A stretch of 64,000 nt of DNA from an uncultured Planctomycetota bacterium (GTDB taxonomy: Bacteria > Planctomycetota > Planctomycetia > Isosphaerales > Isosphaeraceae), in contig CAWGMQ010000008.1 of the NCBI GenBank assembly GCA_963823665.1, positions 1,920,001 through 1,984,000 on the forward strand, in the 5' to 3' direction. A program made the position numbers and the translations under genes. This document shows, one piece after another, positions 1 through 64,000 of this stretch; position 1 is the stretch's first letter, and each line of letters begins with the position of its first letter. The notes under the pieces are model-generated. The model did no database searches and had not been told where the DNA came from. It was given only the letters and a program-made list of their open reading frames with translations.

Positions 1-2003
1 CCGCCGGTATAGGTGCCGCTCTGAATGTCGACGGTCGCGTCCGCACCGACGTTGAAGGTCGTGCCGCCCGAGAACGTGCCGGACGGATTCAGGTACAGAG
101 TCATCCCCTGGGGGAACTGGGGCACGTTGAGCGTGACGCCAGTCCCCGAGTCCGGCAGTGGGTCCAGGATACCGCTGCCGATCTGGATCGAAGACCCGGC
201 GCCGGTCACCGAGACGCTGCTGCCCGTCGCTGTGAAGGCGGTCGGCGCCGGCAGGATCAGCGTGCTGCCGCCGCTGACATCGATCGTGACGCCGCCGGCG
301 CTGGTGAGGCCGGGCAGGGTGAGCGTGCCGGCGGTGAGATTCAGCGTGCCGGTGACGGTCGTGAGCTTGGGAAGGTTCACTGTGGCTTGATTGGTGGCGC
401 TGAAGCTGACGTCCGGAGAGGCCAGGGTGGCCAGGGCCGACAGGTCGATCTCGCTGCCGGCGCCGGCGGCGACGATCTGCAGATCCTGGTTGGTCGAGGT
501 GACCGACGATAAAGCCGGCAGGAGCAACTGGCCCCCGTTGCTCGCGTTCAAATAGAGTGAGTTTTGCCAGCTTCCCAGGCTGGTCAAAGCCGGCAGGCTC
601 AAGGTAGCCCCGCTGCCGGTGGCCTGCAAGATCGCCGGCTGGCCGCCGCTGGGGATGCTGACGCTGGTCACACCGGAGAGCGTGGTCGTGCCCCCGGTGA
701 CGTCGATGCTGGTGTTGGTCAGCGTGGTCCACTGGCTCACGGCCATCGTGCCGGTGCCGTCGAGCGTCACCGTCTCGTTGGTCAGGCTGGTGAGCTTGGG
801 GTCGAGGACCGTGGCCTGATCGGTAACGCTGAATTCGCCCAAGAAGCCGGGCGCCAGGCTGGTCAAGCCCGACAGGTCGATCTTGCTTCCTGCGCCGGCG
901 GCGACGATCTGCAGATGCTGGTTGGTCGAGCTGACCGACGATAAGGCCGGCAGGAGCAACTGGCCCCCATTGCTCGGCTCGAAATAGAGCGTGCCTTGCA
1001 GGCTGCCCAGGCTGGTCAAAGTCGGCAGGCTCAAGGTAGCCCCGCTGGCGGTGGCCTGCAAAATCGCCTGTTCGCCGCTGGCGACGCTGACTTCGGTCAC
1101 TCCGGAGAGCGTGGTCGTGCCCCCGATGACGTCGATGCTGGTGTTGGTCAGCGTGGTCCACTGGCTCACGGCCATCGTGCCGGTGCCATCGAGCGTCACC
1201 GTATCGTTGGTCAGGCTGGTGAGCTTGGGGTCGAGGACCGTGGCCTGATCGGTAACGCTGAATTCGCCCGAGAAGCCGGGCGCCAGGGTGGTCAGGTCCG
1301 ACAGGTCGATCTTGCTGCCTGCGCCGTCGGCGAGAATCTGGATGTCCTGGCTGATCGCGGTGACCGACTCGAGCGCCGGCAGGAGCAACTGGCCCCCTTG
1401 GCTGGCCTCGAGATAGAGATAGCTCGTCAGTTGGCCCAGACCCGTCAGGGCCGGCAGGTTCAACGTGGACCCGGTACCGATCGCCTCGAACACGCCGTAA
1501 CCCGAGCCCGCGGGCATGGTGGCGGTGGTCAATTGCGGCAGGCTGAGCGTCGCCCCGGCTTCGGCCTCGAGGATCGCGCCGGCGACCGTCGTCGTCCCCG
1601 TGACGGTCAGCGAGACGCCCGAGCCGCTGGCCGTGAGCGAGCCGCCGGTCATGGTCAAGCCGCCGCTCAAGGTCGAACTCGCGGCCACGGACAGCGAGCC
1701 GCCGCTGATCGAGATCGGATCGGTACTGCTGATCGAGTTGACCGACTGCGTCCCCGAGGCGATCGCGATCGTGGGATTGCCGCTCATGCTGATCGTGACG
1801 TTGTCGCTCGGCCCCGGCACGGCATCATCCGACCAGTTGCTGGCATCCGTCCAGGTTGTCCCATCGCCTTGGCCCGTCCAGGACACATTCGAGAGGAGCG
1901 TCCGGGGCTCCAGGAATTCGACCGTCCAGTGAACCGCTCGGTGACGCGGCCGGCCGGACCGTGGAACTCCGCGACGAGCTGCTTCACGAAGTGTGCGCAC
2001 CAT
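1..2003 (-). CDS. Large secreted repeat protein with planctomycete LEPRxLL signal (partial, runs off the left edge)
   Basis: Hand translation from ATG at 2003 (GAGG upstream): MVRTLREAARRG...VEFLEPRTLLSNVSWTGQGDGTTWTDASNWS; followed by T/S/G/L-rich LPxLTSL-type repeats. Absent from the ORF track because there is no stop in the window. Confidence 0.85.
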   Translation of the reverse strand, partial: MVRTLREAARRGVPRSGRPRHRAVHWTVEFLEPRTLLSNVSWTGQGDGTTWTDASNWSDDAVPGPSDNVTISMSGNPTIAIASGTQSVNSISSTDPISISGGSLSVAASSTLSGGLTMTGGSLTASGSGVSLTVTGTTTVAGAILEAEAGATLSLPQLTTATMPAGSGYGVFEAIGTGSTLNLPALTGLGQLTSYLYLEASQGGQLLLPALESVTAISQDIQILADGAGSKIDLSDLTTLAPGFSGEFSVTDQATVLDPKLTSLTNDTVTLDGTGTMAVSQWTTLTNTSIDVIGGTTTLSGVTEVSVASGEQAILQATASGATLSLPTLTSLGSLQGTLYFEPSNGGQLLLPALSSVSSTNQHLQIVAAGAGSKIDLSGLTSLAPGFLGEFSVTDQATVLDPKLTSLTNETVTLDGTGTMAVSQWTTLTNTSIDVTGGTTTLSGVTSVSIPSGGQPAILQATGSGATLSLPALTSLGSWQNSLYLNASNGGQLLLPALSSVTSTNQDLQIVAAGAGSEIDLSALATLASPDVSFSATNQATVNLPKLTTVTGTLNLTAGTLTLPGLTSAGGVTIDVSGGSTLILPAPTAFTATGSSVSVTGAGSSIQIGSGILDPLPDSGTGVTLNVPQFPQGMTLYLNPSGTFSGGTTFNVGADATVDIQSGTYTG
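440..1480 (-). repeat. Intragenic tandem repeats of 429-432 bp (143-144 aa)
   Basis: GGCAGGAGCAACTGGCCCCC recurs at 517, 949 and 1378; the units are highly similar and frame-preserving. Confidence 0.9.
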
Positions 2004-2236
2004 GATCCTCGCTCCCCGGGACGAAAACCCTTGCACTTGCGGCCTCGACATCAACGCCGTGGAGACGCTCGGCCCGCCCTGCCGAACCCTCCGCCCCTCG
2101 TCGCGTCGTCAGCCATACAGGAGACGGCATCGTGACGTCGCGGACGGACACGTTTTTTCCAAGATTGTGTTCTCCGAGGCCGTGAGACATAATCGTTTGC
2201 TGGTAATCACGCAATCAGGCATGTTCAGGCCGAGGC

Positions 2237-2830
2237 ATGTGCGAGCCGAGGGGATTCCCGGAGCTGATCCGTCTGGCCCGGTGCGGCGACGAGGACGCGG
2301 CGGCCCGACTGACGCGCGAGTTCGAGCCGTTCATCCGGCGGTTCGCGCGGTTCCGGATGCGCATCAGGCCGGACCACCAGCGGCTGAGGCCGGAACTGGA
2401 CTCGGCGGATATCTGCCAGTCGATCTTCAAAAGCCTGTTCGTGGGCCTGCGGGGTGGGCGGTTCGAGCTGGATCAGCCCGAGCAGTTGCAGAAGCTGCTC
2501 AGTGCGATGGTGAGGCTCAAGGTGGCGAACCGGGCGCGGCGGCTGAGCGTGACCCTGCGCGAGGTGCTGGAGGTGGACGCGCCGCGAGAGCGGGTGGATT
2601 CGGGGTCTGGGCCCGAGAAGGCCGTGGATGACAGGGAGTTCCTGGATACGATCCTCAAGCAATTTGCGCCGGATGAGCTGGACCTGCTGATTCGCCGGCT
2701 GGACGATCAGCCGTGGCCGGCGATTGCCGAGGCGGCCGGCGGCACGGCCGAGGCCCTGCGGAAGAAGCTGGCGCGGGCCCTGGAGCGGGTTCGGGACCAT
2801 CCGGCGCTGCACGACTTATTCACGGGCTGA
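2237..2830 (+). CDS. ECF sigma-70 factor, planctomycete kinase-associated type
   Basis: LIRLARCGDEDAAARL, DSADICQSIFKS, and a C-terminal HTH (IAEAAGGTAEALRKKL). Confidence 0.9.
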   Translation: MCEPRGFPELIRLARCGDEDAAARLTREFEPFIRRFARFRMRIRPDHQRLRPELDSADICQSIFKSLFVGLRGGRFELDQPEQLQKLLSAMVRLKVANRARRLSVTLREVLEVDAPRERVDSGSGPEKAVDDREFLDTILKQFAPDELDLLIRRLDDQPWPAIAEAAGGTAEALRKKLARALERVRDHPALHDLFTG

Positions 2831-2857
2831 GACGCCGCGAGGGGACGGGATTTATCC

Positions 2858-5813
<2,956 letters not shown>

Positions 5814-5917
5814 CTGGGTCCCGATCTGGACCTGCTTCGCTGGGCCGAGGAGTCGTAGGAGGCGATCGTCGGCAACAATGCGGTAGAGATGAGAGCGCGA
5901 GGGGCGGATGTTGACTC

Positions 5918-5941
5918 GGTTCAAATCCAGTCGCCCCGACT
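5918..5941 (+). other. Orphan tRNA-Pro-like 3' fragment (probable att site)
   Basis: GGTTCAAATCCAGTCGCCCCGACT matches a T-arm plus a Pro-type acceptor 3' strand; no D or anticodon arm is recognisable upstream. Confidence 0.7.
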
Positions 5942-5953
5942 CGTTGTAAACAG

Positions 5954-5995
5954 AAATCCCGTCAACAGTTCCTGTTGCAACTGTTGACGGGATTT
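5954..5995. terminator. 17-bp perfect inverted repeat, putative terminator
   Basis: AAATCCCGTCAACAGTT-N8-AACTGTTGACGGGATTT, directly after the tRNA fragment and between convergent genes. Confidence 0.7.
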
Positions 5996-6128
5996 GAACT
6001 TTCAAGTACTTCTATTGCGACCAGCCAAGCGCGCGATCACGCCAGTAAGCCGCTCAAACGTCTTCTCACGACGAACTTCTGCTCCGCGGAGCTTGGCGTT
6101 CACCGGGCAGCCCTGCTGAACGCCCGCC

Positions 6129-6521
6129 CTACCAGCGCCCGAGCTGGGTGATTTGAATGAGGTTGCCGCAACAGTCGTTCAGCTTGACGATGGTCGCGCC
6201 GGTCACGTCGGATGGCGCCATGGTGAACTCGGCTCCGCGCGCTTTGATGCGCTCGTAGTCCGCCTTGACGTCATCGGAAAAGAACATGGCCGCGGGCTGG
6301 CCCTGCTGGAACATGGCCTGCTGGTAGGCCTTGGCCGCCGGGTTGTCATTGAGTGCAAGCTGGAGCTCGGTTCCGTCCGGGTCCTCAGGTGAGGCCACGG
6401 TGAGCCAGCGATACGGCCCCTGGCTGAAATCTGACTTCTTGGCAAAGCCCAGCACTTCGGTGTAGAAGCGCAGAGCCTTCTCCTGATCGTCCACGTACAC
6501 GCTTGTCAGCTTGATCTTCAT
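6129..6521 (-). CDS. VOC/glyoxalase family protein
   Basis: MKIKLTSVYVDDQEKALRFYTEVLGF...DCCGNLIQI. Confidence 0.9.
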   Translation of the reverse strand: MKIKLTSVYVDDQEKALRFYTEVLGFAKKSDFSQGPYRWLTVASPEDPDGTELQLALNDNPAAKAYQQAMFQQGQPAAMFFSDDVKADYERIKARGAEFTMAPSDVTGATIVKLNDCCGNLIQITQLGRW

Positions 6522-6617
6522 TGGTTTGTCGCTTTCTTCACGGTTGTTGGTGCTTTCTTCATGGATAACGTCACGCGCGCGTCACCTGGAGGGCGGTCGA
6601 CAGCCGGCTGTGCGCGG

Positions 6618-7028
6618 TCAGGCGCTCGCCTGAGTGGCGTGCAGGAGGCGCCAGAAGAAGTACGAAAACCCCCAGAGCACCCCGGTGCCCGCCGCCCAAC
6701 CCCACGCCTCCGGGCCGTCGCCGACCGCGAGGTGGGCGATGAGGGCAGAGCCGAGGTTGATGGCGAAGCCGGCGTAGGCCCACTCTTTGAGCCTCGCCGG
6801 CGCCGGCGCAAGCAGCAGCACCACGCCGAGCAGCTTGGCCCACGCAAGCTCCACGCGGAAGTAGGCGGGGAAGCCGAGGTGATTGAACGCCTCCGCCACC
6901 TGTGGCAGGCGCAGTTGCGCGTAGGCCGTGAAGCCACTCTGCAGGCAGAAGAGCGCCGTGACGATCCAGAAGCTGATGACTATCCCTTTGGTGCGAGGCA
7001 CGTGCAGGCCCGATACGACAGTGCTCAC
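6618..7028 (-). CDS. DoxX-like membrane protein
   Basis: HLGFPAYF...AKLLG...RLKEWAYAGF; four hydrophobic segments. Confidence 0.85.
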   Translation of the reverse strand: MSTVVSGLHVPRTKGIVISFWIVTALFCLQSGFTAYAQLRLPQVAEAFNHLGFPAYFRVELAWAKLLGVVLLLAPAPARLKEWAYAGFAINLGSALIAHLAVGDGPEAWGWAAGTGVLWGFSYFFWRLLHATQASA

Positions 7029-7154
7029 GATTTATCTCCTTTAAAGAAAGTCTGAAGAGTCCAATGGAATGGTGCTTGTCACACCCTCCCCGTCTTGTTC
7101 GTCAGTATGATGACGGATGACCGCGGGAAAAGGTGACGAAGATGGAGAGTCAAA

Positions 7155-8051
7155 ATGACTGAGGATGCGTGGCTGGCCGAGAAGTTCGAAGAGAATCGTC
7201 CCCATTTACGGGCAGTCGCCTGCCGGATTCTCGGTTCGAACTGGGAAGCGGACGACGCCGTCCAGGAGGCCTGGGTGCGCCTCATGCGCTCCGACGCCAA
7301 GAGTACTGAAAATCTTGGCGGTTGGCTCACGACCGTGGTGTCCAGAGTTTGCCTGGACATGCTTCGGTCGCGCAAATCCAGAAAAGAAGAATCCCTTGAG
7401 GAACAAATTCTGGAAGAATCGGAGAACCCGCGCCAGGCCAATCCCGCTGAGGAAGCCCTGCTGGCTGACTCGGTTGGCTCCGCCCTGCTGATCGTTTTAA
7501 GCACCTTGACTCCCGCCGAACGGGTAGCCTTCGTGCTGCACGACTTCTTCGACCTGGCCTTCGAGGAAATCGCCCCGATCGTGGGCCGATCGGAAATTGC
7601 CGCCCGGCAGCTCGCGAGCCGTGCCCGGCGGCGGGTGAGAGGAGGCCAGGATGGCCGGGAAGATGAAGCGAGGAAGCGGGAAATCGTCTCTGCCTTTCTG
7701 GCCGCCTCCCGCGAAGGCAATTTCAACGCCCTGCTTCAATTGCTCGATCCCGAAATCTTGCTTACCGCGGATGATGTGGCCGTCAAAGTCACCGAAGCCA
7801 ATAAGGCCAAGGGCGCGCTGCCCCTCCACAGCGAGATGCGGGGCGCGACGGTGGTGGCCGAAGCCTTCAAGGGCCGGGCGTTGGGCGCCCAGCTAGCCCT
7901 CATCAATGGCTCCGTGGGAACCACCTGGATCGGCGGTGGAAAACCCCGGGTGGTTTTCCTGTTCTCCATTGAAGATGGGAAAATTCAGGCGATTGACGTG
8001 GTCATGGACCCGGAGGATTTGAAGGAAATGGAAGTCGAGCCTTTGGGTTAG
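7155..8051 (+). CDS. ECF sigma factor with SnoaL-like C-terminal extension (ECF41/SigJ-like)
   Basis: EADDAVQEAWVRL, LTPAERVAFVLHDFF, AARQLASRARRRV, AFLAASREGNFNALLQLLDP. Confidence 0.9.
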   Translation: MTEDAWLAEKFEENRPHLRAVACRILGSNWEADDAVQEAWVRLMRSDAKSTENLGGWLTTVVSRVCLDMLRSRKSRKEESLEEQILEESENPRQANPAEEALLADSVGSALLIVLSTLTPAERVAFVLHDFFDLAFEEIAPIVGRSEIAARQLASRARRRVRGGQDGREDEARKREIVSAFLAASREGNFNALLQLLDPEILLTADDVAVKVTEANKAKGALPLHSEMRGATVVAEAFKGRALGAQLALINGSVGTTWIGGGKPRVVFLFSIEDGKIQAIDVVMDPEDLKEMEVEPLG

Positions 8052-8416
8052 CCCGGTGTTGTCGCCGGAACCGAGCTGTTTGGGCTCACGCAAAGGCGCA
8101 TCGGCGCGTACAAGAATCGCAGGGCAGATCGTCCAGGTCGGTTGAACGGCGTTCGTCTCATGATCTTGCGCACTGCACCGAGACGCTGCGCGATCATCAA
8201 GAATGAGACGGCAAGCAGTTCACTGACAAACGTGGCTTCTCGGCCCCATCCAGCGGGGTTAACAGGTCTCCACGCGGCTCTCCGCGGCGTGCTGCAAGCA
8301 GGGTGGACGTAGGCGGGGTACGGGTCACGTCGGATGGCATTCGAGAACAGGTCGATCACCGTTTGGATCTCCCACACAAAGGGGCTTGTCCTGCCTCGAC
8401 ACCCTGCTCACGCTGA

Positions 8417-9388
8417 TCACGCGATCGCAGTCGTTTCATCGCCTGGGGTTCTGAGCAGATCGCGCAACGCGTTTTCCAAATGAGGAAACTGAAACTCGAA
8501 CCCTTCCTGTTGAAGACGTTCCGATACCACGTAACGTCCATACAACGCGAGCTCCGGGTCAGTTCGCATGAGCAACGGTGCGCCGATGCGAACCATCCAC
8601 GAAAACGCCGGCAATCCTATCGGCATTCCAACGACGCGTCGCAGCGTTTTCATGAACTCTCGCTGCGAAACCGGGTTGGGAGATGACGCGATGTAGGCCC
8701 CTTGCATGCGGTCACTCGTGAACGCGCGTTCGAAGAGGCGATTCAGATCGGCTTCATGAATCCAGCTCATCCCCTGCATGCCCGATCCAACAGTGCCACC
8801 CAAACCGAATCGCACCAGCGTGAGCAGGCGAGCCAACGCACCACCGCCCGCGCCGCGGTTGCGACCGATGACAAAGCTTGTCCGAAGAACAACTCGACGC
8901 TGCGTGGGCAACGCATTCTGTTCAAATTCACATTCCCACGCTCGGCCGACAAACGGTGCAAGACCAAAGCCGAAAGGCGAATCCTCGGTGCAGGTGATTC
9001 TGGGCGGATCACCGTAGATGTGCGCCGTACTCATCTGTACCCAGGTCTGAGGCGGTACCATTACGGACCGGACCGCGAGGCCCAGTGCCCGTGTCGCTTC
9101 CGTGCGAGAGCGGAGAATCTCATCCTGATGGTCCGGGGTCTTGATGCAATCGACGCTGCGACCGACCAGATTGACCAGACCGCACGAGCCCTCCAGTGCT
9201 CGACTCCACTCCCCCAGTGTGCGAGCGTCCCAACTGAAGTGCGACCAGGGGCCGGCGCGGCGCGGCGGATGGCGAGAGAGGATCGCGACGGACCAACCCT
9301 TGTTCGTCAGATGCGAAGCAAGGGATAACCCCAGGAATCCACTTCCTCCGGCGATAACGACGCGGCCACGATCAGCATTCGCCTGCAT
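8417..9388 (-). CDS. TIGR01777/DUF1731 NAD-dependent epimerase family protein
   Basis: [22 protein letters not shown], and the C-terminal [18 protein letters not shown]. Confidence 0.9.
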
Positions 9389-9496
9389 CCCGCGGTACTC
9401 CAAGAAACGGAGAAAAAGGCGGACACCTCTCGTAACCGGACTCAGGCTGTCAGCCTTAACAAGAATCTCATGCCGATGCTGACAAACTTCAAGGCT

Positions 9497-10061
<565 letters not shown>

Positions 10062-10088
10062 AACGTAAGGCTCCCGATAGTGCATTGG

Positions 10089-10334
10089 CTACTGGTTTCG
10101 GCTCTGGAAGCGCTCGTCCAGATTCGCGAGCTGGCTCGCGAGCCCCTGAGAGGCCAGCCCTGTGAATTCGTCGTCATGCATGGGGCTGAGCGTGACCACC
10201 ATGCGCACCCATTCGCCGGACGGGAAGAAGTCGACCATGATTGCGCTTTCATAAGGCTCGACACCCGGTACAAAATCGATCATTTGAGTGAGCACCAATC
10301 GTTCCAGAGGCCGAAACTCGGAGAACCGGCCCAC
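10089..10334 (-). pseudogene. SRPBCC/AHSA1-like protein, C-terminal half only
   Basis: GRFSEFRPLERLVLT...GLASQLANL; sits immediately after ArsR as in ArsR-SRPBCC operons; N-terminus missing. Confidence 0.65.
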
Positions 10335-10685
10335 TCATGTGTCTCGCTCCTTGTGAGAGGTTTTCGATTTCTTGCGTTTCTTTTCGAGCGCTTCTTCGAG
10401 TCGGTCAAGGCGTGCTTCCCAGAGGTCGCGGTACTGGGCCAGCCACCTGTCGAGCTCGCGAAAAGGCTCAGGCTTGAGAGAGTAGAGCCGCCGCTGTCCC
10501 TCCGGCCGCACGGAGACAAAGCCCGTGGCGTGGAGGATGTGCAGGTGACGCGACACACCCGACTGGTGAATCCCTGCCCTGGCGACGAGGTCATTGACCT
10601 GCTGCTCACCATGCCGCAGGGCTTCCACGATGCGTCGGCGCGTCGGGTCGGCGAGGGTCTGGAAGGTGTCTAGTTGCGTTGGCAT
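10335..10685 (-). CDS. ArsR/SmtB family transcriptional regulator
   Basis: FQTLADPTRRRIVEAL, QSGVSRHLHIL, GQRRLYSL. Confidence 0.9.
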   Translation of the reverse strand: MPTQLDTFQTLADPTRRRIVEALRHGEQQVNDLVARAGIHQSGVSRHLHILHATGFVSVRPEGQRRLYSLKPEPFRELDRWLAQYRDLWEARLDRLEEALEKKRKKSKTSHKERDT

Positions 10686-10982
10686 GTATATACAGTACGG
10701 TGCATATACAGGGCGCGTCAAGCCCCTTGCCGACGCGTTTTCCGCGACTTTTCATTTTGCGGGCATTTCGCCGGTCATTCGCCGCCGCCGTCGGGCTGCA
10801 ATGGCGTGGTCCCGATCGATGGACGACATTTTAGCGCGAGGACGCGGTCGACGCCGAGGGTGCCGCGCTACGCGCGGTCTTCGCTGCGTGGCCTGTCGCG
10901 GCCGGCCCGCTGCGCCGACGACGAAGTCAACGGAGTCGTGTCCATTGGGCCATCGCCGGGATGCGGGTGACGCGACCCAAGG

Positions 10983-11906
10983 TCATTGCCCCGCAGCCGG
11001 GTTGATCCGGGGGTCGTCGGCATCGAGGCCGAACCGGGCGCAGTAGCGGCGCATGCTGGCCTGCGCGTCGACGTTGTCGGGGTCCACAGCCAGCGCCCTC
11101 CGGTACTCGTGGTAGGCTGCATGGTCCAGGCCCCGGCGTTCGAGCAGCAGGCCCATCAGCGCGAGGGCCTCGGGGGCATCCGGGTGGGTGTCGATCACCC
11201 GATCGAGCAGGGTTGTTGCCAGGTCGAAGTCGCGGCGATCCATGGCGACCTTGACCGCCGTCAGGTCAACGGCCGGCCGGCCCTGGGCGACGGCGGCCGC
11301 GGGCCCGGTGCGTCCCTCCGCCGGGCGGGGTCCGGGTCCGCGGCCCCGGGCCGCCTGTCGCTCGACGACGTCCGAGACCACCCGGCGTAGGTCCACCGGC
11401 GTCAAGGGCTTGCACAGGAGGTCGACGGCCCCGAGCTTCATCGCCTCGACGGCGTCGGGGACCGTGCCGTAGGCGGTGACGATGATCACCGGAGTATCGT
11501 CGCCGATCTGTCGGAGGTGGCGCAGGGTCTCCAGCCCGTCGAGCAGCGGCATGCGGAGGTCGAGGAGGATCAGGTCCACGGGCGTATCGCGTAGGGCCTT
11601 CAAGGCCGCCTCCCCGTCCGTGGCCCCGATGACCTCGCAGCCGTCGGCCTCGAGGGTCGCCCGGGCCATCAGGTGGATGCCCGGCTCGTCGTCGACGACC
11701 ATGATCCGCGGCGCGCGGTTCGCGGTTCGGCCATCACTCCCGACTGGGCCTACGCCGGGGTTCGACGGGGAGCCACCGTCCGATCGTTGCGAGGCCGTCG
11801 CGGGTTCGACCCCGCGGCTCGCCGGCCCGTCCACGGGTGCGCTTTCGAGACGCCCCAAGACGAGGACGTCGCGGGAATGTCGTTGAAGTTGGTGCAGCCT
11901 GGCCAT
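10983..11906 (-). CDS. Response regulator receiver plus TPR domain protein (start uncertain)
   Basis: IMVVDDE, LILLDLRMP, VTAYG, KP, followed by TPR-like helices (YRRALAVDPDN). Confidence 0.8.
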   Translation of the reverse strand: MARLHQLQRHSRDVLVLGRLESAPVDGPASRGVEPATASQRSDGGSPSNPGVGPVGSDGRTANRAPRIMVVDDEPGIHLMARATLEADGCEVIGATDGEAALKALRDTPVDLILLDLRMPLLDGLETLRHLRQIGDDTPVIIVTAYGTVPDAVEAMKLGAVDLLCKPLTPVDLRRVVSDVVERQAARGRGPGPRPAEGRTGPAAAVAQGRPAVDLTAVKVAMDRRDFDLATTLLDRVIDTHPDAPEALALMGLLLERRGLDHAAYHEYRRALAVDPDNVDAQASMRRYCARFGLDADDPRINPAAGQ

Positions 11907-12219
11907 GTTCCACCTCGATCCGCAAGAGAGGAGCCCAGCGACGGCGTCGACCGGCCGCCCCCCCGCCCGACCGGTCCTTACACGACCGAGTATAGCTGCT
12001 GTGGGACGGCCGACAACTCGGAAGCGACGGCGAGGCCATCCGTAGCGGCACCGGACGGCTACGATCCACCGGCATCCAGTGACTTCAGACCGTATTGGTG
12101 CACGCTTCGGTCTGATCGACCGAAGCGTCGGCAGGACACATACGCCTGAGCGGTGGCCGGCGGAATCAGCACTCTCCGAACCGCATGGACCCGAGCGGTC
12201 GTCATCTGTCACGAGCGGC

Positions 12220-12470
12220 CGCGACATACTTGTAAAGCGTCGGCCTTGAGATGGTGACCGCCTTGCAGATTTCGTCAATTGTGTGTTTCTTCTGCCGGAA
12301 CAGATCGACGGCCATGGCAGGCTCCTTGTCACCAAGCTTTGCCGCCTGCCACCTTTCCTGGCGCGTGCGCTCGCGGCGGCGAGCTCCGCGTTCGTCCGTT
12401 CGCGGATCGGGTTAGGCTCAAACTCCGCGAGCGCTCCAAAGATGTGAAACACCGGCTTGCCGCACGGTGC
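12220..12470 (-). pseudogene. Serine resolvase/invertase C-terminal remnant
   Basis: GKPVFHIFGALAEFEPNPIRERTNAELAAASARARKGGR, then a degraded HTH. Confidence 0.8.
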
Positions 12471-12561
12471 GGAGAATCAGGTATGTTGTCGCCGGAACGG
12501 AGTTGTTGGGGGCTCACGCAAACTCGTTACAGCGCGGAATGAAGCACGGAGTGAAGAGATA

Positions 12562-12890
12562 CACGGAACGAGGAAGCGAAAGGCGCAGAGCGATAGGCGG
12601 AGATGGGCTCACGCAAAGGCGCCAAGGTCGAGAAGGCGCGAATCGAACATGCAGGCGCTGTGATCAGGTTCTGTTGAACGGCGGGAGTTCAATTCGACGG
12701 AGTTCAGGGATCGCACTTATTCTTGTCATGCACGGAACGGGGGAGTAAAAGGCGCAGAGCGATAGGCGGAGATGGGCTCACGCGAAGTCGCAAAGGCGCC
12801 AAGGGGGAGAAGGCGCGAATCGAACATGCGGGCACTGTGATCAGGGTCAGTTGAATGGCGGGAGTTCGATTCGACCGGTCTCGGGGATCG
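12562..12890 (+). repeat. Two imperfect tandem units of about 169 bp
   Basis: CACGGAACG...AGGCGCAGAGCGATAGGCGGAGATGGGCTCACGC...CGCGAATCGAACATGC...GTTGAA.GGCGGGAGTTC at about 12562 and 12731. Confidence 0.85.
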
Positions 12891-13163
12891 GAGGGATGGC
12901 ATCTGGGACGTCGTTGGGGCCCAAGCTGACACGGTACAAGAATCGCGGGGCGGAGGGAGTCTGTAGGGTAGCTGAGGGAGACACGCCGCTCTTGCACGAG
13001 GTGGAGCGGACTTACGCGGACGTCTTCAGGGCTCTAGTGCTCCGGCGAAGACTTTGAAGTAGGATGCGAAGCGAGCAATGTATTGGACGCAGGACTCGCT
13101 GGTCTGTGGCGTGAAATTGCGGAGGGTCGCATCCTCGATCATGCGGCGGCGCAAGGGTGTCAT
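12890..13163 (-). pseudogene. Tyrosine integrase N-terminal (SAM-like) remnant, copy 1
   Basis: MTPLRRRMIEDATLRNFTPQT..., frameshifted and truncated. Confidence 0.8.
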
Positions 13164-13448
13164 GTGGGGCTCCTTTGCGCGTGAACCGGATTGAGTGAGA
13201 GACAATCCGTTCACGATGCCACAACTGAGCAGAGAAGGGGCACATCAAGACCAGCGCACGGAGAAGGAAGCCGCGCGCAGCGAGGCGGACGACAGCAGCA
13301 CAGGGAGAAGACAGTCGAGGAGAAGCGCAGATGCGCCCAGAGGTCGAGCTGAAGCTCGTTCTAGCCCATCGCGGAGCGGTTTAGTTCAACACCGATTCGA
13401 GAACGCCAAACGTTGACCAAAATTCTGGTCTGGTCTACAATTTCCCGC

Positions 13449-13772
13449 ATGGCGTGGAGCGTGGAACTGAAAGAGTCGGTGCTCGACGACCTCCGCTGGT
13501 TTGGGAAGAAGAACGCGCGTCAGCTTCTCCAGGCGGCGCTCGAGCGGCTGGAAGAAGACCCGCTAACCGAGACTCGCCAAATGAAGACGTTGCGGCCGAA
13601 TTCCGTCGCTGGACGCGAACTGCGGCTCTTCGGAAAGTACCGCGTGCTGTTCCGGGTCGATGCGCCCTCGCGGGTGGTCACGATCGTTCTTGTCGGAGAG
13701 AAGCGGGGCGAGGTGTTGCTCGTTCAAGGGAAGGAGTATGCCGAACACCATGAAACTGATACCTTTGAGTGA
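13449..13772 (+). CDS. Type II toxin, RelE/ParE superfamily
   Basis: MAWSVELKESVLDDL...RELRLFGKYRVLFRVD...VTIVLVGEK. Confidence 0.85.
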   Translation: MAWSVELKESVLDDLRWFGKKNARQLLQAALERLEEDPLTETRQMKTLRPNSVAGRELRLFGKYRVLFRVDAPSRVVTIVLVGEKRGEVLLVQGKEYAEHHETDTFE

Positions 13773-13989
13773 AGCCAAGGCGCACTTGAGCCAGTACGGG
13801 CGATTGTGCCACGACGAGCCCGTTATCGTCACGGTGAACGGTGTACCCTCATTCCAACTCGTTCCCCTGGAAGAGGACGACGACCTGATCGGCCGCTTGC
13901 TCGAGCATCATCCGTCGTTTCGCAAGATGTTGGAGGCCCGGCTCCGGGAGAGGAGCGTCACGGCTCGTGAGGCGCTAAAGCGGCTGTGA
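13750..13989 (+). CDS. Type II antitoxin, Phd/YefM family
   Basis: MKLIPLSEAKAHLSQY...EPVIVTVNGVP; overlaps the 3' end of the toxin gene. Confidence 0.85.
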   Translation: MKLIPLSEAKAHLSQYGRLCHDEPVIVTVNGVPSFQLVPLEEDDDLIGRLLEHHPSFRKMLEARLRERSVTAREALKRL

Positions 13990-14001
13990 AGGCGCGGGAA
14001 A

Positions 14002-14061
14002 TGTCACGGCAGTGATCGCCTAATTTTGACCCCCCATGCTCGTCTGAAACTGACCCCCTCG
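14002..14061 (+). mobile_element. Isolated IS21-type terminal sequence
   Basis: Starts TGTCA, followed by two internal direct repeats (TTTTGACCCC and AACTGACCCC), as in IS21 ends. Confidence 0.5.
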
Positions 14062-14142
14062 GTTCTTGAAATTAGCCGTTCTGGGCAAACGCGGCTGTTT
14101 GCTTCTTACTGCGATCTCTTTCCCTTCTTCTGTTTCATCAAC

Positions 14143-14457
14143 TCACAGAACCGATACGGGAAGTGTGCGCGGCTGCTTGACCGGAGGGATGGCATCCGGG
14201 ACGTCGTTGCGACCCAAGCTGACACGATACAAGAATCGCAGGGCGGAGCGAGTCTGCTGGTAGTAGCTGAGGGAGACACGGCGCTCTTGCACGAGGTGAA
14301 CGAGGAAGGCGGGGACGTCTTCAGGGCTGATGTGCTCCGGCGACGATTTGAAGTAGCGTGCGAAGCGAGCAATGCATTGGACGTGGGATTCGATGGTCTG
14401 TGGCGTGAAATTGCGGAGGGTCGTATCCTCGATCATGCGGCGGGGCAAGGGGGTCAT
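14143..14457 (-). pseudogene. Tyrosine integrase N-terminal remnant, copy 2
   Basis: MTPLPRRMIED...RSALRFLYRVSLG...KQPRTLPV, truncated before the catalytic domain. Confidence 0.85.
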
Positions 14458-15193
14458 GGGCGGCTCATTTGCGAGTAAATGGGATTGAGTGAGAGACGAC
14501 CCGTTCAGGATGCCGCATCGGAGCAGAGATGGGGCACATGATAGTTAGCGCGCGGAGAAGGAAGCCACGCGCAACGAGGCGGACGATGGCAGCACGAGGG
14601 GAGGACAGTCGAGGAAAGATGCCGGTGCTGCAACGGTCGAGCGGGAGCTCTTTCGTGCCCACCGCGGAGCGAGTTAGCTTAACCCCGGAACCCATGATTT
14701 GTTGCCATGTTCCCTAGCGGACCTGATCCAGGTCGAACCAGTTAGCGTCTGCCCCTTCACATCTAGATGAGTGAGGAACGCCGCGTCTACCGCGGTCGAC
14801 TGACGGCGCGAAAGCCCGCTCGACTTCGCCAAGCAACGAGCCGATGTTGCGGGCGGCACAGGAGCCGTAGCGATCAGAGGACGTTGTATCTATCACAATG
14901 ACTTAGAGTCCGAGTGTGACATGCGACGTCTCTGATTGATTGCGTTTAAAAAATGCCTGCATTCCCTTTTTTTTGTGGACCTCCAGCACGATCTGATCGT
15001 AACGAGGGTCTGTGAGCTCTGGCGTCTGGATGACTTCGCTTATCCCGTGTTCTCGAAGGTTCATGGCACCATCGTGGCTTAGGGGAGAAAGGAATAAGCT
15101 GCTTACGCCAGATCGGAGACGAAGGATCGGAGTTTGCTCATTACGGCCGGAATTACCTCGGGTTGCCATATTGGACATAAAGGTAGGATAAAG

Positions 15194-17828
15194 CTGACGT
15201 TCCGCACATCTGCCCCTGATTATCTCCGAATTACCGCCGCCCAAGTCAGTCGACGAGGGCTGGGCAGCGCCGATTACACCGAGGCTGGCCCAGGGACGCG
15301 ATGTGACTCGCGGCCGCACGGCCATTGCCTCGCGCACGCGTCCGGTGTGATCGCCGCGGTTCGCGCCCGCTCGCCGGTAGGCCACTACGCCAAGACTCCC
15401 TGCCTGACATCGACATCTTCTCGTCAAGTCAAGCCTAACCGCAGTGTCCAATTCCACGAGCCAGAAATTTCTGTAATTCTTCAGTTGGCCGATCTTCGAC
15501 GTAAGTCTCGCCGAGTGTGACAACCCAAGTAGCCAGTCGAGAACATCTTTGTCCTTCCCCCAGAGAAAGAGCTGTTTTTCTCGGGAAAAAGCGCTTCTCG
15601 AAATCACCAAGCGCGATTTGACCAACCGTTTGTCGAAATCGAGTCCCGACGTAGGTCCAATTCGACGCGACTTACGTCAAATTACAACATCATACTTAAG
15701 GTGGCGGAATCCGTGGATGCCTTGAAGATTTCTCCTCCAGGACAATCATGTCCGCAGGAATCTCGGCGAGACAGTCGCTCTGCTTCATGTGTCCAGAGCG
15801 GCCCCAGCGTATCTTGTCTATGCCGATCACACGCGTTCCTAAGGAGCAACACGGATGCAGAAGCCCAAGAAACGACACGTTCCTTCTTCGACTGTCCCCC
15901 CACGCCCCGGTGAGATCGCTCGCGCCAAGGGACAGGCTCTTAGCTCGTACCGAATCGACGCCCTACCTGTCGTCAGTCAACTCCTCGAACGCATGCGCCT
16001 CGACGAGTTTCTCCGATCGTATCTCCCACGCGCCGATCGGCGCTGCCGAATCGCTCCTACGCTGGGAATCTCGCTCCTGCTCAAAAATGTTCTCCTCTCC
16101 CGCGAGCCTTTGTACGGCATCGGAGAATGGGCGGCGAGGTTTGCTCCTGAGGCACTCGGCTTCAACGACAGCCAACTGCCTTCTCTCAACGACGACCGGA
16201 TAGGACGCTGTCTCGATCGCTTGTTCCAAAGCGATATCACCTCATTGGTCCTGGCGCTGGTGGCCCATGTGATCAAAGAATTCGACGTGGACCTCGACGA
16301 GCTCCACAACGACTCCACCACCATCACCTTCCATGGTGCATACGCTGACGCGGCCAAGGAAGAAATGCGGGGCAAACGGACCAGGATGGCGATCACCTGG
16401 GGTTACAACAAGGATCATCGCCCAGACCTTAAGCAACTACTTTACATCCTCACAGTGGCCAAGGACGGTGCCGTTCCGTTGTACTTCCAGGTTGCCAGCG
16501 GCAACGTGGCGGACGATCAAACCCACCGCGCTACCTGGGATCTTCTCTGTCGCCTGACGGGAAGGCGAGATTTCCTCTACGTCGCGGACTGCAAGCTGGC
16601 CAGCGCCGAGAACATGGCCCATATCCATCAACGCCAAGGCCGGTTTTTAACCGTGCTGCCGCGGACTCGGTCAGAGGACGGCATCTTCCGAGACTCACTC
16701 GGCAGTGGCCAGATCCAGTGGCGGCACATCCATGACAAGCGAAATGACGACGGCAAGATTGTGGATAAGTACTCGATCTCCGAGCCGGGTTCGCTGAGCG
16801 TCGAAGGATACCGACTGGTTTGGTACCACAGTACGCGCAAAGCCGAGCAGGATTCCCATGCGCGTCATCAACAGGTCGAAAGAGCCTTGATCGAATTGTC
16901 GGAGCTGCGTTTGAAGCTCTCATCTCCGCGGACGCGGTTTTGACAAGAGGCGAAGGTTGTGGATGCCGTTCAGGAAATCCTCCGGGCGCGGGCGCTGAGA
17001 ATTGGATCGTCACGGAGATCAAAGAGCGAACCGAGGAGAGGTTCCGCCAGGACCGGCGAGGTCGACCGAATGATCAAACGCGATACGTCAGGAAGACGAG
17101 CACTCGCTTCGAGCTGGCGTATCACATCGATCACGAGAGACTCGTCGCGGAAACGGCGGGTGACGGAGTCTTCCCTTTGATCACGAACGACCATTCACTG
17201 TCGGGCTTGGAAATGTTGCTGGCCTACAAGGGCCAGCCGGCGCTGGAGAAACGGTTTTCGCACTTGAAGACGGACTTCGAAGTCGCCCCGGTTTATCTTA
17301 AGGAGGCCAGCCGGATTCAGGCGTTGCTCTGTGTCTATTTTCTGGTGCTCCTGGCTGAATCGCTACTCGAACGCGAGCTGCGTCGTGCCATGGACCGCGA
17401 GGCGATTGAAAGCCTGCCTCTGTATCCAGAAAGTCGGAAGTGTCGCCATCCCACAGCTCGTCGGCTGATCGACCTGTTTGAGGATGTGCAACGGCACTCG
17501 CTGCAAGTCGGACGGCGACCGTCAGTGGTTTTCACAACTCAATTGAGCCGGCTGCAACGGCAGGTGCTGCGTCTGCTTGGTATGTCGAAAGTCTACGATG
17601 GCTGATTTGGTCAGCCAGCGTGCGACTGTTCTCGACGGCGCTGAACCGCAAGACATAAGCGTGAGCGGATAACAACTCTTGCGATAGTCAAGCAGTCGAG
17701 CCCTCAAATCGACCATGGGTTGCGAGCGGTAATCGACTGCTGACTTGCGTGAGAGACCCCCAGCGCCTGCCCGATTTACCGCCGGGCGATATTCCGGGAT
17801 AATCAAGGGCAGATGTGCGGAACGTCAG
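15194..17828 (+). mobile_element. IS1634-family element
   Basis: Terminal inverted repeats CTGACGTTCCGCACATCTGCCCCTGATTAT and ATAATCAAGGGCAGATGTGCGGAACGTCAG enclose the transposase. Confidence 0.85.
15855..17605 (+). pseudogene. IS1634-family transposase (nonsense at 16941-16943, frameshift near 16990)
   Basis: LHNDSTTITFHG, GYNKDHRPDLKQ, YVADCKL, YKGQPALEKRFSHLK. Confidence 0.9.
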
Positions 17829-19728
17829 CACGATCGACCCTTCCCTTCCATTTCTCGAAGCTGGCGACTCCGCTTTTGTCAGATTCTTGAACGTCGAACT
17901 GCGGGAATGTTTGTTCGACGTGCGAGTTTAGCTCGATGAGGGCTTTCTCCGCAGAGCCAACATGGTTGCGGAATTGTTCGCGCCTCTCTAATATCTCGCC
18001 GGAACTTGAGAAGTTCCGATGCAAAGTTGCTACGCCTTGCTGCTCGTAGTCATGGAAAAGCTCTTCCGACATGGACGCTGCTAGCGCCCAATCCCCGAAG
18101 AAGCGTCTGAAGAGTGTGAATAGCGTTCTGTCATAGAGACTAAACGATAGTGAGTTTACAATTTCGGCAGAAGGATCGATAACCGTGAGAATCTCAAGGT
18201 GGACTCGATCCTCCATTGCTTCCTTGAGGAAGAATTTGACCAGTGGTCCGGGTAGATTAGCGTAGATTCTCTTGACGGATCTCAGGTCGGCGACGCGATG
18301 CTCGCCGATGTCAAACGCGTCAAATCTGCTACCTAATCCCTCAACAGTTTTCTTGATGGCGGGATGATATTGCTTGATATTGTATCCGCGGAACTCCTTC
18401 AAAGAGTCAGTCGCGTATTCTGATATCATTTCGGCAATGGGGAGTGCCAGTTCAATTGTGGTCACTTTCATAAGGTAATTGCAGAAAGTCGACTGTGGCG
18501 CATATCTTCCCAGCTTGTCGGCACTGGTCATCAAGGCGCGAAGTGCGAGGACTCGTGTGGACACCGCTGCCGAATGCTCATATATCGCTTTCATCCGTTC
18601 GCAAACATCATCTGCAAAGGGGAATTGATAGCCGCCGACGCGCTCTTGAATTGCCGTCGCATAGGCGAGCAGAACGGGATTCAAAACAGAGTCACACGCC
18701 CTCGCAATGTCGGGTAGCCACTTTACAGGAACGCGATGGAAGCTCTCGAGCACTAAAGCGTGGTCCAACAAAGACGTGTACGACAACACTTCCATCAGCC
18801 CACTGAGCCGCTCATGCGATGGAATAGCATTCGGGAATGCGTCTTCTAGGGCAGTTATGATATTCTCCAATGCTTCGCGTGGGTTCGCTCTCGCGTCCAT
18901 TGAGACACGATACGTAGTCAACGACGACAACAAGCTCTTCACATCTTGATAGCGGCCTTCGGGGTTTTCCGCGGTCGCTCGGCGAACAATGTGATCGAGT
19001 CCACCAGGCAGCTTAGTGGAATCAACCCATCTGGGTGTCAAACCGGTCAGTAAGTGATACAACATTTTCCCAAGTTGATAGACGTCAGTGCGACGCTCTG
19101 TTTGAGCGCCGCCTCCCGATTGCCGCTGCTCTGGGGCAAGGTAGTCCTCGGTGCCGAGTTGCTGGATGCCTGTGGTAAGGACCGTCGTGTCCCGGTCCTC
19201 AAATGTTGCGAGGCCAAGATCCGATATGACTACGGACCCATCCAGTAGTCTTAAGATGTTCGCTGGCTTCAGATCACGATGCACGACATTTCGATCATGA
19301 ATGTCTATCACGCCTTTGCAGATTTGCTCAAACATATCTAAGACCAGCGTTTCATTGCCTTTAAAACTGGCTTTAGCATCTTCTAAGGACTCCGCGCCTA
19401 AAGGCATAACGAAGTATGGCGGCTCATGTTCCAGGTTCACATCGAGGATAGGAATTACAGATGGGCTGCTGATGCTCTTCATGATTCGCACTTCGCGGGC
19501 GAATCGCTGGCGAGACACATTTTCGCGGCAGTACTTCAGGGCGACCGCGGGATTGCCCCGAGCATCTTGAACTTTGAGAACATCGCCCATTCCGCCTCTG
19601 CCGATTTTGTCTCGAACGACATATATACCATCGACAGTGTCGCCGACCTGGAAACGATAGGGCTTCGCAGACGCCGAGTCTGCTGTTTTGCCCGCGACGT
19701 TACTACTACCCAACGCGCCTTCAAACAT
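17803..19728 (-). CDS. Soluble Ser/Thr kinase with long helical C-terminus; 3' end cut by IS1634
   Basis: IGRGGMGDV, VALK, HRDLKPAN, SDLGLA, GTEDYLAPEQ; no TM segment; visibly lower GC; the last residues are encoded by the IS end. Confidence 0.9.
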   Translation of the reverse strand: MFEGALGSSNVAGKTADSASAKPYRFQVGDTVDGIYVVRDKIGRGGMGDVLKVQDARGNPAVALKYCRENVSRQRFAREVRIMKSISSPSVIPILDVNLEHEPPYFVMPLGAESLEDAKASFKGNETLVLDMFEQICKGVIDIHDRNVVHRDLKPANILRLLDGSVVISDLGLATFEDRDTTVLTTGIQQLGTEDYLAPEQRQSGGGAQTERRTDVYQLGKMLYHLLTGLTPRWVDSTKLPGGLDHIVRRATAENPEGRYQDVKSLLSSLTTYRVSMDARANPREALENIITALEDAFPNAIPSHERLSGLMEVLSYTSLLDHALVLESFHRVPVKWLPDIARACDSVLNPVLLAYATAIQERVGGYQFPFADDVCERMKAIYEHSAAVSTRVLALRALMTSADKLGRYAPQSTFCNYLMKVTTIELALPIAEMISEYATDSLKEFRGYNIKQYHPAIKKTVEGLGSRFDAFDIGEHRVADLRSVKRIYANLPGPLVKFFLKEAMEDRVHLEILTVIDPSAEIVNSLSFSLYDRTLFTLFRRFFGDWALAASMSEELFHDYEQQGVATLHRNFSSSGEILERREQFRNHVGSAEKALIELNSHVEQTFPQFDVQESDKSGVASFEKWKGRVDRADVPHICP

Positions 19729-19886
19729 TGCAATCGCCCCAACGCGCCACGATACATGTACGCACTCATCGCCGGAAGAAAATGCGGCATAGCTGGATGC
19801 TCATTTTCCAAATGACCTCTTGACCGTGCAAGCGACTGCGCTGATAAACAGTCACCGTGTCCTGTTCATCGCGCCACAATCGCCCG

Positions 19887-20633
19887 TCAACTCTTGAAAT
19901 AAACCGCCTTATCGAGTTGTCGATAGAGGAACGAGATAAAACTCAGAATGTCCAAGCAGTCGGCCATCTCGATTGGCCAGTCTGCGGCGGGCTCGTGGGA
20001 AGTTGGATTTCTAATCGCGCCCATCAGGCCCGCCGAGAGGAACTTCACTCCATCCTGAACATTCTTGTCGGTGTCGGTCTGGCACGCGGTGATCTTGAGG
20101 CAACCCTTATCCCAGCCCCAGACCTCGAGCATCAGCGATTGCCCGTCCTTCGCGCTCTGGGCTTTCTGTCGAACCGCCTTGTTGTATGCCTTCGCGGCCT
20201 CAAAGACGGCATGAAACAGGTGGCCGTCCATGAACAGGGCTCGCGCGTGCTTGATCACCTCGGCGTGGAATCCCCTCCCCATGAATAGGTTGTGGTCCTC
20301 GCGATTCAGCTTGGCAGCCGCGATGCCGCAGCTCTGCAGCACCTTCGATACGCGGGGCCAACCGTCCTCCCCCGACAGCTCTCGGAAGAACTTGATGAGA
20401 CGGCCTTCCCGCTCTTCCTGCGTTAGTTCGGCCTTGGCGAGGGAGAGCACCCAGTCGTGGACTCCCTGCGCCCGCACGGAAGTGATCGCGTCGTTCGCGA
20501 AAGCCTCCTTTCGCACTCGCAACACGGCCGCCCCGATCCGATCCACCTCGTTGACCGTGGTCGAATATTTCAGGGCATCGCCAGCTTGTACGGCGATCAG
20601 TCGGGCGTTCATGAACGGTCTGGTCCTGGCCAA
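19887..20633 (-). CDS. TIGR02391 (Ymh-like, HEPN-related) family protein
   Basis: FHAEV...LFMDGHLFHAVFEAAK...DGQSLM...GAIRNPTSHEP (RNxxxH motif). Confidence 0.85.
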   Translation of the reverse strand: MARTRPFMNARLIAVQAGDALKYSTTVNEVDRIGAAVLRVRKEAFANDAITSVRAQGVHDWVLSLAKAELTQEEREGRLIKFFRELSGEDGWPRVSKVLQSCGIAAAKLNREDHNLFMGRGFHAEVIKHARALFMDGHLFHAVFEAAKAYNKAVRQKAQSAKDGQSLMLEVWGWDKGCLKITACQTDTDKNVQDGVKFLSAGLMGAIRNPTSHEPAADWPIEMADCLDILSFISFLYRQLDKAVYFKS

Positions 20634-20634
20634 C

Positions 20635-21501
20635 TCAACTCGGCTTTAGTGTGCTTTCGTCAATGCTATCCATCATCGCGTTTAGGAACAGCAGCCCGCG
20701 ATTAAATAACCCAATCAACTGGGCGCGGTCCATACAGGTCTGCTTAGCACCGGAGAGCTGGTCCATCAGCCTGTCGGCATCCTCCCCGAGCCGAGCAAAG
20801 TGACCGGCGGATAAGGAAGCGCGGGCGCATTGGCTACCGACCGAAACCAATTTCGCGCTCCACCGTCTAGCTTCTTCTTGTTTGGGGCGTCGCCTGACGA
20901 GTTCTGTAATCGCGGCGCCGATGCACTCGCGCAACGAAATCAGGACCGAGACCGCTCCCCCATCCCCGACCACCGGCCGTTCCATCGACCCTTTCGCCTC
21001 GTGCAGCAGGTCCAGCGCAGGCCGTGAATCTCCGCCGCGACGATCGAGCCCGATCCGACGCATCGATGACAGGGCTTTTTCAAACAGCGGAAACCGCTCC
21101 AGAGTCTGATTAATGCTCGTCATCGCCGATGCCGCGGCAGGGGGTGCTTGAAGCGCGCCGTGGAAAGGGGCGAACCACGTCACCGCGCCGGCGACTGCGG
21201 AATTGGCTGAAGACATTGCCATGGCGCTGAAAGAGTTGACGCTCGGCTGTATAGCTTGAAGGCGCGCCGCCATTCCATGCCAGCTTATCCAACCCTGCTT
21301 TTGTCGCGTCCATTCTCCCGTAGGCATCTGGTCTGCCGGGATTTCCCTGTAGACCTGAGCAAGCGGCTTGGCAATATCCTGCACGAAACGGGCGGATTCC
21401 ATGATCGCCTGGCCCATGCTTTCCACGTGTTTGGCCGCCGGCGCCGCATCGTGAAGCAGTCGGATCAGCTCTTCTTTTTCCTTCTCCGCGTCGTCAGCCA
21501 C
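20635..21501 (-). CDS. Hypothetical helical protein
   Basis: 288-aa ORF abutting the TIGR02391 gene, with a purine-rich RBS-like sequence upstream. Confidence 0.7.
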   Translation of the reverse strand: MADDAEKEKEELIRLLHDAAPAAKHVESMGQAIMESARFVQDIAKPLAQVYREIPADQMPTGEWTRQKQGWISWHGMAARLQAIQPSVNSFSAMAMSSANSAVAGAVTWFAPFHGALQAPPAAASAMTSINQTLERFPLFEKALSSMRRIGLDRRGGDSRPALDLLHEAKGSMERPVVGDGGAVSVLISLRECIGAAITELVRRRPKQEEARRWSAKLVSVGSQCARASLSAGHFARLGEDADRLMDQLSGAKQTCMDRAQLIGLFNRGLLFLNAMMDSIDESTLKPS

Positions 21502-21639
21502 CGAATCACCCCCGCATTTCGCGGTTCAGATCTCGCCCCATCACATACGACACAAGTCTCGCGGGCGATGTTCGCCTGTACGCTTCATTCTACCAAACCG
21601 GGCAGACTCGGCGGCACGCGGACCTGCTTACGCCCAGCT

Positions 21640-21960
21640 AAGGTGCGAAACGCGAGCTAACCGCCTAGCGTCCAACTCTCGACGGGGTTAGCCAAGCTTC
21701 GTAACCCGATCTCTAGGCATCCCGCCCGCTCGGTAGCTCGATCAGTTGTATAAGCGAAACCGCGGCCGGTGGGGCCGCCAGTCCGCCAGCACGTTGCCGG
21801 GTCGGAGCGCGTCGTGCACACGCTTCGGGCCGGGGCGTTGCACCTTGCCCCCACTGGCCGTGTCCTCGATGATCTTTTCGCACCCGGTCGGCTTCAGGGG
21901 GTCACGCTGCAAGTCGGGATTCTGCTCCGTTGTCGAAACTCTCGCATGGCCGATGATCAT
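21640..21960 (-). pseudogene. Serine resolvase/invertase N-terminal remnant
   Basis: MIIGHARVSTTEQNPDLQRD...GCEKIIEDTASG...LRPGNVL, then degraded. Confidence 0.85.
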
Positions 21961-22245
21961 ACCTCATCCGCTTGCCGCTCGAGTTCGGAAACCTGCCGGA
22001 GTGTTTGGGAGCGGGCTTTTTGCGATCGAGCAGCCAAGTCACCGGAGCAACGAAGGAAACCTCGGTTAAATTTACAGCCCCCGGTGTCGACAACCGTTGG
22101 CCGCGCCGCCATCGCACGCACCACAAGGCGCGCGTCGGTGAAGTCGGATCGAAGTGGAGAAGAGTGGGTATCAACGCGCACTGGTCAGGGCCGTGTAATT
22201 GCTTCACGGCCGTTCAATCTGGACGAGCGGCAGGCCAGTTGTCCA

Positions 22246-22837
22246 TCATGCCGTCGGCACAGCGGGAGAGAGAATTGAGATAACGGTATCTCTCAAGGCC
22301 GTTGCCTGCTCCCCCTGTGCAATGAGATCCGCTATCTCTGGATCCGCCAACTGTGTGTAAAGCATGGTCACTTTGTCCAACCGACCCTTCCGCCCGAGAA
22401 GCGCAGCCAGGGTCTTGTGCGGAATCAGCAACCCCTCGTCCACAGCCGCTGGCGGAACAGGCTCCCCAAGCAGGCGCTCCAGTGCCGGAAGTGCCTCGAA
22501 GAATATCACTTCGATTTCTGGTACGAAGGCAAAGACCCCGACCTCGCGATCCCTGCCATTCATCATGCCGGGAATGAGGCTTTCAACGGCTGCGCGTGTA
22601 GAGCGCCTTCTGCTCCTCGACCATATCGTCCATGGTCGTGTCCGCATCCATCACGATGAGGACCGGACCACCTTCGTGGAAGAACAGGTTTCGAGCAACG
22701 GTGACGAGGGAAGTGCGGCCCTGGGCGGCGAAAACGCGTGCTCGTCGGGCCAAATCGGCCCCCAAGATGGCGCGGATAGCCATCGCGTCGGTCTTGCCTT
22801 CCACCACGACTAATAGGTTGGAGTCTGCCACGCTCAT
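22246..22837 (-). CDS. TOPRIM-like domain protein (frameshift near 22600)
   Basis: LLVVVEGKTD...VLIVMDAD...PEIEVIFF; ATGA overlap with the upstream nuclease gene. Confidence 0.65.
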
Positions 22838-23394
22838 ACTTCCAACTCTTCGTAGTAGGGGGAGTGGTCGGAAAGGCCGTACTTGCACAACTGGCGGTAT
22901 TTATCCTGGAGCACACCCGCAAAGTTTCGATTCTTTAGACCGCCTTCAATATCTCCCCTTGACCACAACAGGATTCGCTGAGGAGTGGCGAAATCAGCTA
23001 CGATAACGGCTGCGGTCGTAAAATGCTCTCTCGTGAAGACACATCCGAGCGTAGTATCCGGTCTTCTCATGAGCTGATTTCGCAACTTGGCGATCGCCGC
23101 GATGTCCGTGGCCTTCTCATCCTTGCATTCCAGTAGATAGATATGGTGGGGGAGATAGATAATGCCATCGATTTGCTCAAGGGGGTTCCCCGCTGGAGGT
23201 ACGTGATAGGGATACTCCACCTCCAGACCACCAAGCTCGAAAGCGCGGACCACCAGATGCTCCAGTGCTTTGCCGTCACCCCAGCCTGGGGTGTTTCCGC
23301 TCGTGACATTCTCCCAAAGGCCATACAACTCCGGCCATTCCATCGCCCTGATCCAGCCGATGTATTCGAGATCCTTCTCGCTGGGCTTGGCCAC
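22834..23394 (-). CDS. Mrr-like PD-(D/E)XK restriction endonuclease
   Basis: GKALEHLV..AF, EQIDG, LLECKD, GCVF, ILLW. Confidence 0.8.
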   Translation of the reverse strand: MAKPSEKDLEYIGWIRAMEWPELYGLWENVTSGNTPGWGDGKALEHLVVRAFELGGLEVEYPYHVPPAGNPLEQIDGIIYLPHHIYLLECKDEKATDIAAIAKLRNQLMRRPDTTLGCVFTREHFTTAAVIVADFATPQRILLWSRGDIEGGLKNRNFAGVLQDKYRQLCKYGLSDHSPYYEELEV

Positions 23395-25036
23395 CGCAAC
23401 CTCGCTCCCCTAGCACCCCGCCCGTCTCTATTAACGCCATGCTCTCGCGCCAGACGGGGCTGGTCAAGGGTAGTTCCGATCCTGACGGTGACCATCGGCG
23501 CCTTCCTTTCGACCTACCTGCGGGATATCCACTACGGTGGACGACGCAATCTTCCGGTCCAAAGCCAGTGCCCATGAACGCGTCGGTCTGACCGACCGAA
23601 GCGGCCTACGGTGTGCTCAGGTAATCATGCTACACGCCGAGAGTTTGCTCCGTCGTCGAAACCGGTGCATCGCCAATGCTCATCCTCCGCCCCTCTTGCC
23701 GCGAGCGATAAGAAAACCGTCGCAGCGGATGGAAGTGGAGTTTTTGAGACGAAGTCGCTAAACGACCGGTGCAGCAAAGAAAACGGCCGTTAGCCTTTAC
23801 TGCCGCCGAAATGGCCAGCCGAGTCGCCCCGGGGGTCACTCCCTCGGGCTTACGCACAAATTTGCGCCATTCTGGACAATCTAGTAAACCTAGATAGTTT
23901 TACGTAGTATTGTCAAAATGGGTCGTCCGGGTTAGGTTATGCCCGCCTTGCATGACGCACAGGCCGATGAGCACGCTGCTCGATCTTCACCATCGGATGG
24001 TCCTATGCAAGAATGGATTCTTAAAGAGACCGCTGGAGTCGATCTCGGCGACGAACGCCTCGACCGACGATTTCAGACTGTGCTCGACACCATGAGCCAA
24101 AAGCCGTCCCTCAAATTTCCCGCCGGCTGCAACGGCCGCGCCGAAGTAGCGGGGGCTTATCGCTTCCTGGACAACGACAAAGTCGAGAAGGATCAAATCT
24201 TCGCCCCGCACTTCAGCGCCACGTTGGAACGAATCCGCGCGCAAAAGGTCGTGTTGATTCCTCAGGACACGACCGAGCTCGACGTGACTCGGCCTCACGA
24301 GATCATGGTGGGAGCCGGACCGCTGAGCGACGAGTCGCGCGTGGGCTTCTTCGATCACGCGCTCCTTGCCTACACGCCCGAGGGCGTTCCGTTGGGGCTG
24401 GTTGCAGCGGAAATTTGGGCGCGGGACTTCGACGCCTCCGACAAGAGCGCCGACCAAAAGCGGGCCGATCGCCGCGCCAAGTCTATCGAAGAGAAGGAGA
24501 GCCATCGCTGGCTGGAGGGATATCGCGAGGCCTGCCGCATCGCGCAGGAGCGCCCGACACGCTCGTCGTCTGTCTTTCCGACAGCGAGGGGGACATCTAT
24601 GAGTGTCTCTTGGAGGGCCAAAAGGAAACAGAGGGTCCCACGGCCCAATGGATTATTCGGGCCTGTCAGGACCGCGCCTTGATCGTAGACGACGGCGCAC
24701 CTTCCGATTGCCCGACGACGCTGCGTGCCCGACTTGCGAGCACCCCCATCCTGGGTCACCTGACGGTTAACGCCCGAGAGCGCGAGCCCAAAGTGAAGGA
24801 CAGTCGCAAACGGAAACAAGCTCGAGAGGGCGCACAGCTGAACTGACCGTTCAAGCCGCTCGGGTGAAGCTGCGCGGGCCCGCTCGCCCGGGAGGTAAGC
24901 TGCCGGACATCGAAGTCAATTGCGTGCTGGTCACTGAACCCAATCCGCCCGAGGGTGCCGAGCCGATCGAATGGCTGCTGCTGACCAGTCTGCCTATCGA
25001 TACTCTCGAGCAAGTGCTCACGATCGTAATTTTATT

Positions 25037-26590
25037 GCCTCCTCAGCAGAATCTGTGGGTAAATTCTGGCTCAGGCAGGGCGCCAAGGCTGTGATACAAG
25101 GCGTTTTTCACTGCATCGAACGTCCGAAAACCGTACGCCTTTCTCGTCGTCAATTTCACCTTGTTGTTCAGGCCCTCTGCAATGCCTGCGGAAATCGTCC
25201 CACGGGCCTTGAACCAATTCAGGATCAATTCTTCATGGCTGCGAAGCCTTCGAGCCACTTTCTTCATTGGCTCGATCTTTGATCGCATCGTCCTGGTGCA
25301 CCACTCGTGCAGAAATCGACTCGCCCAGCCGTGATATTGGTAAGTCCAGAAACGCTGAAAATCCTCCCGCAAAAGATAGCTTCTCACGGACTTTAGGTTG
25401 TACTGCACCAGTTCGGCCAATCTCACGGTCTGCTTCTTTGTTAGGTTCTCCGGCCGCTTCAGCAGGCACCATCGCGCCCGTTTCAGGACTGGCTCGTAGC
25501 CATCTCGCTTCAGCCGGCGCGCTTCCTCGGCACGTACTTCGTCGATCGCCTTATTCATCGCTTGCATGATGTGAAAGCGGTCGAGCACGTGGATCGCGCC
25601 AGAAACCTCTTGGGCCAGCACGTTGAGGTACGGTTTCCACATATCGCTGCATAGATAGCGGATCGAGTTCTTGGTCTCGTCGGTTATGGTTTGGAAAAAG
25701 CCACGCAGGCTTTCCTCCGTCCGGTCCAACCCAATCCAGAGCAACCGCCTGAACCCAGCGTCAATCTGGTAAACCAGCGTCAGGTAATGATGGCCCCTTT
25801 GCCACTGCACTTCGTCTACAGCGATGGCCTTGATTCCGGTCATCGTCCGTCTCGCCAAGCCCCATGCGACTGCATACTCGACCGAGCGGTACACAGTTTC
25901 CCAGGTAGTATGGAATATCAAGGCGACTTCCAGCCACGAGAGCCGCTTGGCCCAACCGGCTAGAAACCATCGGTAGGCCGTAGTCACCGGGCTCTTGCCG
26001 TCACTCCACGGGACCTCTTCGACGATCACACCGCACTTCGGGCAGTCAACGCGCCTCATTGCGTAGACAAAGAACACAGCGATCTGCCAGAGCGGCACGA
26101 ACTCGAACCTTCGTACAGGTAGTTGATCATACCCGGCTCGCTTACGGTGGCACCCGGAGCAAACAGCTCGGCTGTTGCGGCGGGCTTCAATTTCTACCTC
26201 CAAGGCAAGTTGCTTTCCTTTCGAGACCAAACTTACCTTGCCGTACACGAAGGACTTTTGCGGTGCAATGCGATTGAGGATAGTCTTGAGGAGCATCGTG
26301 TGGGGCCTCTCGATTGGGATGGTCTTGGTAACCCTTCCCTAACCGACGGCCGCGCACGATGCACTACCCTACCTTCTTCAAAAAAACCTTTCTCAAGAAC
26401 GAGTCCGCGAAGAGCTATTTAAAACTGAACCATCAAATGTGAACTTCGCCTACCCCTCCCGCCTTCACCTTCGCTTCGCCCTCAACCTAGCAGGGCGGAC
26501 CGAATGTGAAGGTGGGAGGGAGAACCCTCCTGTCGAGCCCGAGCCGAGCTGCTGCATCGTTTTTCAACCCACAAATTCTGCCGAAGACCC
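25037..26590 (-). mobile_element. ISL3-family element, copy 1
   Basis: Ends GCCTCCTCAGCAGAATCTGTGGG and CCCACAAATTCTGCCGAAGACCC; imperfect AT-rich flanking duplication. Confidence 0.9.
25043..26296 (-). CDS. ISL3-family transposase
   Basis: Zn finger (CSGC, CPKC), IAVDE, CSDMWKPY, DRFH, AEGLNNKVK...AYGFR. Confidence 0.95.
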   Translation of the reverse strand: MLLKTILNRIAPQKSFVYGKVSLVSKGKQLALEVEIEARRNSRAVCSGCHRKRAGYDQLPVRRFEFVPLWQIAVFFVYAMRRVDCPKCGVIVEEVPWSDGKSPVTTAYRWFLAGWAKRLSWLEVALIFHTTWETVYRSVEYAVAWGLARRTMTGIKAIAVDEVQWQRGHHYLTLVYQIDAGFRRLLWIGLDRTEESLRGFFQTITDETKNSIRYLCSDMWKPYLNVLAQEVSGAIHVLDRFHIMQAMNKAIDEVRAEEARRLKRDGYEPVLKRARWCLLKRPENLTKKQTVRLAELVQYNLKSVRSYLLREDFQRFWTYQYHGWASRFLHEWCTRTMRSKIEPMKKVARRLRSHEELILNWFKARGTISAGIAEGLNNKVKLTTRKAYGFRTFDAVKNALYHSLGALPEPEFTHRFC

Positions 26591-27467
26591 AAATTATTAC
26601 TGTGGCCGCTGGGGGATCGAGATCTATTTCCGGATTCTCAAATCCGGGTGCAAGGTCGAGGAGTCCCAATTGCAGACGGCCGAGCGCTTCCTGCCGTATC
26701 TGGCGTTGTGCATGGTCGTGGCGTGGCGTATCCAGTATCTGGTAATGCTTGGCCGGGAATGTCCGGACCTGCCCTGTGACGTTGCTTTCGACGACGATGA
26801 ATGGAAGACGGTCTACGCGGCCGTCAAAAATCAACCGCCTCCCAAAAAGCCTCCCTCGCTCAAAACGATGATCGGCCTGGTGGCATCGTTGGGGGGATAC
26901 CTGGGCCGCAAGGGGGACGGGGAACCTGGACCGAAGGTTCTTTGGGTCGGCCTTCAGCGTATGACAGATCTGGTTCGCGGATGGCGAGCTTTCGCCCGGC
27001 ACGGCCAAGTCCAAGCAGAGCCGGTTCCGGCAGCCGAGCCTCCGGCAGGCCAGCCACCAGGGTGACCGTCGGTTTTGCTGCCCGCCTGACCTGCGGCTGA
27101 TCACGCCCGCGCCGGGACGGTTGTTTCCAACCAAAGGTTGAACCGCCCTCGGCGAAGTGGCCAACCCTTCCACCCCTCCCAGTAAGCCCGACGGTCTGAC
27201 ACCCCCAGCATCGCCTGGGCCGCGGCGGTTGCGCTCCCCCCACCGCCATGGCCGCGCTCCGCGTTCATAGCACCTGGTCCCATTGCGCGCCGACCTGCCT
27301 GGCTCGGGATCGTTGAAGCGGGGGCCGCGCCGGCGCCGCGCACTTGTGCGTAACCCCGAGGTGTCTTGGTTCACCGTGAAATGGAATTTCGTCCGATTGG
27401 CGTAAATGAATGGGGAACGGCATCGTGGCCTGGATGTCGCGGCATCGTGCCGCGAAGGTTTGTCGCA

Positions 27468-27605
27468 TTGGTGCCAATCCCGGAGCTGTCGTGCTGCGAT
27501 CGAGGAGAGAGCGCAGAGCCGAGGTATGCTCGGCTCTGGCTCCGGTCTTGGCCCCTGGCTCGGCGCTCGGGGTGCTCCTCAGCAGTGCCCTATCCTCCGC
27601 CCAGG
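27468..27605 (-). ncRNA. Candidate structured RNA in the IS3 3' non-coding region (copy A)
   Basis: Conserved blocks and compensatory base changes relative to 62468-62583. Confidence 0.55.
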
Positions 27606-27635
27606 TCAACATCGTTTGTAGCTCGTCCGCGATCT

Positions 27636-28918
27636 TCACGCAACCTCTTGTGACCCGTGTCTAACTGTTGCTCGACGCTCGCGCGCCTCCTCCAGCTTGC
27701 GGTCACGCTCAGCGAAGATTTCTTTTTCCAGCCCGATCAACTTGTCGGCTGGGGTCAAATAACCTAACGCGCTATGCAACCGTATATTATTGTAGTGATC
27801 CACATATGATGCAATGTGACGTAGAGCCTCATCGAACGAAGACACCGCCGCTGGCCGTACGCACTCGCGTTTCAAACTGCCGTGCCAGCGCTCAAGTTTT
27901 CCGTTCGATTGCGGATAATACGGGCTCGTCCGAACGTGCGTTATGCCCGTCAGCCGGATGAATTCCTTGAAATCCCGGGCAATGAACTGCGGGCCATTGT
28001 CACTGATGATCCGTGGCTTTTCTCCTGGATGCCGCTCCAACGCCCGCTGGATGATTGTCTCGACTTCGCGCTCGGTCATGCTCTCACGAATCTCCCAGTG
28101 CACAATGTATCGGCTGCAACCGTCCAGCACGCTCGTCAGGTAGTAAAACGTCCCCGAGACGTTGATGTAAGAGATGTCCACATGCCAGTGTTCATGAGGC
28201 ACCAGTGGTTGCACGAAGCCGGTTCCCTTCTTCGACGGTGAGAACCGCCTGCGATCGAGCCGGTTCGCTTGCTTGAGCACGCGATAGACGCTCGCTGGGC
28301 TGACGGCCACCACGTCGTCGTCGAGCATCATGAAGGTCAAGCGGCGATATCCTTCGAGAGGATGGCGATCGTGAAAATCGACGATGGCTCGTTTTTCCCA
28401 GTCCTCGAGCCACCAATCGCGCGGGACCTTGCCGTTGTGCTCGTTGACTTTGCCGTAACGGTGCTTCCAGTCGTGGAACTTACTTGTGCCCAGGCCGAGC
28501 CAACTCAGGAGCTGACGAGCCGGAAGCTCCGTGCGGTCGACCCAATGCTTGACGTAGTCGACGACCTGGTCACGCGTGTCGTGGGGAACCCAGGCTCCGT
28601 TCAGAGTTCCCCAAGTTCTTTTTTTAGCTGGACGTGCTCCTGCATCAGCTCGGCGATGACCTCGTTCTTCTTGACGAGACTGGATTGGAGCCGCTCGACG
28701 AGCTTCGCTTGAAGCCGCTCTGCGCGGGGCGGACGGCCTGCTGCGCGCTCCAAAGCATGCTCGGCCTGGTCGAGTACCTGCTTAATCCAGTTGTGGATCT
28801 GGCTGGGTTGAAGGCCGAACTCATCGGCCAAGTTGGAAACAGGCTCTTTGCCACTGATATGGCGACGGACGATTTGAGCCTTTTGCGGCGCTGAGAAATG
28901 CCGGCGCGACTGTCTCAT
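27636..28918 (-). CDS. IS3 transposase OrfAB (programmed -1 frameshift)
   Basis: OrfA HTH at 28601-28918; A7G slippery site at 28618-28625; OrfB in the -1 frame with WHVDISY, ISDNGPQF and PQSNGKLER. Confidence 0.9.
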
Positions 28919-28989
28919 GGAACTCACCTCCGATAGGGTTAATTATAACCCAACCGGCGCGACATTCTATTTTCAGGTGAGGCAGGACA

Positions 28990-29612
28990 CATTCGGTTTC
29001 TGTCTGCTGGCAGTGATAGAAAAACTCAAAGTCGTCGGCGCCACGATCAACTACGTGAATCCAGGAGGTTCCCGACGGCGGGGATCCCATTTGGATGACA
29101 AGATCACCCCAGATCTGTGATTCGCGATCGTCACGCTGCAACCGTTCGGTCCGCGTCTCCCCCTTACGAACGCGCTGACGATGATAGATCAGTTGTCCGG
29201 CCAAGCCGTGAACCCGGTCGTCTTCGGGGGAAACCATCAAACCCGAGTGAAGGTGAAAGCCTTGTCCGATACCCGAACCAACCGGCGAAAGACCTGTGAC
29301 CTGTCGGCACGGCCCGTAATCGATTTCGGTCGTGTCTGCGATGATCAATTGACGCTCACCTGCTGTCTTCTTGGTAAGCTCCCAATGGTGACTGGCGATC
29401 GCTTGAAAGGTGACGTCCTCACAATCGAAGAAATTGTATGCGGCCCTCAGATCATTCCAGGATTCGGTTTGCTGAGGAAAACTCCCGGACGGATCTGCGG
29501 CGATCTGCGTTGCCAACAGAACGAGTCGTTTGGTACGGCGTTCGTCATGAAGATCAGTGGTGGCGAATTGGGTCATGGCCCAAGTCTGCGCATCTGAAAG
29601 AAAGGTGTCCAT
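28990..29612 (-). pseudogene. Second IS4-family transposase, N-terminal half, truncated by IS3
   Basis: WAMTQF..DLHDERRTKRL, ADTTEID, HVVDRGAD; ends exactly at the IS3 terminus. Confidence 0.85.
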
Positions 29613-31159
29613 CCGAGGCTCCGGCGGTTGAAACGCGATCCCTCCCCCCCACCTCAGCGTGTGGCTTGGCTTGATATTACCAGGTGCGAAGCGAGAAAAG
29701 CCGGGAAAAGGCCGGGGAAGCGCACCTATGACCACCAGAAAATGATGGTAAGGACAAAGGCTCACGCCCCGAGCTTTACGATGCCGCCCCCAACGGGGGC
29801 TTGGGTCGTCGGCAATGGCGGAGCCTCCATTGCGCAGCTTGCTTGACCGATTATTGCCCGCGTTCGTTACAACCCGCACATCCGGACGCCACCTCAGAAG
29901 TTTCCGGGACCAAGCGGGGATTTTGCGCAAAAATTTTGACCGTTTTGCAGATCGTCTTGTTTAAAGAGACCTGCTCGATCGTCGGTCGTGGGCCGGCGAG
30001 GGATTTTGGGCAGGGCTTGATCATCCCGAAGACGAAGAGGATACGATCATGACTTCCGCGGCGAGAATTGCTGCTAGCCAGGCGAATGGGCGGAAATCTC
30101 GAGGGCCGGTCACTCCGGAAGGGCGCGCGGTCGCAAGCATGAATGCTTTGCGCCATGGCCGGCGATCCAAGCGGATGGCCCTTATCGAGGACATTTCTTA
30201 CTCGTACGAGGAACGCCGGCGCAAGTGGATGGCCCGGCATGATGCCAGTAATGATGTCGAGGAATTCATCATGTCGCGGTGCGCCTCGATGGCATCGAAA
30301 CTCGAACGCATCGAGCGCGCGGACGCGGAAGGGTTTCGCACGCAGATTGAGAAAGCGGACGACACGGAATACGCGGAGGTGCTCGCGCTGGGGAAATGCC
30401 TCGTTTTTAATCGCTGCGGATCCATGGGAACCTATGGACTGAAACCGAGCTTTGCACTCAAGGCCAAGACTTCCTTCAGCGGGCAGCCGCTCGAGCCGGA
30501 AGAGCCGTTCGTAATTGTCGGGAAACTGGAATCTAGCGAGATGGGGACGAGGCATTTGCTGGACATTTGGGGCGGGCTGCGCGCACGACTCGAGCCGGGT
30601 AAATTCTGGCAGGCTCCCGATCGGTTCCAGGCCATCCGCCTGCTCGGGCATCAGCCGATTGACGCGCGGTTCGACGAAGCCTGCGCCGCGATCTTTTATG
30701 CCAGCGCCAAGCTCGAGCGGGGGAAGCCCGAGCCGTTCAGTGAACTGCGCAGCGATCTTGATGCCGATCAGCTTACGGAGCTGCGCAAGGACGTGGCCAA
30801 ACGGTTTCCCGAGCTGGCGGCGCTCGAGGATCGAGCCGAGTGCAGGCAGATCTTGCTCGACATCGTCGATCAGAAAGTCGAACGGCTCGAAGAGATCTTG
30901 AAAAAGCATGAAGAGAACGCGGACGCTGAGGCCGAGCGAGTGGTCGCTCAGAAGGGATTTGATACCAGCCCGCGGGGCAAGCAACTGAGTGACTACGAGT
31001 TGAAGTACGATCGGGCGTATCGCCAATCGCTCGCTGTGTACGAGAAGCTGACGGGTGAAAGGCGTGGGGCCTGGAACGGCAAGGATGAAACTTGGCGCGG
31101 AGGGCCGGCACGCCCCGAGCCGAGGGTGCCGTCGCCTTACGGCACGAAAACTGATGAGT

Positions 31160-33070
31160 GACGTCTCCGACAAAAGTTCGTCGAGTTTAGTTTTCTGCGC
31201 AAGTTAATGTAAAATTTGAGTTTATGTCCATTTCTCCCTTGACTCTAGCGAGGCGCACCTCTACATTCAAGTATCCCCTGCGAAAGGAGTTGCGCCCGCC
31301 ATGATCCACATCGTTGACCCGCGGCAAAACCGCCTGTTCGACCCCTTCGAGGGCGTCATACCTCCCGCCGGTCAACGGATCATCAGCTCGGGCTGGCAGG
31401 GAGTCTTTCGACACGTCCTCCTCAAACTGATGCCCGTAGGTCAACTGGCCCAGCATTTCAGCCGGGAACTGGGAGCCCCCACCAAGGAACTGTACTCGAT
31501 GGCCGGCTTGGTCTTCATGACCGACTTCTTCGACTGGACCGCCCAAGAGGCCGCCGAGGCTTACATCTTCCGCAGCGACGTCCAATACGCCCTTAACTTG
31601 GAGCCCGGCGTTGAAGTGTCGTCGCGCACGGTCGAGCGTTACCAAAAGCTCTTTCGCGAGAACGAACTGGCCGCTCAGGTCTTCCACGACGTGACGATTG
31701 GACTGGCGGAAAAGCTCGAACTCGACATCTCCCGCCAGCGGCTCGACTCGACCCACGTCTTTTCTCACATGGCCAGCTTTGGTCGCACCAAGCTGATGGC
31801 CGTGGCAATCAAGCGGTTCCTGACCCAGGTGATCCGGCATGCCCCTGAGCGGTACGCCGCGTTGCCCGCGGAGTTCTGCGGGCGCTACGAACCGGCAGAA
31901 TCGCAGTTGTTCGCCGCCGCCAAGGATGCCGAGGCTCGACAGCGGTCGCGGCAGCAAGCAGCCGAGGACTTGTGCTGGATCATCGACCACTTCGCCAATT
32001 GTCCCGACATGACGGCCCGGTCGAGCTACAAGGCCCTAGTCACGATCTTCAGCCAGCAGTGCGAACTGAGTGAGGGCAAAGTTGTCGTGAAGGCCAAGAC
32101 CGGCGGTGACTGCGTTCAGAACCCGTCCGACCTCAGCGCCGGCTACGACGCCCACAAAGGTAAGGGCTATCAGGTGCAGATCACCGAGACGTGCAGCTCT
32201 GAGAACGAGGTGCAGTTGATCACAGGCGCTCTGCCGCAGGGTGCCGCGGAGCACGACGGCACGGCGGTGGTGCCGATGCTCGATCAACTCGAAGACTCGA
32301 AGTTGTTGCCCGAGGAGATGCTGGCTGACACGCTCTACTGCGGCGACGAGAACGTACAAGCGGCCGAGGACCGCGGCGTGGAGCTGGTCGGACCGATCCC
32401 CGGTCGGGAGCCGGCAAGCGACCCTGGGCGCTGACGCTGGACGACTTCGCGGTGGATGAACGGACCGGGCGGGTGGAAGCCTGTCCGCAAGGGCACATGC
32501 CGCTTGTGGTCGAGCGGAACGAAGAAGTAGGCACGACGCGAATCCAGATGGCGGCGGCAGCGTGCGAAGGATGCCCGTTCCGCACGTCGTGCCCGATCCA
32601 CCAAACGCGGGATGGTCGCTACGAGCTGGATTTCAGTGACAAGGATCATCGGATGGCTGGGCGTCGCCGGGAACAAGAGACACCGGTATTCGCGGAGCGG
32701 TACAGGATGCGCTCGGGCATCGAGTCGACCAATAGCGGCTTGAAGAATCGGCTGAGGTTGGAACGTCTGCGAGTGCGAGGCCGCGGGAGTGTGTTCCGTG
32801 TGATCCTGCACAAAGTGGCGGGCTGGAACGTGCTACGGGCGGCAGCGTCGAAGAAGCTGCGCGCGTGGGTGAGCCGCGAAGTGGCCCAGACGCTGAAAGG
32901 AGCTGAATCTGGGCCAACTGGGCGACTCTGCGCGCTCGTTCTGAGGCTGTGGGACGGTTTTCAGATGATTTTCCGCGGTTCTCACGGCTGTTCGGTTGAT
33001 CTTGGAGGCTGTTGGGCCGCTTGAGCGTGCATCACTGACAATTCACAGGCGGCATTCTGTCGGCAGCGTC
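31160..33070 (+). mobile_element. IS1182-like element; transposase at 31301-33024 with frameshift near 32428
   Basis: Inverted repeats GACGTCTCCGACAAAA and TTCTGTCGGCAGCGTC; direct repeat ATGAGT at 31154-31159 and 33071-33076; motifs LDSTH, GYQVQ, LADTLY, CPQG..C..CP...C and YRMRSGIE. Confidence 0.85.
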
Positions 33071-33165
33071 ATGAGTATTATGTGGAGCCTTTGGTCAAGC
33101 CGGCGGGGCGAGGTGTGAACGCTGGATCGAACGAGTCTGTGCCGGCGGCCAGCGCGGGAGCGGAC

Positions 33166-33340
33166 GGCTCACGGAGTGAGCCTGCTACTTTTGGGAGTGG
33201 TGTGGACCAGAATCGGGGGGCGACGGGGTTGGCGGCGGGCGGCTCACGGAGTGAGCCTGCTACTTTTGGGACCGGTGCGGACCAGGAACGGGGGGCGACT
33301 GCGCTGGCCGCGGGCGGCTCACGGAGTGAGCCTGTTACTC
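33166..33340 (-). repeat. Three GTAG-type REP-like palindromes at 75-bp period, in frame within the CDS
   Basis: GGCTCAC-GGA-GTGAGCC-TG(C/T)TAC at 33166, 33241 and 33316. Confidence 0.85.
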
Positions 33341-33957
33341 TGGGCGGGGCGGAGAGAGGGTGGGAGTCGGTCAAGGTCGAAGCTGAGGACGTTGTGGCGT
33401 GTCAGGGGTTCCTTCCGACACGGTGCGTTGGCTTGGACGGTGACGATCGAGACGCTGGCATAGGCAGTGCTACCCGAGACACTGGCGTAGTCAGTGAGAC
33501 GCAAGAGTGGGATGCTGGTGTCGAAGGCGACGACCCAGATGGGGACACTGGTTTGGGCGGTGACATGTATGAGGATGCTGGTTTAGCTGGTGGATTCTTT
33601 CCTGTGCGACGACCCCCCACCGCCGCCGGAGGCGGCATCTTCCCCACGAGGGGGGAGGAAATCGTGACGAACGAACCTAAACTCGATCAGGATGTGATCA
33701 CAGCACAAAATGAGGAGTCTGTTGAGGTTGTGGCGAATTCCGGTGTTTTTTCGGGACTTGACACGTTACGAACGAACCCAAAGCCGGGGTGCGGCGGGGA
33801 AGAAGAGGAAGGTGCAAGATCGAAATCCGTAGATCTCAATTCGAAGCACGAATCGCGAAATTCGGAATCCGAAGAGGAACGAGATCCCGGTGATAGCGGG
33901 AACGAAGACCAGCCGTTGGACGTGCGGCGTGCGGATATCTTGAGTCGAACGACTTGG

Positions 33958-34070
33958 GCGGAGACCCTCACCCCGGCCCTCTCCCGGGGGGAGAGGGAGC
34001 GTGATTCGGAGCGTTCGGCTTCCGCGGAGACCCTCACCCCGGCCCTCTCCCGGGGGGAGAGGGAGCGTGG
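33958..34070 (+). repeat. Two copies of a CCCTCACCCCGGCCCTCTCCC..GGGAGAGGG palindromic repeat
   Basis: Near-identical units about 66 bp apart, each encoding AETLTPALSRGERER. Confidence 0.85.
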
Positions 34071-34157
34071 TTCGAAGGACCCTGCGAAAGCTTTCCTACG
34101 CGCGAACCCCCCACCTCCGCCGGGGGCGGCACCTCCGCCGCGAAGGGGGAGGACGTG

Positions 34158-34802
34158 ATGGCGGACGAGAGCGAAGATTTCCGGGGGTTGATGGACGCTG
34201 TGCTCAAGGGGAATGGAGATGCTCTGGCATCGCTGTTCTCGATGTACCGGGAGCGGCTGCGCAGGATGGTCGAGCTGCGGATGGATGCCCGGCTTCGGGG
34301 TCGAGTTTCGCCGTCGGACATTCTTCAAGAGGCGTATCTCGGTGCGCTCAAGCGATTACCGCATTATCAGGCGAGCCCGGAGGTACCATTCTTTGTGTGG
34401 CTGCGGTCGGTGACCATGCAAAGGCTGATCGATGCTCAGCGGCGGCATCTGGGGGGGCAAGCTCGGGACGTGCGGCGGGAGGTTCGGCTGGGCCAGGTTG
34501 AGGCGATTGAGGCTCAATCGGGACAGATCGCGGAGCTGATCGCCAACACCACTTCGCCTAGCCTGGCGGTGCGCCGGGGGGAGATCATGATGCTGGTGCG
34601 CGATGCCCTGGAGCAGCTCGATGCGATCGACCGCGAGGTGCTGGTGCTGCGGCACTTCGAGCAGATGAGCAATCACGAAGCGGCGGCGGCGCTTGAGATT
34701 AAACCGGCTGCTGCAAGCAAACGGTATGTGCGTGCCGTTGAGCGGCTGAGGAGCGTGCTGGAGCAGATCACGGGTTTTGAAGGTGAAGGAGGCTCGCCGT
34801 GA
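34158..34802 (+). CDS. ECF sigma-70 factor, planctomycete-specific subfamily
   Basis: LRRMVELRMDARLRGRVSPSDILQEAYL, TTSPS, DREVLVLRHFE, AASKRYVRA. Confidence 0.9.
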   Translation: MADESEDFRGLMDAVLKGNGDALASLFSMYRERLRRMVELRMDARLRGRVSPSDILQEAYLGALKRLPHYQASPEVPFFVWLRSVTMQRLIDAQRRHLGGQARDVRREVRLGQVEAIEAQSGQIAELIANTTSPSLAVRRGEIMMLVRDALEQLDAIDREVLVLRHFEQMSNHEAAAALEIKPAAASKRYVRAVERLRSVLEQITGFEGEGGSP

Positions 34803-37346
34803 ACGAGGCGGATGCGCGGCCAGGGCCGATCGATACGGTTGACATCACCGGTGACGGCGAACGTGAGCCGTTCGAACGCGTGGCTGAAGAGTTTGTCGAG
34901 CGATGGCGGCGCGGGGAATCGCCATCGGTCGACGAGTACCTGGAGCGCTATCCGGAGCTGGCGGAGAAGCTTCGCAAGCTGCTGCCTGCGGTGGCGATCA
35001 TCGAGCGTCTGGGGCGAAGTGCGCTCCCACAGGCGGAGACACCGCCGTCTCGGTCGATACCGTCGCAGCTCGGCGAATTCCGGATCGTTCGCGAGTTGGG
35101 GCGCGGGGGGATGGGCGTCGTCTACGAGGCAGTCCAGGAATCGCTCGAGCGCAACGTGGCGCTCAAGGTCATGCACCAGATGCAGATCGACGGCCGAAGA
35201 CTGGAACGCTTTCATCGCGAGGCTCTGGCCATTGCACGGCTGCATCACACGAATATCGTGCCGATCTTCGCCGTGGGCGAACACGAGGGACTGCCGTATT
35301 ACGCGATGCAGTACATTCGAGGGCGCGGGCTTGATGCCGTGATCGAAGAGTGGAAGCGCGACAAGATGCCGCTGGACGGAGAGCGGCGGCAGTTCGTGGC
35401 CCGGGTGGGAACCCAGGCTGCGGAAGCGCTTCACTATGCCCACGAACAAGGAATTCTGCACCGGGACGTGAAGCCAGCGAATTTGCTGGTCGACGAGCAT
35501 GTTTCGGTGTGGATCACGGACTTCGGTCTGGCGAAGCTCGCCGGCCAAGACGACCTCACGCGAACCGGCGACGTGATCGGCACGCTGCGGTATCTGGCGC
35601 CCGAAGCCCTGCGCGGACGCACGGGGCCGGAAAACGATATCTACAGCCTGGGACTGACGCTTTACGAGCTGATCACGCTGTGTGCTCCATTTGGCGACGT
35701 GAGCGCGAGCGAGCTGCTGCGCCAGGTGAGCGAGAGCCAGCCGACCCGACCGCGCAAGCTCGACCCGACGATCCCGCGCGACCTTGAGACCATCATACTG
35801 AAAGCGATTGCTCCGGAGCCGGAAGACCGATACGCGACCGGGCTGGAGCTGGCCGATGATCTGCGCCGATTTGTCGAGGACCGGCCGATCCGGGCGCGTC
35901 GCGCGACGGTGTTCGAGCGAGTTTCGCGTTGGAGCCGCCGTAACCGGGCGGTTGCGGCGCTTGGGGCGACGGCGGTGGCGGCGCTTTTACTGGCCGCGAT
36001 TGTGGGATGGGCGGGATATGCGAGCACCAGGCAGGCACTCAAGCGGTCCGACGCGAATGTGAAACTCTCACTGGCGGTTTTTGGCGAGCTATTTGACAGG
36101 CTCTCGCCGGAGGAGGACTTTTTCCCGCCACCGACCGGGCGCAGGGGTGCGCGGCGGAAGGGCGCTGGTCCGTTCGAACGCGGGCAGCCGCGTGGCGGGG
36201 AAGGGGGGTTTGGTCGGGCAATCGAGGCCGGGGGCGAGTCAAAGTCTCGCCGGGGCGATGGACCGGGGCGGCGGCCTACTCACGGCGAGGGTCCCGACGG
36301 ATTCGGACCGAGGGGCGGGCCGCTTGGTGCAAACCCGTTTGCGAGCGATCGACCGAAGGCGGGCGACGGCTCCGGTCCGCCGCGAGCCGCAGATGCGGAA
36401 GCGGACTCTGCTCTTTTGCTCTCGGTTCTCGATTTCTACGAACAATTTGCTCAGCAGAACGAAACCAATGCGAGTCTTCGGGCCGAAGCGGCACGAGCGT
36501 ATTTCAAAGTGGGCTCGTTGCTGGCGCGGCTGGATCGGTCTCGAGGAGTCGGAGCAGGCGATGGCACGGGCGGTCTCGAACTTTGAGGCTCTGGCTGCGA
36601 GCTTTCCGAAGGTGGCTGAGTATCGCTCGAAGATCGTTGAAATTGCGATCATGACTGACCCGTGGTCGGTCGATCCGTCTTCATTGGTGACGCTGGAGAA
36701 TCGGCTGCGACTGGGGCGCGAGCTGGTGGATCAGCTTGCCGGCGAGGTGCCGCGAAATCTTGAGTATATTCAGTCGCAGATTCACGTTTACGCGAAGCTG
36801 GGCGCCGTGCTGCAGCGGCTGGATCGGCCGGGCGATGCGGAAGCGGCTTATCGACGGGCCATCGAGTTTGCGGGGTCGTTGATGGCAAGAGCGAGCAACC
36901 CGGCGCGGGCGACGATCGACCGGGCTGATGTGCGGGAGGCGCTGGCTTCACTGGCTCTCGAGGAGGGCAATCGAGACGCGGCGCGTGGGCTGCTGGAGGG
37001 GGCTGTGGGCGATTTGCGATCGCTTGAAGGGTCGCCGCAAATTCGGCCATTGCTGGCGGAGAGGTTTGCGAGCCTCGGGGAAGGGTTCCGAAAGCTTGGC
37101 GACATCGAGCGGGCGGAAAAGGTCGCGAGCTGGGCTGGCCCGGCGGGCGCGGGGCGCCGAGAAAGCCATCGGGGGGACTTGGTGAGCGGGGGAGTGCACT
37201 CAAACCGAGGGGTGAATCTCGTTGAAAGGCGATCTCTGTGGTCAGTTGCGGAATGCACCGAACCCGATTGGCGATTCTCGTTGAAAGTGCAAAAGCGCAC
37301 AAGGAAGCTGCCGGGCGGGGCACAGAAAGCGCGCACTTTTATCTAA
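34799..37346 (+). CDS. Ser/Thr kinase with TM segment and TPR-like C-terminus (frameshift near 36540; exact 3' end uncertain)
   Basis: LGRGGMGVVY, HRDVKPAN, DFGLAK, GTLRYLAPE; GTGA overlap with the sigma gene. Confidence 0.9.
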
Positions 37347-37874
37347 AGGTGGCACTTCTACCGGCCTAATCGCCAAAACCCGAAGTGGGCCCAGAAATAT
37401 ATAGACATTCTTCGTTGCCGATTGCTGTCGGATGGCGTATACTAAACGTAAAGAGAATGTACGCGCCTCATTGTCAGAGACGTAGCCTCATTCTCTTTCT
37501 CTTTCCCACCATCTTTGCTCTGGTTCAATGAGGGGTTTTCACCCATCGACCTTCCCGTCTCGAACACGTCCGTTCTTTGGCCTACGAGGGCGCGCCGGAG
37601 CGGCCTCAGCGCTTCGGAGATCCGCGAGTGTGGCCGGATGGAAATTCGCCGCAAAATTGATCACGGATTATCATTTTTTATCACGTCCGGTGAAGCTCGT
37701 GACCGCAAGGAAATCCAACTCGCAGTTGAACTTGCGCAAGGAGTTTCGATCTCCGGGTAGGCGCGGACACTTAAAGCACCCAGGACCTCGTTTAATCGGT
37801 GGGCGCGCGCCCCGATCGCGATCTTTAATGAACGATATTCGACGATCGGAGGTCCGCTCGTGGGCGCGGGGGTC

Positions 37875-37942
37875 GTCAGGCTGAAGCCTGACCTACTTGG
37901 GGTGTGGGTGCGGGGGGATTGTCAGGCTGAAGCTTGACCTAC
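37875..37942 (-). repeat. Pair of GTAG-type REP palindromes
   Basis: GTCAGGCTGAAGC(C/T)TGACCTAC at 37875 and 37921, just after the oxidoreductase stop. Confidence 0.8.
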
Positions 37943-37944
37943 TT

Positions 37945-39285
37945 TCACGCGTGGATCGAGAAGCCCCTACGGTAGTCGCGCCTGATGAACTGGTCGGCGG
38001 ACGGGACGTTTTTGGCTTTGAGGGCGACGGGGTCCCACTCGATGGTCGTGCCGGCTTTGAGGGCGACGACACCCAGCAGGACGGTTTCGGTGAGACGGCC
38101 TGCGTAGTCGAAGTTGGACATTGCCTTCTTGGGGTCGCCGGCCTTGATGGCATTTACCCACTCGGTGAAGTGGCCCGGTGAGCGCGGGAGGGTTGGTTTG
38201 GGTTTTTCCACATCCTTGAATTTGTCTTTCGGAAGCAGGACGTGTTCGGCGCCGTAGTCGTTCTGGGAGAAGAACGAGCCCTTTTCACCGATCAAGAGCA
38301 GTCCGCTGTCGGGAACCTCGAGGCCTTGCAGGTGTTCCTTGTAGATTTTCTTGTCGTTCGGGAATTTCTCACCGCCGTCGAACCAGGTCAGGGTGAGTGG
38401 GGCGCGGCCGTTGCGCGCACCGAACCGGGTGCGGATGATCGACCAGAGCGGGTAGCTTTCGCGATCGACGATGCCGGAGGTATCGACTACTTCGATCGAC
38501 TCGGGGTCGAAGAGCTCGAGAGCCATGCAGGCTATGTTGATCGTGTGGCAGGCCATGTCGCCGAGTGCGCCTGTACCGAAATCGAGCCATCCGCGCCATT
38601 TGAACGGTTGATAACTCGCGTGGTAGGGGCGATCGGCGGCGGGGCCGAGGAATTCGTACCAGCGAACGTGGTTGGGGATTCCGTGTGTATCCTTGGGGCG
38701 GCCCATGCCTTGGGGCCAGATCGGGCGATTGGTCCAGACCAGGATTTCCTTGATCGGCCCGAGGATGCCCGAGCGGATGAGCTCGACGCCCGAGCGAAAC
38801 CCGGGCTCGACGGTGCCCTGGTTGCCCATCTGGGTGCAGAGCTTCTTTTCGGCGGCCAATGTGCGCATCAGCCGCGCTTCCTCGACCGACCAGGTGAGCG
38901 GCTTCTGGCAGAAGCAGTGTTTGCCCATGCGCATGGCCATGACACTGGCTGGAGCGTGGCTATGGTCCGGCGTGCTGACGGTGACGGCGTCGATCTTGTC
39001 TCCCAGGTCTTCGAGCATCTTGCGGTAGTCGAAGTACTTCTTCGCCTTGGGATACTTCTTCCCCATCTCGTCGAGGACTTTGCTGTCGATGTCGCAGAGG
39101 GCGACGATTTCGCCGTGAGCGCCGGCGTCGTTCGTGTCGCTGTCTCCTTTGCCGCCCACACCGATGCAAGCGAAGCGCACTTTCTCGTTCGGCGACTGCG
39201 CGGCGCTCAGTACGGGAGCACCGCCCAGGAGCAGCGAGCTGGTACCGGCCAGAGCGGATGTGCGGAAGAACTCACGACGATCCAT
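37945..39285 (-). CDS. Tat-exported Gfo/Idh/MocA oxidoreductase
   Basis: MDRREFF twin-arginine signal, IGVGGKG, STPDHSH, CQKPL, FGTGALGDMACH. Confidence 0.95.
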   Translation of the reverse strand: MDRREFFRTSALAGTSSLLLGGAPVLSAAQSPNEKVRFACIGVGGKGDSDTNDAGAHGEIVALCDIDSKVLDEMGKKYPKAKKYFDYRKMLEDLGDKIDAVTVSTPDHSHAPASVMAMRMGKHCFCQKPLTWSVEEARLMRTLAAEKKLCTQMGNQGTVEPGFRSGVELIRSGILGPIKEILVWTNRPIWPQGMGRPKDTHGIPNHVRWYEFLGPAADRPYHASYQPFKWRGWLDFGTGALGDMACHTINIACMALELFDPESIEVVDTSGIVDRESYPLWSIIRTRFGARNGRAPLTLTWFDGGEKFPNDKKIYKEHLQGLEVPDSGLLLIGEKGSFFSQNDYGAEHVLLPKDKFKDVEKPKPTLPRSPGHFTEWVNAIKAGDPKKAMSNFDYAGRLTETVLLGVVALKAGTTIEWDPVALKAKNVPSADQFIRRDYRRGFSIHA

Positions 39286-39462
39286 GGTGGAGACTCCGAG
39301 GGCGAGTGTGGTGGGTGGGCGAGTACGGGAATCCTGGGAGGGGCCGGGGCTTGGGCGCGGAGGCACCGGTTGAGAGCCACGCAGACGCCGGCGAGGTTCC
39401 AGCGGCTCTTTCAGCATGCCGTTTCGCGGCGGCGGTTGCAACCTGTTGCTGCGAAAGTTGTC

Positions 39463-42186
39463 TCAGCGTTTGTTTCCGGCGACGGCATGGAGCAAAGCGG
39501 CCATGCCTTCAAAAAGGGCGCCGAGGGTCGACGCAGACTCCTCGGGTGCCTCGATCAGGACGTTTCCGCTGGGAGCGCGGCTGACCTTGAGCTGGGAGAA
39601 GAACTGGCGGACTTCGGCCGCACTTGGCATGGCGGCGACGGCCGCGGTCGTCGCTGTCGCATCCGGCGTTGTGGGAACCGTGGAGCGGGACGCTTCGAAT
39701 GGCACCGCCTGAGCCACGGCTGCCGGCGCGGGCTCTCCGTTGGCGGCGGCACGGTCGTGGGATTCGTCGGCTGCCTCGACCAGCTCATCGAAGGGATCGG
39801 CGACGGAATCGTCGAGACCGGCATCGCTCGAATCAGGATCGTCATCGACGGATTCGTGTGTGTCAGCGGCATGCTCAGTCGCCTCGACTTCGTAGAGTTT
39901 CTGGACCTTGGCCAGGAAGCTCGCGGACTGGTCGAACTGGACCGAGTCGCTTTCGCCGTCGAAAAGGCCCTTGAAGAACGCCTGCTTGGATCCGACGAGT
40001 GCGGAGATGCGCGATTCGATGCCCTGCTCGCAGACGAGATTAAAAACGTCGATGGGGAGCTTCTGGCCGAGGCGGTAGATCCGCCCGATGCGTTGTTCGA
40101 GCACGGCGGGGTTCCAGGGGAGCTCGATGTTGATGACGCAGTTGGCGGCGTGCTGGAGGTTCAAGCCGACACCGCCTGCATCACTGGTGAAAAGGATCCG
40201 GAAGCCGGGATCATCGTGAAATTCGACGATGTTCTGCGTACGGCGGCGCTGGCCTTCGGCGCCGGTGAAGAAGCCGCTGCGGAGGCCGTTATCACCCAAG
40301 AGGTCACTCACTGCCCACTGGGCGAGGGAGAGCATCCGGCGCCACTGGCTGAAGACGACGACCTTGCGTCCCTGATCGACCACGAGCTGGCGAACGAGCT
40401 GGCGCAGCTCGGAGAGCTTGGGCGAGGAGATCCCTTGCAATGTCGTTTCATCGGGGCGGCGTTTCTGAATTGTCGGCCAGAGATCCTCGAACTGAAGCTG
40501 GGCCATCCCGTTGGAGATGATTCGCTGCGTCGCGAGATAGCCCATGAGCCTCAAGAACTCGACCTGGGTAAGCGGGCGCTTGAGCGAACGCTGGACGAGC
40601 TGGGCGATCGGTTGATTCAAGTCGTCGTGCGCGGCCTGCTGCACTTCGGTCAACTCGACGGGGACCCGGGTATCCGTTCGGGGTGGGAGCTGGTCGAGGA
40701 CATCCTGGCGGACGCGGCGAACCATGCAGCTTTTGAGGCGGTCGCGAATGGTGTCGAGGTTACGGGCGCCGATCACCTCGTGGCGGCCATCGGAGCGGAT
40801 GGAGTGCAACGAGCTCAGGCGCCATTTGGGCTCGAGGGCCATGTCGTCGACCCACTCAACGACGGAGGCCAGCTCGTCGATGCGGTTTTCCATCGGCGTG
40901 CCGGTGAGCACGAGGCGATACCGTGGGGACAGGCCCTTGACGGAAAGGGCGGTTTTGGTTGCCCAGTTCTTGATGCGTTGCGCCTCGTCGAGGACGACGA
41001 GCTCAGGGTCCCAGCGGCGGACGGTATCGAGGTCGCGGAGGAGCTGTTCGTAATTGATGATGAGGAACGTGGCGGCGCGGCTCGAGTATGCGGCCTGCCG
41101 TTCGTCGGGAGGGCCGTCGACAACCTGGATGGGAAAATCAGTGAACGAAGCCCACTCGCGAGCCCACTGAGGCTTGAGGCTAGCCGGCGCAATGATCAAC
41201 CCGCGGCGGATGCGGCCGCTGTGCCGCAGGATATGACAGCATGCGATCGCTTGCGCGGTTTTGCCGAGCCCCATATCGTCGGCGAGCAGCAATCTGCCGG
41301 TGGCGAGGAAGCGATCCACGCCCGTGCGCTGGTATGGGTAAAGTGGGCGCTTGAAGTGCTTGATGGCATCGCGAATTTCGGCGGGACGCAATGTGCTGCC
41401 CAGGCGCTCCTTGAGGGAACGACGCTCGTTCTCGAGCAGAAGGCGCAGGGCGGGATCGTGCAGCGACTCGGTGGCCGCGGCAGGAAGAACCCTGAGCAAG
41501 TCTTCGACGAGCTCGAGGCGGCGAGCGGGCTGATCGAGGAAGCTGGACTTCACGCGAGCGATACCGTCGCCATCGCACCGAAACCAGCGAGCGGCCTGGG
41601 CGGCGCGAGAAGAGCGTGCCTTGGCGATCTCGAAGTCTCCGTTCCAGTGGACGCGATCCAACCAATCGCCGACTCCGATGAGTGGACGAATCGGGTCCCA
41701 GCGGAGGCTACCTGGGGCGGGGCGGCCGTTCCATTCTTGTTCCTTGAGCGCTTGCCGCAGCAGGCGCGGACGGGAGTGGAGATGCTCGAGCACGACGAGG
41801 ACGTGCTTGCAGATGCCGAGCGAATTCTTGAGGAAATCCGGACAATTGCAGCGAGCATCGATGGGATCAAGGGCGTGCAAGGCGGTTCGATACGGCCGTG
41901 CTTCCTTGCCGGTGCGGCGGGTGAGGTAGAAACCGAAAAGGCGGCCGCCACCGGGGCGTGCCTCGACGCGGAGGCTATCGCGCCGGATCGACTCCAGACG
42001 GCGCACGATTGCGTCCATCGCATCGACGCGGGTCTGCCATTCCTGAGCGGGGACGCAGGCGAGGACGTGCCGGATGAGCAGTTCGGGCGGGATACTCCCG
42101 GTCTTGCGCCCGTGGCGGCCGAGCAGTTCCTTGTAAGCCTCGGATTGCTCGAGTGTCGTCTGAAGTTCGGCAACGGTGTCGATCAT
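39463..42186 (-). CDS. SWIM zinc finger plus SNF2-family helicase
   Basis: CNCPD..CKH, LLADDMGLGKT, DEAQRIKN, LTGTPMEN, GLNLQ, QRIGRIYRLGQ. Confidence 0.95.
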   Translation of the reverse strand: MIDTVAELQTTLEQSEAYKELLGRHGRKTGSIPPELLIRHVLACVPAQEWQTRVDAMDAIVRRLESIRRDSLRVEARPGGGRLFGFYLTRRTGKEARPYRTALHALDPIDARCNCPDFLKNSLGICKHVLVVLEHLHSRPRLLRQALKEQEWNGRPAPGSLRWDPIRPLIGVGDWLDRVHWNGDFEIAKARSSRAAQAARWFRCDGDGIARVKSSFLDQPARRLELVEDLLRVLPAAATESLHDPALRLLLENERRSLKERLGSTLRPAEIRDAIKHFKRPLYPYQRTGVDRFLATGRLLLADDMGLGKTAQAIACCHILRHSGRIRRGLIIAPASLKPQWAREWASFTDFPIQVVDGPPDERQAAYSSRAATFLIINYEQLLRDLDTVRRWDPELVVLDEAQRIKNWATKTALSVKGLSPRYRLVLTGTPMENRIDELASVVEWVDDMALEPKWRLSSLHSIRSDGRHEVIGARNLDTIRDRLKSCMVRRVRQDVLDQLPPRTDTRVPVELTEVQQAAHDDLNQPIAQLVQRSLKRPLTQVEFLRLMGYLATQRIISNGMAQLQFEDLWPTIQKRRPDETTLQGISSPKLSELRQLVRQLVVDQGRKVVVFSQWRRMLSLAQWAVSDLLGDNGLRSGFFTGAEGQRRRTQNIVEFHDDPGFRILFTSDAGGVGLNLQHAANCVINIELPWNPAVLEQRIGRIYRLGQKLPIDVFNLVCEQGIESRISALVGSKQAFFKGLFDGESDSVQFDQSASFLAKVQKLYEVEATEHAADTHESVDDDPDSSDAGLDDSVADPFDELVEAADESHDRAAANGEPAPAAVAQAVPFEASRSTVPTTPDATATTAAVAAMPSAAEVRQFFSQLKVSRAPSGNVLIEAPEESASTLGALFEGMAALLHAVAGNKR

Positions 42187-42387
42187 GGCAGCAACTCCTC
42201 CATGCTCATGGTGGGAAACGAGCTTTCCAAACGGGCACCATTATTCCGAGCCGCCTCGCGTCGTGCCAGAGCAGGCTTGTCCGATGGACAAGAGTACGGC
42301 AGTTCGTTAGGCTCCCTGATGCGGGGAACGAAGCAGCAGGCTGGTCGTCACGGGCCGCGGATGCGGCGCGTGAAGAAGCGTGATCCC

Positions 42388-43419
42388 ATGGCATTTTCCG
42401 ACGATCTTCGCCGCTACGGGCCGGGCACCAAGAATCGACTCTCGCGTGAGGCGTCGCTCGAGTACTGCGCGCGCCTGGCCGCAGTGCACTACGAGAATTT
42501 CAGCGTCGTGACCTGGCTGACTCCGCACGAACATCGGCCGGCCTTTCGAAGCATTTATGCATTCTGCCGATGGTCCGACGACCTGGGTGACGAGGTCGGA
42601 GACCGCCAGCGATCGCGCGAGCTGCTTTCATGGTGGCGGGACGAACTGCGGGCGATGTATCGGGGTCAAACCAGTCACCCGGTGATGATCGCTCTACGGG
42701 AGACGGTCGAGCGATACGGTATTCCGATCGAGCCGTTCGAGCGGCTGATCTCGGCGTTCGAGCAGGATCAGGAGGTCACTGAGTACGAGACTTTCGCGCA
42801 GTTGCTCGACTATTGCGAGCGGTCAGCCAATCCGGTGGGGCATCTTGTCCTGCACGTGGCCGGAGCGTTTATTCCCGAGAACGTGTGTCTGGCCGATCCG
42901 ATCTGCACGGGCTTGCAGCTCGCCAATTTCTGGCAGGATGTGGCTCGGGACCTGGCAATCGGCAGGATCTACCTGCCGCGCGAGGATCGGAACCGATTCG
43001 GCTGTTCGGAGGCCGACCTGCGAGCGGGAGTGTGTACGCCGGGGATTCGCCAGTTGATGGAGTTTGAGGTTGAGCGCGCGCGCGGGTTCTTTACCCAGGG
43101 GCGCTCCCTCGTTCGCCGGATGCCGCGCTCGCTGGCTGTCGACGTCGACCTTTTCGTGCGCGGGGGTCTGGCCATTCTTGATGCGATCGAGGCGCGAGGC
43201 TTCGACGTGCTGGGCGCGCGACCGAGTCTATCGCGCTCGACCAAGCTGCGTTTGATTGCGCGGGCGGCCGCGGTGCAGGGAGTGAATACAGTCGCGCAGA
43301 CGTTGCTGCGTGCCCGCCCGAGGCTGGGCAGAAGCGGCGGCGATCGTGACACGCGGGATCGCGATCTTCAATCGCGCTCGAAGATGGTGCCGCAGTCGAG
43401 CACGGAGGAATCGCGGTGA
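42388..43419 (+). CDS. hpnC: Squalene synthase HpnC
   Basis: HYENFSV, YAFCRWSDDLGDE, YCERSANPVG, LQLANFWQD; first gene of hpnCDE. Confidence 0.9.
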   Translation: MAFSDDLRRYGPGTKNRLSREASLEYCARLAAVHYENFSVVTWLTPHEHRPAFRSIYAFCRWSDDLGDEVGDRQRSRELLSWWRDELRAMYRGQTSHPVMIALRETVERYGIPIEPFERLISAFEQDQEVTEYETFAQLLDYCERSANPVGHLVLHVAGAFIPENVCLADPICTGLQLANFWQDVARDLAIGRIYLPREDRNRFGCSEADLRAGVCTPGIRQLMEFEVERARGFFTQGRSLVRRMPRSLAVDVDLFVRGGLAILDAIEARGFDVLGARPSLSRSTKLRLIARAAAVQGVNTVAQTLLRARPRLGRSGGDRDTRDRDLQSRSKMVPQSSTEESR

Positions 43420-44354
43420 GCGCAACCAAAGCACTTCAGTCGAGCTATCATTTTTGCGCGGATTTGTCGCGACGGGAAGCGCGGCATTTCTTTCATGCGT
43501 TCCTGCTGTTGCCAAGTTCTCGAAGAAGGTCGATGTGTGCGCTTTACGCGTTCTTGCGGCATACGGACGACCTGGCTGATGCGGCGGGTGCGGCTGAGTG
43601 GAAAACGGAAGCGATCAGTTCGTGGCGACTTGAGCTCGATGCGGCGCTGCAAGGGCGGGAGTGTCAATGGCCCGGACTGCCGGCCGTGGCCGACACGGTT
43701 GCCCGCCACCGGATTCCGATACATCTGCTCCATGAAGTGATCACGGGGGTGTCCATGGACATCGAACCGCGCGGATACGCGACGTTCGCGGACCTGGCGG
43801 GATACTGCTATCGGGTCGCCTCGGTCGTCGGCATTTGTTGTCTGCACATCTGGGGGTATCGTTCCGAGGGGGGACGGGCCGAGAGTCTCGCCGAGAAGTG
43901 CGGTCTTGCGCTGCAGCTCACGAACATCATTCGCGACGTGCGAGGCGACGCCTGCAACGGGCGGATCTACCTGCCGGAAGATGACCTCGAGCGTTTCGGC
44001 GTGGCGGCCGGCGAATTGACGGCCAGTGGTCCGCCGAGCGAAAGACTGCGCGCTTTACTGGCGTTTGAGGCCCAGCGCGCGTTTGGCTACTACGAGGCAG
44101 GGCGTGAGCTGGTACCGCTCATCGCGGCGGTGGGCAGACCGGTCCTTCTGGCAATCGTCGGCACGTACCGAGGCTTGCTTGATGAGATCGTGAGCCGGAA
44201 CTACAACGTCCTGGACGGTCGCATTTCCGTATCGCACTGGCGAAAGGCAACCGTGGTGCTGCGGGCGCTGGCCGCCGGCCTGGGCTCGCCGCGCGACGCG
44301 GGCCAACACACCGACAGGACAAGCGACCATTCCGCAAATCCCCCATACCACTGA
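43416..44354 (+). CDS. hpnD: Presqualene diphosphate synthase HpnD
   Basis: LYAFLRHTDDLAD, YCYRVASVVG, LQLTNIIRD, GRIYLP; lies between hpnC and hpnE. Confidence 0.85.
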   Translation: MSATKALQSSYHFCADLSRREARHFFHAFLLLPSSRRRSMCALYAFLRHTDDLADAAGAAEWKTEAISSWRLELDAALQGRECQWPGLPAVADTVARHRIPIHLLHEVITGVSMDIEPRGYATFADLAGYCYRVASVVGICCLHIWGYRSEGGRAESLAEKCGLALQLTNIIRDVRGDACNGRIYLPEDDLERFGVAAGELTASGPPSERLRALLAFEAQRAFGYYEAGRELVPLIAAVGRPVLLAIVGTYRGLLDEIVSRNYNVLDGRISVSHWRKATVVLRALAAGLGSPRDAGQHTDRTSDHSANPPYH

Positions 44355-44355
44355 G

Positions 44356-45873
44356 ATGCCGATCATTTTGAAGCCTCCTGCTCCGCATGTCGTGATTGTC
44401 GGCGGCGGACTCGCGGGCCTTGCCGTCGCCTCGTGTCTGGTGAATCGCGGCCTGCGCCTGACGCTGCTCGAGAGCCGTCCGAGGCTCGGGGGACGCGCGA
44501 GCTCTTTTCAAGATCCGGTGACCGATGAGCTTGTGGACAATTGTCAGCACGTCAGTATGGGCTGCTGCACGAACCTCGCAGACTTTTGCCGGAGGGTCGG
44601 GATCGATTCGTTGCTGCGACGCGAGCGAGAACTGGTGTTCCTGGATGGCGACGGGAGAGTCTCACGATTCCGAGCTGGTCTGCTGCCCGCTCCTTTTCAC
44701 CTTGCGGGCAGCTTTCTGCGCGCTCGCTTTCTGGGATTTCGTGAGAAACTACAGCTCGCTTGTGGCCTCGCGCTCCTGGCTTGCCGTCGCGATGAACGGG
44801 CTGGAGAGTCGTTCGAGAGCTGGCTCGTGCGGCACGGGCAAGGCCGCCGCGTCATCAAACAATTCTGGGAGCCTGTGCTGGTTTCCGCGCTCAACGAGCG
44901 GATCGGTCAGATGGATGTCGGGTACGCGCGCAAGGTCTTCCTCGACGGCTTTCTGCGAAGTCGCGATGGTTTTCAGCTCGAAATCCCGATTGTTCCACTC
45001 GGCGAGCTCTACGGAAAGCGGCTGGAGAACTGGCTGGCGAAGCAGGGCGTGACGGTTCGTCTGAAGACCGGGATCGAGAAAATCGAATGTGACGAGGAGG
45101 GCTCGGTTTGCGGAGTGTCGTTGCGGACGGGCCAAGTGCTCGAGGCGGACATGATCGTTCTCGCCGTTCCGTTCGATAAGGTCCTGCGTCTGGCTCCCCC
45201 GGCATTGCGCAAGAAGATTCCCGACCTGGAGCGTCTCGATTGTCTGCGTTCAGCGCCAATCGTGGGGGTGCATCTTTGGTTCGACAAACCGGTGTGCCCT
45301 TTCGATCACGTGGTGACTCCAGGGCGACTGATTCAGTGGGTGTTCAATCATACGGCGATTCAAGGTCGAGGCGTGCCGGCTTCCGATCAACGGCCTGAAC
45401 TCGGGGCAGGGGAGCAAGCTGTCGCGCCGGGCGCAGCAGGCCAGTATCTGCAAGTGGTGATCAGCGCGTCGCACGACCTGGTGGCGCTCGACAAGGTTGC
45501 AATCCGCGATGCGGTCGTGGCGGAACTGGCGGAGATCTGGCCGGAGGTCAGAGGGGCGAATCTACTGAGATTCTGGGTGATTGTCGAACACGGTGCCACT
45601 TTCTCGGTGAGACCAGGTGTTGATGCGTTTCGCCTCGCTCAACGAACCGGTGCCGATGGGCTGTATCTCGCCGGAGATTGGACCAGTACGCGCTGGCCCG
45701 CCACGATGGAAGGAGCGGTTCGAAGCGGATATCTGGCAGCGCAGGAGGTGCTCTCGTCACTCGATCAGCCGGCTCGGCTGATCCGACCTGGGCTCAAGCA
45801 AGGGTGGCTCGCGCGGTGGTTGTTCGGCGGGGCGGAGTCCGCATCGTCTTTGACTACCGGCAATGGGTCATGA
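44356..45873 (+). CDS. hpnE: Hydroxysqualene dehydroxylase HpnE
   Basis: GGGLAGL, LGGRASS, DNCQH, LAGDWT..WPATMEGAVRSG. Confidence 0.9.
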   Translation: MPIILKPPAPHVVIVGGGLAGLAVASCLVNRGLRLTLLESRPRLGGRASSFQDPVTDELVDNCQHVSMGCCTNLADFCRRVGIDSLLRRERELVFLDGDGRVSRFRAGLLPAPFHLAGSFLRARFLGFREKLQLACGLALLACRRDERAGESFESWLVRHGQGRRVIKQFWEPVLVSALNERIGQMDVGYARKVFLDGFLRSRDGFQLEIPIVPLGELYGKRLENWLAKQGVTVRLKTGIEKIECDEEGSVCGVSLRTGQVLEADMIVLAVPFDKVLRLAPPALRKKIPDLERLDCLRSAPIVGVHLWFDKPVCPFDHVVTPGRLIQWVFNHTAIQGRGVPASDQRPELGAGEQAVAPGAAGQYLQVVISASHDLVALDKVAIRDAVVAELAEIWPEVRGANLLRFWVIVEHGATFSVRPGVDAFRLAQRTGADGLYLAGDWTSTRWPATMEGAVRSGYLAAQEVLSSLDQPARLIRPGLKQGWLARWLFGGAESASSLTTGNGS

Positions 45874-45924
45874 ACTGGGGAGATGGCAGCCGTGACGCGG
45901 GAGTGGAGAAAGGAGGGGAAGAGC

Positions 45925-47304
45925 TCAGGCTATCCGAGCCGACCGTACATGTCGCGCTCGCAGGAGCCGGAAGGCGGCGAATCCGACGGCGGCCAGGCCC
46001 CACATTGCCAGGGTGGCCGGCTCGGGAATCGGAGGAGGATTAACTTCCTGAGCACCGAGCAGGCTTGTGGATGCCGGTTGAGCTTGCGATGCCAGGGCCT
46101 GGTTGATCGCCTGGGCGGCCGCAGTGCTGAACGTCGAGTTCGGATTCACCATCATCGCCCAGCTCGCAATTTTGGAGTCAATGAAATTGCCGGTCGTGTC
46201 GTAGTTCTCAGGCACTCCGAACGCGAGCATCAGCTCGTGAGAGATATTGTGAGCGACGATCCATTCGAGCTGGTCGAGGGACTGGGCAGAATGTGCGATT
46301 TGATCGATGAAGCTGAAACCGCTGCTTCCAACCTGAGTCATTCCGATTGCGGTCGAGAGTGCGGAACTGGCCGTATTCGAGACGAGGCTGATGGTGTGAA
46401 GTGCGGGAACGTTGGGATTCTCGGTCAGCGAGACGGAGATGCCGCTTTGACTGAAGGTTTGCTGCACTCTTTGCAGGACCGTGTTATCGAAGCTCTGGAT
46501 CTGCTGGGCTGTGGGTTGGCCGCCGAAGAAGCTGGTCAACTGGGTGCTGTTGTACCAGGGCTGAGCACCACCCGTGGTGATGGCGGCCGCCAGTGGGTAT
46601 GTGCCGCTGCCGACGTTGATAAACGCCTGGACGGGTGCAGCGACGACTGGAGCGGACGAGATGGCCGAGGGGCTGGTGGTGGTCATTGCGACGGGCTGAC
46701 TGCTCATTTGCGTGGTGTTTGGGAGAACGGCCGACGGTGTGTGAGGCATGGCTTGCACGGTTGACGGCTGCGAGGAAACGGGCTGGATATACGATAGAGG
46801 CTGAACCGTCGATGTCTGGGAAGTATTGGAAGGAGAATAGGTCGATGGCGGTGAACTGGTGGGAACCGTGTAAGTCGATGCGGGTGAACTCGCGGGCGGA
46901 GTGTAGGAGGGAGGCTGAACCGGCGCCGATGGCGTGGAAGCGATCGGCGGATCAGACGGCAGCACTGCGCTGGCAGCGGGTGCTGTCTGGGATGGTGGCG
47001 ATGAAGAGTACGCGTTCGTGGCCGCCTGAACCGGGGCCGACACTGATGACGCCGCGTCGGGAGCGGCGAATGCGATTGGGGTCGGAGCCGGGGAAGTGGC
47101 CGCCGGCGTGGCTTGGACCTGGGCCGGGGCGGCTTGCGGGCTGGAGTAAGGCAGGGGACCGGTGCCAGGAGCCCCGGCGGGCGCCGCGAGGTAGACGACC
47201 CAATTATCCAGTCCGCTTGGCCACGAGATGGCATCCGCGTGTGCAGTTGCTACGATCGTTCCGTAGATGACGAGAGGCAGGATGATCGATTTGCAAGCGG
47301 ACAT
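45925..47304 (-). CDS. PEP-CTERM surface protein with P/S/T-rich linker and zincin-like domain
   Basis: Signal peptide; C-terminal IPEPATL + TM + basic tail; GGAGG RBS upstream of 47304. Confidence 0.85.
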   Translation of the reverse strand: MSACKSIILPLVIYGTIVATAHADAISWPSGLDNWVVYLAAPAGAPGTGPLPYSSPQAAPAQVQATPAATSPAPTPIAFAAPDAASSVSAPVQAATNAYSSSPPSQTAPAASAVLPSDPPIASTPSAPVQPPSYTPPASSPASTYTVPTSSPPSTYSPSNTSQTSTVQPLSYIQPVSSQPSTVQAMPHTPSAVLPNTTQMSSQPVAMTTTSPSAISSAPVVAAPVQAFINVGSGTYPLAAAITTGGAQPWYNSTQLTSFFGGQPTAQQIQSFDNTVLQRVQQTFSQSGISVSLTENPNVPALHTISLVSNTASSALSTAIGMTQVGSSGFSFIDQIAHSAQSLDQLEWIVAHNISHELMLAFGVPENYDTTGNFIDSKIASWAMMVNPNSTFSTAAAQAINQALASQAQPASTSLLGAQEVNPPPIPEPATLAMWGLAAVGFAAFRLLRARHVRSARIA

Positions 47305-47791
47305 CGCGAACCTCCTGTTCCAGCCGAAGGGGGGCGCCCTCATGACGACCCCCGCTGTCACTTCCGATCCGCCCGCATCGCTCTGGCCGCCCGGGTTGTA
47401 AGCGCAAGCATTCTCGCTGGAGGCTTTCGCGATTCAACCTGGAGCATTAACCCGGACAGGAAAGAAGTGATTTGAGAACGAGCAGCGAATTCAGCAACTG
47501 CCGTGCCAAATACCGGGCGAGCTCTTGACATCTTGGAAATTACAAGAACGTTTGGGCGTCGACGTTGCTTTAACTAACGGATCTAACGTTTGTTCAGAAA
47601 ACGTGCACGGGCATTCGAGTGAGCGAGCGAGCCGGTGGCTGGCGCGGATTCTCCGAATTCTGTCGGTGTGGCGGTTCTTACAAAACGCGAGCGTTGTTGC
47701 AATCGCGTTCGCACGAACAAAGAAAACTGAAGTCATGCGTGATTCTTACCGGGCTGAGCCCGATCGGAAGCTGAACGTCGGACTCTGGCCG

Positions 47792-48168
47792 TCAGTAAGC
47801 AGCGGGACGTCGGCCGGCGCCGAGGATGCTACAGGCCTGGATCACGTTGAGGCCGAGGCTCTCGGCGCGGGCAACAATTTCTGGAGACTCAGAGCCGGGA
47901 TTGAGCCAGAGCTCACGGACGGCCTTGCGCTGAATTTGCTCGAGCAAACTGACACCAATGGCGGGAGGTACGTAGAAGCTCACCTGGTCGAGCGCGGTTA
48001 CGGGCAGGGAGTCGAGGTTCGGATAGGCGGCAAGCCCTCAACTTGCGTGAGGACGGGGTGGATCGGAAAGACGGTCCAACCCGCGTCGTGAAATGCGCGA
48101 ACGGCCTTGTTCCCGAATTTGCTGCGGTCGGCGCTGGCACCAACAACGGCGACCGTCTTGGCGGACAT
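47792..48168 (-). pseudogene. CoA-binding (YccU-like) protein, frameshifted near 48020
   Basis: KTVAVVGAS.DRSKFG..VFPIHP in one frame; SFYVPP..LWLNPG..ACS in another. Confidence 0.8.
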
Positions 48169-48388
48169 TATCGCGGTCTCCTTCGCTCGTCGCGCTTCGA
48201 GAGCGCGAGTGAAATGGGCATGAAAGTCACGGTCGGGCATCGAGGGCAGGTCTCACTACACCCGCACTTGGTTCGATGCGCCACGAGCGACTTCGGGTAC
48301 AATAGTATCAATCCAGGACCGGCGGTTCGCGAAGATAGATGGATCTAGCCGCAGAAGAGATTATCTCTAACTCGTATTGGATTCGGCA

Positions 48389-49633
48389 ATGCACGACGAA
48401 CTCTCGAGGATAGACGATGCCTTGCAGGCGCTTCAGGCTGGCGGGGTGGTGATCGTTGTCGACGATGAGGACCGGGAGAACGAGGGTGACTTTGTTGCGG
48501 CCGCCGATAAGGTTGGTCCCGAGACAATCGAGTTCATGATCACACACGGGCGAGGTCTGTTGTGCATGCCGATCCTGCCCGAGGTGGCGGCTCGGCTTCA
48601 TCTCGGACCGATGGTGGAGAGAAATACTGCCCCGCACCAGACCCCTTACACCGTTCCGGTCGACCATGTCACGTGCCGAACGGGCATCAGCGCCCAAGAG
48701 AGGGCTCGGACAGTTCGAGCGATCATCGACCCGGCGACACGGCCAGAGGAGCTAGTTCGCCCCGGGCATCTGTTTCCGCTTGTCGCGAAGGAGGGAGGCG
48801 TTCTTCGTCGGGCCGGGCATACGGAAGCCACTGTTGACCTGGCACGCCTGGCTGGGCTGGCTCCGGCCGGCGTGCTTTGCGAGGTGCTCGACGGAACGGG
48901 AGTGGCCAGTCGGCGGCGGTTACATGAGATCGCCCGAGAGCATGCTCTGCCAATCGTTTCGATCGAGGGCTTGATCCGATATCGCCGAATGCGGGAGAAG
49001 CTGGTGCACCGGATCGCCGAGGCTGAATTGCCGACGCGCTATGGTCGCGGGCGCCTTATCGGCTATCGCGTGCAACACGAGCCCGGGAACGAACCGATCG
49101 CAATCGTGATGGGCGATCTTGGCGCGGTGCAAGCGCCGCTCGTGCGACTTCATTCGTCGTGCTTTACCGGCGACCTGCTCGACTCGCTGAGGTGTGATTG
49201 CGGGGACCAGCTTCACATGGCACTAGCGATGATCGGCAACGAGGGGGCAGGGGCACTCATTTATCTGCCGCAGGAAGGTCGGGGGATCGGGCTGATCGAG
49301 AAAATCCGAGCGTATCAACTTCAGGATAGCGGGCTGGATACCGTGCAGGCGAACGTCGCTTTGGGTTACCGCGCTGATACGCGGGACTATGGCATCGGGC
49401 TGCAGATCCTCAAAGACCTTGGGCTCTCTCGCGTGCGTCTGTTGACGAACAATCCGAAGAAGACGGACGCGTTTGTTTACTACGGTTACGAATTGAAAGT
49501 TGTGGACCAAGTTCCGATTGTTGCGCCTGACGTTGCTGAGAGGCGCAGATACCTGGACGCAAAGCGCGAGAAGTTGGGACACGTGCTACCGTCTGCCGGG
49601 TACTGCGAATCGGCCCAGGCGGCGGAGCATTGA
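48389..49633 (+). CDS. ribBA: Bifunctional DHBP synthase / GTP cyclohydrolase II
   Basis: DDEDRENEGD, RAGHTEA, RLHSSCFTGD..SLRCDCG, QEGRGIGL, LLTNNP. Confidence 0.95.
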   Translation: MHDELSRIDDALQALQAGGVVIVVDDEDRENEGDFVAAADKVGPETIEFMITHGRGLLCMPILPEVAARLHLGPMVERNTAPHQTPYTVPVDHVTCRTGISAQERARTVRAIIDPATRPEELVRPGHLFPLVAKEGGVLRRAGHTEATVDLARLAGLAPAGVLCEVLDGTGVASRRRLHEIAREHALPIVSIEGLIRYRRMREKLVHRIAEAELPTRYGRGRLIGYRVQHEPGNEPIAIVMGDLGAVQAPLVRLHSSCFTGDLLDSLRCDCGDQLHMALAMIGNEGAGALIYLPQEGRGIGLIEKIRAYQLQDSGLDTVQANVALGYRADTRDYGIGLQILKDLGLSRVRLLTNNPKKTDAFVYYGYELKVVDQVPIVAPDVAERRRYLDAKREKLGHVLPSAGYCESAQAAEH

Positions 49634-49669
49634 CGTCCGGCCGCAGTTTTATCACGCAAAGGAACCTAG

Positions 49670-51112
49670 ATGTTCACGAACCGCAACGAACGACCACATC
49701 GGACGGAGCCGAGCAAACTCGCAGTTCTGCTCTGGCTGGGTGTGGCTCTTGGATTCAGCTCATCAGTCTGTGCCCAGACGGTCGCGAAGAGGACGATCGA
49801 GCCGGGCGTGAGAAAAGACAACCCCAGAGCACGCGCCCTTTTCGACGAGGTTGTGAACGCGTACCGGGCGCTTAGTTTTTATTCCGACAACGGGGAATTC
49901 GTCGTTGCATTCAAACTCGGCGGCACGATCCAGAAGCAAGTGCTGCCAATGAAGATGACATTCGCGCGGCCCAATCGATTCGACTTCGATAGCGGACATG
50001 TTCGCGTTACGAGTGATGGCACAACCTTGACGACGGCCGTCGTCCCTTTGAAGCGCTACACCGTGACCGCGGCACCGACAACGCTAGGAATCGACGCGAT
50101 TCGTGAAGGCCCGATCGGAGCCATGATCTTCGGCGGTCCTGCTAGTGCACCGATGTTTGTTCTTGTGAATCTTTTAACGGCAGTGGATCCGGCGGCCGGG
50201 ATCGCTCAACTCGGCGGCACGCTGCGTTTACCTGAGGCGCGTTCCACCGATCCGAAGGCAGCCGGCGAGACGGAGAAAATCTCGGCAATCACGATCGACT
50301 TCGACAACCCAAAGAGGCAGTTCCTGTTGAAAGTCGATCCAGTCAGTAAGCTGATATCTTCGATCGAGATCGGAGTTGATCCCAAACAGCTCGCTCTGGG
50401 AGTACAAGACGGACACGAACTTGCAGTTGAGCAGCTTGCTTGGAATTCCGGCAAGATTGTGACCGATCTTCCGAATGGGCTGAGGTTCGTGTACGCGGCC
50501 CCCAAAGGCTTTACGAAGGTCGACTCGCTTGGCGACCGAGAGCGCCCTAAAGAGAATCGCTTACTCGGCAAACCCGCGCCCGCATTTACTCTCACCGTGC
50601 TCGACGGGGCGGGTAAGACGAAGACCATCACGAAGGCCGAACTCGCTGGAAAGGTGGTCGTGATCGACTTCTGGGCCACGTGGTGCGGGCCGTGCATGCA
50701 GGAGCTTCCAGAGATCCAGAAACTCGTCGAGTTGTATGTGGCTTCAAAAAAGGACGTGGTGATCGTAGCGCTGAGCCAAGATGATGATCCGGCCGAATTG
50801 TCACAAGTTCGAAAACTTGTGGAGAAGACGATCTCGGAAAGGAAACTCAGTTTGTCGGCGGCCCCCGTGGGCTTGATCGGACTGGATCCGAGCAAGTCGG
50901 TGGGCGAAGCCTTTGAGCTTGAGGGTTATCCCACGCTCGTGATCCTTGACAAGCAGGGAATCGTGCAATCTGTGCACGTCGGCTTCGATTCGACTTCCAG
51001 CGTGCCGCTCTACAAGGCACTCGCCAAGGAGATCGACACGCTGATGAGCGGCAAGTCTCTTGTGACGAGCACTGAGATCGGCAAGGAAGCTGAGAACAAG
51101 ATCGAGAAGTAA
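49670..51112 (+). CDS. Exported TlpA-type redoxin with LolA/DUF2092-like N-terminal domain
   Basis: Signal peptide; DFWATWCGPC, GYPT. Confidence 0.85.
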   Translation: MFTNRNERPHRTEPSKLAVLLWLGVALGFSSSVCAQTVAKRTIEPGVRKDNPRARALFDEVVNAYRALSFYSDNGEFVVAFKLGGTIQKQVLPMKMTFARPNRFDFDSGHVRVTSDGTTLTTAVVPLKRYTVTAAPTTLGIDAIREGPIGAMIFGGPASAPMFVLVNLLTAVDPAAGIAQLGGTLRLPEARSTDPKAAGETEKISAITIDFDNPKRQFLLKVDPVSKLISSIEIGVDPKQLALGVQDGHELAVEQLAWNSGKIVTDLPNGLRFVYAAPKGFTKVDSLGDRERPKENRLLGKPAPAFTLTVLDGAGKTKTITKAELAGKVVVIDFWATWCGPCMQELPEIQKLVELYVASKKDVVIVALSQDDDPAELSQVRKLVEKTISERKLSLSAAPVGLIGLDPSKSVGEAFELEGYPTLVILDKQGIVQSVHVGFDSTSSVPLYKALAKEIDTLMSGKSLVTSTEIGKEAENKIEK

Positions 51113-51122
51113 TCTGCCTGAA

Positions 51123-51938
51123 TCAGCGCCTGGACTCGACCGCTTGAAGATCACGTACAGTGATGAGGCGCGACTGCAACTCTTCGTTGTAATGGGCGAC
51201 CCCTCGAACGCCCACCTTTCGGGCGAGTATTGGCTCCGGGTCGAGGCCTGGTGGGATGTCGAGGTAAGCAAGAGTTTCGCCATTCCTACCGACCAAGAGG
51301 AAAAGCTTGTGGCCGTCGATTTTTTGAGCGGAGGACTGCATGAAGCCGATGGCTTCATAAGTGCTGGATCGAGCACCGTTGGCGGCTGATGTCCGGATCC
51401 GCAATTGACGGCTTAACTGAACGATTTCACGGTCGCGTTTGTGAGTTTGGGCCAGGATTGCCTCGAAGGACACAGCTGCTTTTGCAGCCAGCTCACGCCG
51501 GGCCAAGCGTTGGAGACGATCGCGGATGACATTTTCAATGGCGGGCTCTGCCGGCAGAGACTTCACCAGGGCTTGATAGCGGGCGCGAAGGTCGTCAAAA
51601 CGCCAGCGATCGATTGGCATGTCAATTTCGATTTTTCTCTCCATCGCGTCGATCTTCTTGAGCTCCGATAATATCGCAGGTGGAATGTCGTGGGTAAGTG
51701 CGTCTTCATCCTTTGTGGGACTCTGATGGGCCTGTTCCAAGAGCGGTCGCTGTTCAACGGCAAGCGCAGATGGCTGGGCCCGCGAGAGTTGGGCGGCGGC
51801 GCTGGCGCGGCGAACCTGGCTGGGCGGAGGAGTGGCATTCGCCGACGGCAATTTCGCTGACTGCGCCAAAGCCCACGTGGTCACGACGGCCATAGAAAGC
51901 CGGGCGCATTGGATTTTGTTTGCGTTGGAATTCCTCAT
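51123..51938 (-). CDS. Hypothetical protein, probably exported
   Basis: 271-aa ORF with a helical middle and a beta-rich C-terminus (LAYLDIPPGLD, VGVRG). Confidence 0.6.
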   Translation of the reverse strand: MRNSNANKIQCARLSMAVVTTWALAQSAKLPSANATPPPSQVRRASAAAQLSRAQPSALAVEQRPLLEQAHQSPTKDEDALTHDIPPAILSELKKIDAMERKIEIDMPIDRWRFDDLRARYQALVKSLPAEPAIENVIRDRLQRLARRELAAKAAVSFEAILAQTHKRDREIVQLSRQLRIRTSAANGARSSTYEAIGFMQSSAQKIDGHKLFLLVGRNGETLAYLDIPPGLDPEPILARKVGVRGVAHYNEELQSRLITVRDLQAVESRR

Positions 51939-52293
51939 CGCCTTCTGGTCTTTCTCCTGGCAGACGGAGTGAGCAGGCGTGGTTTGGCCCTGGGATCAAG
52001 ATGGAATCCACCGATCAGCGGTGAGTGTATGTGCGGAACACGGTGTGCGCTCAGGGTTCGAAGTGGTTCTCGGCCTGCGGCTTGTAAACGGGATCAGCGC
52101 TCTCGTCAATCCGGGTCTTCTCTTTTCTCCGACCAACCATTAAGATAGGTGTTTGCTCGCGAGTCGCTTTCGTCAGCGAAGTGGATGACCGATCCAATTG
52201 GCAATCACCCCAGGAAGTTCGAGAAACCCGGCACCGCTAACCAGTCCTTGTATTGAGACAGTGGTGTGAGTTCGCGCAAGGAGTTTTGAAGGT

Positions 52294-52611
52294 ATGTACG
52301 CAATTATTGAAGAAGGCAGTCATCAATTCCGCGTTCGGGAAGGTGACCGGATCTGCGTGGACCGGCGTGACGGAAAGCTTGGTGACGAGCTTGTCTTTTC
52401 GACGGTATTGCTGATGGCGGGAGAGGACGGGGTTACAAAGATCGGTCAGCCAGTTGTGCAGGGCGCTCGCGTGGCCGGAAGAATTGTCAATCAGTTTCGG
52501 GCGAAGAAGTTGATAATCCAGAAGTTTCGGCGGCGTAAGAACGTGCGTCGAAAGAAGGGTCATCGGCAGCCGTTCACTCTGGTTCAGATTACAAGTCTCA
52601 TTCAGCCGTAA
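52294..52611 (+). CDS. rplU: 50S ribosomal protein L21
   Basis: MYAIIEEGSHQFRV.EGD...KKGHRQPFT. Confidence 0.95.
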   Translation: MYAIIEEGSHQFRVREGDRICVDRRDGKLGDELVFSTVLLMAGEDGVTKIGQPVVQGARVAGRIVNQFRAKKLIIQKFRRRKNVRRKKGHRQPFTLVQITSLIQP

Positions 52612-53285
52612 AGACCAATCGTCGCGTGGTGCTTCGAAGTGGTTAGATTTGCGCCCATCGATGTGTTTCAACTGCCATTATCGGCGAGAAAATGGATTTT
52701 CTAATTTTTGGCCCGTAGATGGTTTTCAGCGGGCTGTCAGATGCTTACGATATGCGGGCTCCGGTTGGTGGCTCTCGGTTGGAAAACGAGGGGGTAAGAC
52801 GGATCGACGCGGGAGTGACGAAGCTCAGCGTGAGCGAAAGAGCGATGGATCACGCATTTTTCTTCGTTGCCACGGAACAGCGGGTGCGTGTTCGAATTCG
52901 CCAGTTGCTCGACGCTATTCCGGAGCGCACTGTGTGGCTTCTACGTAAAGCGAGACCTGTTGCCGAACGGTTCCCGGCAATGATGTTTCGGAGCGCTGGC
53001 CGGCATGAGTTGCGAGCTCGCGGTTGCGAACGCGGATTGGAGGACAAGGTCGACAACGAGTCGACCCGTTCAGTGGGTGCCGCAGGGGGGGAAATCGCAT
53101 GAGGGTCGTGGTCGAATATCGGTAGATTCAACTGGATCGCCCCATCTGCCGATCTTCGGGGTTGGTGCGCGATGTTTGACTCGACTCCAGTACATCTATG
53201 GACTTCAGAACACCAACGATTTACCCTGATGGGAGTCGGGTTCCTGGAATGACCCGAGGGGTGAGTCGAGACGCGGAGAGCGGAC

Positions 53286-56200
53286 ATGGCAACAGTTAGC
53301 GAACGGGCGGGCGTCGTGGGGCCGTCGGAACTTCGGGAGATCGCGTGGGACAATGGAACCGAGAACGGACAGACCGCGGTGCCGGGGATGGTAATTCCGC
53401 GGGTCTTCAGCAAGGAGGGAACGAGCCCTTACGATGAGGTTGAATGGGAGCTGCGCACAGCGGAGATTAAGGACGAACGTGGACGGATCATCTTTCAGCA
53501 GACCGGGTGCGAAATCCCTCGGGCCTGGGGTCAGCTCGCGACGAACGTGGTGGTGAGCAAGTACTTTTACGGCGATCTGGGCAGCGGCAACGGCAGCCCG
53601 GCTACAGGAAATCGTGAGTATTCGGTTCGGCAGTTGATCGATCGAGTTACTCGGACCATCGCCGACTGGGGAAGAAGCGACGGTTATTTTGCCACGGCGA
53701 GTGACGCCAATCGATTCTACGATGAGTTGACGGCACTGTGTTTGAACCAGTATGGCTCGTTCAACTCGCCGGTTTGGTTCAACGTGGGCCTCTTCCATCG
53801 ATACGGGATTTCCGGGCCGGCTAACAATTGGCGATGGGACGAAGAGAGTCGGACAGTGAACAAGGCGACGAGCGCCTACCAGTATCCACAAGCGTCGGCC
53901 TGCTTCATCCAAAGTGTCAGCGATGATATGGAAGGAATCATGCGCTTGGCGACGAGCGAAGCGATGCTCTTCAAGTTCGGATCAGGAACAGGCACCGACC
54001 TCTCTAGCTTGCGTTCGAGTCGCGAAAAGCTCTCCGGTGGAGGCAAACCGTCCGGTCCAGTTAGCTTCATGCGGGTATACGATGCGGTCGCCAGTGTCGT
54101 CAAGTCGGGGGGTAAAACGCGTCGCGCTGCGAAAATGCAAACGCTCAAATGCTGGCACCCGGATATTTTGGACTTCATCGAGTGCAAGGCGAGAGAGGAG
54201 CAGAAGGCACTTTCTCTGATACATGCAGGGTACGAGGCTAACTTTAATGGCGAGGCATACAGTTCGGTTATGTTTCAGAACTCGAATTTGTCGGTCCGCT
54301 GCACAGACGCCTTTTTAAGCGCCGTTGTGGCCGATTGGGACTGGACGACGCGAGCGGTGACGACAGGCAGGCCGATGGAGACTTTCAAGGCACGGATGCT
54401 GATGAACAAGATCGCCGCGGGGACTTGGCTTTGCGGCGATCCTGGCGTGCAATACGAGGATACGATCCAGCGGTGGCATACGTGCCCGAACACAGCTCCG
54501 ATCAATTCGTCCAATCCGTGTTCCGAGTATATGTTTATCGATGATTCAGCGTGCAATCTCTCGTCTATCAATTTGATGAAGTTCCGGCGAGACGATGGGA
54601 GTTTCGACGCCGAGCGATTCCGAGCCGCAGTGACAATACTTATCACCGCACAGGAGATCTTGGTCGACCACGCGAGCTACCCGACTGATCGAATCGCAGC
54701 GAATAGCCACAGATTTCGGCCGCTCGGGCTCGGCTACGCCAATCTGGGAAGCCTTCTGATGGCCTCGGGGCTTCCATACGACTCAGACAGCGGCAGGGCG
54801 CTGGCGTCCGTTATCACTGCGATTATGCACGGGCAGGCGTATTTGACTAGCGCGGAACATGCAGCCCACCTCGGAGCTTTTGACGGCTACGCGATTAATG
54901 AAGAACCGATGTTGCATGTGATGGAGATGCATCGCGACGCAGCCACCGCAATAGACCGATCGGCGCCGGCAGAGTTGTTGGCCGAAGCACGATCTGTGTG
55001 GGCCGAGTGTGTGGAACTCGGCCGCAAACACGGCTACCGAAACAGCCAGGTGACCGTTTTAGCTCCGACCGGGACGATTGCTTTTATGATGGACTGTGAC
55101 ACAACCGGGATCGAGCCGGATATTGCCCTCGTTAAGTACAAGCAACTCGCCGGTGGAGGAATGTTGAAGATCGTCAATCGAACCGTCCCAATGGCCCTCC
55201 GCAAGCTAGGTTATGACGACGTCGCAGTCCGCGGGATTTTGGACTACATCGATTCGCACGATACGATCGAGGGATCTCCCGGTATGAGGGACGAGGACCT
55301 GCCTGTCTTTGATTGTGCGTTTGCCCCGCCTCAAGGTGGTCGAAGCATCCACTTCCGCGGACACCTGCGCATGATGGCCGCGGTTCAGCCGTTTCTATCA
55401 GGAGCGATCTCGAAGACGTGCAACGTGCCCCAAGAAGCGACCGCAGAAGAAATTCGTGACGCCTATCTTGAGGGCTGGAAGCTTGGGCTCAAGGCGCTTG
55501 CGATCTATCGTGACGGCTCGAAGGGAAGCCAGCCGCTGAACACGAAGGTCGAATCAAGCGACATGGCTCGCTCCCCTGGATCACAGTCGTCTTCCTCTTC
55601 CGATGCAATGGGTCCGAGGAACCGCTCGGCTGGGGGGTCCGGTGGGCCTTCCAGCCAGCCGCGTCGCGAGCGATTGCCACATACGCGGCGGAGTTTGACC
55701 CACAAGTTCGATATTCAGGGCCACGAAGGTTATATCAACGTCGGCTTCTATCCCGATGGACGGCCTGGCGAGCTCTTCATCACCATGGCAAAGGAGGGCT
55801 CAACGATTGGTGGCTTGATGGATGTTCTGGGCACGGCGATCTCGATCGGATTGCAATACGGAGTGCCGTTGGAGGTGTTTGTCAATAAATTTGCGCATAG
55901 CCGCTTTGAACCGGCGGGCTTCACGAAGAACCGGGACATTCCCATCGCCAAAAGTGTAGCCGACTATATCTTCCGATGGCTTGGCATGGAATTCATCCCC
56001 GGCTACCGTGAAGCCAACGCCCCGAAGCGTCCGGCCGCGGAGGCAGAGGAGGATGGTGTGTCGACTACTGCTGCGATTCTGAATGTCAACGGTTTGCGAG
56101 CCGCGACGATGGCCGACCTCGAACATGCTGAGGCCGTGATGGGAGCGGGGTCGAACGTTGTGATGGCTGAACCTCATTCCTATGTTTCAGAGGAACGCCC

Positions 56201-56345
56201 GCCTGAAGGACTCACCGAGCAGGACCGACAGTTTGCGCACTTCCAGTGTGATGCTCCGTCTTGCGATAACTGTGGCGCCTTAACGGTCCGTTGCGGCACT
56301 TGCTATCGTTGCTTTAACTGCGGGAACAGCATGGGCTGCTCATGA
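53286..56345 (+). CDS. nrdJ: Class II (B12-dependent) ribonucleotide reductase
   Basis: FNSPVWFN, SACFI, GGKTRRAAKM, SNPCSE, APTGT, and a C-terminal Zn ribbon CDNC..CFNC. Confidence 0.95.
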   Translation: MATVSERAGVVGPSELREIAWDNGTENGQTAVPGMVIPRVFSKEGTSPYDEVEWELRTAEIKDERGRIIFQQTGCEIPRAWGQLATNVVVSKYFYGDLGSGNGSPATGNREYSVRQLIDRVTRTIADWGRSDGYFATASDANRFYDELTALCLNQYGSFNSPVWFNVGLFHRYGISGPANNWRWDEESRTVNKATSAYQYPQASACFIQSVSDDMEGIMRLATSEAMLFKFGSGTGTDLSSLRSSREKLSGGGKPSGPVSFMRVYDAVASVVKSGGKTRRAAKMQTLKCWHPDILDFIECKAREEQKALSLIHAGYEANFNGEAYSSVMFQNSNLSVRCTDAFLSAVVADWDWTTRAVTTGRPMETFKARMLMNKIAAGTWLCGDPGVQYEDTIQRWHTCPNTAPINSSNPCSEYMFIDDSACNLSSINLMKFRRDDGSFDAERFRAAVTILITAQEILVDHASYPTDRIAANSHRFRPLGLGYANLGSLLMASGLPYDSDSGRALASVITAIMHGQAYLTSAEHAAHLGAFDGYAINEEPMLHVMEMHRDAATAIDRSAPAELLAEARSVWAECVELGRKHGYRNSQVTVLAPTGTIAFMMDCDTTGIEPDIALVKYKQLAGGGMLKIVNRTVPMALRKLGYDDVAVRGILDYIDSHDTIEGSPGMRDEDLPVFDCAFAPPQGGRSIHFRGHLRMMAAVQPFLSGAISKTCNVPQEATAEEIRDAYLEGWKLGLKALAIYRDGSKGSQPLNTKVESSDMARSPGSQSSSSSDAMGPRNRSAGGSGGPSSQPRRERLPHTRRSLTHKFDIQGHEGYINVGFYPDGRPGELFITMAKEGSTIGGLMDVLGTAISIGLQYGVPLEVFVNKFAHSRFEPAGFTKNRDIPIAKSVADYIFRWLGMEFIPGYREANAPKRPAAEAEEDGVSTTAAILNVNGLRAATMADLEHAEAVMGAGSNVVMAEPHSYVSEERPPEGLTEQDRQFAHFQCDAPSCDNCGALTVRCGTCYRCFNCGNSMGCS

Positions 56346-56401
56346 GGATTTGCACGAACGCGTCGTCACAGCTTGGCGCTGGCGAGTTTTGTGGGGTTGA
56401 C

Positions 56402-59400
56402 TAGTGCCCCGTCGAATCTAAATCTTGGGGTTGCCAAGAGCGTCGGTTTTGGAGAACTTCCGCAGTTACAAGGAGGTTCCCATGAACAAAAAGTATATTG
56501 TTCGGCTCACGGACGAGGAACGCGCAATCTGCGAAGTGACGGTCAAGAACGAGAAAGGTAAGTCGGAGAAACTGCGGAGAGCGGTGATCTTGCTCAAGGC
56601 GGACATGGACGGTCCGGGTTGGAATGACGAGAAGATCAGCGAGGCCGTGGGCTGTCGAATTCGGACCGTGGAGAACGTGCGTCGGGAGTTCGTTCTGGAA
56701 GGCTTCGAGGCCGCCCTGGTGCGCAAGAAACGGACGACGTCTCCCACTCCCAAGTTGCTGGACGGAGCCGCCGAGGCGAAACTGATCGCCCTGCGGTTGG
56801 GGAAGCCGCCAGTCGGCTATGGCCATTGGACGCTACGATTGCTCGCCGACCAACTGGTGGAACTGGAGATCGTGGAATCCATCAGTCCCGAAACGGTCCG
56901 GCAGACACTCAAAAAAACGGCGTGGTTCAAAAAGGGCCTTTTTCGGGTATCAGTACGAACCTTCGACGGGCCTTGACGGGCAAGGTTCTCGGTGGCTCGC
57001 CAGGGGACGACTACGTCATCCGCGGGCAAAGAGCGTGTAGCCGAGCATCTCTAGCCAGTGCGGGTGAGGCTGGCCAGTTAATAGCTCGGCGGGTGTCTTC
57101 CCCACACGCGCAGGGCGATGGCTGCGCTCCAACCGTCGATGGTTTAGGTAGAACTGCAGTAGGGCCAAGTAGTCCGAGCCCAAGTGTCAGCGGAGGAAAA
57201 AGTAGCTTCGGAGGCGACTATTGAGGTTCTCCACCAACGAACTAGCCCTGACCGTCTCTTCCGCCAGCGCGTTTACTGCAATCTGAACCACATGGAACCG
57301 GCCCTGCAGCTTTTCTCGCGCAACTGCTTCCTCAGCCCAGCGCCGTGGATCGCGCTCGTCGCGCGACAGCGTCTTGAGCAGGCGTCGTCCTAGTTCCGTG
57401 GGAATCTGCAACTCCTGCCCTAATTGCTCCAGATTCTCATCGAGCCGGCGTGCGAAGGCGAGTAGGTCATCGCGTTGATTTTGCAAAACGCGGCAGATGG
57501 GCTCCAGCCGATGGGGGCATTTCGAGGCGCGAGCCTTCAGCTCGGCCACCACAAAGTCGTACAGTTCGCAACGGTCGGTGTAAGACGGGCCGGCGACCGC
57601 GAAAATGTCGTGACGAAGCCAGCCGACCAACAATGTGACGTCCTCGGCCAGTGCCACCGCTTCATCACTGGCACTGCGGGCTCGACGCAGACGCTGCGCC
57701 GGGCCGGCCGTGCGCTGACTTGCCGCGCCGGCGCTTAGTCGGTCGCCGCAGACGCTCGCGCTTTCGATCGCATTGTTCGGTGGTCTCGAAAGTGTCGTAC
57801 GCGCGGTTCTCCAGGAAGCTGGCCACGACATTCAGGTCGCGGACCATATGGAAAATATCACCTCGGCAGGGGACATTCGGGAGAGCCAGAGCTTGGCCGG
57901 CGCGGAGCCTGCTACCCGCGTCGGCCACGGTTGCTTCGGGATTGAAGCCCTGATCGACTAATTCGAGCAGGCGGACGCCCCAGGTGTCGGCATCGCGATG
58001 TTCTTCCGGGCTAAGCAAGTAGCAATAGGTGGACGCGGGGTCGATGCCCACGAGCACTGGGTCGCCAGCCTGGAAGATCTCATCGTGGGCACCGATGCGC
58101 ACGCCGCCAAGATGGTAACCGCGGCTGATCGCTCGAGCCGCCTCAACTGCGCTGCGCACGATATTGTGCACCGTGCCCAGTGAGTTATGCCAGTTAAAGA
58201 GGTCGCGAAAGAGCTCGACGACAGCCCGATATGGGGCATGGCCAACCAACACCAGTGCAAGGACCAATTGACGCAACCACGCCTTGGTGACGGGGAGGTA
58301 AAAGAGAACATCCTCGTCCTTCGGTTCAGGTTTGAAGGCATGGGTCAGCGCCGCGCGGGCAGTGTCGGCCTGCTGATAGAGGAAATTGCGGCTAACCTCA
58401 TGCTGTTGGGCCAACTCCGCGACCGGTTGAGCCCCGGCGAGCACTTGTACAGCCAGCTCCTGCCGTTCCTGGGGCAGCAAACCTCTGGGCGGGCCAGAAA
58501 GGCGGGCTGGGCAGTTCCGCAGCCGGGCCGACATCGGATTGCGGGAATGAGCACGAGAACGTAGCTTGGGCGTCCATGCCTGTTTCCTTTGTGATGGTGT
58601 GGGTTTGATACTCCCGACGCCAACATGGAGGAAACAGGCATTTTAGAAAACCCCACCTTACTCAGCCTTGTGTTACCTCACTCTGAACCAGGCCAAAAAG
58701 TGGCATGACCAAGCGAAAGATCGAGTATTGGGTGATCCCTCCCGATGCAAACGGCGAGTTCGTCGCGCACATGGAGGAGGTGCTGGAGACCTACGAAAAA
58801 GCCCACGATCCCGACTGCCCGGTGGTATGCATGGACGAGCAGCCCGTGCAACTGATTGGCGAGACGCGCGTGCCGATTCCCGCGACCAAAGAGCACCCCA
58901 AGCGCGTCGACTACGAATACGAACGCAAGGGGACGGCAAGCATCTTCATGTTCGCCGAACCGCTGTCAGGCTTCCGGCAAGCGACGGCGCGACCGCACCG
59001 CACCAAAGACGATTGGGCTCACGAAGTCGCCCAATTACTCGACACTCGGTACGCGAATACGCCGCGAATCACGCTGGTCTGCGACAACCTGAACACGTAT
59101 ACGAAAGGGGCGTTCTACGAAGCGTTCCCTCCCGAGAAAGCCCGCGAGTACGTGCGACGGATCAACTTCGTCTACACCCCCAAGCACGGCAGTTGGCTCA
59201 ACGTGGCGGAATGCGAACTGAGTTGCATGGCCAGCCAATGCCTGTCCGACCGCCGTATCGGCGACATCGTGACGCTGCAATCGGAAATAGCCGCCTGGGC
59301 CGCTCGAACAAACATCAAGCAACGGGCCGTCGACTGGCAATTTACTATCGAGAAGGCACGCATCAAACTGAAGCGGCTTTACCCGAAAATTTAGATTGGA

Positions 59401-59410
59401 CGAGGCACTA
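56402..59410 (+). mobile_element. IS630-family element (HTH ORF 56482-56918, DDE ORF 58705-59394) interrupted by another IS
   Basis: TA-flanked inverted repeats TAGTGCCCCGTCGAATCTAAAT and ATTTAGATTGGACGAGGCACTA; VCMDE, DNLNT and TPKHGSWLNVAE motifs. Confidence 0.9.
56919..58694 (-). mobile_element. Unclassified IS with Mutator/IS256/ISL3-like DDE transposase (pseudogene at 57016-58577)
   Basis: Ends GGCGTGGTTCA and TGAACCAGGCC; motifs HDEIF, VADAG, CRGDIFH and SSLVENLNSRLR; IS630 sequence is continuous on both sides. Confidence 0.75.
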
Positions 59411-59444
59411 GGCTGGTGGGAATAAGAAGGTTTCTATCGAGGGT

Positions 59445-59720
59445 TATACATCGTCCGACTCACAGATTACGAGCGAGACGAGCTTCTCGACGACGTCAAG
59501 AAACTGAAGAAAAGCAGTGAAGATAATAGTGCGTCTGGCTCTGATCTTGGCCGAGGCAGACGTCGACGGAGCCGAACTGGCTGGATCGGCAATTAGCCGA
59601 TGCTGTTTCTTTTAGCTTGCGGACGGTGAAAACGCGCGACGGCGTTTTGTTGAGCACGGCTTCGAAAAGATGCCGAACAGAGCCAAGCGTGCAACCGTTG
59701 ACCGGGAGTTTCTCGGCGGA
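59445..59720 (+). pseudogene. Degraded IS630 HTH ORF remnant
   Basis: YIVRLTDYERDEL..., ADVDGANW, RTVK; similar to the ORF at 56482. Confidence 0.6.
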
Positions 59721-60348
59721 GACCAAACTGAAATGGTTCTGCGTGAAACGGAGTTTCTCGGCACCGGAGAAGCACCAGGAGCGAAGGATTGCCGCGCTTC
59801 AGGACAAGCTTCAGCGCAAGAACGAGGTCGTGGCCGAGTTGTTGGAGGAGCACGTGAAGCTAAAAAAAGTACTTGGGAAACTCTGACTGGAGCCTGGCTT
59901 CCCCATGACATTCGCGACCAGGTCGTCGACTACGTTCGCTATTGGTCAGACCGGACGGAGACCCCGACCAAGCAGCTCGTCCAATGGATCGGCCTCAGCC
60001 AGAGCAAGTTCTATGACTGGCGGAAGCGCTACGGCAAAGCGAACGAGCATAACGGCTGGATTCCCCGCGATTGGTGGCTCGAAGACTGGGAAAAGCAGGC
60101 CATCGCTGAGTTTCACGACCAAAACCCGCTTGAGGGTTACCGGCGTCTCACCTTCATGATGCTCGATGCCGATGTGGTGGCAGCTAGCCCCTCGAGCGCC
60201 TACCGAGTACTCAGCGACGCTGGACTGATGAAGCGGCATAACACCAAAGCGTCCCTCAAAGGAACCGGCTTTCAGCAACCACTCGGTCCGCACGAGCACT
60301 GGCACGTCAACATTGCCTACATCAATGTTCGGGGGACTTTCTTCTTTC

Positions 60349-61902
60349 GCCTCCTCAGCAGAATCTGTGGGTAAATTCTGGCTCAGGCAGGGCGCCAAGG
60401 CTGTGATACAAGGCGTTTTTCACTGCATCGAACGTCCGAAAACCGTACGCCTTTCTCGTCGTCAATTTCACCTTGTTGTTCAGGCCCTCTGCAATGCCTG
60501 CGGAAATCGTCCCACGGGCCTTGAACCAATTCAGGATCAATTCTTCATGGCTGCGAAGCCTTCGAGCCACTTTCTTCATTGGCTCGATCTTTGATCGCAT
60601 CGTCCTGGTGCACCACTCGTGCAGAAATCGACTCGCCCAGCCGTGATATTGGTAAGTCCAGAAACGCTGAAAATCCTCCCGCAAAAGATAGCTTCTCACG
60701 GACTTTAGGTTGTACTGCACCAGTTCGGCCAATCTCACGGTCTGCTTCTTTGTTAGGTTCTCCGGCCGCTTCAGCAGGCACCATCGCGCCCGTTTCAGGA
60801 CTGGCTCGTAGCCATCTCGCTTCAGCCGGCGCGCTTCCTCGGCACGTACTTCGTCGATCGCCTTATTCATCGCTTGCATGATGTGAAAGCGGTCGAGCAC
60901 GTGGATCGCGCCAGAAACCTCTTGGGCCAGCACGTTGAGGTACGGTTTCCACATATCGCTGCATAGATAGCGGATCGAGTTCTTGGTCTCGTCGGTTATG
61001 GTTTGGAAAAAGCCACGCAGGCTTTCCTCCGTCCGGTCCAACCCAATCCAGAGCAACCGCCTGAACCCAGCGTCAATCTGGTAAACCAGCGTCAGGTAAT
61101 GATGGCCCCTTTGCCACTGCACTTCGTCTACAGCGATGGCCTTGATTCCGGTCATCGTCCGTCTCGCCAAGCCCCATGCGACTGCATACTCGACCGAGCG
61201 GTACACAGTTTCCCAGGTAGTATGGAATATCAAGGCGACTTCCAGCCACGAGAGCCGCTTGGCCCAACCGGCTAGAAACCATCGGTAGGCCGTAGTCACC
61301 GGGCTCTTGCCGTCACTCCACGGGACCTCTTCGACGATCACACCGCACTTCGGGCAGTCAACGCGCCTCATTGCGTAGACAAAGAACACAGCGATCTGCC
61401 AGAGCGGCACGAACTCGAACCTTCGTACAGGTAGTTGATCATACCCGGCTCGCTTACGGTGGCACCCGGAGCAAACAGCTCGGCTGTTGCGGCGGGCTTC
61501 AATTTCTACCTCCAAGGCAAGTTGCTTTCCTTTCGAGACCAAACTTACCTTGCCGTACACGAAGGACTTTTGCGGTGCAATGCGATTGAGGATAGTCTTG
61601 AGGAGCATCGTGTGGGGCCTCTCGATTGGGATGGTCTTGGTAACCCTTCCCTAACCGACGGCCGCGCACGATGCACTACCCTACCTTCTTCAAAAAAACC
61701 TTTCTCAAGAACGAGTCCGCGAAGAGCTATTTAAAACTGAACCATCAAATGTGAACTTCGCCTACCCCTCCCGCCTTCACCTTCGCTTCGCCCTCAACCT
61801 AGCAGGGCGGACCGAATGTGAAGGTGGGAGGGAGAACCCTCCTGTCGAGCCCGAGCCGAGCTGCTGCATCGTTTTTCAACCCACAAATTCTGCCGAAGAC
61901 CC
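60349..61902 (-). mobile_element. ISL3-family element, copy 2
   Basis: Same ends and length (1554 bp) as copy 1; perfect 8-bp duplication CTTCTTTC at 60341-60348 and 61903-61910. Confidence 0.95.
60355..61608 (-). CDS. ISL3-family transposase
   Basis: Protein identical to 25043-26296. Confidence 0.95.
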   Translation of the reverse strand: MLLKTILNRIAPQKSFVYGKVSLVSKGKQLALEVEIEARRNSRAVCSGCHRKRAGYDQLPVRRFEFVPLWQIAVFFVYAMRRVDCPKCGVIVEEVPWSDGKSPVTTAYRWFLAGWAKRLSWLEVALIFHTTWETVYRSVEYAVAWGLARRTMTGIKAIAVDEVQWQRGHHYLTLVYQIDAGFRRLLWIGLDRTEESLRGFFQTITDETKNSIRYLCSDMWKPYLNVLAQEVSGAIHVLDRFHIMQAMNKAIDEVRAEEARRLKRDGYEPVLKRARWCLLKRPENLTKKQTVRLAELVQYNLKSVRSYLLREDFQRFWTYQYHGWASRFLHEWCTRTMRSKIEPMKKVARRLRSHEELILNWFKARGTISAGIAEGLNNKVKLTTRKAYGFRTFDAVKNALYHSLGALPEPEFTHRFC

Positions 61903-62467
61903 CTTCTTTCTTTGCAGCTTGCTCGATGGTTACAGCCGATCGATCGTGCACTGGGAAATCCGCCCGAAAATGGAAGAAAGCGCCGTCGAGACGATCTTCC
62001 AGAGAGCACGTGAGTGCTATCCGGGTGTCTCTCCCCGGATCATCAGTGACAATGGTCCACAGTTCATTGCTCGAGAATTCAATGATATAAGTTACATATG
62101 TTGTATTATACATGTTCCAACTTCGCCTTACTATCTCCAAAGCAATGGCAAGATCGAGCGATGGCATCGTTCGATCAAATCGGAGTGCATCCGTCCTCGC
62201 ACACCACTTTCAGTGGACGATGCCGTTCGCCTAATTGACGGCTATTTCCGGCACTACAATGAGGCGCGGCTCCACCGTGCGATCGACTATGTAACTCCGG
62301 TGGACAAGATGTGCGGTCGCGACAAGCAGATCTTCGCTGACCGAGATCGTAAGCTCGACGAAGCAAGGAGCCGCCGGCAGGCGGTTTGTGTCCAGCAGCG
62401 TCAAGCTGGTTGACGTGATTTGGGAGCAGTTGTTAATGCCAGCGCGTGGACTTACGATGGCCAGTGG

Positions 62468-62583
62468 CCCGGGGCGGAGGATAGGGCTCCGTGGCGACAT
62501 GACCTGAGCGCCGTCCCAGGGACCAAGACCGAGGAAGGGCGGCAGGAAGCCGCCCCGCATTCCACCTACGGGATTGGTACCAA
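62468..62583 (+). ncRNA. Candidate structured RNA in the IS3 3' non-coding region (copy B)
   Basis: Conserved blocks and covariation relative to 27468-27605. Confidence 0.55.
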
Positions 62584-62669
62584 AGCGCTAAATCGCTCTT
62601 GCTCGCTTTTTTCTCAACCACTACCTAACGCCGCAAACCGGAAACTCCATTTCACGCTGAACCATTACA

Positions 62670-62939
62670 TGGTTTGGAGAGCTGCGGCACGAGGGTAAAG
62701 TCGTACGTGTCGAAGTCCCGCAAGAGCGGGAACTTTGCATTCCTGATCCGTGTCGCGATCGCATCGGCAGCCCGCGTCGCCAGCTCGGTCTCAGTCAGAC
62801 CGAGCAGGAACTGGAAGAAGCTCTGATTGTTCGCGGTCGCATCCCGTGCCAGCCTCTCGAACTCACGGCCCATCGTCGGCAGCCGCAACTGCCGGAAATG
62901 CGCCTGGAGCAAGTCGATCACTGCATCCGCCATCGGCAT
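62670..62939 (-). pseudogene. istB: IS21 helper ATPase IstB N-terminus, truncated by IS3
   Basis: HFRQLRLPTM..FERLARDA..FLLGLTETE..RIRNAKFP...YDF. Confidence 0.85.
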
Positions 62940-63013
62940 GGTCTATCCCAAGGAAATGTCGAAGAACGGTTCGAACTCGCCAATCGAGTCCGAGACGCAT
63001 CGGGAACACTCCG

Positions 63014-64000
63014 TCAGGTGAAAAACATGGTGACCCGTCTCTCAGCAGAAGCCTCGGCGGCCACGACAACTCCTGGGTCATCGGGTTTTCCGTAGTACGC
63101 CGAACCATCGAGGAGTTGATTGAAACAGCTCAATTCAGGGAGTGGCACTTGAATTTGTGGTGCCGTAGTCAGCTCAGTCGTCCACGGTGGCGAACGACGC
63201 GGCTGTGCTTCATGAACTGCCTGAGTGAGCGTTTGCTGAATCACAGATTCGGCGCTGATCAGTTGGCGCATCCGCAAGTCTCAATCGCCTGACGTATGCG
63301 GGTAATAGGGTGGTCGACCAGAAGCTGCAGCACTCGCACGTAGCGTCGTGCGCCAGCTATGGCGCCATGATTATTCCTCAAGCTCCGCGCGGTACGCGGC
63401 GAAGCATCCTGGGAGCTTCCATTCCCGGTACACCGGAGCATCCTCAAGGGCCCCCGGTTTGCGGTCCAGAGTCGCAAGATAGTGCAATGGGTCATGGACC
63501 ATTGTGTGCGGCTGTAAACAGCGCGTGTGCGTGGCGATGACTTGACCGCCGGACACAAACACGACGCGGTCCACATAGCCCTTGATGGTCACCATCTGGA
63601 AGGCGGAGCGTCTGGGAACGCCGTAACGATTACGCTCGAACGCGATGGTTTGATATTTATCCAGAGGGGCGGCGGGGAGGATCACACACGGATCGAACCG
63701 GTGTTTCGGAAGCGGGGCCACCGAGGCTTCTTCCTCAGAGAAGCGAGCGCCGATCACAAACAGACCAAACATCGACCGAACAGTCCGCTCCCGTTCGGCC
63801 TCACAGCGCTGATGAAAGTACCGGTTCAATTCGTCGAGGTCGTTTACGCGCGGGACCGGAGTCGAGAACCGACGTTGCACAGCCCGTACGGTGCGCTCGG
63901 CGTCGGGCTTCTCATTACCCCAAGCGGGCATGCAGAAGAGAGGCTTGAAAGCGTAGCGGCTGGCCAGCGCCGCATATCGAGGATGAAGCTTGCGTTCGCG
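63014..64000 (-). pseudogene. istA: IS21 transposase IstA, C-terminal part, disrupted (partial)
   Basis: FCMPAWGNEK..AE, DLDELN, NRYGVP, HYLATLDRKPGAL; lies upstream of istB. Confidence 0.85.

Follow-up and report, generated by a model that had tools for sequence, protein, structure and literature searches.

Insertion sequences (IS) are known to encode several kinds of RNA, namely guide RNAs in IS200/605 and IS110/IS1111, antisense RNAs in IS10 and IS200, and Ssr9 in one Pseudomonas IS110 element. IS10 RNA-OUT and IS200 art200 are antisense small RNAs, each with its own promoter, that overlap the transposase mRNA at its 5' end. Self-cleaving ribozymes and orphan riboswitch-like classes, such as twister, pistol, and hatchet, have been found beside mobile-element genes, and the ssoA-like single-strand origins and ssi sites of rolling-circle plasmids form strand-specific covarying hairpins that are exchanged as cassettes between mobile replicons. 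According to the available text of PMC12288879, ISPpu9, an IS110-family element of Pseudomonas putida KT2440, carries a small-RNA gene (Ssr9/MITEPpu9) downstream of its transposase, and this module also occurs solo. There, Ssr9 is described from three P. putida strains and a single IS, is considered to pair with the element's own Asr9 RNA, and is read as a hitch-hiking selfish module dispensable for transposition (PMC12288879). Bridge RNAs belong to one enzyme family, and their variable loops specify target and donor, as the accessible part of bioRxiv 10.64898/2026.10.21.760802 describes. Here, we analyzed the noncoding tails of two IS3 elements and found a fold that is strand-specific and pseudoknotted and has an invariant loop, a module common to several unrelated mobile elements. 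We consider it reasonably likely that this module is a portable small-RNA gene of about 125 to 150 nt, likely with its own sigma-70-type promoter, which is carried in the noncoding ends of IS of several unrelated families and in at least one miniature element and is predicted to act in trans or on its own transcript.

The window, which is the whole 64,000-nt stretch of DNA that was analyzed, contains two IS3-family elements of types A and C (Table 1). In element 1, orfA matched HTH_Tnp_1 (1.2e-9) and orfB matched rve (4.7e-22) in Pfam, and the element runs from TGTCCTGCC... at its left terminus to ...GAACCAAGACA at its right. The reading frames of element 2 are broken by an inserted ISL3 element (DDE_Tnp_ISL3 at 8.2e-73), a second copy of which, 99% identical, lies at about 25030 of the window. 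The first-pass annotation had drawn attention to long tails behind the transposase stop of both IS3 elements, and we measured 274 nt (element 1) and 256 nt (element 2) from stop codon to IS end. The three blocks that it described as common to these tails were found as claimed, including the 16/16 block GGGCGGAGGATAGGGC. Across the 16.46-Mb genome of the window organism, this 16-mer occurs nine times exactly and three times with one mismatch, with four tail variants; type A has five further near-identical tails elsewhere in that genome. In the remainder of the element 1 tail, the two hairpins UCGCGGCACGAUGCCGCGA and GGCCACGAUGCC show compensating changes in relatives, as judged by eye without a count.

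Table 1. Positions and strands of the IS3-family elements and of the module parts in the window
Feature	Positions	Strand	Description
IS3-family element 1 (type A)	27362..28989	-	orfA 28601-28927, orfB 27636-28340
Promoter-like site, copy 1	27615..27643	-	TTGCGT (27643-27638, overlaps orfB stop codon), 17-nt spacer, TACAAA (27620-27615); 7/12
Domain 1, copy 1	27554..27605	-	outer stem CCUGG/CCAGG, CGG/CCG, internal loop AGGAUA/GAGCG, GGG/CCC, hairpin UGCU-GAGG-AGCA
Domain 2, copy 1	27473..27552	-	GCCAA-GA-CCGGA/UCCGG-GA-UUGGC around hairpin CAGAGCCGAG/CUCGGCUCUG, plus unpaired CU-rich stretch
3' block, copy 1	27456..27469	-	AAUGCGACAAACCU; CCU 27458-27456 pairs with loop AGG 27579-27577
Remainder of element 1 tail	27362..27455	-	two more hairpins (UCGCGGCACGAUGCCGCGA, GGCCACGAUGCC) and right inverted repeat
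IS3-family element 2 (type C)	59729..62669	+	split by ISL3 element at about 60342-61750
Promoter-like site, copy 2	62430..62458	+	TTGTTA, 17-nt spacer, TACGAT; 8/12
Domain 1, copy 2	62469..62520	+	hairpin CGUG-GCGA-CAUG; MFE fold, R1 match
Domain 2, copy 2	62522..62578	+	ACCAA-GA-CCG/CGG-GA-UUGGU around GGGCGGC/GCCGCCC
3' block, copy 2	62583..62595	+	AAGCGCUAAAUCG; UCG 62593-62595 pairs with loop CGA 62495-62497

The MFE folds of both tail copies, calculated independently, gave the same shape, with energies of -67.7 kcal/mol (z = -2.2) for copy 1 and -58.2 kcal/mol (z = -1.4) for copy 2. These z-scores are modest and unconvincing alone; the strength of the fold lies in its covariation. Both copies matched the domain-1 covariance model R1 (74.1 bits for copy 1 and 64 bits for copy 2). 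Domain 1 was modeled as a 6-bp outer stem, CGG/CCG, the purine-rich internal loop AGGAUA/GAGCG, GGG/CCC, and a 4-bp hairpin, and in an alignment of 128 distinct 59-nt cores, 94.3% of the cells are paired. Double-sided changes fill 301 cells versus 83.7 +/- 12.2 after shuffling, a value that none of 500 shuffles reached, and sliding the register by one to three columns left at most 46% of the cells paired. Sixteen columns are invariant in the 128 cores, all of them within or next to the internal loop, and the apical loop is of the GNRA type in 77 sequences. Covariation is strong for every helix, as the first-pass annotation had proposed for the structure. Its GGCG/CGCC stem was placed in the wrong register, the invariant helix being CGG/CCG and the preceding base belonging to the covarying outer stem.

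By a mutual-information scan, we found that three unexpected column pairs ranked next after the best hairpin pairs, and that they connect positions 2 to 4 of the tetraloop with the three bases after the AAA of the 3' block. This block, AAGCGNNAAA-YYY, is conserved, and its final three bases pair with the domain-1 loop to form a pseudoknot in which 97.2% of 249 cells are paired, with 72 double-sided cells versus 21.4 +/- 4.5 in shuffles and at most 60% pairing in slid registers. Among 115 sequences, at least seven compensating loop/tail combinations occur, namely GGGA/UCC (51 sequences), GAGG/CCU (19), GGAG/CUC (11), GCGA/UCG (7), and, more rarely, GGGG/CCC (6), GAAG/CUU (3), and GAGA/UCU (2); no pairing was seen in this table between the first loop base and the fourth tail base. 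The two window copies compensate each other in the same way, copy 1 having GAGG/CCU and copy 2 GCGA/UCG. The earlier pairing scheme had recognized the hairpin domains and overlooked this loop-tail pseudoknot; likewise, it located the motif rightly and made it 12 nt too short, because the 3' block pairs with the apical loop and the motif thus runs to 27456 and 62595. We also considered whether GGAGGA forms a further pseudoknot with the CU-rich stretch in domain 2 and rejected this, as sequences with a complement of at least 5 nt numbered 63 versus 49.6 +/- 4.7 in shuffles and those with one of at least 6 nt numbered 15 versus 13.5.

Domain 2, a long hairpin of variable sequence, was assessed in a full-length alignment of 83 sequences made by MAFFT alone. 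Its basal helices are paired in 85.6% and 76.0% of the cells, figures that are lower bounds because some MAFFT rows are off register, and double-sided changes appear at 10 of 10 pairs. The tandem GA/GA mismatches pointed out earlier are present in 33 of the 83 sequences and are not general, with Watson-Crick pairs in their place in some. A small conserved open reading frame had been named as another possible source of the conservation. None was found, since stops occur in every frame in at least 32 of the 83 full-length rows, and the long open reading frames over the two tails matched no Pfam family.

The fold also belongs to one strand. In two comparisons, G-U cells outnumber A-C cells (83 versus 23 and 96 versus 43), and thus the folded strand is the strand as given, which is transposase-sense in the window; on this point, the initial description of a structured, covarying, noncoding element on the transposase-sense strand holds. 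These results bear on the idea that the module is a repeat or miniature transposon conserved for DNA-level sites (transposase or host-protein binding) and has no folded function. Such a repeat could well be multicopy, patchy, near transposases, and frequently at contig ends, as the module is, and one lineage does have terminal inverted repeats. Yet six helices are kept by compensatory changes despite sequence change, the wobble pairs favor one strand, and the invariant bases sit in loops, outside palindromes. The covariation already contradicts this explanation, which we regard as scarcely credible.

To look upstream of the fold, we surveyed the sequences that precede the CGG in 137 deduplicated copies. 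TANNNT lies at -22 to -18 from the CGG in 77 copies versus 0 to 4 in four control windows, and 34 of these 77 have TTG 16 to 19 nt farther upstream. The hexamers at this -10-like position are TACAAT, TACACT, TAGAAT, TATACT, TATAAT, and similar, with clear examples in copies from lower-GC genomes; TACGAT, as in copy 2 of the window, is the most frequent within the IS3 group. Because the hexamer keeps a fixed position, transcription would start 1 to 2 nt ahead of the outer stem. A scan of both window tails for consensus promoters and terminators gave nothing relevant; the promoter-like sites at 7/12 and 8/12 were unreported, that of copy 2 being below the threshold. The upstream TANNNT is missing in 60 of the 137 copies, and no clear one precedes the module in the antisense IS3-like group, both of which count against the module having its own promoter. 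The first-pass annotation correctly saw a noncoding structured element and overlooked the promoter-like signal.

The inner hairpin of domain 2 is followed by a pyrimidine-rich unpaired stretch, and together they fit the definition of a terminator in 36 of 126 copies versus 37 of 630 shuffles; in lower-GC genomes, the hairpin is a textbook terminator. It precedes the 3' block in 30 of the 36 qualifying copies. Because the conserved 3' block lies beyond the terminator-like hairpin, a short form and the pseudoknotted form would be different molecules, and it seems that the two probably coexist, with a shorter RNA predicted to end at the hairpin within domain 2 in about one-quarter of the copies. 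Soil metatranscriptome contigs from four studies cover the tail, most deeply over domain 1; as they show neither strand nor ends and may include DNA or relatives, this cover is a weak hint, and neither gaps in it nor contig termini carry any weight. A riboswitch was rejected as a candidate, because the genes downstream are inconsistent or absent and the conserved sequence continues past the terminator-like hairpin.

We then asked which elements carry the module. A search with an OrfB alignment, taking one genome per species, gave 79 loci, for which the taxa named are Planctomycetota, Acidobacteriota, Armatimonadota, Hydrogenedentales, a Hyphomicrobiaceae MAG, and a "Pseudomonas sp." MAG. R1 matched 33 of these 79 loci, and all 33 matches are in the sense orientation, downstream of OrfB. 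The remaining 46 have short tails or other conserved tails; as had been stated, canonical short-tailed IS3 relatives lack the module (e.g., L084 and L095). One alternative tail, of the Acidobacteria type, has a TACAAT of its own at the start; a second forms a hairpin whose loop is GGCAAUGAG. The constant sense position of the window's IS3 lineage right behind orfB, together with the -35-like hexamer that overlaps the stop codon, would suit a cis element of the transposase mRNA 3' untranslated region that serves stability, 3'-end formation, or cotranslational capture of the transposase. Against this stand the promoter signal of the module itself and its other carriers.

Further copies came from a metagenome scan with a degenerate pattern from two blocks over 1/64 of the collection, which yielded 120 loci and extrapolates to about 9,700 stretches. 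The strict core is present in 108 of the 120 loci, and the others are chance matches in coding DNA. Among the 108, an OrfB-like frame lies upstream on the same strand in 15 and downstream on the opposite strand in 14; for these metagenome loci (L110-L229), gene neighborhoods were seen within 300 to 400 nt. An alignment of the latter, antisense IS3-like group shows that the module lies within the element, with about 95 nt separating it from the IS end TGAAGTGAACCCC, and reads inward. In IS21 carriers, Pfam scans of the flanks showed three placements of the module: antisense behind istB, in the gap separating istA from istB, and, in one case, within an open istA frame. Relative to IS110 neighbors, it was sense-downstream, convergent, or divergent. 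Other neighbors in these scans were ISL3 transposases, IS3/IS481-like elements, and a DUF1670 protein, whose gene the module follows. The module also follows an AAA_25 gene, whose product belongs to a family of 338-amino-acid AAA_25 plus winged-helix proteins with 1,231 relatives; a tblastn search of plasmid records gave no match to this protein.

Some copies have no transposase at all. Four copies in genome G271 belong to a miniature element, each within the same unit, which measures about 330 bp and is bordered by imperfect terminal inverted repeats about 26 bp long. These copies lie in four different host contexts, beside EF-P, RsmB, MerR, and other host genes; loci L245 and L256 have a 316-nt unit in common. 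The distribution is patchy: of 150 other genomes in the sample of the window's phylum, 9 have the module, as do 9 of 150 in another phylum sample. A host housekeeping RNA was rejected on these counts. A phage feature was likewise set aside, as the viral contig collection gave only four loci, one of them a chance match, and so was a plasmid origin, since a blastn search of 72,556 plasmid records with the type A module as query returned two chance-level matches only (E 0.5). The limitation to a subgroup of IS3, as first proposed, does not hold, because the same module occurs in or beside IS21, IS110, ISL3, and IS3/IS481-like elements, an AAA_25 gene, and a miniature element.

With these carriers in view, a cis element of the transposase 3' untranslated region appears quite unlikely, because in other IS3-like, IS21, IS110, and ISL3 elements the module runs antisense to the transposase or diverges from it, and because it is common to four unrelated transposase families and occurs in transposase-free solo and miniature-element copies. 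The earlier suggestion of a cis role there or of transposase binding fits poorly for the same reasons, namely four unrelated transposase families and both orientations. The portable small-RNA gene that we favor has a point against it here too, in that the 3' module is upstream and inverted at five loci (L243, L246, L247, L250, and L260).

The main rival to a small-RNA gene holds that the module acts as folded single-stranded DNA, in the manner of a single-strand initiation site or origin, and would help to convert the displaced strand to a double-stranded circle in copy-out-paste-in transposition. IS3, IS21, IS110, and ISL3 are families that form circular intermediates. Since the carriers of the module fall in precisely these families, which copy out through circles, this explanation is attractive. 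The AAA_25 gene, with its RepA-type helicase fold, is a further context in its favor, and the occurrence in both orientations to the transposase could mirror which end donates the strand. A function on one strand, as seen in the bias of G-U over A-C, suits single-stranded DNA and RNA equally. The 3-bp loop-tail pseudoknot behind an A-rich linker and the GNRA-type loops of 77 of 128 sequences are typical of RNA, which speaks against a DNA signal. Covarying helices and G-T wobbles also suit folded single-stranded DNA, and the available text of PMC5737381 cautions that such DNA motifs and RNA motifs are indistinguishable by comparison. Against a DNA signal there is also the linear -35/-10 signal at a fixed upstream distance in 77 of 137 copies, which would be useless in a single strand and argues for RNA, along with the enrichment of a terminator-like hairpin with a T run in domain 2 (36/126 versus 37/630 in shuffles). 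In addition, the plasmid search gave no match beyond chance, and solo copies lie in a miniature element flanked by terminal inverted repeats and beside host genes. We regard the priming signal as rather unlikely.

It could also be supposed that the module is a guide-type RNA, similar to bridge RNA/seekRNA or omega RNA, for the recognition of targets or ends, because it would be a structured RNA with internal loops in a noncoding IS end and some copies adjoin IS110 transposases. IS110 domains are found beside a minority of copies (L144, L153, L169, L252, and L258), the domains being mostly rve, IstB, or ISL3; most carriers have DDE enzymes, and no Pfam-scanned flank contains TnpB or IscB. The internal loop is invariant across elements with differing ends, copies of one genome have unrelated flanks, and the domain-2 strand CCAAGACCG is independent of the IRR termini CCAAGACA, CCATTACA, CCAGGACA, and CCAGCACA. 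A guide for ends or targets was rejected on the lack of any relation of the domain-2 sequence to the IRR termini or flanks, and we hold a guide function of either kind to be very unlikely.

We likewise considered and rejected the possibility that the invariant loop pairs with the transposase leader, as GAUAGGG/CCCUAUC is found in type A only, and CCCUAUC upstream of the orfA Shine-Dalgarno sequence is absent from nine other motif-bearing left ends. In RNAduplex, the module and the left end paired at -103 kcal/mol, not significantly different from the -95.5 +/- 7.7 of shuffles. These comparisons revealed no partner, target, or ligand, and in them the domain-2 sequence tracks neither the element ends nor the flanks. 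For the small-RNA gene that we prefer, the predicted role is neither that of a guide nor that of a transposase-specific site. The invariant loop and the pseudoknot would form a pocket or surface for a conserved cellular partner or a catalytic core. The RNA is predicted to act either in trans or on the transcript of which it is part, and the element, or the RNA itself as a hitch-hiking module, would benefit.

No family of Rfam 15 reached its gathering score anywhere in the window, which agrees with the novelty that had been suggested. At E up to 10, the two tails gave nothing relevant, and at E up to 0.5, no match covered the module in 13 diverse loci. The matches in these 13 loci that lie off the module are of the tRNA type, apart from one that is Tymo_tRNA-like, and L253 has a weak Clostridiales-2 match adjoining the module (24.9 bits versus a gathering score of 58.6). 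The literature searched contains no description of the module, and this includes the available text of the RNA-discovery papers PMC5737381, PMC11109978, and bioRxiv 10.64898/2026.10.21.760802, the supplements of which might list it as an unnamed motif; nor did that literature give an account of an RNA common to IS3, IS21, IS110, and ISL3 across phyla. The module is a widespread, probable small RNA lacking from Rfam 15 and the literature searched. The first observation is confirmed and reaches further than first described, and its interpretation is partly supported.

More tentatively, we may ask how far this extends. It is possible, if doubtful, that the module represents a new compact class of pseudoknotted RNA that is catalytic (self-processing) or else binds some universal cellular factor, and that it has spread across bacterial phyla in the ends of circle-forming IS and in miniature elements. 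If that were true, it would be a general "accessory RNA" of DNA transposons, with a reach comparable to that of retroelement ribozymes. If the module is a working RNA, then a conserved accessory RNA is a common component of DDE transposons, and its role might lie in transposition control, interaction with host factors, or self-processing. For annotation pipelines, the module is a marker of long "empty" IS tails; for structural biology, it offers a small fold in which the loop is invariant and the pseudoknot well supported.

Among known systems, the module resembles the bridge RNAs and seekRNAs of IS110 and IS1111 in that a structured noncoding RNA would come from a long noncoding IS end. It differs from bridge RNA in its loop, which is invariant in 128 sequences and tracks no ends or flanks, and in its carriers, which are mostly of the DDE and not the DEDD (IS110) type; it differs from omega RNA in the absence of the TnpB and IscB families from every Pfam-scanned flank. 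Like RNA-OUT and art200, it would be an IS-encoded small RNA under a promoter of its own; unlike them, it lies at the opposite end of the element, and complementarity to the orfA leader (CCCUAUC) is confined to type A. The ssoA and ssi sites, which the module resembles as a strand-specific, covarying structure passed among mobile elements, are set apart, by their description, by the linear upstream promoter signal, terminator-like hairpin, and pseudoknot of the module and by its lack of a plasmid match. With twister, pistol, and hatchet the likeness is one of style only, in size, invariant internal loop, loop-to-tail pseudoknot, inconsistent gene orientation, and residence in selfish elements, and no Rfam model of such a class matches the module, even at E up to 10 or 0.5.

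Judged by analogy, the closest precedent is Ssr9/MITEPpu9 of ISPpu9. As with Ssr9, to which it is likened by arrangement as described, the module lies inside the IS and outside the transposase gene, in the space separating orfB from the right inverted repeat, both in the two window elements and in 33 of the 79 relatives; as with MITEPpu9, solo copies are bounded by repeats of the element ends, four of them in G271. Unlike Ssr9, it is present in at least five phyla, as judged from record titles, and with at least four transposase families, and it has an invariant core and a pseudoknot.

The RNA module also occurs outside IS3 elements. Directly 3' of the stop codon of an AAA_25 gene, it was found in the collected loci L110, L122, L125, L127, L133, L158, L219, L229 and L266, where the adjacent protein belongs to a family combining AAA_25 with a winged helix (338 aa; 1,231 relatives, many of them on contigs of 4.3-5.1 kb). 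In genome G271, the module is the sole content of a miniature element of ~330 bp (L269, L275, L278 and L279), lying between inverted repeats that start with GGCTCCTCGCTG at one end and GGCACCTCGCTA at the other; two of these four copies carry a 13-nt deletion in domain 2. A further setting is the IS21 istA frame of locus L260, which remains open across the module.

Most non-IS3 copies place a GC hairpin immediately 3' of the pseudoknot tail, the last three bases of the conserved 3' block, with a second G run ahead of the hairpin, giving the order AAAUCC-CAGGGGGU-CUGGGGGAC-AGC-GUCCCCCAG. The hairpin is not followed by a U tail, and it may offer alternative pairings with the pseudoknot tail. In five loci (L243, L246, L247, L250 and L260), domain 1 is preceded, at a distance of 45-90 nt, by the reverse complement of the 3' block and lacks the normal block on its downstream side; the GC hairpin accompanies the inverted block in three of the five.

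Related IS3 elements carry other tails after OrfB. A second conserved tail of ~300 nt is present in L081, L085, L094, L099, L102, L105, L107 and L108, elements with Acidobacteria or Terriglobia labels, and Rfam gave no match to it in L085 and L094. This tail has TACAAT at its start and includes GAGGGAUAAC, a hairpin with the loop CUUAUCC, complementary to GAGGGAUAAC, then CGGACGAUAGACC and a GC hairpin. A third type, seen in L054, L055, L060 and L100 and likewise without an Rfam match in L054, L060 and L100, includes AGGCUAGC and a covarying hairpin whose loop, GGCAAUGAG, is conserved.

Several further features of the window were located. Repeats unconnected with the RNA module take several forms: 429-432-bp units, segments spaced by ~1.29 kb, and tandem repeats with unit lengths of 75 bp and 66 bp. 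The Tnp_DNA_bind ORF beside IS3 element 1 may be another, interrupted insertion sequence. The two ISL3 copies share 99% identity across the 300-bp arm given by the repeat finder, and IS3 element 2 has its reading frames interrupted by insertion of the second copy; the ISL3 element encodes a transposase of 417 aa that matches DDE_Tnp_ISL3 at 8.2e-73.

Coordinates of the additional features (window positions unless a locus is named)
Feature	Position	Strand	Remark
ISL3 element, first copy	25030-~26440		Repeat finder, Pfam
ISL3 element, second copy	60342-~61750		Repeat finder, Pfam
ORF, 369 aa, Tnp_DNA_bind domain	28821-29930	-	Adjoins left end of IS3 element 1
Tandem or dispersed repeats	421-1507; 12559-14628; 33160-33309; 33950-34077		
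IS21 istA frame containing the RNA module	L260 3220-5127	+	Module between HTH and rve parts
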